From the NCBI RefSeq assembly GCF_030028105.1, contig NC_092388.1, positions 10,812,508-10,876,507 of the forward strand: a stretch of 64,000 nucleotides of DNA, given 5' to 3'. Positions 1 to 64,000 of this stretch are shown piece after piece (position 1 is the first letter of the stretch; each line of letters begins with the position of its first letter). Below the pieces are notes generated by a model. The model ran no database searches. It had not been told where the DNA came from and saw only the letters and a list, made by a program, of their open reading frames with translations. The DNA is from Mobula birostris (lineage: Eukaryota). Made by a program: the position numbers and the translations under genes.

Positions 1-155
1 AAAACCTACTTCCAACATCCTCCCCATACTTTCCTCCAATCACTTTAAAATTATGTCCCCTCTTGCTAGACATTTCCACTCAGCAAAAGTCTCTGGCCAT
101 CCTCTCGATCTATGCCTGGAATGATTTAACGGATGAGAGACAACACTTGCATGAA

Positions 156-739
156 TAGACACGTAGTGGTCACTTTATTAGGTGTGAGAAGTGTCTAACA
201 AAATGGCCACTGAGTGTATGTTCCAGGTCTTCTTCTACTGTAGCCCATCCACATCAAAGTTTGACATCTTATGCATTCCGAGATGCTCTTCTGCAGACCA
301 CCATTGTAACACGTGGTTATTTGAGTTACTGTCATCTTCCTGTCAGCTTGAACTAGAGCTTGAACTAGTCTGGCCATTCACCGCTGACCTCTCTCACCAA
401 TGAGGTTCTTTTGCCCACAGAACTGTCACTCGCTTTTGTATTTTTGTTTTTCACACCGTTCTCTGTTAACTCGAGCAACTGTTGTGTGTGAAACTTCCAG
501 ATCAGCAGCTTCTGAGATACTCAAACCACCCTGTCTGGCACCAACAATCATTCCATGGTCAAAGTCACTTAGATCACATTTCCTCCCCATTCTGATGTTC
601 GGTCTGAACAACAACTGAACCTCTTGACCAAGCCTGCATGTTTTTAGGCATTGGGTTGCTGCCAAATGATTGGATGACTGGATATTTGCATCAACGAGCA
701 GGTGTACAGGTGTACCTAGTAAAGTGGCCACTGAGTCTA
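156..739 (-). mobile_element. Internally deleted Tc1-like DNA transposon
   Basis: Terminal inverted repeats AGTGG(T/C)CACTTTA(T/C)TAGGT at ~165-184 and ~713-732. Minus-strand frames give a Tc1 transposase N-terminus (MGRKCDLSDFDHGMIVGARQGGLSISEAA; ADRKMTVTQIT..YN..QKSISE..LMWMGYSRRRP). No DDE domain is present. Confidence 0.8.
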
Positions 740-864
740 TTCTGTTCAGGTAGAAGTTCTCATTTTCCAGGTCTCCAGTCCAAACTAAAACCCCTCTCAG
801 CTGGTATAGCCAGCTTTTGTAGACTGTTTCCAAATAGAACTTACTGGAAAAAAGACAGATAGCA

Positions 865-1025
865 GTATGTTCTCCCCATGACCATGTGTGTTTTCTCCAG
901 GTGCTCCAGTTTCTTCCCACATTCCAAAGACATACAGGTTAGTAGATTAGTTGGTCACATGGGTGTAATTGGGTGTGTAGGCTTGTGCTAGAAGGTCTTG
1001 TTACCATACTGTATCTCTAAATAAA
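865..1025 (+). mobile_element. V-SINE (HE1-like) 3' part
   Basis: V-domain-like GTATGTTCTCCCCATGACC...GGTGCTCCAGTTTCTTCCCACATTCCAAAGAC, ending CTGTATCTCTAAATAAA. Related copies recur across the window. Confidence 0.65.
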
Positions 1026-1944
1026 ATAAAATTTTTAAATGCAGGAAGACATTTTGAAAATACAGGTCAAGAGGAACTGCTGAATCAGTTCCTCAGTGTT
1101 CTTGACCTGTGGAAATGACTAGTATGGATAACTTCAACAGAACAGATCGCTGAACACAACTTATAGATTCACTTTCAAGAATCCTACAACTATGATTTAT
1201 TTATTTTTACATTTGCGCAGTCTGTCTTCATTTGCTCTTTAGTTGCTTGTCAACCTTTGTGTATCGTTTTTCACTGATTCTAATTTTTTTCTATGTTCTA
1301 CTGTGAATGCCTGCAAGAAAATTTAATTTCAGGATTGTATTTGATGTCATACATATGCTTTGATAATAAGTTTACCTTGAACTTTGAACTGTCAGCAAGA
1401 GAGAAGATTAATGCAAGAAAGTTGGTTTGGTATCTTACTTTGTAGCGGATAACTTCACAACTTTCAGTAATACCAGAGGTTAAAGAAATGGAGAGCACCA
1501 GTGCTTTTATAAGAACCTTTGAAGTATTAACAAACTACCATAAATGGAGTGAAGGTGATTGTGCTGAGGGGCTCACTTCAACTCGAAGCAGTAAACTGTG
1601 CACTGCATTCTCTCATCTGGACAGTACAGGCTATGAAATTGTAAGGTGTGCTATTCTTAACCGTGTATGATTTAAGGACTGAAGCTCATAGATATAAATT
1701 TACAAACTGCAGAAAGCTTCATAAAGTAAATAAGAGAGTGAGATGGGTAATTAGAGCTGGGAGAGTCACATAGTGTCTTTCATAGTAGGCTTTGGAAATT
1801 GTCAGTGTTTATTGCTTAAGTCTGTGATTAGTGGAATGAGGACTGGACATTCTTCTTTATGATTAAAATCATTGACACTAGCCAACACCTCCCCCCCCCA
1901 ACAACACTGAGGACATCTTCCCTATTTTAGTCATCTTTTCTATA

Positions 1945-2410
1945 CTGTGGAGAGCATTCTGACATGTTGCATCACCGTCTGGTATGGAGGTGGCTGTGCT
2001 CAGGATCGGAAAAAGCTGCAGAGAGTTGTAAGCTCGGTCAAGTCCGTCATGGGCACCAGCCTCCCCACCATCGAGGTCATCTTCAAAAAGCAATGACTCA
2101 AAGGTGATATCCAATATTAAGGACCTCACCATTGGGTCATGCTCTATACTCATTACAACCATCAGGGAGGAGGTACAGGACCCTGGAGACACACACTCAA
2201 TGCTTTAGGAACAGCTTCTTCCCTTCTGCCATTAGAATTCTGAATGGACCACGAACATTACTTCATTTTTTGCTCTCTTTTTGCAATACTTATTGATTTT
2301 TTAAAATATCTGTAACTTATAGTAATTTTTTATGTATTGCACTATACTGCTGCTGCAAAACAGCACATTTCATGACATATGTCAGTGGTAATAGACCTGA
2401 TTCTGATTCT
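1945..2410 (+). mobile_element. Rex1/Babar LINE 3' fragment
   Basis: Encodes VESILTCCITVWYG..DRKKLQRVV and ends in the family tail AATAGACCTGATTCTGATTCT. Matches copies at 8575-9351 and 13101-13582. Confidence 0.75.
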
Positions 2411-2439
2411 AACTAAAAGGTCCTGGAGGGGTAATGCAT

Positions 2440-2638
2440 TGTTATGTTACTTCTGTTTAAATGTACCGTGGGTTAACAGTAAAGAATCATATTCTGGAAG
2501 AATTGGAGAACTTTTATTTACAGTAATAAACAAACACGTCTTAACCCAGCCACGTGCTGGAACTTTCTGGCAATCCCGTGCAGGCTCAGTGCTTGTCCAA
2601 TCTTGTACTAGCACAACATTGCACGTGATATCACCACA
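2440..2638 (-). repeat. 3' LTR of the Gypsy element
   Basis: TGTTATGTTAC...GATATCACCACA. About 13 substitutions and 2 indels versus 5658-5858 (manual count). The minus-strand polypurine tract AAGGAAAGGAAGA is adjacent at 2639-2651. Confidence 0.92.
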
Positions 2639-2759
2639 TCTTCCTTTCCTTAAAAAGCAAAACAATTAACACCGTTAATCAAAGCAAATACACAATTCAA
2701 CAAGTCTCTGTCAGTCTCTCTGTGGGTTAGCGAACATGAGTAGACCTTCTCATGTGGTA

Positions 2760-2833
2760 GTGGTACACACAGATCTAAGTGGTACACACAGATCTAAGTG
2801 GTACACACAGATCTAAGTGGTACACACAGATCT
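2760..2833. repeat. 19-bp tandem repeat (GTGGTACACACAGATCTAA) x~3.9
   Basis: Perfect copies start at 2760, 2779, 2798 and 2817. Confidence 0.95.
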
Positions 2834-2870
2834 TGTGTTTCCTTGTTATTATTTACATGTTTTGTCTTGT

Positions 2871-4409
2871 CTAAAGACACAGCAGTTCCAACTTTTTGGG
2901 AGCAACAGGTACAGTTACTATGACCATATCAATTAATACATGAACATCAATATCGCTCTTGTGACTGTCTTTTGTTTTTGGATCCACAGCTCTGGAAAGT
3001 GTGTCGGCTGTGTACATGAATTTTCCAGGTGTGTATGACACATTCAACTCATATCTTTGCAGTTTGATCATCATTCGCTGAATTCGCAAAGGACAGTTGC
3101 TTAAAGGTTTGTTAAACAATGCAATCAATGGCTTATGATCGGTTTCAACATCAATAGATTGCCCTGACACAAAATGATGAAACCTCTCACAAGTAAACAT
3201 AATGCTGAGCAATTCTTTTTCAATTTGGGCATACCTTGTTTCTGGATCAGATAATGAACGAGGTGTATATGCCACTGGTAACCATTCCTGATCATGTTTT
3301 TGGAGTAGTACTGCCCCTAAACCTGCTTGAGATGCATCACATGAAATTTTGATGGGTCTCTCAGCATCATAAAACTTCAACACATGTTCTTTTGTGAGTA
3401 CTTTCTTGAGATTTTGCCATGCCTTCTCCTGTTCATGATTCCAGTTCCATTCATTTCTCTTTTCTATTAGCTGCCTCAATGGAGCCAGCTGTTCCGAGAG
3501 ATTGGGTATACATTTTCCCATATAGTTAACCATTCCCATAAAGCTCTGAATATCCTTTTTACATTGTGGTTTTGGCATGTTCTCAATAGCAGAAACCTTC
3601 AATGGATCAGGACGCACACCCTCTTTGCTGATGGTATCACCCACAAAGGTAAGTTCAGTCACTCCTAGCTGACATTTGTCTTTATTTAATTTCAGGTTAG
3701 CCTTGCGTGTTGCCTCAAAGACTTGTCTGAGCCTGGCATCATGCTCTTGTTTAGTCAATCCCCAAATAATAATATCATCCATGGATGTATGCTCGCCCTC
3801 AATGTGCTCATATTTTTTTTAATTTAAAAAATGTGCTGATATAACATGTGAATGGTTTTATGGTACACTTCAGAATCTGATGCAATTCAAAAAGGGAGCC
3901 TAAGAAAGCAGTATCTGGCAAAAGGAGTGTTAAAGGTACACAGTTTTGATCTCGGTTCATCTAATTTGAGTTGCCAGAATCCGGAGGATGCATCTAATTT
4001 ACTAAAATACTTTGCATTAGCAAACTGTGACATAATTTATTCATGAGTAGGCAATTTGAAATGCTCTCTTTTAATGGCCCAATTCAAGTCTCTTGGATCT
4101 AAGCATATCCTCAGTTTTCCATTTTTCTTATCAACAATGACAAGCTAATTGACCAATTCAGTTGGTTCATCAATTTTTTTTTATGACTCCTAGCCTTTCC
4201 ATTCTGTCTAGCTCTGTTTTCAGTTGATGACATAATGCACAAGGTACTTTTCTGCATGGATGTATTCTAGGTTTCACTGTATTGCCAATTTTAGTCGAGT
4301 GCTCTCCTGGAAGACAACCAAGCCCTTTAAACAAGTCTTCATACTCTTTCATCAAGTCACTGTATTCTGACTCTGTGTCGCTATCCAGGACTAAAATTCT
4401 TTTCACCAA
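2871..4409 (-). pseudogene. pol: Gypsy pol remnant (reverse transcriptase + RNase H), frameshifted
   Basis: MDDIIIWG (YxDD region), LKLNKDKC, CDASQAGLGAVLLQ, YAQIEKELL, ETDHKPL, ADTLSR. Upstream broken frames give RT N-terminal motifs (RKVP..LKTELDRMERLGVI). Confidence 0.9.
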
Positions 4410-4419
4410 ATTAAGTCTT

Positions 4420-5560
4420 TCACAGGCAGATAAACCCAGAATTGACTACATTTTTTGGCACGACCACAAATGAAAGCATATGCACAATATTTTTGTGTGA
4501 TACCTTTGCTACGCATGTTCCTTTAACTGGAATGTCTGCACCTGAATACCCAGTCACTTTTATATTTGTTTGATGTAACTTCCCTCTTGGCTTTAAAGCA
4601 TTAAACTCAGTTTCTGCAAGAATGTTCACTTGCGCTCCAGTATCAAGTTGAAATAGAATATTGTTTTGATTCACTTGCAACGGAATAGTCCAGTCATTCT
4701 TACTTCGTTTATTTTCACAAAGTATATCTATATAAAATTCCTCACATTCATCTTCAAGCACAGCATTTACTTGTTTCATTTTATTTTCCTTCTTTCTACT
4801 TTTACAACAGCGTGAAAAATGATTAACCTTACCGCAGCCATCCGAAACTTTGTCATAAGTGGGACACTGATTTGGACGATGTTTCCGCGCACAGCGATCA
4901 CATGACTTTTTTCTTTCCAATGCCGTCTTGCTCTCTGTCAGTTTCGTGGACGAATTATTATATTCCTTGATGTATTCGTGCTTTTTTACAGCATTTACAT
5001 TGCAGTTTTTGACAAAAAGCTCTTCAGCCTGCAACGTCACAGTCTCAGAAGCTTTGCAAAGTGCCAAAATTTTTTTCAAAATTTAAATTTTGCTCTCTTA
5101 GCAGCCTTTCTCTCAGAACATTATCTCGAATGCCACAAACAAGTCTATCTTTAATGAGAGAGTCCATGAGCAATCCAAACTCGCATGTTCTACTACACTT
5201 TCTTAACTCAGTTACATACTGATCAATTGTTTCAGCGGCTCTCTGTGCACATGCAAAGAATTTATATCACTCATACGTTAAATTACGCTTAGGTATACAA
5301 AATACTTCAAATCTGTCCATTATTGACTTTAAATTGAAATTATCTCCATCTTCAAAGACAAAATTATTATATACCTCTACTGAGTCATTCCTGATTACAT
5401 GGAGCAAAAGTGCAGCTTCAGTTTTTTCCAATTTTTCTTCATAATCGATTGCTGATAAGTACAGTTCAAACTGTTGCTTGAATATCCTCCAATTCTCAGC
5501 TACACTGCCAGTCAGCTGAAGTTTTGGTGGGGGTTGTAAACCTTCCATTTTACCATTCAC
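4420..5560 (-). pseudogene. gag: Gypsy gag + aspartic protease remnant
   Basis: ENWRIFKQQFELYL gag N-terminus, zinc-knuckle-like CDRCARKHRPNQC and GCGKVNHFSRCC, protease FQLDTGAQVN. Interrupted by stops and frameshifts. Confidence 0.85.
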
Positions 5561-5642
5561 AGTTTGAACTTTTTTCTTCTTCTCTTTTTTTCAATTATCT
5601 TCGATTCTCGATTCTCGATTCTCCCACATTATTCTTCCAGAA

Positions 5643-5657
5643 CCACTTCTGACACCA
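5643..5657 (-). other. Primer-binding site complementary to the tRNA-Leu 3' end
   Basis: Minus strand TGGTGTCAGAAGTGG immediately inside the 5' LTR. Confidence 0.85.
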
Positions 5658-5858
5658 TGTTATGTTACTTTTGTTTTAAATGTACCGTGGGTTAACAGTA
5701 AAGAATTGTATTCTGGAAGAATTAGTGAACTTTTATTTACAGTAATAAACAAACACGTCTAAACCCAGCCACGTGCTGGAACATTCTGGCAATCCCGTGC
5801 ACGCTCAGTGCTCTGACCAATCACGTACTGGCACATCATTGCACGTGATATCACCACA
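5658..5858 (-). repeat. 5' LTR of the Gypsy element
   Basis: Direct repeat of 2440-2638 with TG...CA ends. Confidence 0.92.
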
Positions 5859-5939
5859 CTGCATGTTAGTGATTGAAGCAGTCGTGGACTTGCTGCTGCA
5901 AAGTTCTCAAGTGCCAAGTCAAAGAAAATAAGGCGACAG

Positions 5940-6123
5940 GATCATAAGACTCAGGAGCAGAATTAGGCCTTGCAGCCTATTGGGTTTGTTCCACCGTTTG
6001 CTCATGACTGATTTAATACCCCTCTCAACACCATTCCTCTGCCTTTTGACACATTTGACACCCTTACTAATCAAGAAACTATCAACCTCCACTTTATATA
6101 TACCCAGTGACTTGGCCTCCACA
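5940..6123 (-). mobile_element. CR1/HER1-type LINE 3' end
   Basis: Reverse complement of ...EAKSLGIYKVEVDSFLISKGVK plus the tail CTAATTCTGCTCCTGAGTCTTATG. Confidence 0.7.
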
Positions 6124-6868
6124 GTCAGGGAGTCCGGGCCTGCAGATTGGACAGGGAAAGTCAGGGTATGTGAGAGGGAGAGAGGACTTGCAGTTAGGAC
6201 CCAGTGAAGCTGGAGGGTGTTTGAGGATCTGGACAAGTAGGGCTAGAAGCAAGGCTATGGCCAAATATTGGTTGCCTGGGTGTGGCTGCAGATCTGGGAC
6301 TGGGACACTGGTTGGGAACAGGGAGTGATGTGGTAAGAGATCGAAGGATAGATTTAGAAATGAGGACAGATGAGAAAGGAGTGGATCTTTGGAAGATGGT
6401 GGATATGGAAGACTGAGGCAAGTGCATCATGGTGTATGAGGTGGGTTACGGGAAATGGGTTGTGGCTGGCAAGCTTGTAACTGAAGAAGTAACTGAAAAA
6501 AAATTTATGGTTACGTTGTCAGTATGGGATTGGGCTTGCTGTATGTTGCCTGTCCTGGGGTTGTACGCTTCTCTATGTGGGTGAGAGTGTGGGGAAGGAG
6601 CTTGATTTGCTGTTGTTGTTTTGTTGTTGTGCTGTTATTGTTGCTGTTTATGTTGTGTCTCCAAACAAGTACTGCGTTAGGATTGGTAAGTTCCTAAGCA
6701 CAACTGACACAAGGAGGGTAAGCACACAGATATACCAGACAAATTTCCAGCAGTAATTCAACCCAGACATGGCTGTAAGCATGTTTTACTCAAAACAAAA
6801 ACAACTCTCAATTGATATTGGTAATTATTTTACACAGAAATATTATCTATCACAACCCACAAACTTCG

Positions 6869-7974
6869 TCAGCACAGGTGCACCACAGGGATGTGTACTT
6901 AGCCCCTGGTCTACCCATTTTACACCTATGACTGTTTGGCTAAGTACAGCTCCAATATCATATTCAAGCTTGCTAATGAAGCCACTGTTGTGGGCTGTAT
7001 CAAAGGAGGTGATAAATCAGCATACAGGAGGGAGATTGAAAATTTGGCTGAGTGGAGTCATAACAACAACCTCTCACTCAATGTCAACAAGACCAAGGAA
7101 CTGATTGTAGACTTCAGGAGACGGGACCCAGAGGTCCATGAGCCAGTCCTCATCGGAGGATCAGAGGTGGAGAGGGTCAGTAACTTTAAACTCCTGGGTG
7201 CTACTATCTCAGAGGACCTGTCCTGAACTCATCATTTAAAGGTAATTACAAAGAAAGCACAGCAGTGTCTCTACTTCCTTAGGAGTTTGCGGACATTTGG
7301 CATGACATCAAAAACTTTGACAAACTTTTATAGGAGTTCAGTGGAAAGTGTATTGACTGGCTGCATTACAGCCTGGTATGGGAAATCAATGCCTTTGAGT
7401 GGAAACTCCTATATAAGGTAGTGAATTTGGCCCAGTACATCGTGGGTAAAACCCTCACAGTTATTCAGCATATTTATATGAAACAATGTCACAGGAAAGC
7501 AACATCCAACATCAGGGACCCCCACCACCCAGGACATGCTCTCTTCTCACAACTGCCATCAGGAAGGTGGTACAGGAGTCTCAAGACCTACAGTGCCAGG
7601 TTCAGGAACAGTTGTAACCCCTCAACCATCAGGCTTTTGAACAAAAAGAGTTAACTTCACCCAACTTTACATACCCCATCATTTAAATGTTTCCACAACC
7701 TATTTCACATTCAAGGAGTCTTCATCTCATGTTCTCAATATTTATTGCTTATTTATTTACATTATTGTTTCTTTCTTTTTGTATTTGTATTTCTACAGTT
7801 TGTTACCTTTTGCACACTGGTTGAAAAAAAGACAAATGCTCTTTCATTGATTCTATTATGGTTATTATTCTATTATGCATTTATTGAGTATGACTGCAAG
7901 AAAATGAGTCTCAGAGTTGTATGTCGTCACATATATGTACTCTGATAATAAAATTTACTTAGAACTTTGAACTT
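6869..7974 (+). mobile_element. Rex1/Babar LINE, 5'-truncated
   Basis: STGAPQGCVLSP; YRREIENLAEWSHNNNLSLNVNKTKELIVDFRR; IRDPHHPGHALFSQLPSGR; tail ACTTAGAACTTTGAACTT. Confidence 0.88.
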
Positions 7975-8574
7975 CAAAAGCACAACAGAGTTGCTATAAT
8001 GTAGTTGTGCAATCACACAAGTCAGGTTTGATGTTCTCCGAAGAGGTTGTCTATTAGTAGGTCCTCAGATGGCTGTATTAGGATCCACATGTTCTGGAGC
8101 AATGTTGGCAAGAGTAAGTAGTGGCTGTGGTTGGCTTTTTTGGTTGTTCAGTCTTTCCTTTAGCAGCAGTCAATTGTTCTCTGTGGCACAACAGAGGCAA
8201 ATCTCATGTAGCGCATCCCGCTTGAACAGATTTTCTCCGGGTTTATCTATTGAGTGCAATTTCTTCCCAGTTTTTAGATGTAATGTTAAATTTCTTCGGG
8301 CTGATATTGACATTATCCTTCAAGCATTTTTGTTGCCCAGAGGGACTTGCTGATCATCCTTCAATTGGGAGTAAAGCATCTACTTGTGCAGATGTGAGTG
8401 TTAATATAACAATCATAGTGCTATAGTGTATTGTTCCGTAAAATAAAAATGCAATGAACAAACAATTTGTATAATTCCTTTTCTTATTTCAGATCCCAGA
8501 ATCAATATTGAGGCTTTCTTTCTACAAAAAAATTATTGTGTACAATAGCGTGCAGTTATCAACAAACTCTCACA

Positions 8575-9351
8575 TAACGATTTGTTGGCTAGGCACAGAT
8601 GAAATGCCATCTATAAATTTGGCGATGACATAACTTTTGTGGGCAGAATTTCAGATGGTGACAGATGCAAGATAGATCAACTGGATCACTGGTGTCACAA
8701 TAACAACCTTGCATTCAGCATCAGTAAGACCATGGAATTGATTGTCATATTCAAGAAGGGGAAGTCAAGGGAACATATAACAGTCCTCTTCAAGGGATTA
8801 GCTGTGGAAAGTGTGAGTAGTTTCAAGCTCCTGGGTGTCAACATCTCTGAAGATCTGTCCTGGGTCCAACATGTTGATGCAATCACAAAGAAGGCATGAC
8901 AGTGGCTATGTTCCATTAGGAGTTTGAGGAGACTAGGTATGACACCAAAGACTCCTGCAAATTTCTACAGCTGTATTGTGAAGAGCATTTTAACTGGTTG
9001 TATCACCATGTGGCATGGAAGGGTCACTGTATATTATCGGAAAAAGCTGCAGAAAGTTGGAAACTCAGACAGTACCATAATGGGCACGAGCCTCCTCAGC
9101 ATCGAGTACTTTTTCGAAATATGATGTCTCAAGAAGGCATCATTCGTGAACTTCCTCCCCTCTGCCATCAGATATCTGCACGAACACTACCTCAGTATTT
9201 TTTACTCTCTTTTTGCACTACTTAATTTATCTTTAAGTATATTTATTGTAAATTATAGATTTTTATTATCAAATATTGCAATGTACTGTTGCCACAAAAG
9301 GACAAATTTGATGACATATGCCAGTGATATTAAACCTGATTCTGATTCTGA
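8575..9351 (+). mobile_element. Rex1/Babar LINE, 5'-truncated
   Basis: IYKFGDDIT; WCHNNNLAFSISKTMELIV; SFKLLGVNISEDLSW; tail AAACCTGATTCTGATTCTGA. Confidence 0.85.
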
Positions 9352-9404
9352 CATTTGCTGTCAAACTTATTCACTGGAGAATGCATGACAGAGGATCATA
9401 CAGT

Positions 9405-9560
9405 ACGTGTCTTCTCTAACCGTGTCCATTGCATTTGGGGCTCTCGATGCAGCCTCATCTACATTGGTGAGACCAAGAGTAGACAAGGTGAAAATTTTGT
9501 AAAGCACCTGCTCTGTGTTTCCAATGACATTCTTGAGCTTTCAACTGCATGTCCTTTCAG
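9405..9560 (+). mobile_element. Penelope-like element GIY-YIG endonuclease fragment
   Basis: SNRVHCIWGSRCSLIYIGETKSRQGENFVKHL matches the PLE pattern VYCIxCxxCxxxYIGETxRxLxxRFxEH. Confidence 0.75.
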
Positions 9561-9704
9561 TTCCCTTGGAGAGCCTTGAAGTGCTTGAAACCAATTCAGA
9601 TGCTTCCTTGCCTGCGAGAGCAGTCATCTGCAAAGGATACAAATAAATATATGAGGATGTTATATGTTTTGAAGGAGATATTTGGAGCATGATTTTAGAA
9701 AATG

Positions 9705-10875
9705 CTGGGTGGTACATTAGCATAACGGCTAGGTAACACTTCGTATGCCAATGACCCAGGTTCAATGTCCACCATCATTTGTAAGGAGTGTCACGTGACC
9801 GGCAGCAATGAATATAGAATTGAATTGAGTCAGGTTGTATTAAAAACAATCAAACCTTTATTAAACTCTGCTCAATATAAAAAAAAATAAACAAACGAAA
9901 ATCTTAACCAGAAGTAAACTGCTATGTGGCCATTTAACAAACCGCCACTCAATAATAGTTCTTAAAGCGGTAAATTCAAACACAGTTTCTTAGAATGGTA
10001 AATTCGAAAGTCCAAGAGATTTATACAGTCAATTAGGAGAGACTTTCCTGAAGTAAAGAATTCCTCGGAGACACTACGTCACTGCCAATCCCAGCCGGAT
10101 CCTGCCTTGTCCGCAGGATTCACGACGAAGGAAATAAAACGATTTAAAGGCACTGAACTTTCCCCCTGGACACTAGATCCTGCACAGCCTTTTCTACCAC
10201 TTTTAGCAGAGGCTATCTCATGCAGATCACTCTTTCTTGAATGAATTCAATAATGGTCGATTTTCTCCAAAACCGTCGAACGACTCCTTCAGGTTCCTGT
10301 CTCTACTCTCCAATACTACTGCAAAGATACATTAACAGACCTAGCAGAAATTGGTTAAACTGACAGTTCAGTCCTTTTGTACCTTACAATAGAACGTAAA
10401 ACTCCGTTTTAAAATCAAAACTGTGTCATAAGGCAAACATGCAGCAGAGCGGAGTCTCTGGCTAACCTTCTAACTGGAAAACCAACTGCATCACCCCAGG
10501 GGTCTCCTTTTATACCCGTGTTGAACATGTCATCACGTGACCTCACATGGTGGGAAAATTACATCATATGATCTCCGCAAGACCATTACATCATCCTCAT
10601 AAGACAGTCACAAGATATCCACGAGGTATGTAACAGAAGTTTGTATGTCCTCCCCTTGACATGAGTGGGTTTCCTTCAGTTGCTCTGGTTTCTTCCCACA
10701 GTCCAAATAAGTAGGAGTTAGGATTAGTAAATTGTGGGCATGCTGTGTTGGTGCCAGAAGCACAGCAATGCTAGCAGGCTGCCCCCAGCACAATCCTCGG
10801 ACTGTGTTGGTTGTCAGTGCAAGGGTCACATTTCTTGTATGTTTGGATGTATATGTGACAAATGCAGCGAATCTT
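9705..10875 (+). mobile_element. V-SINE split by a solo LTR
   Basis: tRNA-like head with B-box GGTTCAATGTCC (~9759). The sequence GTAAGGAG|...|TTTGTATGTCCTCCCC continues across the insertion, as in the uninterrupted copy at 12546. Confidence 0.75.
9789..10635 (-). mobile_element. Solo LTR (847 bp)
   Basis: TGTCAC...GTAACA termini, 4-bp TSD GGAG/GAAG, minus-strand TATAAAAG near 10510 and AATAAA near 9860, no internal ORF. Confidence 0.8.
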
Positions 10876-10879
10876 ACAA

Positions 10880-11226
10880 CCATAAGACATAGAAGCAGAG
10901 TTAGGCCATTTGGCCCATTGATTCCATCATGGCTGATCTATTAACCCTCTCGACCCCATTCCCTTGCCTTCTCCCCGTAACCTTTGATACCCTTACTAAT
11001 CAAGAGCCTATCAAACCCTGCTTTAAGTGTACCAGTGCCTTGACCTCCACTGCCATCTGTGGCAATAAATTCCACAGATTCACTACCTTCTGGCTAAATA
11101 AATTCTTCCTCATCTCTGTTTTAAAGTGCCGTTGTTCTGTTCTGAGGCTGTGCCCACTGGTCTGTGACTCTCTCACTATTGGAAACATCCTCCTCACATC
11201 AACTCTATCTAGGCCTTTCAGTATTC
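10880..11226 (-). mobile_element. CR1/HER1-type LINE 3' end
   Basis: RMFPIVRESQTSGHSLR..FKTEMRKNLFSQKVVNLWNLLPQ. Confidence 0.8.
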
Positions 11227-11451
11227 AATAGAAACCACAAAATGAGATTCTGGTCAGCAAAAATTATTTTCTGTCGAGAGTCCAAGATTCCACTGGCCAA
11301 CAGATGGGGGAGATAGATTTTATTGTCAATATCTGTCCCTACTGAGAGCTGGTCTTGTGATAATGAGAAAAGGCCTGCATTGACCTATGCTACAAGCTCC
11401 TATAATGACATGTAGTACCTTTCTGTGTAGCTGACTGCGAGGCAAGCTTTT

Positions 11452-11800
11452 TATGAGGGGTATGGTTAGGATAAATGCAAGCAGGCTTTTTCCACTGAGG
11501 TTGGGTGGGACTACAACTAGAGGTCATGGATTAAGGGTGAAAGATGAAATATTTAAGGGGAATGTGAGGGGAAACTTCTTCACTCAGAGGGACGTGGGGG
11601 TGTGGAATGAGCTACCAGTGCAACTGGTGCATGAAAGCTCAATTTCAAAGTTTAAGAAAAGTTTGGATAGGTACATGGATGGGAAGGGTACAAAGGGCTA
11701 TGGTGTGGGTGCAGGTCGATGGGATTAGGCAGTTTAAATGGTTCGGCACAGATTAGATGGGCTGAAGGGCCTGTTTCTGCGCTGTATTTTTTTTATAATT
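11452..11800 (+). mobile_element. CR1/HER1-type LINE 3' end
   Basis: TTRGHGLRVK..GNFFTQRDVGVWNELP..FKKSLDRYM, tail GGGCTGAAGGGCCTGTTTCTGCGCTGTA. Confidence 0.82.
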
Positions 11801-11867
11801 CTATACTCACTGGTTAGTGATAAGTATGCTAGGGTACGTGGACAAAGATAAGCTTTATTTGTAATCA

Positions 11868-11990
11868 AGAGAAAATCTGCAGAAGCTGGAAATCCAAGCA
11901 ACGCACACAAAATGCAAGAGGAACTCAGCAGGTCAGGCAGCATCTATGGAAAAACGTACAGTCGACGTTTCAGGCCGAGACCTTTGGCAA
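11868..11990 (-). mobile_element. Penelope-associated terminal repeat fragment
   Basis: ACACAAAATGC..GAGGAACTCAGCAGGTCAGGCAGCATCTATGG..GTCGACGTTTC; same family as 22337-22545 and 25470-25560. Confidence 0.6.
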
Positions 11991-11994
11991 GACA

Positions 11995-12300
11995 AGCTTT
12001 ATTTGTCACATGTACATTGAAACATCAAAACGTACAGTTAAATGGTTTATATTAAATCAGTGAGGATTTTGCTCAGGGCAGCCTGCAAGTGTCACCACAC
12101 CTCCAGTGCCAATATAGCATGCCCACAACTCACTAACCCTAACCGTATGGGATCAAGCCTAACTGAGTGTGGGAGGAAACCAGAGCACCCAAAGGAAACC
12201 CACACAGTTACAGGAAGAACGTACAAACTCCTTATGAGCAGCAGCAGAAATTAAGACCCCAGTGATCGCTAGTGCTATAATATCGTTACTCTGCTGTGCT
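11995..12300 (-). mobile_element. V-SINE family copy
   Basis: Reverse V-domain GTGGGAGGAAACCAGAGCACCC..GAACGTACAAACTCCTTA. Confidence 0.7.
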
Positions 12301-12529
12301 GTCCCCATAGGCTGATAGGCTGACAGGATGAGATGCAAAGAGATATGAGGAGAAGATGTGGAACATCAATGCAGATCAGCTGGCTGAATTTCCTTCGATA
12401 CTATAAACTCATTGTAGCTAAATCTACCTCACAAAATTGTGCTCTGCAACCTATTTCCCATTTTGCATAACATTATACAAACATAGTGAATATAAATTAC
12501 CCATATGTTCTATGATCTATGGTACGTAA

Positions 12530-12730
12530 AATCCCACCTGCTGCCTGTAAGGAGTTTGTATGTTCTCCCCGTGACTCCATGAGGTTCCTCGGGATGCTCC
12601 AGTATCCTCCCACAGTCCAAAGATGTACCGGTTAGAGTGTTAATTGGTCATTGTAAATTGTCCCCTGATCAGGCTAGGATTTAATCGAAGGACCAGTAGA
12701 GCCTATTCTGTGCTGTATCTCAATAAAATA
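12530..12730 (+). mobile_element. V-SINE family copy
   Basis: CTGTAAGGAGTTTGTATGTTCTCCCCGTGAC..CTCCCACAGTCCAAAGATGT..CTGTATCTCAATAAA. Confidence 0.7.
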
Positions 12731-13100
12731 ATAATAAAAATCTAACATACATTGTAAGGTCGCACAACTAAAAGTACTGTAACAGAAGAGAGCCGAGTAG
12801 TATACTGCATTTCTCATTCATTCCTGATACTATTACCATATAACCATAATTCACATTCATAGCAGATCCCATTAACATTACACAGAATGCTCATTCTTCA
12901 TTTATATTTACCATAAATTTTGATGGCACCGTATCTTCCCTTTATAATGTTAATTAATTAATTAATCTGCTCCTATATCTTATGCTCTTATGGTCTAGAT
13001 TAAGAATACCGCTGTTTGACAAGTAATCATAAAATATCAATAAATTATTTTATTTTACCATATAATAAAATAATAAACTATTTTGTCTTATTTAACATAC

Positions 13101-13582
13101 CATGGAGAGCATTCTAACTTGTTGCATCACCGTCTGGTATGCAGGTGGCAGTGCACAGGATTAGTAAAAGCTACAGAGGGTTGTAAACTCAAGCCAGTTC
13201 CATCATAGACATTAGTCTCCTCACCACTGAGGACATCATCAAAAGGTGTTGCATCAAGAAGGTGGTATCCATCATTAAGGACTCTTACTTTCCAGGATAT
13301 GCCCTCTGTTCATATCCTGAATATCAGGGAGGAGGTATAGGAACCTGAAAATACACTCTCACTGTTTCAGAACAGCCTTTTCCTCTCTTTCATCAGATTT
13401 CTGAACATGACCATGATCCCATGAACACTAACTCACATTTTGCTCTTTTTGCACTACGTACTTATTTTAATAAATATATTCTTATTCTAACTCTCAGTAA
13501 TTTTTTTGCATTGCACTGTACTGCAGCTGCAAAACAAATTTCACAACACATTGATGATAATAAACCTGATTCTGATTCTGAT
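13101..13582 (+). mobile_element. Rex1/Babar LINE 3' fragment
   Basis: ESILTCCITVWY.. and tail AATAAACCTGATTCTGATTCTGA. Confidence 0.75.
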
Positions 13583-14632
13583 TATGACTACTTAAAGGTA
13601 GTATTGTAGCTGGAACTACCCCATCCACATCCCTGGCCATGCCTTTCGAAAGTAGCACTCCTGATTGATAACGAATTTAAATAAATACAATTGCTCACAT
13701 TTAGTTCAATTACATCTAGTTATTAAGAATGGCTTAAAAATGCTCTCCCTGGTTAAACATAAAGGGAAGTGTCAATTAGAGTAGTCTGTAACTCAAGTCA
13801 AACACAGCTCCATGCTGAAAATGAAGCTAATCTGTATTACTATGAATTCCAAAATAACTATATCAGATCCTAGCTCAGGAAGGGAAAGATTCAAGATTCA
13901 AAATTCAACATGGTTTAATGTCATTTCCAGTACACAGGTGTAAAGGAGAATGAAATAATTGTTACTCCGGATCTGATGTGGCACACAAAAAACACAATAA
14001 ATATAAATATATAGATAGCTTATATGCATAGATTGATTGTATGTCCATAAGGTGACCCTAGGCACAGATGATAGTGACAACAATAAAAATAACTACAACA
14101 ATCACAACTAAAACAAAATGAATTCAAAGTTCAAAGTAAATTTATTATTAAAGAATGCATAAGTCACCATAAACTACCGAGATTCATTTTCTCATAGGCA
14201 TTCACAATAGAACAAAGAAATACAACAGAACCCATGAAAAACTACACACAAGGACTGACAAGCAACCAATGTGCAAAAGAAGCCAATCTATGCAAATACA
14301 ATAATAATAATATAAATAAATACATAAATAAACAAACAAACATAAATAATGCTGAGAACATAAGTTGTAGAGTCCTTGAAAGTGTATCTACAGGTAGTGT
14401 TCAATGATCAGTGTTGTTCAGTGTTAAGGTGAGTGAAGATATATGCACACTGGTTCAGGAGCCCGATGTTTGAAAGGTAATAACTGTTCCTAAACCTGGT
14501 GATGGGAGACCCAAGGCTCCTTTACCTCCCTCCTGACTGTAGCAGCAAGAAGACACCATAATACATAGCAACAGAATTAGGCCATTTGGCCCATTGAGTC
14601 TGCTCCAACATTTCATGATGGCTGATCCATTT

Positions 14633-15209
14633 ATGATTATGAAGACACGCAGTCCTCTTTTATTGTCATTTAGTAATGCATGCGTTAAGAAATGATACAC
14701 TATTTCCTCCGGTGTGATATCACAAAACACAGGACAAACCAAGTCTGAAAAAACTGACAAAACCACATAATTATAACATATAGTTACAAACAGTGTAACA
14801 ATACCATAACTTGATGAAGAAGTCCATGAGCACAGTAAAGTTCAAAGTTTCTCAAATGTCCCACATCTCACGCAGACGGGAGAAGGAAGAAAAAGCTCTC
14901 CCTGCCATGCCCGGAGAGACTCACAGTCCGAGTCGGAGTCATCCGAAAACTTCGAACTCTGATCAGCTCTTCGACACCGAGTACTGAGCGCCATCTCTGT
15001 CCGAACGATTCGATCTCCTTCTCGGTCGCCAAAAGCAGGCAAGGCCGGGAATTTTGAGGCCTACCCTCCGAAAGATTCCCGACCACACAGTAACGACAGC
15101 AGCGGACGGGCGTTTCAGAAATTTCTCCAGATGTTCCTCTGTGCTTTCACGTCCATCCTCCATCAAATCAGAATTGTCCACGGCCCCTATTTGACAGATA
15201 CGACATCAT
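14633..15209 (-). mobile_element. Unclassified CpG-rich non-LTR insertion nested in a CR1 tail
   Basis: Interrupts a reverse CR1 tail (GGCTGATCCATTT|...|CCCTCAACCCCAATCTC). Its minus-strand end reads GACAATAAAAGAGGACTGCGTGTCTTCATAATC. Confidence 0.55.
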
Positions 15210-16000
15210 TCCCTCAACCCCAATCTCTTACCTTCTCCCCGTATCCGTTCATCTCCTGGATGGCCTGGACTGGGGATCCTTGATGATGGATGCAACTGCA
15301 CTCCTTGTAAATATGCTTAATGGTGGGGAGGACAAATCTATGCAAATACAATAATATTAATAATAATAAAATTAAATAAATAGATAAATAAATAAACAAA
15401 CAACAAGCAAATAAATAATGCCACGAACCTGAGCTGTACAGCTCTTGAAAGTGAGTCTGTAGGTTGTGGAATCAGTTCATAGTTGAGGTGAGTGAAGTTA
15501 TCCACTCAGCTTCACTCCATGAATTATGTACACCAGCAGCACTAGCTACAACAAGATGTGCTCCTGGCAGATAAAAATATATTTAACACCAAACAGAACA
15601 TTCAAGTTCAATTCTATGACCTTCAGGCATTTAAATTTGATACTTTCTGTGTTAAGGTCCTGCATACTTTCAACTTTAAATGGTTCTCTTTGCACCTGCA
15701 AGCTAACTTTTAATGACTTCTGTACCTGTACCCTAAAGGCTGATCCTGCACTCCCGGCAGGGTGCAGCCATCGCAGGAAGCACAAACGCAGGAAATTGTA
15801 GGTGCACAGTCAGTGATTTTCCATCTATTAAGATGAAGGTATGAGAAACCGCAGGCCCCGTGTACACAATTTCCCACATTGCTCTCCCCGTGGAGGTTGT
15901 TCCCTGCCAGGAACGGCGAGCATGGAATCAGCTCTTAAATCCCCAAGCTCATTTACCAAGTGTCAGACTGGCTGAATTCTTTAGCTTTCCCCCCCTTTCT

Positions 16001-16120
16001 TGAGTCGGTAGGTTGCAGCTTTAACATCCGCTAAAGGTTTGAACAAATACTCTAGGCTGACATTGCAGAGCAGCACAGAGCATTGTTAGCATGCTTTGGA
16101 AGAGGTATTAAGCCAGCACT
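16001..16120 (+). mobile_element. Degraded Deu-SINE (SacSINE1-like) 5' part
   Basis: TGAGTCGGTAGGTTG...TCTAGGCTGACATTGCAGAGCAGCACAGAG resembles the shark Deu-SINE head (from memory of the consensus). Confidence 0.4.
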
Positions 16121-16349
16121 TCCTTGAGTGAAAACTAAGAATGAATTGCAGTGGGTGAGAACCGACAGACTTTTGTTACCTGATGATCAAAACTTGAAAG
16201 TGAACTCAGTACTGGACTGCTATGCTGAAAGGCCATTTTTTCCTATTTTCACCATAGAGGGTCTCGCCACAGAATCCAGCCAAAGATCCTATTTTTACTG
16301 TGGTATCTATGCACCAAACCAAGGAAAAGTTTTACTTATTTTTATTTTA

Positions 16350-16625
16350 TTGAGAGATACAGCATGGAACAGACCCTTTTGGCCCAAGAACCCGCAACCC
16401 ACCTACCTAACCCTAGCCGAATCACAGGACAATTTACAATGAGTAATTAACCTACTACTCGGTGCATATTTGGAATGTGGAAGAAAGCTGGAGCAAATGG
16501 AGGAAACCCACGCGCTCACAGTAAGGACGTACAAACTTCTTACAGGGGACGCCGGAATTGAACTCTGAACTCCAATGCCCCAAGCTGTAACTGCGTCGCA
16601 CTAACTGATAGACTACTGTGGCACT
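16350..16625 (-). mobile_element. V-SINE family copy
   Basis: Reverse V-domain TTTGGAATGTGGAAGAAAGCTGGAGCA..GGACGTACAAACTTCTTACAG and a reversed B-box GGAATTGAACTC. Confidence 0.7.
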
Positions 16626-16790
16626 CTCAGATAATTTCAATGGGGATTCAAACACTTACCATGAGGAGACATTAAGAGAGAGGGTAAGATCTTATAAATT
16701 GTTTTACTTTGGTTTAATAATTTTAATTGCTTTTGTGTATTGTGCAATTTCAATTCTCCTTATTTTGTAATACACACATATTACAATTGT

Positions 16791-17100
16791 GTGGGCACGT
16801 GGCCAAGTGGTTAAGGCATTGGACTAGTGACCTGAAGGTCGTGAGTTCAAGCCCCAGCCGAGGGAATGTGTTGTGTCCTTGAGCAAGGCACTGAATCACA
16901 CAGTGCTCTGCGACGACACTGGTGCCAAGCTGTATGGGTCCTAATGCCCTTCCCTTGGACAACATTAGGGTCGTGGAGAGGGGAGACTTGCAGCATGGGC
17001 AACTGCTGGTCTTCCATACAACCTTGCCCAGGCCTGCGCCCTGGAGAGTGAAGACTTTCCAGGTGCAGATCCATGGTCTCGCAAGACTAAGGATGCCTTT
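16791..17100 (+). mobile_element. Full-length tRNA-derived SINE (CORE-like centre, RTE-like tail)
   Basis: A-box TGGCCAAGTGG at 16800-16810, B-box GAGTTCAAGCC at 16843-16853, GTGTCCTTGAGCAAGGCACT central block, tail CAGATCCATGGTCTCGCAAGACT. Confidence 0.8.
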
Positions 17101-17892
17101 TAAATGTAAATTATTTACTTCAATTTTAATTAGTATTTATACATCTGAATGTATGGTTTTCAAAAGCTGTTAATTCACGATTGTTTATTGTCATTCTTCA
17201 GTACACAACTGTACAGGAGAACAAAGCAATTGTTACTCCGGATGTGATACAGGATAAAATGCACAATAAATATAAATATAAAATCAATCCTGTGAAACAC
17301 AATGTACTAGTAACTGGCTGTATATTCATAAGATTACATACATAGACTGATTGCATATTCATAAGTGACACTAGGTGGAGGAGTATCTGAACAGGAAATG
17401 ATCAATGACGATTTGTCTCTTGGCAAGAGGAACTCTTATAGGTAGCAGCAGGACATATGAAAACACAATGGGACAATGTGTCAGTGGGTATGAAGTGTGG
17501 AGTGTAAGTGTAAAGCGACAGTGAATGGGGGGATGAAGGGGGTGGTGAGGGACTGTGGAGAGGAGTGTGTCAGTGTCAGTGTGAGGTGTGGAGTGTCAGT
17601 GTAAAGTGACAGTGAATGGGGCTAATTTGTTTGGGGCAGCAGTCTTACAGCTATCAGTGACAGCTTTTACAGGACCTGCATGTCAGGAGCTGTTGGAGGT
17701 CATCTGGAGTTGGGATATCCTCAGAGAGCCACCTGAACCAAGCAGCTGGACACCAGGGTGCAGAGACCCATCCACATACACCTGGTCTAGTTAAGTGCAG
17801 GCATGGCAGGGATCATGGGTACCTATTTGGGCAGCATGGGCAGGCTTACTCAGGACTTCTCCTGAGCGAAGTTTAGCTTTATAAAGAGTAAA

Positions 17893-18205
17893 TTATTTGT
17901 CACATGTACATTGAAACATACAGTGAACTGTTTTATTTTGCACTAATAACCAACACAGTCCAAGGATTGTACTGGGGCAGTCCACTAGTGATGCCATGTT
18001 TCTGCTGTGTCAACAACTCACTAACCCTAACCCAAATGTCTTTGAATGTGGGATGAAACCAGAGTACCTGGAGGAAACCCTCATGGCCATGAGAGAACGT
18101 ACAAAATCCTTATAGCCAGTGGCAGGAATTGAACCCTGATCACAAAACTTAACATTGTAAGCATACATTTGTAAAGCATTACACTAACCGTAATGCCACT
18201 GTGCC
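17893..18205 (-). mobile_element. V-SINE family copy
   Basis: Same head, V-domain and tail as 11995-12300 in reverse orientation. Confidence 0.65.
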
Positions 18206-18744
18206 AACCCCGAATGCATCCAATTCCTAACACATGTCATCTTCCAGTAGCAGTTCCTTCATGGCCTCCCTCCTTTCAGAATCTGCAATTTCATCTGGTT
18301 CTACAACATTCCAAACCCCAGCTTTGGTCAATCCTAGCTTCCCATTTGTTGATCCTTTGGAAATTGCACCTGCACCCCACCAGGCCTCAACTCTGAACTC
18401 CCCAACCCTCAAAGACACTGAGCCTCCCAACTCATTTAAAAAATATCCTAAAAATCTACTACTTTTAATCATCACCTTCATTGCTTCTGTGTCAAAGTGC
18501 AATGTAAATTCATTGTCAATGTACGTATGTGTATATGTACTTTGACCATATGCGACTCTGAGATTCATTTTCTTACAGGCATTTGCAGTAGAGCAAAAAA
18601 AAAGAATAGAGACAGTGGAAAGCTATGCAGAAAAGACATTTATTTTTCTGCTAATATTCCTACCAGGCAGCTGAGGGTCTTTAATAATATAATTGTGATA
18701 GGGAAATGCAAGTGGTTGTATCAGGCACAGGTTTCTGATTAGGA

Positions 18745-18910
18745 TTCAGATTTACTTATGTATTACATGTACATCAAAGCATACAGTGAAATGCGTTGCT
18801 TGCTTAACCAGCCAACACACCCAAGGATGTGCCCACAAATATCCACACTTATCTGGCACCAACAGAGCACAGCAAGCTTGTTCAGCAGAACAATACAAGC
18901 AACAACAGCA
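18745..18910 (-). mobile_element. SINE tail fragment (family of 10740-10875)
   Basis: TTACATGTACATCAAAGCATACAGTGAAATGCG..CCAACACACCCAAGGATGTGC matches the V-SINE tail. Confidence 0.55.
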
Positions 18911-19299
18911 TATCTCCCACCCTCCCACCCCTCTCCGGCCTCCAACCCCAAGATTGGCTAAGTACCCCCTCCCTGATCCCCCTTTTAATATCAGCAAATG
19001 AATATGGACATGCATTAGTTACCATCCCCTGACGATCTCCCAGCACACGGTGCTTAGGATTGGCTGAGAGTTACTCGTCGTCCCTCTGGGTCGATACTAA
19101 TTGTGCACGCTTAATTAGTTCCCCGTTGTAACAGCTGGTCACAGGGAAACAGTCAAATTCACACAACTAAACCGCCTTTAGTGTCATTTTGGATTCCATC
19201 CTACAGTGATAATCTTCTTAATTGAAAGTAATGCCTGTGTACTTTGTCAAAGATCCTTTTCCTCTGGTTGGAGAAAAAAAGACTCTAAGACTTTAGAAC

Positions 19300-19846
19300 G
19301 CATTGGTCAGACTGCATTGGAATATTGTGAGCAGTTTCGGGCCTATTATCTAAAAAAGACTGTGCTGGCATTGGAAAGGGTCCAGAGGAGTTCCGGAGAA
19401 TGATTCCGTGGATCAGAGATTAATGTGAGAGAGATTCTGATGTGATTGGACTTGTACTCGCTGGATATTAGTAGAATGAAGGGGGGGGGGGGTCACAATG
19501 AAACCTATTGACTATTGAAAGGCATAGATAGAGTGGTGAGTCTAGGACCAGAGGGTACAGCTTCGGAAAAGAGGGACGGCCCTTTACAGCAGAGATGTGG
19601 AGGGGTTTCTTCAGCCAGAGAGAGGTGAATCTGTGGAATTAATTGCCTCAGACGGCTGTGGACGCCAAGTCACTGAGTATGTTTAAACGGAGGTTGACAG
19701 GTTCTTGATAGGTAAGGACATCAAAGGTTACGGGGAGAAAGCAAGAGAATAGGGCCGAGAGAGATAATAAATCAGGCATAATGGCATGGCGGAGCAGACT
19801 CGATGGGCCGAACGGTCTAATTCTTCTCCTATGTCTTATGGTCTTA
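19300..19846 (+). mobile_element. CR1/HER1-type LINE 3' fragment
   Basis: LEYCEQFRAYYLKKTVLALERVQR, followed by the 3' region and tail GATGGGCCGAACGGTCTAATTCTTCTCCTATGTCTTATGGTCTT. Confidence 0.8.
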
Positions 19847-22336
19847 CAATTATTCACACGCTGCGTGTGAAATCTCACGTTGCACGCTATTCCCAAACAA
19901 TATACCCGTGAGAACACAAAAAGGCAGAAACCAAATTTGACCATAACAAATATTTCTAATGATATCCTCCGTTGTAAATTATTTCTAACGCAGTGGATCC
20001 TACAACAAAGACGGTGCTTATAACTAAAGTGGAGTACGACCTCTGAACGTGCTGCGGCAGAACTGGAAACGAGGCAAAGGAGATCAAGCCGTTGCCTGCC
20101 TGCTGTTTCAAAAGACTCCAGAAGCTCCCCGCCTCTCTCCCTCTCTCTCGTTCTTTCTCACTATATTTGTGCTTCACGCTTCAGAGAGTTGCGCGGCTGC
20201 TGTGGTGATCACTCCCTGTCGTCGTGCTCCCCCTCCTGTTCATCCCTAGTACTGCCCAGCAACGGCGGCGAAGCCCAACCGGCGGAAGCTACGTGTCCTA
20301 TATTGCACATTTCCCTCGCACAAACTTAACTTCTTCGGAGCCGTTTCTTTTTCCTGTCACCAAAAAAAAATCATTCATTGTTTCTCTTCGGGTTCTTGCA
20401 CGTCATTATGCTCAAAACAAACAACTTAAATTTGTTGGCCGTTTTCCTTAAATTTTAGATTGTGATTCCCTGCGGAGAAATGCTAAGGTAATGGTAGTAT
20501 ACACAATGACAGCTCCCCCCCCCAAAAAAAAAGCAAGAAATGAAAGGAGCAATTCGCATAAGGTTAAGCAAACGAACTCAAATTTAAAACTAAAAGCACG
20601 GAAATCCGAAGTTTAGTTAAGAACTATAGTGGGGGAGTTTAGGACCAGAGGGCACAGCCTCAGAATAGAGGGACGTTTAGTTAAGTTACGTAGTTTAGAG
20701 GTCGTTTAAGATTAACTCACAAGAAAGATCGATTTCAATGTCAGGACACGGCGAGCAATAAAAAGGTGGGTTATCTAATTAACAAGTATTTTCAAAAACT
20801 ATTTATTCAACCCTGTTTTTAAGTAACATAGTTTTGTCTTTTATTTTCATGTTTGCACTTTATCCTATTGTAAAGCAATTTGAACTACATCGCTTGCATG
20901 AAAAGTGCTCTATAACTTATTTATTATTATTATTTTAGGCAGAAATGCTGCAGAAAAACTACCTTTAAGTACATATACGCCGTTCCTACTAAGCGGCTAT
21001 TATCTAAATTCAAAAAGTTGTCTACAATGTGGAACAGGCCAGAATGTGTTTTTTTAAAAATATAAATTAAACTGGTTCACATCTCCGTCTAAACTAATTA
21101 AAGTTCGCGGACTTACGCAAGTTCGCCGGCCTCGTAAAATCTACAGGTTGGATAGTTGCATTATAAACATGAGGGATTTAAGATCAAACCGTAATTTACC
21201 TTTCAGAAGATATTATACTTGCCACGAGGGGCGGGGGCGGAATCTTGCGCTCTTCGCGGCGGCTTTTTCGTAAGTGTCTTAAGTCTGTAGTTAATCACAT
21301 GTCAGTGGGTTCTCCTGAGTTACAGCTGAAGAGTCTTAAAATTCTTAACACTACCATTTCAAACCAGTTAAAATCGATATAAGCGTAACTTCATCACGAT
21401 TTTCATAAGACAAAGAAAGTTAATCGGATTTGTAATCGTTCTGTTACCCTTTCTTGTTAATTGTAAGTGTAGTTTAAAGCACTCTATTCACAATGATCAA
21501 AACTAAAGCTGAAATAGTCCGGTTTCTTTTGCAGTACACGATGGCATTAATCTAAATAATGACTCGTGGCTTTTAGTGCATTTTTATTGTCCGTAATGGT
21601 AACCGAGGAGATTTTTGGCTTCCTGGAGAGGAAGGCTGTGTGGCAGCAACCATGCGTTTGAAATACAAAAACTATTCGTTTAAAGAATTTACCAGCATTT
21701 TCTGAGGTGGTGTAATTAACAAATTCTGAAAAAATGTACATTGTATACAGAATACCAAAATAAATACTTGACAGTAACAATTTTATACGAATGTGTTCCA
21801 ATTAATAAGCACAAACGTATTGGTTTCATTAGACGAGAGCAGTCACGTACTATTAGAGTTGTCGGAGTGCCGCTGATAAGACGCACTGAGGATGCTGATA
21901 GGGTCAATGTGTTCGTTACTCCAATCTGCCCGCAACACACAGAGGCAATAAAACACCTTGCGAAGTGGTCGAATGCTTTTAAACCAATCAGCAGCTCGGT
22001 GGTTTTCCCGCACCCACATTTCGATCGATATGTTTTCGTGTTATTTCTCCCCCACTCATTCTTTGGATCTAACGAAGACAACGGGAGCAATGTTTTTATG
22101 CACAGAATGATCAGATGCGCTCGGCAACAAATCACAACAAGATGTTCTCCAGCCGACGAAACGAAGCTGGTCTTTGATTTATTTTACTGTGAAGCTGAGT
22201 TTTATTCTCCGACCACCATACCGAACCCCAGCACATGCGATTATATGTTGATAGACCACACCCTCTTCACCTGTTTCTACAGTATTTCCTATCAAGAGTT
22301 CATTGAAACAGAACAAAAATATAGGTATTAAATAAT

Positions 22337-22545
22337 CACACAAAATGCTGGAGGAACTCAGCAGGTCAGGTAGCACCTTTGGAGGGGAATAAACATTGGA
22401 CGGCTCGAGTCGAGACCCTTCATTAGGTCTCGTACCGAACCATCGACTCTATTCCTGTCCACAGATGCTGCCTGACCTGTTGAGTTCCTCCAGCTTTCTG
22501 TGTGTGTTACTCTGGGTTTCCAGCATCCGCAAAGTCTCTTGTGTT
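22337..22545. mobile_element. Inverted (palindromic) pair of Penelope-associated terminal repeats
   Basis: Arms 22337-22383 and 22458-22504 are reverse complements, with a GAGACCCTTCATTAGG centre. Confidence 0.65.
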
Positions 22546-23447
22546 TATTAAGGTACAAAACTTTAAATTTATTGCAATATAGAGCGCTTATAACTTGTTT
22601 CAGAATGTCAAAAACTTGAAATGCAGTAATGTGGAAAATAAATTATTTGTAAGAACGTATTAAAAGTGAAATACTTATTCAAGGATTTCTAGATTCGTTT
22701 AATTTTCCTGCTCGTCAGGAAGACTTATTTAACCGAGATTAATAAGAGAAAGACTGAAGTCTAATTCAACAGTAACATTAGACGAGGCGCTGCTTCAGAC
22801 GATAATTTAAACAAAATAAATGTGAAAGGCAAATTATATTTTCGGTCGAAAAAATGCTAGCTATGCGTCACCATATAAACATGTTACTGTTGGGCGCTGG
22901 TGCAAAAGGACGGGCAATGCCAACAAAAAAGAATATGGGGAGGGAAAGGGTTATCTACTTTAGCTAGTTTAACCTAGTCCAGGACACCAAGGACACTCCA
23001 TTTGTTCGGCACTACGCACGTTATTGCTGAGAGACTAAATATTTGTTCAAAAGTCTAATTTAGGTGCCTTTGAAGAAAGCCTAGGTGCACTGCCAGACGT
23101 AATGACCAATAAATCTCAACCCTCCCATGCCCCCTGCTAAATTAGCTGGAGTAAGGCCATTTGTCCAACAATATTTCATGTACTCAGTTTCAGCGCCGAT
23201 GGCCCTCACCACGTTTATATAAAATGCGCGAACCTACCCTAAAATAAATGAGCTTCTGGGTTTCAATACAAATAATATTTCTGAAGTGAGATCACATTTT
23301 GCAACTGGCAAAGTGAATGTAGTTACTGCTTCGGTGTTTTTGATCTGAATAGACTGAAATTTACTGGAAGCCTTTTTATGGTTTTACCTTTCTGTTTCAA
23401 CAGTTACAATAACAAATGACCCACATTTATACGCGTAGGATACGTCC

Positions 23448-23700
23448 TGTTTTAAGAGTGATTACTTTGTGTAGCTCCGTAGAAGGTTTAATTCTGCATT
23501 CATAAGTACTGTTCCACGAAGAACAGGCAAACACAATATCAAGGTCACCCAACAACAGCGATGCTTGGAGACGAAAACTCCCACATCAGAGAAGAATGGC
23601 ACTATTGACGCTCTTGTTACCTCTGCGGACATCTAGCGGCAAAATTGAGTCACTGCAAAGCGATTACAGGAATGATTTGGTTTGGAAATCTGGGTTATAG
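23448..23700 (+). pseudogene. HoxA14: Candidate HoxA14 pseudogene, 3' part of exon 1 remnant
   Basis: Colinear degenerate Hox13/14-type N-terminal motifs, compared with HoxA13 in this window: CFKSDYF~YFGSSYY (23448), HKYCST~DKYMDT (23501), YQGH~YQGY (23537), WHY-DAL~RHETL (23597), WKSGL*|GT~WKSSLPG|GT (23683-23702). Contains stops and frameshifts. Confidence 0.5.
23625..23657 (-). promoter_or_regulatory. CTCF binding site with upstream (ZF9-11) module
   Basis: Minus strand TGCAGTGAC-TCAATTTT-GCCGCTAGATGTCCGC: core like CCASYAGRKGGC plus TGCAG at plausible canonical spacing. Confidence 0.65.
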
Positions 23701-23886
23701 GTGTATGATTTTTACTTCTTTTCGGACCGCCAGTGATTACATTTATTTACCGTTTCATGTTTTTCAGTGACTTCTTCCGATCGAGATCCTGGGTCAAGCG
23801 TTGGTGAAGTTCCCTGCTCCTCTCGGCAACAGGGCGGTTATGAGTCGCAGTCATTGCGGAGAACCCCTTGACTGATCTCACAAACA

Positions 23887-24280
23887 GAATCAGAATCAGG
23901 TTTAATATCACTCGATTGTGCCGTGAAATGTGTTGTTTTGCTGTGGCAGCACATTGCAATACATGATAAAAATATAAATTACAATAACTTATATATACAG
24001 TAATGTATGTGTATTTGTTTGCATTATTTTCCCCTTTCTCCAATCTGTGTCTGTATATGTATATATATGTGTTAACTTAAATAAGTAGCGGAGAAAGAGA
24101 GAAAATAGACTGAGGTAGTGACAATTGATTAATTGTCCATTCAGAAACGTTGATTTTCGCCTCTTTGTTGGTAGTAATGAAAAGAGGGCATATCCTGGGC
24201 GAAAGGGGTTCTTAATGGTGGATGTCGCTTTTTTGAGCCATCGCCTTTTGAAGATATCCTGGATGCTGGTGAAGCATCAA
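23887..24280 (-). mobile_element. Rex1/Babar LINE 3' end, in the putative psi-HoxA14 intron 1
   Basis: Reverse tail AGAATCAGAATCAGGTTTAATATCACT and reverse 'GDIHH..PGYALF' coding end. Confidence 0.7.
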
Positions 24281-25039
24281 GACCTGAAAGTGGGCTGAAC
24301 ATGCACGGGTCAGGCAGGCTTTTTCATGGAGTTGCCACAGCTTTCTGAACTCGCTAGTCAATTTAAGACATATCCCGACAAACAGACACGGAAGATAGCC
24401 CAATACCATCAGTGCAGATAATAATTTACAACCCGCCTTTTGTTGGTATGATGGGGGTGCACAGTGAACAAGTGGGTACGACTTGTGATCAAACTTAGGA
24501 TATTTTCGATGAAATATTTACATCCTGAAGTTAACTCACAAAGATTTGGTCAACTGTCAATTAAGACATATAAGTCAAATAAAATCACCAGTGTAAAAAA
24601 TTGCAGAAATATATGTAGTATATAGTTTTAACTAAAATAATCCGCATTCCATTAGCTAGCGGGGGGAAATAGAAAATAAGTTTGGAGTCGTTACTTCTCC
24701 TTTAAATAACATTAAATAGCTTTTCGGCTTTAAATGGACTGTAATTCCCGATACAAAGTATCTCGTGTGAAAATAAAATTGAATTTTGGCATGGAAGATT
24801 TAATTTGGATGTTTATCCGAATATTACAGTTAAATGCGTTCTCCATACAGCAGAGAACCAACCGTGCTTGATATCAAGTTGATTGTCTCTTACATTTGAG
24901 GTTCATGAATTAGCAAAAAGAAATTATTCGGACTGAAAGCGACAGTAAAGAACAATAGTAAGAGATAATCACTTTACGATTACATCGTTTTTAAAAACAA
25001 TTTTACTGGGAAAGTGACGCAATGTCTCTTACTCCTCAG

Positions 25040-25170
25040 GAAATAACTTTCATACAGACTGTAGAAAGAAAAAATAATGCAATCGTTTTTCCAAGTTACC
25101 TCCATCTCCGAGACGTATAAAAGTCACTGAGGACATTCAGAGGCATTTATGAATGAGGACGTCTCGACGC
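25040..25170 (+). pseudogene. HoxA14: Candidate HoxA14 pseudogene, exon 2 (homeobox 5' part) remnant
   Basis: Acceptor TCTCTTACTCCTCAG| in phase 1, then AGA AAG AAA AAA TAA TGC AAT CGT TTT TCC AAG at 25063-25095. Every codon is identical to, or one substitution from, R-Q-R-K-K-R-I-P-Y-S-K, the Hox14 homeodomain start. A weaker VTEDIQ~LTPE(I/V)R match follows. Confidence 0.62.
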
Positions 25171-25469
25171 TTGTTTCGATGTGTTTATACAAATTGCCGA
25201 AGCCCGGCAGCGATAACATAGTTTGTGTGAATATGTCTCGCTACAACACAAGTTTCATAATCAACGACGAACTGCTTTGAAAGAAGTTTTCGTTTCGGAA
25301 TATATTTTGTTTACGATTGAATTGCACCTTAAGTGATAGCCCGATGGTGAATATATACTACATGGTGGTTCTCTGAGAATTAATGGCTTATTAAGGCGGA
25401 ACATACGCTTCAATTAAACTACATTCACTGTATCAAAATAAAAGGAGATGAGGAAATATCTGAAGAACA

Positions 25470-25560
25470 GACACCAAAATGCTGAAGGAACTCAACAGGT
25501 CAAGCAGCACTTATGGAAGGGAGTAAACAGTCGACATTTCGGGTCGAGACCCTTCACCAG
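25470..25560 (-). mobile_element. Penelope-associated terminal repeat with a degenerate hammerhead core
   Basis: Minus strand CTGGTGAAGGGTCTCGACCCGAAATGTC at 25533-25560. Confidence 0.6.
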
Positions 25561-26558
25561 AAATATCTGTACTGATTTTGCAGTCATACGTGTATAATAA
25601 TAACCAAAAATAAATATTAGATATTGACATTTAAAGAAATAACTCAAGGGTAAATAATTCCGGGACATAAAAAGCAGCCTTAAACATTGCTTACCAACAT
25701 CTACAGCAAATGAAGTTAAGAAAGATATAGTCACTCAGACTATTAAATTTATGCAATTGAGATACACACTGTAATAGAAACAATGTTAATACAACCATAC
25801 CAAATAAATAATAAGTGTCTTATTAAGGCCTGTGAAAATATGTTCACGTCCCAGAGTGCCGGCTTTAAGTTTAATTTAGCGTTACACTTAATAAAGTACG
25901 TAATGTTTATTTAACATAGTGTGGATATCAGTTACATTAAGTAATATTTAATATTTAAATATTGTTATTAAATATTGTTGTTTCCCTGTTTTCTCGTTGT
26001 TCTTATATATTTAATTCAACTGATATATAGGTCTTGTCTTATCGTCAATTTAAAAGAAATTTTAACTTTCTATAATCTTTAAATCATTAAGTTTATTATT
26101 GGAGTAGACTTACAGAGCGAATAGTTGTTTGCAGACATGTAAGAGCGAGATTCGGTACCTCAAAGTCACATAAACGTTGGTTGCATATGAACAGTATATA
26201 CATTGTATATATAAATATTTCCTCCTCCTGGAGATATACAAACTTAAATTTTGTCATATAAGTTTATAAACATTGAATTGTTGACGAAGTTTCTTATGTA
26301 AGAATAAATCATAACAATTAATAATAAACATAAGAGCCGAAATAGTTGAATCGAATGATTGAGTGTTATTTATTCACAGCTTGGAGCGATCAGTCATCTG
26401 AACCTGCCCACCCAGGAGCTCAGCATAGTTAGAAGAATCCGTATTATATTAAATACCAAAATGCAAAATTCGACAGTGGTTTCGAGAAAACCACCTTTCT
26501 AGATTGTGAAATTAAATTTGAAATGGTGCAGAGTTGGTGGTGATGCTGGTGTACGTGC

Positions 26559-26560
<2 letters not shown>

Positions 26561-26604
<44 letters not shown>
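26561..26604. repeat. (GT)n microsatellite
   Basis: Directly visible. Confidence 0.95.
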
Positions 26605-26606
<2 letters not shown>

Positions 26607-29600
26607 ACGCGCGTGCGCGCCCGTGAGTGTGTGTGGGGATGGGTTGTGGTTCGAGGGGTTAGCGGCGGTAATGGTGAGGTAATAAGAAAGAACATAAGAC
26701 TATTAAATAGGGGATGAAAATAGGTGGCGAAATATAACATTTCTTAACTAGCTCCAAATTGTAGCACGTTTAAAATGGGAATAATTTTTCACATTATGGA
26801 GCAAACCGGTTTTTGGATTCATCATGAGAAAGAGAAAAGGCTCGTTAGCCTCCAGCTAACTGGAACTAATTATGCAGCCATGAACTGCTGTGTTGAAATA
26901 GAGCAATCACACTGAAATTGTCCTTTTTATTTACTAATATTTCATGTAAGTTTACAACAAGCGTCCAGAAAGGAGAAATGGCATTGTATTTGGGTTTAGA
27001 GCTGAAAATATCCACAGATCTTTTTTGTGTTTTTTTCCTACAATAAAGATATGAATAGAAGACAAAGTATATTAAGAGGAAATTTCCAAATAGAAAAACC
27101 CATGTGAGTTGTGCGTGCCAAGTTATAAGCTGAAATAAAATCTTCTTTGTTAGAATATATTTACCAAGAAATGGGGATTTGATTATTACAAAATTGCATC
27201 TTTTGATTAAAGTTAATTTGCTTTTAAATATGCCGGTGATAATCACATGTCAATAGGTCCACGAATGGCCGTTATGAAGTAACGGATATGCATTTTGTTT
27301 TCTCCAAATGTTTACACACTTAACATGTGAATAAGGTCATACCTAATGGCAAATGCAAACTGTGGCCCCACATGTGTGAAGAATCATATACAATATATGC
27401 TAAAATTCAATATAGCTATTCATTCCTTATCTGGATTTGTCAATGTAGATGAGTTCCGTCTTGCTCTGAACACTGGAAAACCCAACTCGTTTCAAACACA
27501 TGCTCGATGCATGATAGTGGCCAATGTAACACAATTCATATTTAAATTTTTACCATGTTATTCTACTATAAGCTTGACAACCGAACTAATACAAACATCA
27601 TTGATTCTATGCCTCTCGCGAATAACAATGATTTTCCAATGATAAGTAAAACATTTGAGAAGTCAATCTTCGCCGCATACTTCATAAATAATGGGTGAAG
27701 GTGCTGATATCGACAAGGATTAAGTGATGAAAGAACAGTCATGCTCTATCAGTAATGTCCACGTATTTATTGATATGAATGTTATATCGCAGACTGAGCA
27801 AGTTCATGACTAATTAATCCGTTCATGGACAACAAAACAGATTAATCACTTTGATTGATCTCAGTCAGGCTACCGGATAATATTTCAGAAAAGAAATATG
27901 AAGCGCTTGGCTTTTTTTTAATTGGTAGAGATCCTCTGTTGAGTAAATATCCGCAAAATATATACCGTATAGGATTCATAATAATTGAAACAACTGCAAT
28001 TTAATTGATTTAGGAAAATGACATAAAGACCCAGGTGATAAATAGCACAGGCACAGTGGAGTAACGTAATATATATTTTTAGAAGTTTTAAACATTGCCT
28101 TTTTTAAACAATAGTACTAGAAGATACCTTTAGTAGCATAGAATAAAGGATTGTGGTTATTGAATTATAACTAACATGATTTATTCTATGACTTTTGTGA
28201 TAGAAAATCAAAAATCAAATTGTCACCTATTTAACAACTCTTAAATTGACAGGTCTTATTAGTAAATTTTCACTGAAGAAATACAAGATGTGCCATGCAT
28301 ATTGTGATTATCTTTTTAAACGCAGTCCCTAGAGGAATTGAGTATTATTTCCCCTTTAAGGATATTTACCTGGCATTAGTCCTAAAGGAAATTAAGCAGC
28401 AATTTTGAGAGCACGTGCCCCTTTTGACCTCAACATTTTCCAAAAGGAATTGGAGAAAGATTTGAATTAAATAGAGAGTATATGAGCTACAACTCACAGT
28501 GTGGTCTAAGAATATTTTTATGACATGATACAAATATTTTTATTCTGTGGTTCTGAGGTGACTTCAAATATAGGGAAAATCTAGTTCTAACAGTAACGCC
28601 ATTCTGTATCCACGTAAATGCCCTTTTAGTAGATAAATAGGTGAATATGTGGAACAGATACTTCCAAAGTCCTCTTGCTTCAGAGGATTATGTCAGACAA
28701 GTGGTCGTAGATGTTTGACTAGAGCAATTTGTAGATTACATTCAGAATTTTTTTAAAAGTGGAAATCAAAACTAACCTCTCCTGGATCAAGCACACATTT
28801 TTTATAAGTTGAAAATGGGAAGTCTATATAACGTGAACCCCCTCCAAAATTTGTAAAGAATACCCGTAGGTGAAGTATAAAGCGATTCATCATACCAGTA
28901 TTGACATCGGAAAAACATTTTTGACGTGTTTTTTTTAATCGACTTATTAACCAATGCGTTCTACATTCACACAAATTGGTTACTGCTGTGTCCTTGCGAG
29001 GATTTGGTATTCGGGCACATATTATAGCAATTATTCATAACATCATCCCGAAAGGGCAAAGCTAAAAGCTCCGGGCTGACAACGCAGAGGAAATAACGAG
29101 ATCGAATGCTTATGTGTGGGTGCATTGCAGCATCATTGAAAGCAGAATTAGTAGGTAATATTCTAAAAAAAATGCATTTTTACTTTGCAAAGTTCTAACA
29201 ATAACTACTACAATTCGTGAGCAATTCCGGCATAACGGCAGGGTTACCTCCCAGGCACACATGCATCTTAGTCACAGTTACCTCCTAGGCATGTAGTTGC
29301 TGCACTTTATCAGGGGGAAAAAAAGCTTTCCATTGGTGATGTACGGATCCAAAAGTAGTTTGAAACCTTGCCTGGAGATAGCTCCTGGCACGGAAAGATG
29401 GCCCTCATTACTTGACGCAGTATTCATCGTGGTAGTTCGGCGTGTTCAAAATGCCCCCATCTTTCCAAGTAACATTAACTTGGCTGTGGTACACTCTGTT
29501 CAAAGCAAGAGGTTTCCTAAACAGTGCATTTAAACCGGATGCAATGCTGTCTAATTTGCAAAGTGACTGCATCTATTTCACATCCTATGCCAACAATGCA

Positions 29601-29739
29601 GAAACAGCCTGGAAATGAAGACGGTACGGTCAGTGGAATTTTTTTTACATTTGGAGGGTTGTGAGCGAAAACAAAAGAAAACAAATAAAATGACAATGAA
29701 AAAGTCAATTCTCACGGCTTGTCTTTATAAGAATTCAGA

Positions 29740-29880
29740 CAAGGTCGTCAACGCGTGAATGACAGCACTCACATTGGCTAGACTGCAACTTTCAACTTGA
29801 CCTTGGCCTTTGGCCGTGTCTAACCCCTATGTAAAAGAGCTGCCCATTTGGTCGCTGCCATTTTGTAGTGTAATCTGCAG
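29740..29880. promoter_or_regulatory. Probable conserved non-coding element upstream of HoxA13
   Basis: Dense motif block: reverse CCAAT (ATTGG), TCAACTTGACCTTGG nuclear-receptor DR0-like site at 29792-29806, YY1-type GCTGCCATTTT at 29854-29864. Confidence 0.5.
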
Positions 29881-32699
29881 TGTACCGTTTGAATATGCTG
29901 TAGATTGTATTTATATCGAGCCCATTCCTTAACATAACACTCTTTCAAAGCGGAAGGCACTGGTGGTCCAGCCTACCCTAAAGTGCGCAGACTAATGCTT
30001 GCTTCAATTCAAAATGTATTTTTGGGGGAGGGGCGGTCGTCTCTGCATTAAATAATGTTCTTTTTTTTAAAAAAAAGGTCGCTGTATCAAGCTGTTGTTC
30101 AAATGAGTTCAGATCGAAGGATATTCCAAAATAGTGCAGTCTCAGCCCATTTTGCCCATTACCTGATAAATGGGTACAGTATTTATATGGGACAAATCTA
30201 CAAACTTAAACGTGAATCTGTCAATTCCGTGAATCTTCTGTGAATCTGTGAATTCTGTGAATCTGCTGAGATTACGTGAGCACATAAAGCGTTATTAAGG
30301 ATTAATTTGGAATATTTACGGGATAAATTGTGCTGTTTCAAAATATTGCATGATCAGAACAAATTCTGGTAAGGCCGTTGGTTATAATGCTGGGGAAAAT
30401 TAAGCTACATTAAATGTTGATACTAATAAGATTGACCAACTAATAATTATGGGAAGAAGCGAATCTTTGTCTATCAGTGACAGATACACTGGGGCACCAA
30501 TCATCTTATCACGTAATTATCACTGGAGTGCAAACTAAACGAGCTCCCACCGTGTGAACTGATGATAGATTTGAAAGAATAATCTCACAAAATCTATTCA
30601 GAATTTCCCAATTTAGCCTGTCTATATTTTACTACGGCATTATGTGTTTTAAACTCATCTCAATACATTTTGCATTGTAACCTGGAAAACGTTGTATACT
30701 CGGATTTCAAAAGGAAAGGTGATGTAGAATATCTCTATATACAGCGGAGAGACTATTTTAATTACACTATTTCAAGGCACGGAAGTCGACGGATAGGGAT
30801 TATATCCAATTTAATTGGAACAATAGCCTTTATTTTACTAACAATGGTCTGCATCAGTGAAGATTCGGCGTCTTTAAATCGTTTAGCTTCCCATTACTTA
30901 CATTTTTAAAATAAGATTAAAAGGACACTATTTAACGACTTGTTTATAGTGATTGCCCGATCCCAATATCAGAAGAGCGGCAGAAAGAAAGTCTGAAAAT
31001 GGAAAGAGAATATAAGGCAGGAAAGAAGTAGATAGCGTGGGGAAGGGGAAGGTGGAAATTATAAAGAATAAAAGGCATTGCAATAGTAAAGTGATTGTTC
31101 AGTGCAGCTACATCACTTCAGTCTTCAGCTAAAGGAATAAGACCAACTGCTGACTGAAAGAGGATTGACGACTTCGCTTATGATGTGAGTTAGACTCCAC
31201 TTACCACAAGGTCCCATGTACAAAGTAAATGACTAGAATTGAATTAACATCGTCCTTCCTGACGACTCAGTGCTGCCGAACAGTTCTGGATCCTTTCCCC
31301 CTCTTTATTTCACCAGCTATTCTTTTCCATCATGTGATATCTGCGTTTAGCTGGACGTTTTATGGCCATGCTTTCCACCAAATTTCACCGAGTTAATTCT
31401 AAATACCGCAATAATGTAGTTGAATCCATCAAATAAGGCTTTTAGCATCGCATTAGATATTATAAAATAAATTATAGTTATAGATTTTAGTACATTCAAC
31501 CATGTGGCAGATATTATTAAATAATTCACAATTCTATCGCTTTTCCGTCTACTTACATGTGCCAGTTGCCCATAAAACACATTTACTGATATTTTAATGC
31601 GAAATCCAGTTCCGTGAACGCTGCTCCTACTCAGTGAATGCACATTTAGCAGCCAGCAAGTTACCAGGAAGCGACTGCATTAGCGGGGGAAGAAATTAAA
31701 CCTGACATTTGTTTAAAAACTTCAGGAATCGCGGCTGGCAAAAAGCAGGAAAAGAATTAGTCAATATTCTTATCTGGCTTATAAATGTCCTTTGATATTA
31801 ATATATTTTAAGCTGGATAGGAATTTCACGACTAACGTTACAGGTAAATATATTAGTTGTCCGGTGCGGATGGAAAATCAGTAAAATGAATTCAGTTTCC
31901 GAATTGCTTGTGATTGATTCCAACACACGCCGTTCTGGTATATATGCTATTTACAAATATGACATCGCGAGTGAATAGATGTTTTTTTTTAAATAATTAT
32001 CACTTTTTATCAAACATTCACACCGGAATAATTTTGGACTTTTCTTCGGCATTATTACCATTTGGTTTAACGAGTTATGTCATGAAGCAATATAAAGGTC
32101 ATACAGATGTTTCCTTTTCACTATAAATTGCAGCTACTACCGATTTCTTCAAGCGTTATTTTCCTGTTAGCTGAGAACAGTGATTCGATTTGTATATTAT
32201 AAGGTAAAGTGCTAACCCATCCTAACAAAATGCTATGCTCAACCGGCAGCGGCCTTGACAAAAATACTACAGTGTAATCGGTAGGAGATACATATGATAA
32301 TAAGGATGAACCGTAATTTCATCTACCGGACAGTAAACCAAACGCTTGGCACGATAGTCAAGAATATACACAGATAATAGGTATTTAAAATCCTTTACGT
32401 CGTAAACCCCATTAAATGAGAATTATTTATTTCGTGCAAAACAAAAGCAACAGATTTAACGTCGAGCACTTTTGTGTTTATGCAAAATATTGTTTTTTAT
32501 TAGAATGGCCAAGTTTTTTTCATGTAAATCCACCTCTATAATTTACATAAACATGGTGTATTTTGTGCAGCGATGGTGTTTTTACATTTTGATACATGCG
32601 TTTTATTTCAATTACTCGTTCACGTAAATATCTAAACGTTACTTTATTAGACTAATGGAACATCTACCTTTTTTATTCTTCAGATGTTTATCATGTACT

Positions 32700-32848
32700 T
32701 TGCATATCACGTGGGCAACTCGCAGCCAATAAGGAGGCAGGTTTCAGCGACATTGGCGCGTCAACGCTGCTAAGTCTGAGAGGTTCAGTATCTCTTTTCA
32801 GTCTTGGGGGCTTTTAAAACGGCCACTAGTCTCAATGTAGGACGTGAT
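32700..32848 (+). promoter_or_regulatory. HoxA13 proximal promoter/5'UTR
   Basis: E-box CACGTG at 32708-32713, CCAAT at 32726-32730 and TTTTAAAAC at ~32812, just before the ATG. Confidence 0.6.
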
Positions 32849-33497
32849 ATGACAACGCCACTGATACTTCATCCTCGCTGGATCGACACGGTGATGTTCG
32901 TCTACGACAATAATTTGGATGAAATTAATAAAAACATGGATGGATTTTCAGGAGGGAACTTCACAGCAAATCAATGCAGGAATCTGATGGCCCATCCAGC
33001 ATCCTTAGCCCCCAGTTCTGCCTACTCGTCGACTGAAGTACCAGCCTCTGGCATTGTTGAACCTGTCAAACAGTGTAGTCCTTGTCCTGCAGCTCAAACT
33101 TCCTCCAGTGCGTCTCTTCCTTATGGATACTTTGGGAGCAGTTACTATCCCTGCCGAATGAGCCACCACAGCAACATTAAGTCCTGCGCGCAGCCCTCCA
33201 GCTTGTCTGGTTATCCTGCTGACAAATACATGGACACGTCCGCCGGCGAGGAATTCACCAGCCGAGCTAAAGAGTTTGCTTTCTACCAAGGTTACGCGGG
33301 ACCATACCAACCAATGCCCAGCTATCTGGACGTACCTGTGGTCCCCACTATCAGCGCTCCGGGAGAACCGCGACACGAAACGTTATTGCCCATGGAGAGC
33401 TACCAGCCCTGGGCAATCACCAACGGGTGGAACGGGCAAGTCTGCTGTGCGAAAGAGCAACCTCAAGCCACCCACCTCTGGAAGTCGAGTCTGCCAG
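32849..33497 (+). CDS. HOXA13: Homeobox protein Hox-A13, exon 1
   Basis: [60 protein letters not shown]; phase-1 donor G|GTAAAT at 33498. Confidence 0.97.
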
Positions 33498-33896
33498 GTA
33501 AATATTGATAGAACTTAACACGCTGCCCATAATCGAACCCCGTCCAATGAAGGGGGAAAACGATCTGTCTGACGTGCAAATACGTACGGGTAACGGAATA
33601 ACATAGAAATAGACCATAACTAAGAAATGATATTCGCAGTGCCATCAGCACTTGTATTTTAATGTGGTGCCTGAATACGTCTTTGCATGTTTTTAATCAT
33701 TTCTTCGGCCTTTGCACAGATTACAATTATATCTCCGGGCGTGCCATTTAATTTATTAAATGCAGTCCCAGTAGCATCTCCGTGCAGTGATGTTGAACTT
33801 GACTCCAGCGACACGATCTGCTTTGAAACTTTGGTTTATTTGACGTCGACAGCTAAGCTGCCAGAGGTGGTAAAGATGTGCATTTCTCTTCCACAG

Positions 33897-34141
33897 ACGT
33901 CGTATCGCATCCTTCGGACCCCAGCTCTTTCCGACGTGGAAGAAAGAAGAGGGTGCCTTACACCAAGGTGCAATTGAAAGAACTTGAACGGGAATATGCT
34001 ACCAATAAATTCATCACCAAGGACAAGCGAAGGAGGATATCGGCATCAACAAACCTCTCGGAAAGACAAGTCACGATTTGGTTTCAAAACAGACGAGTTA
34101 AGGAAAAAAAAGTTCTCAGCAAACTGAAAAGTAACAGCTAG
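33897..34141 (+). CDS. HOXA13: Homeobox protein Hox-A13, exon 2 (297 aa spliced)
   Basis: Acceptor TTCCACAG|; [72 protein letters not shown]; stop TAG. Confidence 0.97.
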
Positions 34142-35668
34142 TGCGACAATTCCAAAAATTCTTGGACATATTTTGAAAATTTTAAAACAATTCAGCCTGA
34201 AGAAAAAGAAACCATCTCAGCTCACTTTCTTGATGGTAGATTTCTTTTCTGTTTTTCGGCCTGAATATTACTTTTCTCAAAACATCCCACAAAGTTCAAG
34301 AGAGACAGTGTACAAAAATATCATGTTAAAATAATTTAATATTCGCCAGAAATAAATCAAACCTCTTAATCAGGAATCGAGAGGGTTGCTGTTTTCAAAT
34401 GTGGGAAACGTTGTATGCATATAGACTGAAACACTCAGAAAGAATAAGCGTAAAACCTTGTTCCACACAGTTCCTTCGCAAAATGCCATCAGAGCACCTA
34501 AAGAAAACTTGCTGAAAAGGTTTAGTTATTAAAAAAAAAGCTACTAGAGTGCATGTTATTTTTATCCTCAGGTAAGCCATGGGATATATCGTGAAAATGT
34601 ATAATAAAAGTATGTTTAAGCACTACGTTTTCTTTGGAAGGGATGCGCTGTCTCTTAAGATATTAATGTATAGGTAGATGGAAGAATATATTCTAAATAG
34701 GAATGCATATGGGAATGTGAATGCATACAATTCCAGCACTCTACGTTTCTAATAATGTACATACCTAAGAGCACCGTTGGCTTTCGTAATAATAAGTGTA
34801 GAGCGTCATTTTCCACAGAGCTGAAAGACAAATTTTGCAAACTTGGAAATGAACTAAATATGAAGCTTTTTAAAAATAAGTCTGCTAGTTATAATACACA
34901 TCTCACGTCGCATTAATCTCTATGCAGGCTTAAGGCGCACAGCTTTCTTCCTAAAGATGACAACGTTCGCGTGCAATTGTATTTAAAAAAAAATTGTTGG
35001 ATTGTTATATCTGCATGCTCCCCTCTTGCTTGGTATATATAAACCAATTATAGTTGCAACGTTAAATCACGAATGATAATCATGAAATTAAGATATGTTT
35101 TACATTACTATTATGCAGCTTTTAATCTGTATAGCCTATTGTCTTTTAATCATCTACTGAATTACTTGCATTAAAACAAATTATTTCACGAATAAAAGGT
35201 CTTCATAAACTACAGCGTTGCATAGTTTTTGTTAAGAAACTTCTAAGACAAAAAAAAAGTCGAAGTGGCTAATTAGATTTCTTCCTGTTGCGAAGCAAGT
35301 TACTCAAAATGCGTGGAAACCATGCGTGCATTCTGAGAACTAACCGACGAATTTACTATTCGGTAAATATATCCAACCATTCTATTTTTAAATGGAAGAA
35401 TGTCACCGCCAGATAAAGATTCAAGATTTTGATGGAAGCTGTAGACTGGACCTCTAAATTTGTATCGATATATACCAAAAGTTTGGGAACATTAAGTAAC
35501 TCTTTCCATATTCTGGGTAAAAATATATGCTCCCTTTGCTTTGTACGTGGAGGCAGGGCGATGGGGGTGGGGGAGGCGGCTTAAACCTTGACCTTGACGA
35601 AAACAGATAGTCTTTGACCTTGACGATTAACAGCTCATGAATAGTCATGAGGTGCATATGTAGAGCAA

Positions 35669-35685
35669 GTGCGCCATCTACTGTT
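35669..35685 (-). promoter_or_regulatory. CTCF motif between HoxA13 and HoxA11
   Basis: Minus strand AACAGTAGATGGCGCAC, one mismatch to CCASYAGRKGGCRS. Confidence 0.55.
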
Positions 35686-37396
35686 ACATCTGCAGACATT
35701 CATTTATATGGGTTTTGAAAGCATGAACAACCGAACGTGACTGTATCAATTATAAAGGTGCTGAGAGTGAACTGGGAGCATCCAGTGTAGGTCAGTAACT
35801 CTAACGAATGGTTATGCATTGTGAACATAATAGAAAGTTCCGGGTAAATTATTTAGAATGTTTGATTTTTCAATGGCTATACATGAACTATATTTCCTCC
35901 GCCAAAGTTTGCTATTTTACCAATATCCAAGGGGAGAGAATTTAGAATCCATATCAATATTGGGGTATGGTTGTATGTTTTGTGAGTTAACTTTCACTTG
36001 CAATTACATTTCAACCTCTATAGCTAAAGAAATCGTAAACAGACTGATCGAGTAAAATTTCTCACTGTTATATTTATAAAGTGCATTGAAGGGTTTATAG
36101 TGATCGAATTATCTATGATCAGTTGTCTATAACATTGTTGTTCCGCCTTTATCCGTATCTAACTGCTCTAGGCAGGATAGCTTTTTTATATTATATACAT
36201 AATATCCGGTCATGTACTTGTGGAATTTCGCTTTTCATCTTGCGAAATTAAAGGTATTGCTTAGAAGCTCCATGTAAGGAATTTTACGCGACGTTTTAGG
36301 AATTTCAAAATATACGGTCTATATACAATTCAAGTGGAAAGCACGGGAAATTGCATGTGATGTTGCGTAATCCGTCTTTCGCCGAGGGTGGTGAACATGG
36401 AAAACTATAACTCGATCTTCATTGAAAATGTTAACTACCGCAACTTTTCATTTTAACACACAGAATTGCAGATAAATTCCACAATCATACAGTGAGTCCG
36501 CTATTTTATCGTGGATATTATAGAAAATGGTTCCGTGAAATTATTAATTGTGAGGTAAGCTTACTTCCTTAAGTAACCTGTCTACTTTGTTGCAATAACA
36601 TCAAATTAATATTGGACGCCTAATTATCAACCTTTAATTTATTCTCTCTAGTGCTTTTTTTTCCTAATGCATCCGAGACAACAATCGAGGTGGTGGTGGT
36701 GGGGGGTGGGGGGAGGTTTACAGTTCGCAGCATGAAAGCTGATTTGTCAAAATGTTGTGGGATTATAAAATTCTACATTGATCTCATGACGTAGCCGAAC
36801 CAATCACAGCATGGCTTTTGCAAAACCCAAACGGGCATTTGTAGGGAAATGCCTGGGTAGAGCCACCCACGTTGTGGCTCATGAGGGTGGTTTAATTATT
36901 ACTGTTCTAGATACATCTTGTGTAAAAATACTGCGAAATATCTGCTTAAGACAACAAAATATTAATATTTATTATATTTTATTAATAATAAGTAACCGCT
37001 GGTGTTGTCAAACAGATAATGTTTATACGAATAACTGAGAACTATTTCCAAAGAAATTAATGCCATGCAGATTTTTATTTCGGCTGTTATATGTTTTGTT
37101 GGCCTTAAGTAACAAATAGTACCGGCGGAAGCGCTGCAAAACCCTTAAGCAATGTCACTCGCTTTCGTCGAATCATCATTTCTTGTTATTTATGTATTGC
37201 CTTATGAAAAAATAGGAAACTTAACCACGTAGTTATCTGCGTGATATCTACAGAGAGCAGAAAGCATAATAATTTAGAATTGGCACTTCTGAATTCATTT
37301 AGCCTTAGGCTGTTGAAAGAGTTCGGTGCCAATAATGAAAGTTCAACTGTAGAGATTTACTTAGAATAAATGAACATATATTTCTAATATATATAC

Positions 37397-37427
<31 letters not shown>
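37397..37427. repeat. (GATA)n microsatellite
   Basis: Directly visible. Confidence 0.9.
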
Positions 37428-40400
37428 CAAAGATCATATATATATGTTTAAAACCGTTCACGTCACCGAGTATATGTTCTGCCTGCAGCGCTCTTCCTCA
37501 TTAATCGTGATATAATAGCTTATTTGATTACTTCTTCTCTTTATGTGATTGAAGCCTTGTTATTTATTCTGACGGAATATAGCATTCACTGCATGATGCA
37601 CGTAATATGCGCAACTAAGTACCAAAAGCGTATATTTTCCCATTTACTGCTGAGTAAAACTTGCTACCAGGCAAAAAAAAGTATCCAAAACCAACACTCT
37701 TAATATTAAGAAATACTGAAAAGTATATTTAATGTTTATGAATAATTACTTCAAAGGGATATTATAAGTAAAATTACAGCTGAATTCAACGATGAACGAG
37801 TTCGATAAATTCGACTTTAAACTACCTACTGCTATACACGCAACGTACTGTACGTTGCTCTTCGAAAATTAAGTCAATTTTACTTCAAAATTATTGAATC
37901 AAGTTTACAATTTTTCATCAAATATTATTGTACCATTTAAGTTCAAAAATAAATTTGATTTTCTGTAGGAAATATCAGATTGAGCCTTTGTTTAATTCCA
38001 ATTCCGTAGAGATTACTTAAATGAATATAAATAATTACTTCCTTGTTTTACTCTGATTTATAATAGATTATAAATACATTCCAAATATAGGCTATACTGG
38101 ATTTGACTTTGTACACAATATAGGTCCAACGATGAAACTCTTTGCAAATAAGACACCATGGCAGCGAAATATTAAGTCGGTTACGTATCTTGTACACCCC
38201 GCAAAACGAAACTGTGCTTCATAAAATACAAAATTATATGATACGCAAACATTTTACTTTGCGGTTTATGTACCACAGATTAATAGGTGGAAATAATTAC
38301 AGATGCATACCAGCAAGTAAACTAGTCTTTAATAGATTAGCATAAGTTATGTAGTATTTCATATGCGCGAGTACATATGGGGAATTGAAGTTAATAATGA
38401 TTAAAGTATTACTTTTGACAAATTAGGACAAAGAACATTTCACGTGTAGAGTATGTATTTTCTGGATAACCAATTTTATGTTTTGCATTTGGGAAGATTA
38501 AGGTAACACGCGTTCTAAGCATTATAATTTATTTCAAAGGGAATATGTATTCCACTTCATTAAGTATTTTCAGGCGTTGATTTAAAGTGGACGCTATTTA
38601 TAAATGCAATCTACTTTCTAGATTTTCTTACTTATGTGATTATATCAGCACAATTGTATTTAACAATATCAATTTGGCCCCTCCAAATGCTGAAAGTATA
38701 TCTTGCATGACAATTTAGAATTTATTTTAAATCGTACCCAACCATTCAATTTATGAGATTTTCTTTGCTAAGCATGGATTGAAAGTTTGAATTCAGTTGT
38801 ATTATTACTCATTTCAACTCACTCCAGCCTTGAATTAAAATAACTTCTGCAGAACACTTTAAGCAAAAATAATTTGTTGAAAGTATTTATGTTCATTATT
38901 TCTGAAAGTAAATCTAATTTCCGGTAGGTTTGTGAGTGGTTTTCCGCGTTACTTTCTTATATCGACTTACCAATCAGTCAACTGATAGTATGGTGAGGTC
39001 CTTCGATGTTTTGTCAAAATAATACACATGGAAATGTTCCTTTCTGTAACAATTTGTCGAACTATATCTATTACTGTGTAGCCTTATTTATGCTTCTCTA
39101 TTCGGAATGTGAATGGGCTCTCACTTCTTTGTTAAAATGATTTGTTTTTAAATACTTTACAGATTAACAGTAAAATGTTCACTTCCCGTCTCCAAACGGG
39201 ACAGGTAATCAAGTGTAAGCAGATAAAATAAAAATTGCAGTAATAGCTTCATTCGAAGTTGCGTGAGGAAATGTTCTTCAAAAACTGAGGCGGTATATAT
39301 TTGTATTTTCGTATTGAGCTCAAAATATTTACCACGTCTGCAGTCGAGATAAAAAGGCAAACGTATTTAAACATATTCAGATCTGTAATCTCCAAAGTAA
39401 TTTACACAATTTAGCAATAAAACACCAGGATAAATGCAGCTGAAATTCGTTTGTTTAACTATTTTTGGAGTAACACCGTTCACTTCATCCCTGACGTATT
39501 CAGTCGCGGACTTGTCCCTTTGTTGATATTTAATTCCAGCATTTCATTTCGGCTTTTTATATTCTTTCAGGCAAAGGGATTGAGACATTTTGCTATTATT
39601 GCAGATTTGCTGAGCACATACGCGACGTGTGTGGGTTCTGGACGTTCAACTGAGAGACAACTGCATCACGACTTGGAATATGCTTAACCTACCAAAGATT
39701 AGGTGCAATTAGGAGGTTGCCTCGTTTATCTGAGTATACCAACTGGGCAAGGGATTAACATAAGGCTACAGGAAATGTTCTGAACGCATCGCACCTGTGC
39801 ATTCCGAGCCGGCAGCTATTTATTGAAAGGATAAGAATCGGAACGCTGGAATAATACATCTGACAACGAAGGGAATGGTTACAGATTTACGCCATGTGGA
39901 GGCGAATAATGTACTTTTAACGAACGGCGTTCTTAAATTCCGATCTGTGACTACCAGCCAAGTTCAAAGTAAGGAGCTTTCAAGTTCAAATCCGACAGTT
40001 CAGGTGAAATTTGCCGCACATTGCAGATATTACGGTATTCATGAAGGCTCAGATTGGCTTATATACTGCAATTAATGACGGGCCATTTAGTAAGTAATAT
40101 CACTATTTTGTGTAATTTGGGAGGAAATATACTGCCGAAATTCACCGCTCAACTATCAATAGGTTTTATTCAATCTTTATATCTCTCTATTGCTCATGAC
40201 TATCGAAGTCCTAAACATGCTATCGTGTCTAAAAGGTAACTTCAATTTATTAAATTCCGTGTGTTTTAGAGTTAAAACCATCCCGTGAATTTAGCAATGC
40301 ACGCCAACAATGCGCTTCTTGCAAAAAAAAAATCACGGTAATGAATTAATAGTTCAAAATAAATTCGCACATCATAGACGCAATAATTCTCGGAAGCGAA

Positions 40401-41292
40401 ACATTGTGCTTATTTGTAAAGAAAGCGGCAATTTTATGACGGCTAGGTGTAATTGTTCAAAAGAGAAGGCTCAATATTAATTAATGATCCATTTATTTTG
40501 CCGGAGTGAGCTTAAAAATACTGCTGAGGTTTTTTCCCTCCTGCGTCACTGGATAGATAGACAATTTGAGCGCTAGGTTTTGAATTTATTGAAAAGAAGG
40601 ATAGATTGTCACAATAAACATGCCATAGTTTTAATAAATCTTTATTTGGAAAATACATAGGTTAAGAATCAGAATCAATATAATCCCTAGTTACTAAAGG
40701 AGAAATGGGAGATTTCGAATTGCAATTCCAATAAAAACACGGAAATCTCGCATGCGTTTGATTTCGAAAAATAAGATAATTTCCTCCAGCAACAGTTAAA
40801 ATATAAAATTTTCATTTGTAATTTGCAGTACGGGATGCGTTTTGGCTTCACTGCCAATTTATCGTGCTTTCGCAGAGTACGAGAAATATATTAGAAAAGC
40901 AAGCTGAAAATACAATTTTAGCGCAAGGACAGGCCACAATGTTCAATGTGTATTGTATGAGGTGGTCACTTCAGTAAACCTATTGCAAGTCAACACAACT
41001 TAAAGTAAAACTAAACGATAGAATGGGCGTTGTTTTCAAATTCAAAAACAACAGTCAGCTTGGGAGCTGCATCCTTTTATTTCTCGATTTGTTTTTTTCT
41101 GTGCTTAATATCTTTAAGGATAGTTTTTTAAAACAATGCAACGTATCCTTCTATTAAGATGCGAATTTCTTCATGTATTTAACTGAACTTTGTGCAAAAA
41201 TTTGGAGACATCAGGCATAAAAATGGCGGCCAGTCACCGTTGTCTTGTCACTGTCAGCCAGTGCCATTGAACGAGGGGACAAAACAACCGAG

Positions 41293-41316
41293 CACACACA
41301 CACACAAACACACACA

Positions 41317-41362
<46 letters not shown>
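41293..41362. repeat. (CA)n microsatellite, imperfect
   Basis: Directly visible. Confidence 0.95.
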
Positions 41363-41363
<1 letters not shown>

Positions 41364-43623
41364 GACAACATAGACTTTCGTTCAAAAGGAGTGCAATTTT
41401 CATTAGCCAATCGTTTTCATTTTAAGTTATGATATTCGAAATGTCTACGATTAAAGAAATAGAGCAAAAAAAAGTTGTAGGCCTCCCTACTCCTCCAATC
41501 ATCAAGAAAGAATTTGTTTTTATTTGGTTTGATCTCACAACACCGCCTTAGCATGAAGAATGTTATTGCTCCGACTTCTAAACTTTCGCAGTTTATCGTA
41601 CCAATTCCAAGACGAGAATATTTTGACCTAATGATAAAGGTAGCTATTTCATTAAAATAGAAGAATTCTGTTAAAGGACGGCAGACATTGTCGTTGAAAG
41701 ATTCAGGACTAAAATATCATAGTACACCAGTAAATATATATTTTCCTTTATACGGGAAGATGCTCTTTTAATCTGTCTTCCAGGGAGACAAAACAAAATA
41801 TTCAGAAGTATTGAAAACCTCCGCGTTAGAAAATTGGTTTGGGCGTAATATTGCAAACTGATTTGGTGTTATCTACGATTAAGATACATGTTGCTTCATT
41901 TGCCAACGATAATTAAGATCCATTGTAATTCGTGGGAAGAAACGAAGAACAAATGAGAATACAATTCCTTGTAAAAATCTGCAAAGAGCAGTAGGACTGG
42001 CCGTTATCATTCTGTGGTGATTTTCGGTTTTCTGTGACAATATAAGTACACTTGCTGTAAATATAGTTTGGACATTGGGATTTCAAAATGAATGAATCCA
42101 AACTCGACAAAATGGATTTTCATTTACTGTTTAGTCCGTCTCAATTAATGGCACAATCCACTTTACAAGTGCTTGCAGGCCATTATCCAAATATTTATAT
42201 TTTTCATGACGATCAATAGGTTTAAGGTGTCTTCGTATTGAAAACAAAATGACTTCGGACGATATAGCCCTGGTTTAGAAAAGTATAAACATTTCGCTTA
42301 TGCAGCTTTTTTCAGAGTTGAAGTTCAATGTTAAGTCGTTTGCACACTCTTGCAAAAGCCCCGCAAAGCTCAGATGAAAACTTCGCTTAACTCCTATCTT
42401 ATTTTGCGGCAGGCTTTTGTTTTGTAACTTTAACACGGAAAGATTTTATGCGATTTCGTTTCTAATAATATCTTCAACAAAGCTTCCAAGTACACCTTAG
42501 AGTGAAGAAATTCAGCTTCATCCGGGTCTCGACTCTCCCACGGAGTCCTGCAGGAGAATAGCTAGCGCCGCAATAATTCACTGGTCTTCTTAATCTTCAG
42601 CATTTACATTAGATTTCATTTTCATCAAATATCAACCAAATGGCCGGAATTTACTTCTAGTATAAGACCAACAAGGTCGGTATATTTTTGTTTTTGAAAC
42701 TATACATTTAGAATCGAGTGATTATATTTTTGGAAGCTGCAGGATCAATAAAAATGATTTTAAAAAACAAGTTAATTTGATCCTGAATCTAAATTTGAAA
42801 AAGGCCCGTACTTACTGTAGAGGAAGTATCATAACTCAGAAATACAGATGGCTAGAAAATGGCGCAGCGATTAAGATAGTGACTGCATTTTATCTAATTT
42901 TCCTCTTTTATTTAATGCAATGGCCAGCTTCTTCTTTTGAATTTGGGGTATTATTGAATATCTAAAACTCGGTTTTTGTTATTCTCTTTACAAAATTTTA
43001 GGTACATTGCGTTAAACCAGCAATCCATGCATGCGAAATCCAATCCTTTGGTGAGAAAGGAAACCGACAAGAAATTCGATTTTGATCCAATGGTGATAAA
43101 AACGCGCAATGTCCGGCTAAAAAGCTTACTCTTTCAAAATTCAGCCCGATTTTCATCAGACAAAGACCGCGTCCTTGACGCTTTTGGGAACGCCTGATTG
43201 CTCACGTTAGCTGGGAATGTCAGTGATTCCATGTAGGTGGCGTCTTTAGCTAACCCCTGGTCAGCTACAATGTCTATGCGGGCGTCCGGTGAAGCTGGTT
43301 GTCAAAATTACTATTAAAACCATAGGTCGGGCTAAACCGCTTTCGGTTCTTGTAGGCGTAGTATTTAGTCATTTCGTGAAATGCAGTGTCGGAATTTGCC
43401 CATCCGTGTAGGGACAGTCGCGTCACTTTGCTTCTGGACTCCCCTTTCATTTAAAAAAATCACGAACTTTCATATTTTACATTGCAGCTTTGATCACAGT
43501 TACTAAATGTATATATCTCCTCGCGAATCAGTGTTTAAACCGCTGAATATGAATTAATTTGGGTATTATTTTAAAATTGTCAAATTTCACAGCATGGCGT
43601 CGCGGTTCTATCCCGTGCATGTA

Positions 43624-43625
<2 letters not shown>

Positions 43626-43660
<35 letters not shown>
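43626..43660. repeat. (TG)n microsatellite
   Basis: Directly visible. Confidence 0.95.
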
Positions 43661-43664
<4 letters not shown>

Positions 43665-45195
43665 ATATATGTATATGTATTAATTAAATAATGCAAAGGT
43701 ATATTATAGTCTATTCTAGAAATAGGCGGTTGACCAACGTTGAATGCAACAAAAAAAAAAGACTACAGTATTACGAAGCCTTGTTACAAATTTTGGGCTT
43801 GGATAATGTTCTTTATATTGCAATGTTTTCGGAACCTAGTATTTACTCTTTAATAAGATGGACTTATTTTTTGTAGCTAGTGATTTATTCGGTTGTGCAG
43901 GCCAGAGAAACACGTAAAATCGGCATTTCGAATATTCTGGAGACTTTCCGCAGCATCGCCGTGTGCTTATCGAAACGAAACAATTCGGAAAAAAAATGAT
44001 TAATTTGCAATTACCATAGTTGCTCGTAAAGATAGTTTTTGAGCGCGGAACTTAATTTAAAGTTCGGTCTTTCTGGCAAATGTTTATGGCAAAGGTCCTT
44101 ATCCCCCGGAAACCTGTTTGTTTTGGCACTGCGCAATTGTTTTTGGAGCAGCAATAAGCTAATATGTGACAAATTCTTAAAGCAAAGTTTAACTTCAACT
44201 CTTATCTATGGTTCCATTATTTTCAAAAGCATAAAGGATTCATCGCAAGCTTTCAAACTCTTAGTGTGCATTTAAAACCAAACAGTTGGACGGTGGAAAT
44301 AAATATGTAAATAAATGTTCTTTTATTGGATATTCTCTGATTAATATTTCCCTCGCCAAACTAAAACCATTGTTTATTTAGTCTGAACCATATTAACTAT
44401 AACACTGCTCCTTACTCATGTGACTTTGTTGAGAGTTTATAGAAATATGGAACAATGTGCCCACGGCCAATGTCAAAGTGGTTTTCAATCCGCATTGTTC
44501 ACGTTTGTTTCGTCCGAAACTTTTTTTCTCTCTCTGCTACAAGTGTTTTTGTCTTGAACAACATAGTCACAAGAATCCTGCCTGAAATGTGAACGTTGTT
44601 TGAATCTTAGACTGCGTTAGATAATATTTCTCGAAATCCAGCTAAATAGATGCCAGATTCATATAATTGTTCTGGGAGGGCGCGGGTTTTGTAGATGGTG
44701 TTGAACATGACCATGCCCTGTTTCTCTTCAACCAGAAGTACTATAACAATTTTAAGAGAGATGCTTGGCAGATTCGCGCGGAATCAATTCTTATGAGAAA
44801 AAATAACCTAGAGTCGATTTGGATACACTTATGAAATTACAAACGAGCACACATCTTTTTCGAACTTGTCGCCAATAACTTAGCTTCCCCACGTCTTTGT
44901 GGAGGTCTACGACTGACTGTGTGCTCCAATGCCTTATTTTTGTGGAGGGGAGGGTGTAGGTGGGGAGTGAGGATATTTGGATTTGAAAATAGAAGAGATA
45001 TTGGAAGATAAATCATTATTTATTCATTTTAATTTATGTTCTTATAACATTTTCTGGAATATTCTTACAGAGTTTTGGTTATTATCCATAAATTCGCAAA
45101 TGGTTGGTTGGAATAAATATGTTGCATATCTTCTTTAATTAAAGTGACAAGAGAAAAGATAAGGGGATTTCTCCAATGACATGTCGAATGGTCGC

Positions 45196-45439
45196 NNNNN
45201 NNNNNNNNNNNNNNNNNNNNNNNNNNNNNNNNNNNNNNNNNNNNNNNNNNNNNNNNNNNNNNNNNNNNNNNNNNNNNNNNNNNNNNNNNNNNNNNNNNNN
45301 NNNNNNNNNNNNNNNNNNNNNNNNNNNNNNNNNNNNNNNNNNNNNNNNNNNNNNNNNNNNNNNNNNNNNNNNNNNNNNNNNNNNNNNNNNNNNNNNNNNN
45401 NNNNNNNNNNNNNNNNNNNNNNNNNNNNNNNNNNNNNNN
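45196..45439. other. Assembly gap (244 N)
   Basis: Run of n characters. Confidence 1.
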
Positions 45440-45669
45440 TTAAAAATTAATCAGCGCTTGATATATATTTTAGCCGCGGTAATGGTTATAAGTTTTTTTT
45501 CCACGTCTATTCTTGGTTCAAGTCAGCTAGTTGGAGAGACATGAAGTAAACGTGCCAAACAGGACTCTGGTGTGAAGCCTGAACACCTTCACAGCATTAT
45601 TCGAGCCTTCCTTTTCCCCTCTTAGAAATGTGCAGAGCTCAGTTGTAAAGAGCTTTGCGCTCCTGGTGC

Positions 45670-45883
45670 AAGGGGGAATCCAAAGTGATGCATGTCAATT
45701 TCTCCAGGCATCTGGTCACATGACTGACTTGTTCCTGCGATGTATGGAGATACATTTCCACGTCAGCTTACGTTTCCAAATTTTTACTCCGCGGATCAGC
45801 TTCAAACAGGCAGCAGCATCTAAGGACCATGTTTAGCTGTGCGAATGCGAGCTGTTCTTGCGCTAGGGGACCCCAAGAAAGCG
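45670..45883 (+). promoter_or_regulatory. HoxA11 proximal promoter/5'UTR
   Basis: GGTCACATGAC E-box at 45714-45724 and TTTCCACGTCAGCTTACG (CRE-like) at ~45756-45773. I recognise these blocks as typical of vertebrate Hoxa11 promoters. Confidence 0.65.
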
Positions 45884-46493
45884 ATGATGGATTTTGATGA
45901 GCGGGTTTCTTGTGGCTCTAATCTTTATTTGCCTAGCTGTACCTATTATGTCTCGGGTCCGGATTTCTCCAGCCTGCCTTCTTTTCTGCCCCAAACACCG
46001 GCTTCTCGTCCCATGACATACTCTTACTCGTCTAATATCCCCCAGGTTCAACCTGTGCGAGAAGTTACCTTCAGAGACTATGCCATCGATCCCTCCAATA
46101 AGTGGCATCACAGAAGCAATCTCCCCCATTGCTATTCCGCAGAGGAGCTGATGCACAGGGAGTGTCTTCCTACCAGCACCATGGGCGAGATGCTAATGAA
46201 AAATAGCGCCAGCGTTTACCACCCCAGTTCCAACGCGTCTTCCAGCTTCTACAACCCGGTGGGTAGGAACGGTGTGCTGCCGCAAGGATTTGATCAGTTC
46301 TTCGAGACCGCCTACGGTTCTGGTGAGAATCAGCAGTCGGAGTATTGCGGGGAAAAGAGCCCAGGTAAAGTGCCGTCTGCAGCAACTTCAAGTTCGGAGA
46401 CTTCCAGGGTGTCGGTAGAGAAGGAGACGAGTCCCGGGAGCAGCAGCCCGGAATCTTCTTCCGGCAACAACGAGGAAAAAAGCAGCAACTCTA
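45884..46493 (+). CDS. HOXA11: Homeobox protein Hox-A11, exon 1
   Basis: [82 protein letters not shown]; phase-1 donor A|GTAGGT at 46494. Confidence 0.97.
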
Positions 46494-47668
46494 GTAGGTA
46501 GAATCAGTGCCCACTTATGAGGGAAAGTTTTGCGATCTCGCGCGCTGCTGTTAAAAATTTTATGTGCTGTTTTATAAGCATATAAGGGGGTTTATGGATG
46601 GCCTGTAGATTTCCCAACAAAACTTTTTTTTATATAAATGACAGGATCACGTGCTCCGCTCTGAAATTGGCCGTGAAATAACACCAGCCAATCCCTGCAT
46701 TAACATACCTCAAGTAGCACCTCAAAAAAGTGAATTTTGGATTAAAAATCTGATCGCTTAAATTATCAGGTGGACATTTATTTAAAAAGGTAGACTTTTG
46801 GCCGCTGTGATCAATGCGTGTATGAATACAACTCACGGATTCTATAAAACACGTGTTGACACAAAAACTATTTATAGGTTGTATTCAGTTCCATAAGTAA
46901 CCGCTTTAAAACATAACAGGGGTAAAATGACATTTTTAACAGCAACATAAATACTGCAATACCTTTAGCACGGAGCTTTCCATCATAAAAAAGGACTTAT
47001 TTCAGGTCGGAGTGGCTATATTTTATTTAATAATCACATTTTATAGCTGGCCGTGAGATAAGCACAGCCTTAGCGTTACAGTATTACTTCTCGAGGTTAC
47101 TTTTGTTGACTTCTTCAGTACGGAATATCTACACAATGACGTCCCCACCCCAAAGGAAACCAATTCCAGTTTCCCAGTATCTTTATAATGTTAGGTTGGT
47201 AATCACCTACTCCAAATCCTTTTAAAATGTAATCCCTTTGATAAAATAAAACGTCTTGCCTTTCGCTTAATTTTGTCTTTGATACTCTCATCCTCGAGCA
47301 TTTCACTTTTCAAATGTGGTTATCTTCCAAAGAGGGTGGCTAGCCCTTTGGATACATAAAGCCCCTTTGTGATTTCAAGTATCTTTGGAAAGGGAGCATT
47401 ACCGCTTCAATTTAAGAAGTTCTACGACCATTCTGAGCATCGAGGCGGCCATCTTTTGTCCTAAGGTTCATTCAATACGTTAAAAGCGCTTCTATGCTTT
47501 AGCTAACTTTTCTGTATCGCGAGCACTGGTGGAGAATTTCGCTGTGTACAATGTAGGAACTGCATAAAACTTTTTTCCAGTTCGCTGAAAAGTATAATCC
47601 TCACATAAAGCACTGTCTACTCTTATTTACGGCTATCAACGTTTTAACCCACTGTTTACCTGTTGCAG

Positions 47669-47901
47669 GTGGTCAGCGTACACGTAAAAAAAGATGCCCC
47701 TATACCAAGTACCAGATCAGGGAGCTGGAGAGAGAATTCTTTTTCAGTGTCTACATTAACAAGGAGAAGCGCCTACAACTTTCCCGGATGCTCAACTTAA
47801 CCGACCGGCAAGTTAAAATTTGGTTTCAGAACAGGAGGATGAAGGAAAAGAAATTAAACAGAGACCGCCTTCAATATTACACTACGAATCCATTGCTCTG
47901 A
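47669..47901 (+). CDS. HOXA11: Homeobox protein Hox-A11, exon 2 (280 aa spliced)
   Basis: Acceptor TGTTGCAG|; [77 protein letters not shown]. Not in the ORF track; translated by hand. Confidence 0.97.
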
Positions 47902-48112
47902 GATTAGACTGAGTTTACAAAGAGGCATTCCACCTTCCTAACTTCTACGATGAAATCGGCCAGGCCAGAACGCAGAGGTAAAAAAACACTCAAGTTCGAG
48001 TTTGTGAGCAGACACTTTAATTCAGCTCTGACGGGCCAGACGACTTTCCAAAGCTAATTACGACGTCTAGTTTCAACTCTAAAAAGTAACTGGAATTTAT
48101 GCTCATCGTTGA

Positions 48113-48113
<1 letters not shown>

Positions 48114-48148
<35 letters not shown>
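48114..48148. repeat. (CA)n microsatellite in the HoxA11 3'UTR
   Basis: Directly visible. Confidence 0.95.
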
Positions 48149-48150
<2 letters not shown>

Positions 48151-51100
48151 CTAAACTCATATCCGTTGTCTATATGATTCATACAGAGAGTGTCTCTAGA
48201 GATTAACTTTGAGATGTCAAGGTGAACGTTTGAACATAGTTAAGCAGAACTGGTTTTGTAATTGAAGAAAGAAAGCAGCTTCTATACATGAACGGACACG
48301 TGTACTGAAGCCCTAGGAGAAAGAACTGACTCTTGTGGACCTGCTGCAATATAAGAATATTTTTAAAAATAAGGTGATAAGATGCGCATGCTTTAGATTA
48401 GGAGCATTTCAGTGGCTCTCAATGCCAGCCACAACAATTGGATATATATTTGTTATCTACGGTTACCAAAAGTAGCAAGCAGTCTCGTTCTTTTGCATCT
48501 CAGCCTTCGGGAGGAGAGAACTTAGCGCAGCAGCAATTCTGCAAATAATGCCAGTTTATCGCTGCTTAGCGTACTGAATACTTGTCTATAGGAAAGGCAG
48601 ATGATAACTTCGGATCTCTACGATAGAATCACCTTTATTTCCATAAATAACGATCAGTACTCCCCATCCCCCACCCCCATAATTACCCCAAATGAGAACA
48701 TGCATGCAAGTATCCAATTTGAAATTCATAGCAAAAGGAAAGACCGTTTCTAATGAGTGTGGAATTTATATTAGTCATTAAAATAAGCAAGTGTGGTTAA
48801 ATTCAGTTTTACATGTATAAATCTGTATATTTTAGCTGTTGGCCTCGATATATTAACACCTTACCATTTAATACATAGCTTGGGATAATAAGATATTTGA
48901 AAACCGGCTATTTTATGCTCGCTGAAGCAATTTGTGTGTGTTTATTTGTACTTGATACATCGTGCTTCGTAATTTTCAAATGCAGTTTTTACTTTCAAAG
49001 GGAAAAGATGCTACCCGCGAAGGCATACTTGAGCACAAAGTATTGTAAATATATCGCTCTTTTGGTACAGATGAATGTGTATAGGAATTGGGTTTAAAGG
49101 TTGCTGCTCACGCATCTATTCTTGTCACGGATTCCTCCAAAGGATGACCAGTCTGCAGTATTTACAGTATTGAAGCCATCTTTATCCGTGTGAACCAAAG
49201 ACAGAAAAGTATTTTCATTGAGTGTTTTATTGCACAATGGTAACATTTCCTGTACATTCAACATATAAGCTTTTTATAGATCGATATACTTATAGGCCGC
49301 ATTGTCCATAAATCGCCCACACGTAACCAGACAACACATGCCAGCCCTGAAAGTCCCTTCGGTTTATTTTATCAATTTAATTTAAACGTTTCGATGTGGC
49401 TTTTGTTATTAACATCATCAAAATAGCTTATTTTCTCGTTCATTCTGGTAAAATGACAGATGACAGCGGTCGATTGCTTGCCGTTATGTTCTTTTTTGGT
49501 AATTCTATTTTTTTTTATTTTGCAAAACACTGAAATATAACAAAAGGCTGGAATATGCATCACAGAGGTGGTGTTTTCTACATTAAGAAATTTGATTTTG
49601 AAAATAAACAACAATTCCTTCAAGAGCAAAGTCCTCATCAAAAGCTGTTTAATTAAATGTGATGTCGACGTTTGCTAACATTTGTATATAATTTATATTT
49701 ATCAATTTGACTAAAATGGGATAAATTTGCATGTCCACGTTCAGAGAGCGCGCAATTGGACTTAATGTAGAAAAATTAATTAAGGTGCTTTTTCTTACGG
49801 CAGACTTTGTTGGGTATTCAAGACAGAACTAAAACACCTGCGAAGTATTGTACTATTGTTCGTTTCATGTACGTAATAAACAACCATTAAAGCTGGATAA
49901 CATTCCACATCTGTCTACATACATTGGTACGTTTCTTTAGTTTGTATTCTGGAAAATAAGACATTCAGATCAAATTTCGGACAATGATAATTTCAAATAT
50001 TCAAGTCATATTAAAAGCCTTATGTTCGCATTAACAAAATTAGACGAAAAATCAAAAAAAATTGCGTTAGTTTAAACTTTATTCCATACACACGAAAAAA
50101 AACCCGAAGCTGTCATGAGGGAAATTTTGTGGGTCTTTGCTCTCGGTTTGGCAAATATTGGACTGCGTTTGTTAAGGTTCATAGGGTGTAAGTTAGAAGA
50201 AATTGTAATACATTATAGTTGTGTTACAATATCTTTAATGCTGATTTTTTTCCGCTTTCCTGCTTGTTTCCTGGCTTTGAACTTCTGTTACGTCGTGGAC
50301 GTCACCTCTAACCTTGGGGGGGAAAGGGATAATCAGCTCTGAATCTTCCACTCTCTGCTCAGACTCCCGCCGGCGGTGACGGGAGGCCGAAACAAATTAT
50401 AAGCGACTGATCAACAGTATTGGCAGAGATACTATCGAGACATGTCCTCACGTCATGAAAGTTTAATGTTGCGTGTGAGGCTGCTTTAATAATGAATGAT
50501 ACTAACAGTGATTAAAGATATGAGTTAGTTTTTATATCTAGAGAAGAGGGAGTTGAGACAAGTATGGTAGCATATGAAGGGGCCGTGGCATTAAAGGCAA
50601 ATGACAAGGGATCGCCTCTGTTGCTTGGTTACTAACAGCGGGATAAGTCGTAAAGTCTTTTTTAATTGCAGCTCTCTGTTTCTTAATATTGGGGCAATAG
50701 ATATGAAATTCCAAATGCGGGGAATATAAACAAAATCTTCGAGTTTAATTGTTCTCCCTCTCTAGATATCGTTTTGCGTTCGCTCGGTGTTTCTGCACAA
50801 CTACACGAGAGAGCTATGACCATGAATTCTTCCAGCTGGACACACACAGTCCACATGGTGGCGCCATTTAGATCAATGTCAAAGCCGCTTTGGCGACCGC
50901 AAAAAAATATAAGGAAAAATACTTTGTCGATGTTCCAAAGTACAAGTTTAATGGGAGGTATGTGAATCTTCTGAAGCCAAATTGAAAACCGCACCTCTCT
51001 ATTTGACAAATTAAATCTAATCCAAATTGAATATTCAATTAAGCTCAGAAATAACCACTTTTTTTTGCTAACAGAAGAAAGGTGATCGGGTTCATGCAGA

Positions 51101-54100
51101 TACAACATGGATTCTTCAACCTAGAAATGTTATCACACAATAATCACCGAGGAATTCAACAGCTTAGGATACAATTAATGTGAAATTTGAATTCGGGTGG
51201 AATGAATTGTTTTAAATTGTTCTTATTTCGTTAAAAATGTCTAGGAAAGGGAACGTATTTCAAATACGACAGATTTTAATTGTCTACTAAACTAGATTAG
51301 AAAATACAATAAACTTGCTTCTTAAATAAATCACGAGAATGTTATACAATAAAAACAATACACAATGTATATTGTCGAATTTACTAGTTAGGAAGGAAAT
51401 GTTTTTTTCTGCAACAGTTTCGCGTATTCGTTCTTTTGTTTTTCCTTCCGTTTTTGCACGATATTGCGTGATTTTTATTGTCAACTTAATGCTAACATTG
51501 GACATCAAGCGATGTAAAATTTAATTTGCTTATTTCCTCCAACAACCAGGGTGTAATATTCTGAGAAATATTTTCGCAAAAAGACTATATGTGTTATTCA
51601 AAACTGTCTCTGGGTGTAAATGTGCTCAACCGCTGAACTTTGCATTTAAGGTTCAGAGCATTTCCGACCCTTTTCTGTTTTCCGATTTTGTCCAGTTCCC
51701 ATTTATTATTTTATTTAAAACATGAAAGAATATGTATATATTTCTTCTTCAAAAGTATAACAATAATATTAGCGCAGTTTCATGTTTTCCTAAATATTAT
51801 CGAATGTTAAAACGTCAACCGAATCGTGTAACTGGGCTAGGTTTCCTCGTTTGCCCGTATTATCATATATATAAAAAAGCGATATAGGGTCTTTTCAAAT
51901 AATTGTGCATTTTTAAACCATGGGGAAACATTATGAAGCATTGGTTGCATATTTTTCCAAAGTATATTCGATTATTTATTTCTCGCTCTGCTTAGTTTTA
52001 ACGGTTAACGTAAAAATTAGATTAATCTACTTCTGCGGACTATTTCTCTTATTTGTTGATATCCATCGACCATATTGTGTTTTTAACATGGACGACTAAT
52101 CTACAACTAGATGCAAAGAAATGCGAAAGTTGCTAAAATTTAACGTCAATTCGGAGCATATTAAGTGCATGATTTTGTACATTTTGAAGTAAATTTTATG
52201 TGAAGGTCATACTTGCTGACCGTCTTCTGCGGGGAATCTAAGATTAATTTTGCCTTGTACAGTGTTACGTTCCGTAGTGATACCCTGTGTTAACTAGTCT
52301 GGCTAAACAATGTATAAGCATGATATGTCTAACAAATATTATTGCGTTAAATTGTGTTGGATGCGGGTACTGTAGTTCAGTTGATTGCTTGCTTGCCTGT
52401 ATATATGTAACTTTATGCGACTGTGCTAAGCTAGTAAAGGGTTTCGTTACAACGTCAATATTAATTAATTATTGCCTATGGAATCTTTCCGTTAAATTGC
52501 AAAAAATTACCTCCTTCCTATAATTGAAAAATACTTCCAATCTCTCTTGTGTCATTTATTGTATTCCTTTGTTTTAGACAATGTAACAAAAATTGCAACT
52601 TCCAGCTATTATCTTCATATCTTTTAATAATGTGTTATGAAGAATGTCATGAAATGCATTCCTATCAGGACTCAATACAATTTCAATATTTAAAGCATGC
52701 TATTTGGAAGCTGAGACAATCTGAAGGCACAGCGCCCTCTAGGTCTAGGACTAGCACTTGCACGCAGCACAATATTCATTCATTCTGTTTGGTTGCCGGA
52801 TAAAGTGTGTTCCGGTGTTTCAGTACTAAATATATTTAATAACCGGAACCGATAACAAAGCAACGAAAAATAGATCTCAGTTTTGAAGAGGAATTTAAAT
52901 TTTCGTGCTTGCTGCATTGATATGTGCAAAATGTCATTAGTAGTTTGTTTGTTAAAGGCCATATCATCAAAGGAAACAATTTCAACAACTGTTCTTTCCT
53001 CTTGTCAGGGAGATCAGGTTTTCCGCACTAGAAGCCAGTGCGTCTAGATTTTTAAGTTATTGATATTCCCGTCTTTCAAGTGTAAGAAGACAAAAACTCT
53101 TTGATAAAATATCTCAATTAATTGATAGATATCTAACTGAGTGAACATCGAAAATAAGCGGTGGAAAGAATAGGCATTTAGTGCGCGAGATTGCCAAAAA
53201 TGTGAAATATTGAAGGATGAATTTAAAAAGTAGGATGGCTAAAGAAGAAATTCATCTTCCTAACTTTCCGGAAAATAAAACAGTTTAGACAATCTGAAGT
53301 TGATATAATTGATTTAAGAATCAGTTTATCATTTTCTATTTCTAACAAAACACTTTTCAAAAATAATTTATTGTGTATATTTGGCTGCGTGCTTGAACTA
53401 TTAAAATATATTTTACGTGTCACTATTTACAAATTGCTTTGCATCAAAACTTCCGTTGTTTGCCCAGTGAGTTCCTCAAAGCAGGACGTCAATGTGCTGT
53501 AAAGCATTTTGCTAAAGCAGAGTCTACTACAGAAAATTGGTAAATATGATAGAACTGCTTACAGTCTGTTTTTTATTTGAATAGATGGGGGCGGGGGTAC
53601 AATAATGAAAGTTAACTATTTGTTCTGGGACGTACAAGCTGTACGTTAAACAGATCTGGCATGTGCACGCTTCATAGTTGAATTTTGCCTTAATATGAAC
53701 ATAATGCTGGATTATGGAATGGCTTAAAATTGAACATTAATACCCACAAATCCTTCATTGTTTAGAGGTATCAAGTTATTGAATGAAACGTTCTGGATAG
53801 AGTAGATTACTGATGCAAAGAATTTGTTGTAATTATACATTTTCCGCCAACTCTATTTTCAACGTGGGCCATAACATGGATCTTTTTAGTTTGCGACTCG
53901 ACCCCTGCTGTGTCACCTTCACCGTGGCCGGTGCAACTAAATTGCCGTTTTTTTTTGTTATAAAGCCAGTGAGCTACTCTGTCAGCGTGTAAAAAAAAAA
54001 CTTCTCAATCATTTAAAGAATATGGTTAAGAAAATGAAAATCCATAGCTCAGATTATTCCAAATTCTATACTTAACAAAAAGGTAATTTCAAATAAATGA

Positions 54101-54656
54101 AATCTACCTATCTGTTTCAACAACATCTAGTCAAAATCTCGTTAACTTTAAAACCAAGTCGAATAATATATGAGTTTGCGCAAGTCTATTTATTTGCATG
54201 TATTTGGCAATGCGTGGCTTCCACATCATTTGAGCAATTTTACCTGTAATATCTTAAGGGAAACTAACATTAGAATTATTTAAGATCCCGTTTTATATAT
54301 TAAAAAAAGATATATCGATACACGATTCGGCACAGAAAACTATATATTCTATTCAGTTTATATAGTAGATTTTTATAAATCTCCCCACCCTATTTTCGTC
54401 TGAACACCTTTTGAATTGTTAGAATGCTGATTTCATTGAACGCGTCTAAATTGAAGTGCTATCATACAAGTGCTGATTTCACCAGTTATAAACCTTTACC
54501 TTGTGGAATATTGTTCATTGTTCACGTTCAAAGTCGATTAATTCATTTGAAATTGTATAATCCAATCGCTTTTTCTTAGTCTTTTTTAAAAGGGGATACT
54601 GTTGCTACATAGCAGTATAATAGCTGAGATGGAAGTAGAACAAATGAATCAGGTCT

Positions 54657-54760
54657 CCTACGTTACAACAGGGACTGCACATCAAAAAGTACTTCATTGG
54701 CTGTAAAGCGCTTTGGGACGTCCCGAGGTTGTGAAAGGCGCTGTTTAAATGCAAGTCTTT
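54657..54760 (+). mobile_element. Deu-SINE (SacSINE1/AmnSINE1-type) 3' tail inside the cluster
   Basis: CCTACGTTACAACAGGGACTGCACATCAAAAAGTACTTCATTGGCTGTAAAGCGCTTTGGGACGTCCCGAGGTTGTGAAAGGCGCTGTTTAAATGCAAGTCTTT. Confidence 0.75.
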
Positions 54761-57415
54761 TGTCCCTGTTTTAAATTGTTTGAGGCATGTTCACGGAATT
54801 CTATTTAAGCAGGCAATTGAAAAATAACGTTCTTAATTTTTCTTCATTCCAAGCCGTAAAACAGCCATACGTCCATTTCTGTTATTACTCTATATTTCAT
54901 TTCATTTTGTTGTTCAGTACAGGGATTCTTATTGTTTTCTGGCTTGATCTCAGTTTATTCTGCATTCAACTCTGAATGTAAACGATGTCTTTAGATTAAC
55001 GGCTTGGACTCACTATTTAAATAATTTTAAAACACATGCAACAAATTGTCCCTAAAAAATATTTCTCACCTCTAATAGTGTTGTGGCGACAACTAACCAG
55101 ATTAGTTAGAATTATAGATTTAGATGGAAATAATATTTACTGAATTTGGTATTGTTTTCTTTCATTTCTTGTCTGCGATCTTTGGCGTTAGTTTGTATTT
55201 TAATTGTAAACTGTATATAAAGTTCTTACTTCAGAACTTTCTAAACTTATAGAACAGTGTTTCTGTTTCAGTGCTTTATTCTCTGAGCAACAAATATAAA
55301 GAAAAAGAGCACTTTATTTCCACGGGTTCTCAGTCGCCAGCTTGATCCATACACCTTAATATGTATATTGGATACATTTTATCCGAAAAGGGATCTGATA
55401 GGCAACTATATTGGGATCTCGGGATGGTTGCCTGCAAAACTATTGAATACAAAAGCAGTTAAGGTCAGACATTGTTTTTAGATTTATCGTTGAGACACAA
55501 AAAAAAACAATGGTGTGTCTTCGACTTCTCCAGCTATCTTAGCACATCACAAGGAACTGATATTACGTTAAGTCAGAGCCCACAGATTGTAAATGTTTGC
55601 TCCAGTTCCGTGTCCGAAAAGGTTTCAATGCGCACATACAGTACAATGGCCGATACACTTCAAGGGTGAGGAGTTCTGCTTTGAAGTTCAGAGAAGTTTT
55701 GGTAGATTTTGTTATTGAGAAAAAAACCATAACAAAATTGTTATAAGCAGTCTCACTCAGTGCTGAAAGAGGTGAATGCGTGAGTTTTCACCTTGTATCT
55801 TTATCCGGAAAAGAGAGAAAGGCATTCAGTCTGGCCTTCAGTCTTAAGTTCACGATCTAGGGTAATAACGAGTCGGAGCCATAAGTGAGACAGCCAGCAC
55901 AGCTCAGACATTGAAATCGCTTATTTACTGAAGAACCGCGATTCGCCCCTCTGCTATCTAGGTTCGCCCCTTTATCACTGACTGGAGAAGGCATTATTTA
56001 CCTCAGTTGTTGCTGCGTTTTAAGACGGATGTTTTTTTTATTTACGCGCTGACGGAAAAAATGTAGAAATCTTGCAATGCCCACGATCGAAATAGCATGG
56101 CGTAAAGAAAATTTTCTTCGTTACTCATTTTTTTTATGTCAGACAGAACGCACTGATCGCCACACAAAGTGCCGTCTAACTTGTTCGGAATTATGCACTT
56201 TCTAGAGCTATTTCTTTAGTATTTTTTTCTGTCTCTGCCCCTGAACTGCACGATAAAGGCGTCTCATCTCCCCTGCGTCCTCGGCAGTGCTAACCACGTT
56301 TCCTAACTGTTACCAATGTCGTAATTAACAGTCACGTACACCTTAGTAGCAAGAAAAAGAAACTTCTTCCTGCAAATCCTTGCTGCTTCAATTACTTCCT
56401 GGTGTGGGTTTTTTTAAATGTGCACAGGAGACTCACGGCCCTCGCTCCATCCCTCTCCATAAAGTTGAGAAAGGCTTGCAGTGTCTAAGAAACTGAAGAA
56501 ACCAATCCACTGTCCCCATTACAGATTTACTAGGAAATTGGGTTATAGACGTTTAAACCTTTCCAAAAACATACCAATAAAATTATCCAAATATGGTATC
56601 AATTTATTAAGCAATGAAACATTTACCAAGAGAACCAGATAAATATCAGGTCTCCAGCACATAAATGCGCCGCTTGTTAGCATTGGTGTACAGTAGTCCG
56701 AACCCTTATATATGAGACTCTGGCAGAGATGATAATTGTTATTTTTCCCCCATTAAATCTTTGTCTGCTCCCGTGATCACACGTGTCATGGGCACAGTGG
56801 GACTGCAAAGGGAATATTTTCATTTTTTTCTATACAGAACATTCGGATTTTTATAGGTTTTCTGGACTGCCGTGATAATTCTAAATAGTCGTTAGTGCTT
56901 AGGAAACAAGCGAGAATAAGGAATCCTCCGAGACGGCTCCTCGACGCGTGTAAAGCCGGCCTTTATATCACGCTGACCTTAACTGAAACGATATTTTAAA
57001 TAACCTTCCTTTAGATTAACAATACTTTCTGAGTTTTAATCCAGCGCCAGAAGTTAAAATAGCTATAATTGGAATAATAGTGCAGAGATGGGGGGGGGGG
57101 GTCTGGGTGGTGGAGTGGTGGCGGTGCTAGTGGAAGTGGGGTACTGGGTGGGGGTGGGGCGGCCAGGGTGCACATTTTGATTCCGGCTTTAAGATGGCTC
57201 GTAGCAAAACACAGTCATGCTTGGGGCTGAATATTACATCCTAAGCTAACGACTACATTTTCGGCATCATTGCTAGCTACGTTTTATTAGAGGTGGCCGA
57301 GCAAGATGCAGTCAATGCGACTGACGCCCAGAACTGTCTCCTACCCAGATCCACAACCACACGTATAGCCACAAATACACCCGGTTAAGTTCTTACCTTG
57401 TCTAGGACCATGTGG

Positions 57416-57417
<2 letters not shown>

Positions 57418-57497
<80 letters not shown>
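57418..57497. repeat. Compound (TC)n(TG)n microsatellite
   Basis: Directly visible. Confidence 0.95.
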
Positions 57498-57498
<1 letters not shown>

Positions 57499-58599
57499 TA
57501 TGTGTTTGCCTGGGAGGGGCACTTATTACTGTTGCATTAATTCCTACAACAATACACAAATATTAACATTAATTTGTGCATAATCATCCTGCATACTAAA
57601 TTGGGGGAGAGAAGGTCACCAATCGAAGACCACATTTCCATACTGATATTTAAAAAAAATATATGGCAGTTTGGCTTTCTCTCTGTCCTCATTTTTTAAG
57701 TTGCCTCTGAACGGGACGGGGTGACAGAGTCTGAAGGAAGCTTCCGCTTCCCGCTTTGTTTTAAACTCAATCGGGTTGTAGTTAAGACGCTTGTAAATTT
57801 TGTTTAACTGCAACGCACTCTATTTTTTAAGACGAAATGATGAGGTCGATTTTATAGGTATGGTAAACGATGTATACTCTGGCTCAGCCGGTCGATGGGC
57901 AGATGGATGAAGTATTTCGCAACAACTCATTCTGGATATTGTGATTTGGGATAAAATACCACGAATTGTCATAATTCAGTCACACCAAATATCCATGCTG
58001 TAGAAATAGATGGATAAGAATAAATGCTTGTTTTATTAGGGTGTTTCTTCGACCTTCCGCACTTAACCCACAGCGCTGCAGAATGTTACATTAACCCACT
58101 AAGCTCTAAGCTACGCAGGCCAGACATAGAGCCACGGATTTTATTTCAGAGGTGATTCTTCAAGGAATAGCAATGGAAGAAACAATCAGTGAAGAGACAC
58201 CGTGGATCTGAATTACAGTGACCACTATGAAACTCTTGCAGCTGGCGGCTGGGTAATTACAATCAGATCGGTGAAAGTCAAGATTACTTGTGTTTACTCG
58301 CGAGTATCCTCATGTGAAACCTCTACGCCCGAATAAAACTGTAGAATATAGAATTAAAACTTTGTTCTTTTTGCCAACTGCATTGGCTAATAATTAAAAG
58401 TATGTAAATAACGGCTGCTTGTAATTGTTAATGTGGCTTCTCGTTAAATTGAAACTTGTAATATTGAATTAGCATTTTGCGCCTTTTAAAATTTTTACTT
58501 GAAGGCCATAATTGTAATACAGTAGAACTGAATAAATAAAGATGCATTTACACGCTTTTTGCAGTTTACCGAATACATATGGTGACCTTATTGCAGTTC

Positions 58600-58770
58600 T
58601 GGTGACGTAGCCTCGCCAAAGAGGAGCGGCTTCTGCCCAGTTCTGCCTTTTGATTGGCTCGTCCCGCCTGTCGTGCTGCGGAGGTATCTCTAATCATATT
58701 CAACGTGTTTGCACAAGAAATGTCAGCCTGAACTGGATATCTTCTGCTTTCGCCAAATTACCCCACAACA
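58600..58770 (+). promoter_or_regulatory. HoxA10 proximal promoter/5'UTR with a uORF
   Basis: TGACGT at ~58603, reverse CCAAT (GATTGG) at ~58652, GC-box-like CCCGCC, and ATG TCA GCC TGA at 58720-58731. Confidence 0.6.
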
Positions 58771-59527
58771 ATGTCATGCTCAGACAGCCCGGCTGCAAAC
58801 TCCTTTTTAGTAGATTCACTGATCAGCGTGGGTCGTGGCGGAGAAGGAACCTATTATCCCAACAACAGCGTATACCTGCCGCCTGGTTCTGATCTATCAT
58901 ACGGCATCCAGAACTGTGGACTTTTCCCATCTCTGAGCAAACGCAGTGAGAACAACTCTCAGAGTATGGTCCTGACTTCTCATCCCTACATGAGCGGGAT
59001 GGAAGTCTGGTCAGATCCTCCTAGATCTTGTCGCATGGATCAACCTGCAACCCAGCAAGCAGCATGTTCCTTCCCCCAGAATATCAAAGAAGAAAATGCC
59101 TATTGCTTATATGATTCTGAGAAATGTCCAAAAAGCGCGGCATCAACAGATCTTTCCACGTTTCCAAGGCTCACGTCAGAGTCGTGCTCCACTAGTGACA
59201 CTACTACTAACGGCGGGGTTCCTGTGCCCGGCTATTTCCGTCTGTCCCAAGCCTACCCGGCATCCAAACAGACACTCTATAACAACACTGGGCAGGTTGG
59301 GGCCTCTCCGTTCGTGCCTCAGACCCAGATCCGTTTTGGAACACCCCCTTCTTCAGCTTCGACCCCGAGTGAGTTGGGGAGGAAAGGAAGCGAAGGGACA
59401 TCCCCCGGCCATTTAACTTGCGGTTCCGAAAGGGAAGAGGCAGAAGCTCCTGCTTCCTCAGCAAACGAGGAGTCTTCTCCAGTCCCCTCAGAGAGCAGCA
59501 AAAACTCTCCTGAAAAAGAAACAAAAG
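58771..59527 (+). CDS. HOXA10: Homeobox protein Hox-A10, exon 1
   Basis: MSCSDSPAANSFLVDSLIS..CSFPQNIKEENAYCLYDS..GVPVPGYFRLSQAY; phase-1 donor G|GTAGGT at 59528. Confidence 0.97.
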
Positions 59528-60992
59528 GTAGGTACATGAGAGACAGTGGACGGTTTACAGAGCTAGCAATCTGAAATGGGTAGACGTGGCAGGTACAGCC
59601 AACAAGCCTAACAAAGGGGGGGTTCGCTCTGACCCTGTGAACTTTTTATTTTTGGGCGTGAGCTATGCTGTAAAAATTAATGCCTAGTATAGTTTATAGT
59701 GTGAGCCCACGCTCCGGAATCAATTGCACTCAGATTCTAAACTTGTCAGATAAGTTACAAAACCACGAATCCCGTCTACAGTTATTTAAGTGTACCGCAT
59801 ATTTGAACGCAGAGTCCAAAGTAAATAAAAGACAGCCAATAAATAATACTCAAAGGAAACCAGGGACGTTTTATGATCTAGTGCGTCTTTCGAGAAAACA
59901 GGGTTAAAATAAGAAAATAGGAAAAGTTTTCAAAATAATAAAAGATAATGCTGTCATATTTTGCATTAAGATATTTGATGTTATTAAACCAGTGTAGAAT
60001 TATTGCTCATGGGATTTTGTTAAAAATATCAGAATCGATGAGAAAAGACAGTTTTAGAGGTTACCTAGTTTATTTCCTACTGTACGTAAAATTCATCCAC
60101 TTAGCTATATGGGAACACCATAATACAAAGTTGAAATGCCCACCGATCATTTTAGTTGTAGCTCTAACGAACTTCATAAGAAAAAGTTCGAATAAGTTAG
60201 TTCAAGTGAAAAAAGTAAAGAAGTGGAAAGGCAAGACTCTTAAAGCTTTCAAGTAAAGGGTTCCACATTTCGATCTGGTACATTTGGAGTTGTTCGCTTA
60301 AATGAAGAATCCCACTTAATCTCTTTGGATTATTGGCATGGATGAAGATAGGTTTTATTTCATGTGAAACATGGCAAGAAATAGGACCGAACACTTAAAA
60401 GTTTGAAATGATAGCAGAAGTGCTAAGCAAAATATTGTATTTTATGATAATTACACGAGTATATTTAAATTGAATAACCAACTGCGTTGGTATTAAATCT
60501 AGCACTTTGATAGGGGAAATGAGTTGCACTCTTACAGAATGGAATGAAATGAATCTGACAGTGTCACTCTGAGTACATAGGATTTCTGATAATTGTTTAA
60601 ATTATGTCCAATTCTATTAAAGTACAATTTTCAAACTAATTTATCCTAAAAGACTCCACGTTCTCTGTAATACTACATAAACACCCAGACTGGCTTAGAT
60701 CACGGAATAATTCAAAATGTATTATTTTTCCGTACCATGGAGACATGCAGTAAAGGTATTGACAGGTGCTGGGGAAAAAATGGACCATGTTTCTATAAGA
60801 TTAAAAGTGAAAATTTCAAATAATTAGAAGATGCAGTATTTTGAATATTTCATGTTGCAACTAAAGATGGTGTACCTCATTTTTGGGCACAATGGCCTAG
60901 AGAACATAGGTAAAAGTATCCATTTTTGAACAAGTAGTTTCCCATTGAAAATTATTTGACGAAACATTTTGTTGTTTCTCTGATCATCTGCT

Positions 60993-61060
60993 TTCTCTCT
61001 CTCTCTCTCTCTTTCTATCTCTCTATCTATTATCTATTTCTTTATCTATCTATCTATCTC
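60993..61060. repeat. (TC)n/(TATC)n microsatellite just upstream of the HoxA10 acceptor
   Basis: Directly visible. Confidence 0.85.
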
Positions 61061-61103
61061 TGTTTCGTTCCTTTTGCTTGCTGCCATTTCTTTTACTCAA
61101 CAG

Positions 61104-61378
61104 GGGAAGTGAAAGCTGAAAATGGGGCTAACTGGCTGACTGCAAAGAGTGGCAGGAAAAAACGATGCCCTTACACCAAACATCAGACCCTGGAGCTGGA
61201 GAAAGAATTTCTTTTCAACATGTACCTGACTCGAGAGCGTCGCCTAGAGATTAGCCGCAGTGTCCACCTGACTGACAGACAGGTCAAAATCTGGTTTCAA
61301 AATCGCAGAATGAAACTCAAGAAAATGAACCGTGAGAACAGGATCCGAGAGCTCACAGCAAACTTCAGCTTTTCATGA
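61104..61378 (+). CDS. HOXA10: Homeobox protein Hox-A10, exon 2 (343 aa spliced)
   Basis: Acceptor TACTCAACAG|; [91 protein letters not shown]. Confidence 0.97.
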
Positions 61379-62112
61379 TAAACACAGACACTGGTTTGAA
61401 TATTTTAGCCGGAGACACCGGGAAGTTATGCTAGTGTTAATAAAAGACTGAAACCTTTTCCACTTACCTCTGACGCCTCAGCCTTGTGCTGATTGTAGAT
61501 AAATACGATTTATGTGTTTTGTTTTTATTTGTGGAGCTAGTCTGTCTCTGTATCTATAATAATAAGTGTGGCCATCGATGGGTAAGGCATGCACAGAAGT
61601 TATCGTCCGATATGACGATTTTCCAAACAACTGAGGAGGAATAGGGTTGGGGGGGGGGGAAGAAGGATGATGAACGTGTCAACAATCATTTAATTGTGCT
61701 AGTTACCAATTATGAGCTAAGTAAATCGAACATTGTAATATTTAAATACATTTATGCTGTTAAAATAGTTCCAGGATAATGTTACTACCATATACCGATA
61801 TGTCGATAAAAGTTAAATGTGAATATGCTGTAAAAGTGTGTTGTTACATAAATATATCACATGCCATGAACGGGAGCACCATTGCACATTTAAATGTGAA
61901 ACATTGTTGCAAACATAATGAAGTAGAACGTGGGACCCTTTATTCCGTGCCGCCGATTCCCTTTTAAAAAGAAAATAAAATCAACTAGAATTGATTCATT
62001 TTTGATTTTGAAAAAAAAAGAGAAATATTCTTACTGGAAAACTCAGAAATTGCTTGATCCAACTGCCGCTGCACTGTGTACGTTAACAAAATCTTGTGTT
62101 CCCTGGAAGATG

Positions 62113-62118
62113 AATAAA
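62113..62118 (+). terminator. Probable HoxA10 polyadenylation signal
   Basis: AATAAA about 735 nt after the stop, followed by T/GT-rich sequence. Confidence 0.45.
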
Positions 62119-63211
62119 ACGTATTTCGTCGGAGTCCTTTGAGATAGGTATATGCACATTGTTTTTTTAAAGTTCATTTTGTGTTCGGTGTTTTTTCCTT
62201 ACCTTTATCTGTTGAGAAGGTTTACTACAGGAATGGTGGGTTTAAGACTGGCAATTACCGTTGCAATCTATTTAAATATTACCTAGACGGTCGTAATTTG
62301 TCTGGGCTATATAGCAATGGTGCTGTAACGTTTGTCGGCTTTTGTTGAGTTTTATGACTTGCTAGTATATCTGGGTTGTTGCTGTCTTGGACGAGTGGTT
62401 TCAGTTGAGCGAACAGCCACGAAGACAGAGGAAGCAGCGCACCGCTCGGATGTAGGACATTGGTTTTCTTCGAACAAAATGCACTCCAGATCTTTAAATC
62501 TGCAAAATTCAGAAGAGTTTGAAGAATCGAAATACTCTAGCAGATCAAACATCTGGAAGTATTCAGGATGAAGGTGAGATCTGTATGAAGAGCGAAGTCC
62601 ATTATCGTATATTTAAACCAATAGGTATGGGATCATGTATAACAAACACGTGTTTTTGGTATATTTTAAATGTAATCTGTGGTTTTAGCAAAGGAAAGTT
62701 AATGCTACTGTATGGGTTATTTTCTTTTTGGGTGGGGAATATGGAAGAAGAAGAAAAAGAAAATATATATTTATTGTCTGTGCCATCTGACTAGCTCTTC
62801 GGGCAAACCTTGAACTCGTTATTATTGCAGTGCACGCAAGTTACAATAGCTTATCATTACTAGAATGAATGACATGTATAGAGATCGCGTGAAATCCTGC
62901 ACAGGGATAATAAAGAACCCCGCCATATTTAGTGGGGTCTAACAAGTATTCTCGTGCTGAATTTGCAATTCAATTTATTCATTTGAATTGGAATCCGGCA
63001 TCAAAACCCCGAAAACCCCTCGATTATTTGGGAATAATTTTAGGGACAAACAGCCTGGCATGTTGGAGCGTCCTTCGATTCTGGTAAATGTATGCAAGAT
63101 TTTGACGGGAAGCGCAATGATTGTGACCTTTATCTGAGTAAGCTTGTTGAATGTGCATTCAGATTGCCCCCTACTTATGTACAGTGATAGGAATCTAAAG
63201 ATCTGAGATAG

Positions 63212-63294
63212 AACTGACCTGTGATTTAGGTAGTTTCATGTTGTTGGGGTAAAGTCTAACTCTACAACACGAAACTGCCTGAATTACTGCAGTT
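63212..63294 (+). ncRNA. MIR196: mir-196 precursor (HoxA copy, positional orthologue of mir-196b)
   Basis: Mature TAGGTAGTTTCATGTTGTTGGG at 63227-63248, complementary 3' arm CTACAACACGAAACTGCCTG, basal stem AACTG/CAGTT, located downstream of HoxA10. Confidence 0.96.
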
Positions 63295-64000
63295 ATCGTC
63301 TTCGCCAGTGAGTTCTTGAGCTGGTTTGGAAAGAAACATCAGATACTTTAAAAAAAAGCAAGAAAAAAATTAAAAGCTTTTGGTTTGATACGGCCAGCGG
63401 TAAAGTTCTGTAACAGGAATAAAAACGTGTAGCAAAACGATATAGTAGATTCCTATTGTATAACTTTCCACCCCCGCCCATTCCGAAATTAATGCAATGG
63501 TATTTTTTTTTAAAGAGCACAAGAGATTCTTCTTTATTTTATAAACTAAAGCTGGATTGTGCTTTCCGAACGATGTGGAATTTCCTGAATATAACATTCT
63601 ACATTCGATCTGTTTGTTTTTCCTAAGAAGGATCAAGTTCATGTTTAAATTAAATATGATACATTTCGATTTCCCTTCAATATGTGTGCGCTGTCGAAAC
63701 ATTATTTGAAAGCACCGATGATAGTCCGCGGTACCCTGCTGCAGATCGCTGCAGTTTCATACGTACGGCGGCGTAATCGATGCATTTCAGATTTCCATTT
63801 TGTTAGTGATAAATATTCCAAGTTACATTAGCATAGCTAAAAAAAGTCACATATTTGCTTGATACATTCTGTGCATGGTTCATATTGTAATTCGTGGTGA
63901 AAATTTGAAATAGAAAAAAGGTCCTTGCAACATGATTTAAGATACGCATTTTATGCATATGTATTCTACCATGTGCAAGACAAAGAAATTACTTGAAAGG

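What the first reader, a model, noticed from the sequence alone, without database searches (positions are those of the whole stretch)
23597..23660. CTCF site embedded in the dead HoxA14 coding exon
Seen: the best CTCF motif in the window (core plus upstream TGCAG module, minus strand, 23625-23657) overlaps the segment that translates as WHY-DALVTSADI*RQN*. The in-frame TAG at 23634-23636 lies inside the CTCF core. Known: CTCF sites delimit the 5' side of the mammalian HoxA cluster. Inference: part of the HoxA14 exon persisted, or was co-opted, as the 5' cluster boundary. That would explain why the pseudogene is still readable and suggests that the tetrapod boundary site might be a HoxA14 fossil.
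Basis: inference. Interest (0 to 1): 0.75.

Follow-up and report, generated by a model that had tools for sequence, protein, structure and literature searches.

The report
Outward CTCF site upstream of HoxA13
A strong two-part binding motif for the chromatin-looping protein CTCF lies 9 kb upstream of HoxA13 in what is likely a ray genome, one of two such outward-facing motifs that likely anchor loops to far upstream enhancers as in other jawed vertebrates; whether it sits in a fossil HoxA14 exon remains untested.

Summary
The motif is real: minus-strand core 23624-23642, 6-bp spacer and upstream TGCAG module 23649-23657. Only 3 of 200 simulated windows reach its two-part score (recalled approximate matrices). 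By core alone it ranks 8th of 13. The HoxA14 claim is not shown. WHY and DALVTSADI are in different frames. No homeobox remnant was found, and Pfam and homologue searches were blank. No Hox14 sequence could be obtained, and a Hox13 N-terminal profile cannot detect even intact HoxA11 or HoxA10 exon 1, so exon-1 homology is untested rather than refuted. The TAG in the core is not evidence: about 19% of cores carry it, and TGG scores as well. Outward sites near Hox13/Evx are a known gnathostome feature, and the TAD boundary lies inside the cluster. Best reading: an ordinary outward loop anchor. The fossil-exon idea stays open at about 15-30%.

The parts
23624..23642 (-). CTCF core motif, pointing away from the cluster (towards lower coordinates)
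   Evidence: core 11.8 bits, recalled matrix
23643..23648 (-). 6-bp spacer between core and upstream module; holds the + strand TGA at 23646-23648
   Evidence: sequence
23649..23657 (-). CTCF upstream module TGCAGTGAC at canonical spacing
   Evidence: 11.0 bits, highest of the 11 sites listed
23634..23636 (+). TAG in the DALVTSADI frame; it is the CTA of the core on the motif strand
   Evidence: P(CTA) about 0.19 under the matrix; TGG would score 12.9 against 11.8
23597..23605 (+). WHY codons; outside the motif, in a different frame from DALV and followed by a stop
23475..23633 (+). 53-codon stop-free stretch ending in DALVTSADI; claimed HoxA14 remnant, homology unshown
   Evidence: (32 of 798 stretches are as long)
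23675..23694 (+). IWFGNLG: best match upstream of HoxA13 to back-translated IWFQNQR (4 mismatches of 20); not clearly above chance
23106..23223 (+). CCAAT box (23106-23110) and TATA-like box (23216-23223) about 400 bp upstream of the motif; possible relic promoter, no similarity to Hox promoters
20224..20256 (-). Second two-part CTCF motif, same outward orientation, at the edge of the CpG-retaining domain
   Evidence: (21.2 bits; 3 of 200 simulations)
35669..35687 (-). Core-only CTCF motif between HoxA13 and HoxA11, outward
50848..50866 (+). Highest-scoring core-only CTCF motif, between HoxA11 and HoxA10, opposite orientation
32849..34147 (+). HoxA13 (two exons); start codon 9.2 kb downstream of the motif

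Best explanation
This is a two-part CTCF motif 9 kb upstream of HoxA13 that likely binds CTCF and, with its twin at 20.2 kb, likely acts as an outward-facing loop anchor of the kind known near Hox13/Evx in jawed vertebrates; its overlap with a peptide-like reading is likely incidental, or at least not shown to be HoxA14. Shown: the motif, its orientation, its twin, and its position inside the CpG-retaining, repeat-poor Hox domain. From established knowledge (recalled): zinc fingers 3-7 read the core and fingers 9-11 the upstream module, and bound CTCF halts cohesin arriving from the side the motif points to. Inferred: the three minus-strand sites (20.2, 23.6, 35.7 kb) would stop loops coming from the Evx1/Hibadh side and so bring posterior HoxA genes to the upstream enhancer domain, while the plus-strand site at 50.8 kb faces the other way, giving the divergent arrangement of a boundary inside the cluster.
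For: Two-part score reached in 3 of 200 simulated windows, for each of two same-strand sites 3.4 kb apart. CpG observed/expected is mostly 0.1-0.5 left of 19 kb and mostly 0.6-1.2 from 19.5 kb on; the core keeps CpGs. No copy of 22550-23870 elsewhere in the window. Kadota 2017 (PMC5504073, section 12): outward motifs near Evx or Hox13 are common to the gnathostome clusters analysed, and two-part binding is ancestral to vertebrates. Skate HoxA is bipartite, with CTCF motifs facing into TADs (PMC10115646 passages). Mouse 5' HoxA genes, Evx1 and enhancers share a domain (PMC3873244 passages). No homeobox remnant at 19.5-32.7 kb: best score 18.2 against 15.6 on the opposite strand, while a held-out Hox12 homeobox part was found in 60 of 60 trials at 10% decay and 45 of 60 at 20%.
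Against: Occupancy and conservation are untested here. The matrices are recalled approximations, and the core alone is middling (8th of 13). Kadota 2017 reports that motif scans predicted few sites in the elephant shark clusters and did not predict human Hox sites accurately. The negative on HoxA14 is weak: power fell to 10 of 60 at 30% decay, and exon 1 cannot be seen across paralogue groups. Weak hints of a gene relic are nearby: a CCAAT plus TATA arrangement 400 bp upstream, a 97th-percentile codon score for 23514-23633, and IWFxN at 23675, seen twice in 32.8 kb where 0.01-0.09 were expected. HoxA14 pseudogenes are reported in cartilaginous fishes.
Confidence: 0.55

Rival explanations
1. 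The motif is a real CTCF site inside a remnant of HoxA14 coding exon 1. The site probably already worked while the gene was alive (dual-use exon), and selection on it preserves the remnant.
For: The position is right: between the domain edge and HoxA13. CCAAT and TATA boxes 400 bp upstream. Codon score in the 97th percentile and a 53-codon open stretch. A Trp codon in place of the TAG keeps the motif (12.9 against 11.8), so coding and binding are compatible. HoxA14 pseudogene in elephant shark (PMC3707753). Conserved pseudogenised Hoxa14 exon sequence in turtles and crocodilians and the gene itself in four caecilian genomes (PMC11600591).
Against: The peptide needs a frame change between WHY and DALV. 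No homologue (insensitive for so short a match) and no Pfam hit in 12 of 12 translations. The Hox13-like W..D-x6-D resemblance scores 11.4, matched or beaten in 11 of 82 bins. 32 of 798 stretches are as long. The codon score separates poorly even on true exons (two of six negative). Mulley 2009 did not accept Hoxa14 in skate or horn shark.
Confidence: 0.25
2. A HoxA14 remnant is here, but it is exon 3 (IWFGNLG at 23675), so the CTCF site lies at the end of intron 2, not in coding sequence.
For: Best nucleotide match to IWFQNQR in 1-32800, 16 of 20; an AG (ttacag) lies 5 bases before it; Hox14 genes have three exons with a split homeobox.
Against: A match with at most 4 mismatches arises in 57% of 150 simulations. 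A second IWFxN occurs at 18293. The helix-3 profile ranks it 3rd (15.2 against 18.1 and 15.7). The codons after it are not basic, unlike those after WFQN in the window's three Hox genes. No exon-2 remnant was found upstream.
Confidence: 0.07
3. The motif is a chance or lineage-specific match, or one brought by an old transposon, and is not a conserved bound site.
For: Cores this good arise about twice per window by chance. Repeats flank the region (23878-23990, 22337-22547). A degenerate version of the site had 0 matches in the metagenome collection, though that collection holds little vertebrate DNA.
Against: Two-part match in only 3 of 200 simulations; same orientation as its twin and as expected from Kadota 2017; no in-window repeat over the site.
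Confidence: 0.13

Closest known systems
Outward-facing CTCF sites near Hox13/Evx in gnathostome Hox clusters (Kadota 2017, PMC5504073)
   Same: Position 5' of Hox13, outward orientation, two-part core plus upstream motif.
   Different: Here predicted from sequence only, in a batoid; that study had ChIP data for lamprey, chicken and mammals, not chondrichthyans. Orthology to a specific mammalian site is untested.
Bipartite TAD organisation of HoxA (mouse PMC3873244; skate PMC10115646)
   Same: Divergent motif arrangement inside the cluster (minus-strand sites at 20.2, 23.6, 35.7 kb; plus-strand at 50.8 kb) fits a boundary within the cluster.
   Different: The site would be an anchor facing the 5' domain, not the boundary that closes the cluster off from it.
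Hox14 pseudogenes and remnants: elephant shark A14/B14 (PMC3707753), bowfin hoxd14 (PMC8423624), turtle and crocodilian Hoxa14 exon remnants (PMC11600591)
   Same: Expected location upstream of Hox13; persistence of dead Hox14 sequence is documented and unexplained.
   Different: Those were identified by alignment to intact Hox14 or by a preserved WFQNQR motif; neither is shown here. No passage I read ties them to CTCF.

Membership tests
Two-part vertebrate CTCF site | Core motif match | tested here: met
   11.8 bits with a recalled approximate matrix; middling, 8th of 13
Two-part vertebrate CTCF site | Upstream TGCAG module at 5-6 bp spacing | tested here: met
   TGCAGTGAC with 6-bp spacer; 3 of 200 simulations; spacing rule recalled
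Two-part vertebrate CTCF site | CTCF occupancy in vivo | not testable with these tools
   No ChIP run was listed, which is no evidence either way
Gnathostome outward Hox13/Evx CTCF sites | 5' of Hox13 and pointing away from the cluster | tested here: met
   Minus strand, 9.2 kb upstream of the HoxA13 start
Gnathostome outward Hox13/Evx CTCF sites | Sequence orthology to a bound site in another vertebrate | not testable with these tools
   No orthologous DNA obtained
Hox14 pseudogene (HoxA14) | Location upstream of HoxA13 on the Hox strand | tested here: met
   not specific
Hox14 pseudogene (HoxA14) | WFQNQR helix-3 motif | tested here: inconclusive
   No exact motif; IWFGNLG at 23675 is near chance level
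Hox14 pseudogene (HoxA14) | Homeobox remnant split by an intron (exon 2 part) | tested here: not met
   Nothing above background in 19.5-32.7 kb; power 45 of 60 at 20% decay, 10 of 60 at 30%
Hox14 pseudogene (HoxA14) | Exon-1 similarity to coelacanth/lungfish HoxA14 or shark HoxD14 | not testable with these tools
   No Hox14 sequence obtained; proxy profiles have no cross-group power

The most novel reading that the evidence does not exclude
The CTCF site lies in HoxA14 exon 1 and served both protein and chromatin while the gene lived. It is why HoxA14 exon sequence survives as a readable fossil after independent gene losses in cartilaginous fishes, turtles and crocodilians, and a mammalian CTCF site between HOXA13 and EVX1 is the last trace of HoxA14.
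Probability: 0.15. Interest if true: 0.7.

Novelty: new member of a known kind. Interest (0 to 1): 0.3.

Why it matters
As it stands, it adds two predicted outward CTCF anchors to the 5' side of a batoid HoxA cluster, a testable but expected feature. If the exon link held, it would explain why dead Hoxa14 exons stay conserved in several lineages (PMC11600591) and give a mammalian Hox loop anchor a coding-gene ancestry. One alignment to coelacanth or caecilian HoxA14 would settle it.

Tried and rejected
No own genome is held. Getting a Hox14 protein failed: the HoxA13 homeodomain search listed 120 of 718 hits, none named Hox14; the 50%-cluster search and all stored proteins (256 screened) held no vertebrate WFQNQR protein; the Atlas gave cluster names only; paper supplements had no readable Hox14 sequence. 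The claimed frame read through with X found 12 candidates and none at E<=10, only lengths 141-2000 searched. tblastn of 255 stored Hox-like proteins against 1-32700 gave one hit, E 0.011 at 20941. HMMs of homeodomain and Hox13 N-terminus, DNA alignment to the window's homeoboxes, and Pfam were all blank at the site. Similarity of 23000-23400 to Hox promoters ranked 50th-244th of 320, while the ray-teleost HoxA13 promoter control scored 55; rejected. For sequencing runs with ChIP in the library description none was listed (the 10-kb query was probably too long), so no reads were laid. The metagenome scans gave 0 motif matches and two short teleost HoxA13 contigs that do not reach the site. The 203-codon frame at 21720 as a Hox14 exon: no Pfam, Atlas or homologue support. 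By-eye resemblances (N*VTAK to Hox10 NWLTAK, 30 of 125 windows as good) were rejected as chance. Earlier scan findings: none in three look-ups. The sigma-70 scan is irrelevant to a vertebrate.

Full report
Context. The window holds the 5' end of a HoxA cluster on the + strand: HoxA13 (start 32849), HoxA11, HoxA10 and mir-196. The HoxA13 homeodomain is 100% identical to a protein named Mobula birostris Hox-A13-like, so the animal is probably a ray. No genome is held for the window. The finding lies 9.2 kb upstream of HoxA13.

The motif. On the minus strand the sequence reads TGCAGTGAC, a 6-base spacer, then TTGCCGCTAGATGTCCGCA (23657 down to 23624). With a recalled, approximate core matrix the core scores 11.8 bits, 8th of 13 sites above 9 bits; 8 sites reach that score against about 2.2 expected in 100 simulated windows. 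Adding an approximate upstream-module matrix makes it first at 21.8, reached in 3 of 200 simulations. An IUPAC pattern, written after I had seen the site, matches once and in 1 of 100 shuffles; the 5-bp-spacer version matches nowhere. A second site at 20224-20256 scores 21.2 (3 of 200) and has the same orientation. Core-only sites lie at 35669 (minus) and 50848 (plus). CpG retention rises from mostly 0.1-0.5 to mostly 0.6-1.2 at about 19.5 kb, and most in-window repeats of the stretch examined lie left of 20 kb or at 22.3-22.5, 23.9-24.3 and 25.5 kb. The sequence-visible edge of the Hox domain therefore lies beside the second site, not at the finding.

The peptide. WHY (23597-23605) is followed by TGA in its own frame. 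DALVTSADI begins one base later in another frame, which is open from 23475; 32 of 798 + strand stretches in 19.5-32.7 kb are that long. The TAG is the CTA of the core read backwards. Under the matrix about 19% of cores have it. TGG would score 12.9 and TAC 11.2, while CAG would fall to 7.8. So the stop neither shows that the site arose by killing a gene nor excludes a dual-use exon.

Is it HoxA14? Hox14 genes have three exons, a split homeobox and the WFQNQR motif (PMC3509897, PMC3707753, PMC8423624; passages). I could not obtain one: for proteins and 51, 60, 63, 64, 70, 79, 81 for supplements, where the relevant alignments are pictures or are not held; these may bear directly on the claim. 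Proxy tests: an HMM of the window's three homeodomains found nothing significant. A frameshift-tolerant profile of 78 posterior homeodomains gave 11.5 near the site against a regional best of 18.2 and 15.6 on the opposite strand. A held-out Hox12 segment was recovered in 60, 60, 45, 10 and 2 of 60 trials at 0, 10, 20, 30 and 40% decay. So a lightly decayed homeobox is excluded and a heavily decayed one is not. For exon 1, an 80-sequence Hox13 profile found nothing, but it also scores intact HoxA11 and HoxA10 exon 1 at background (15.1 and 14.6), so that negative says nothing about Hox14. Pfam gave no hit for 12 of 12 translations, and the read-through frame found no homologue.

Results that lean towards a relic, all weak: IWFGNLG at 23675 is the best match to IWFQNQR in 1-32800. 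At nucleotide level that is chance (57% of 150 simulations), but IWFxN was seen twice where 0.013 (simulation) to 0.09 (codon frequencies) were expected; the other copy lies at 18293, outside the Hox domain. If real, it would be exon 3 and would put the motif in an intron. A CCAAT box and a TATA-like box lie about 400 bp upstream; of 7 TATA-like matches in 19.5-32.8 kb, 2 have a CCAAT box upstream. The frame 23514-23633 is in the 97th percentile of a codon score that separates true exons poorly.

Literature. Kadota 2017 (PMC5504073; passages and section 12) lists outward motifs near Evx or Hox13 as a gnathostome commonality and warns that motif scans alone predicted Hox sites poorly. Skate HoxA has a bipartite TAD with inward-facing boundary motifs (PMC10115646, passages). 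In mouse, 5' HoxA genes, Evx1 and the enhancers lie in one TAD (PMC3873244, passages); human HOXA13 loops to the centromeric or telomeric partners described in PMC7657955 (passages). Mulley 2009 (PMC2746220; abstract, passage and first third of the text) did not accept Hoxa14 in skate or horn shark. A review reports A14 and B14 pseudogenes in elephant shark. PMC11600591 (passages) reports Hoxa14 in four caecilian genomes and pseudogenised exon remnants in turtles and crocodilians, so a tetrapod HoxA14 fossil is already in print; CTCF is not mentioned in its main text. PMC7875771, PMC3038165, PMC7269910, PMC3692103 and PMC7932699 were seen as passages only, PMC6307216 by supplement search only. 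Powers and Amemiya 2004, Ravi 2009 and Hara 2018 were not seen. On novelty: the search CTCF plus Hox14 listed 5 papers; I read passages of one, where the two are separate examples, and did not open the other four. Searches listed no title on a CTCF site in a Hox14 exon. Most subscription papers are not searched.

Mechanism. Shown: two strong outward two-part motifs at 20.2 and 23.6 kb in a CpG-retaining domain. Recalled: CTCF reads core and upstream module with separate finger groups and stops cohesin directionally. Inferred: both sites anchor loops towards the Evx1/Hibadh side, joining posterior HoxA genes to upstream enhancers, with the boundary proper inside the cluster. I put this ordinary reading at 0.55, a site within a HoxA14 exon-1 remnant at 0.25, an exon-3/intron variant at 0.07 and a chance or unbound motif at 0.13. 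The full claim, that a mammalian site is a HoxA14 fossil, needs both exon homology and orthology and stands at about 0.15.

Verdict. The motif is confirmed as a likely new member of a known class; the pseudogene story is unverified and settled by one alignment that could not be run here. Interest 0.3.

Noticed in passing
window 20224-20256 (-): Second two-part CTCF motif, as strong as the finding, outward-facing, next to the step in CpG retention at about 19.5 kb; the better candidate for the edge of the Hox domain.
   Followed up: partly
window 21720-22331 (+): 203-codon stop-free frame in the CpG-rich zone (1 of 100 simulations had one this long); its start resembles the HoxA11 homeodomain weakly (score 46, 2 of 100 simulations, one of three homeodomains tried; similar scores occur elsewhere). 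No Pfam, Atlas or homologue hit. A repeat begins at 22337.
   Followed up: partly
window 23106-23223 (+): CCAAT box and TATA-like box without a known gene; no similarity to Hox promoters. A TTTTATGG element lies at 23375-23382.
   Followed up: partly
window 35669-35687 (-) and 50848-50866 (+): Divergent core CTCF motifs flanking HoxA11, fitting a boundary inside the cluster.
   Followed up: no
window 11294-11312, 17365-17383, 17747-17765 (+): Plus-strand core-only CTCF-like matches in the repeat-rich zone; may be chance or repeat-borne.
   Followed up: no
window 2871-5082 (-): LTR-retrotransposon-like remnant with aspartyl protease, reverse transcriptase and RNase H matches.
   Followed up: partly
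window 22337-22547 and 25466-25556: Short repeat, present as an inverted pair at 22337-22504, inserted inside the otherwise repeat-poor Hox domain.
   Followed up: no
window 63218-63290 (+): mir-196 precursor downstream of HoxA10, as expected.
   Followed up: yes
window about 45190-45440: Assembly gap (244 N in the window) upstream of HoxA11.
   Followed up: no
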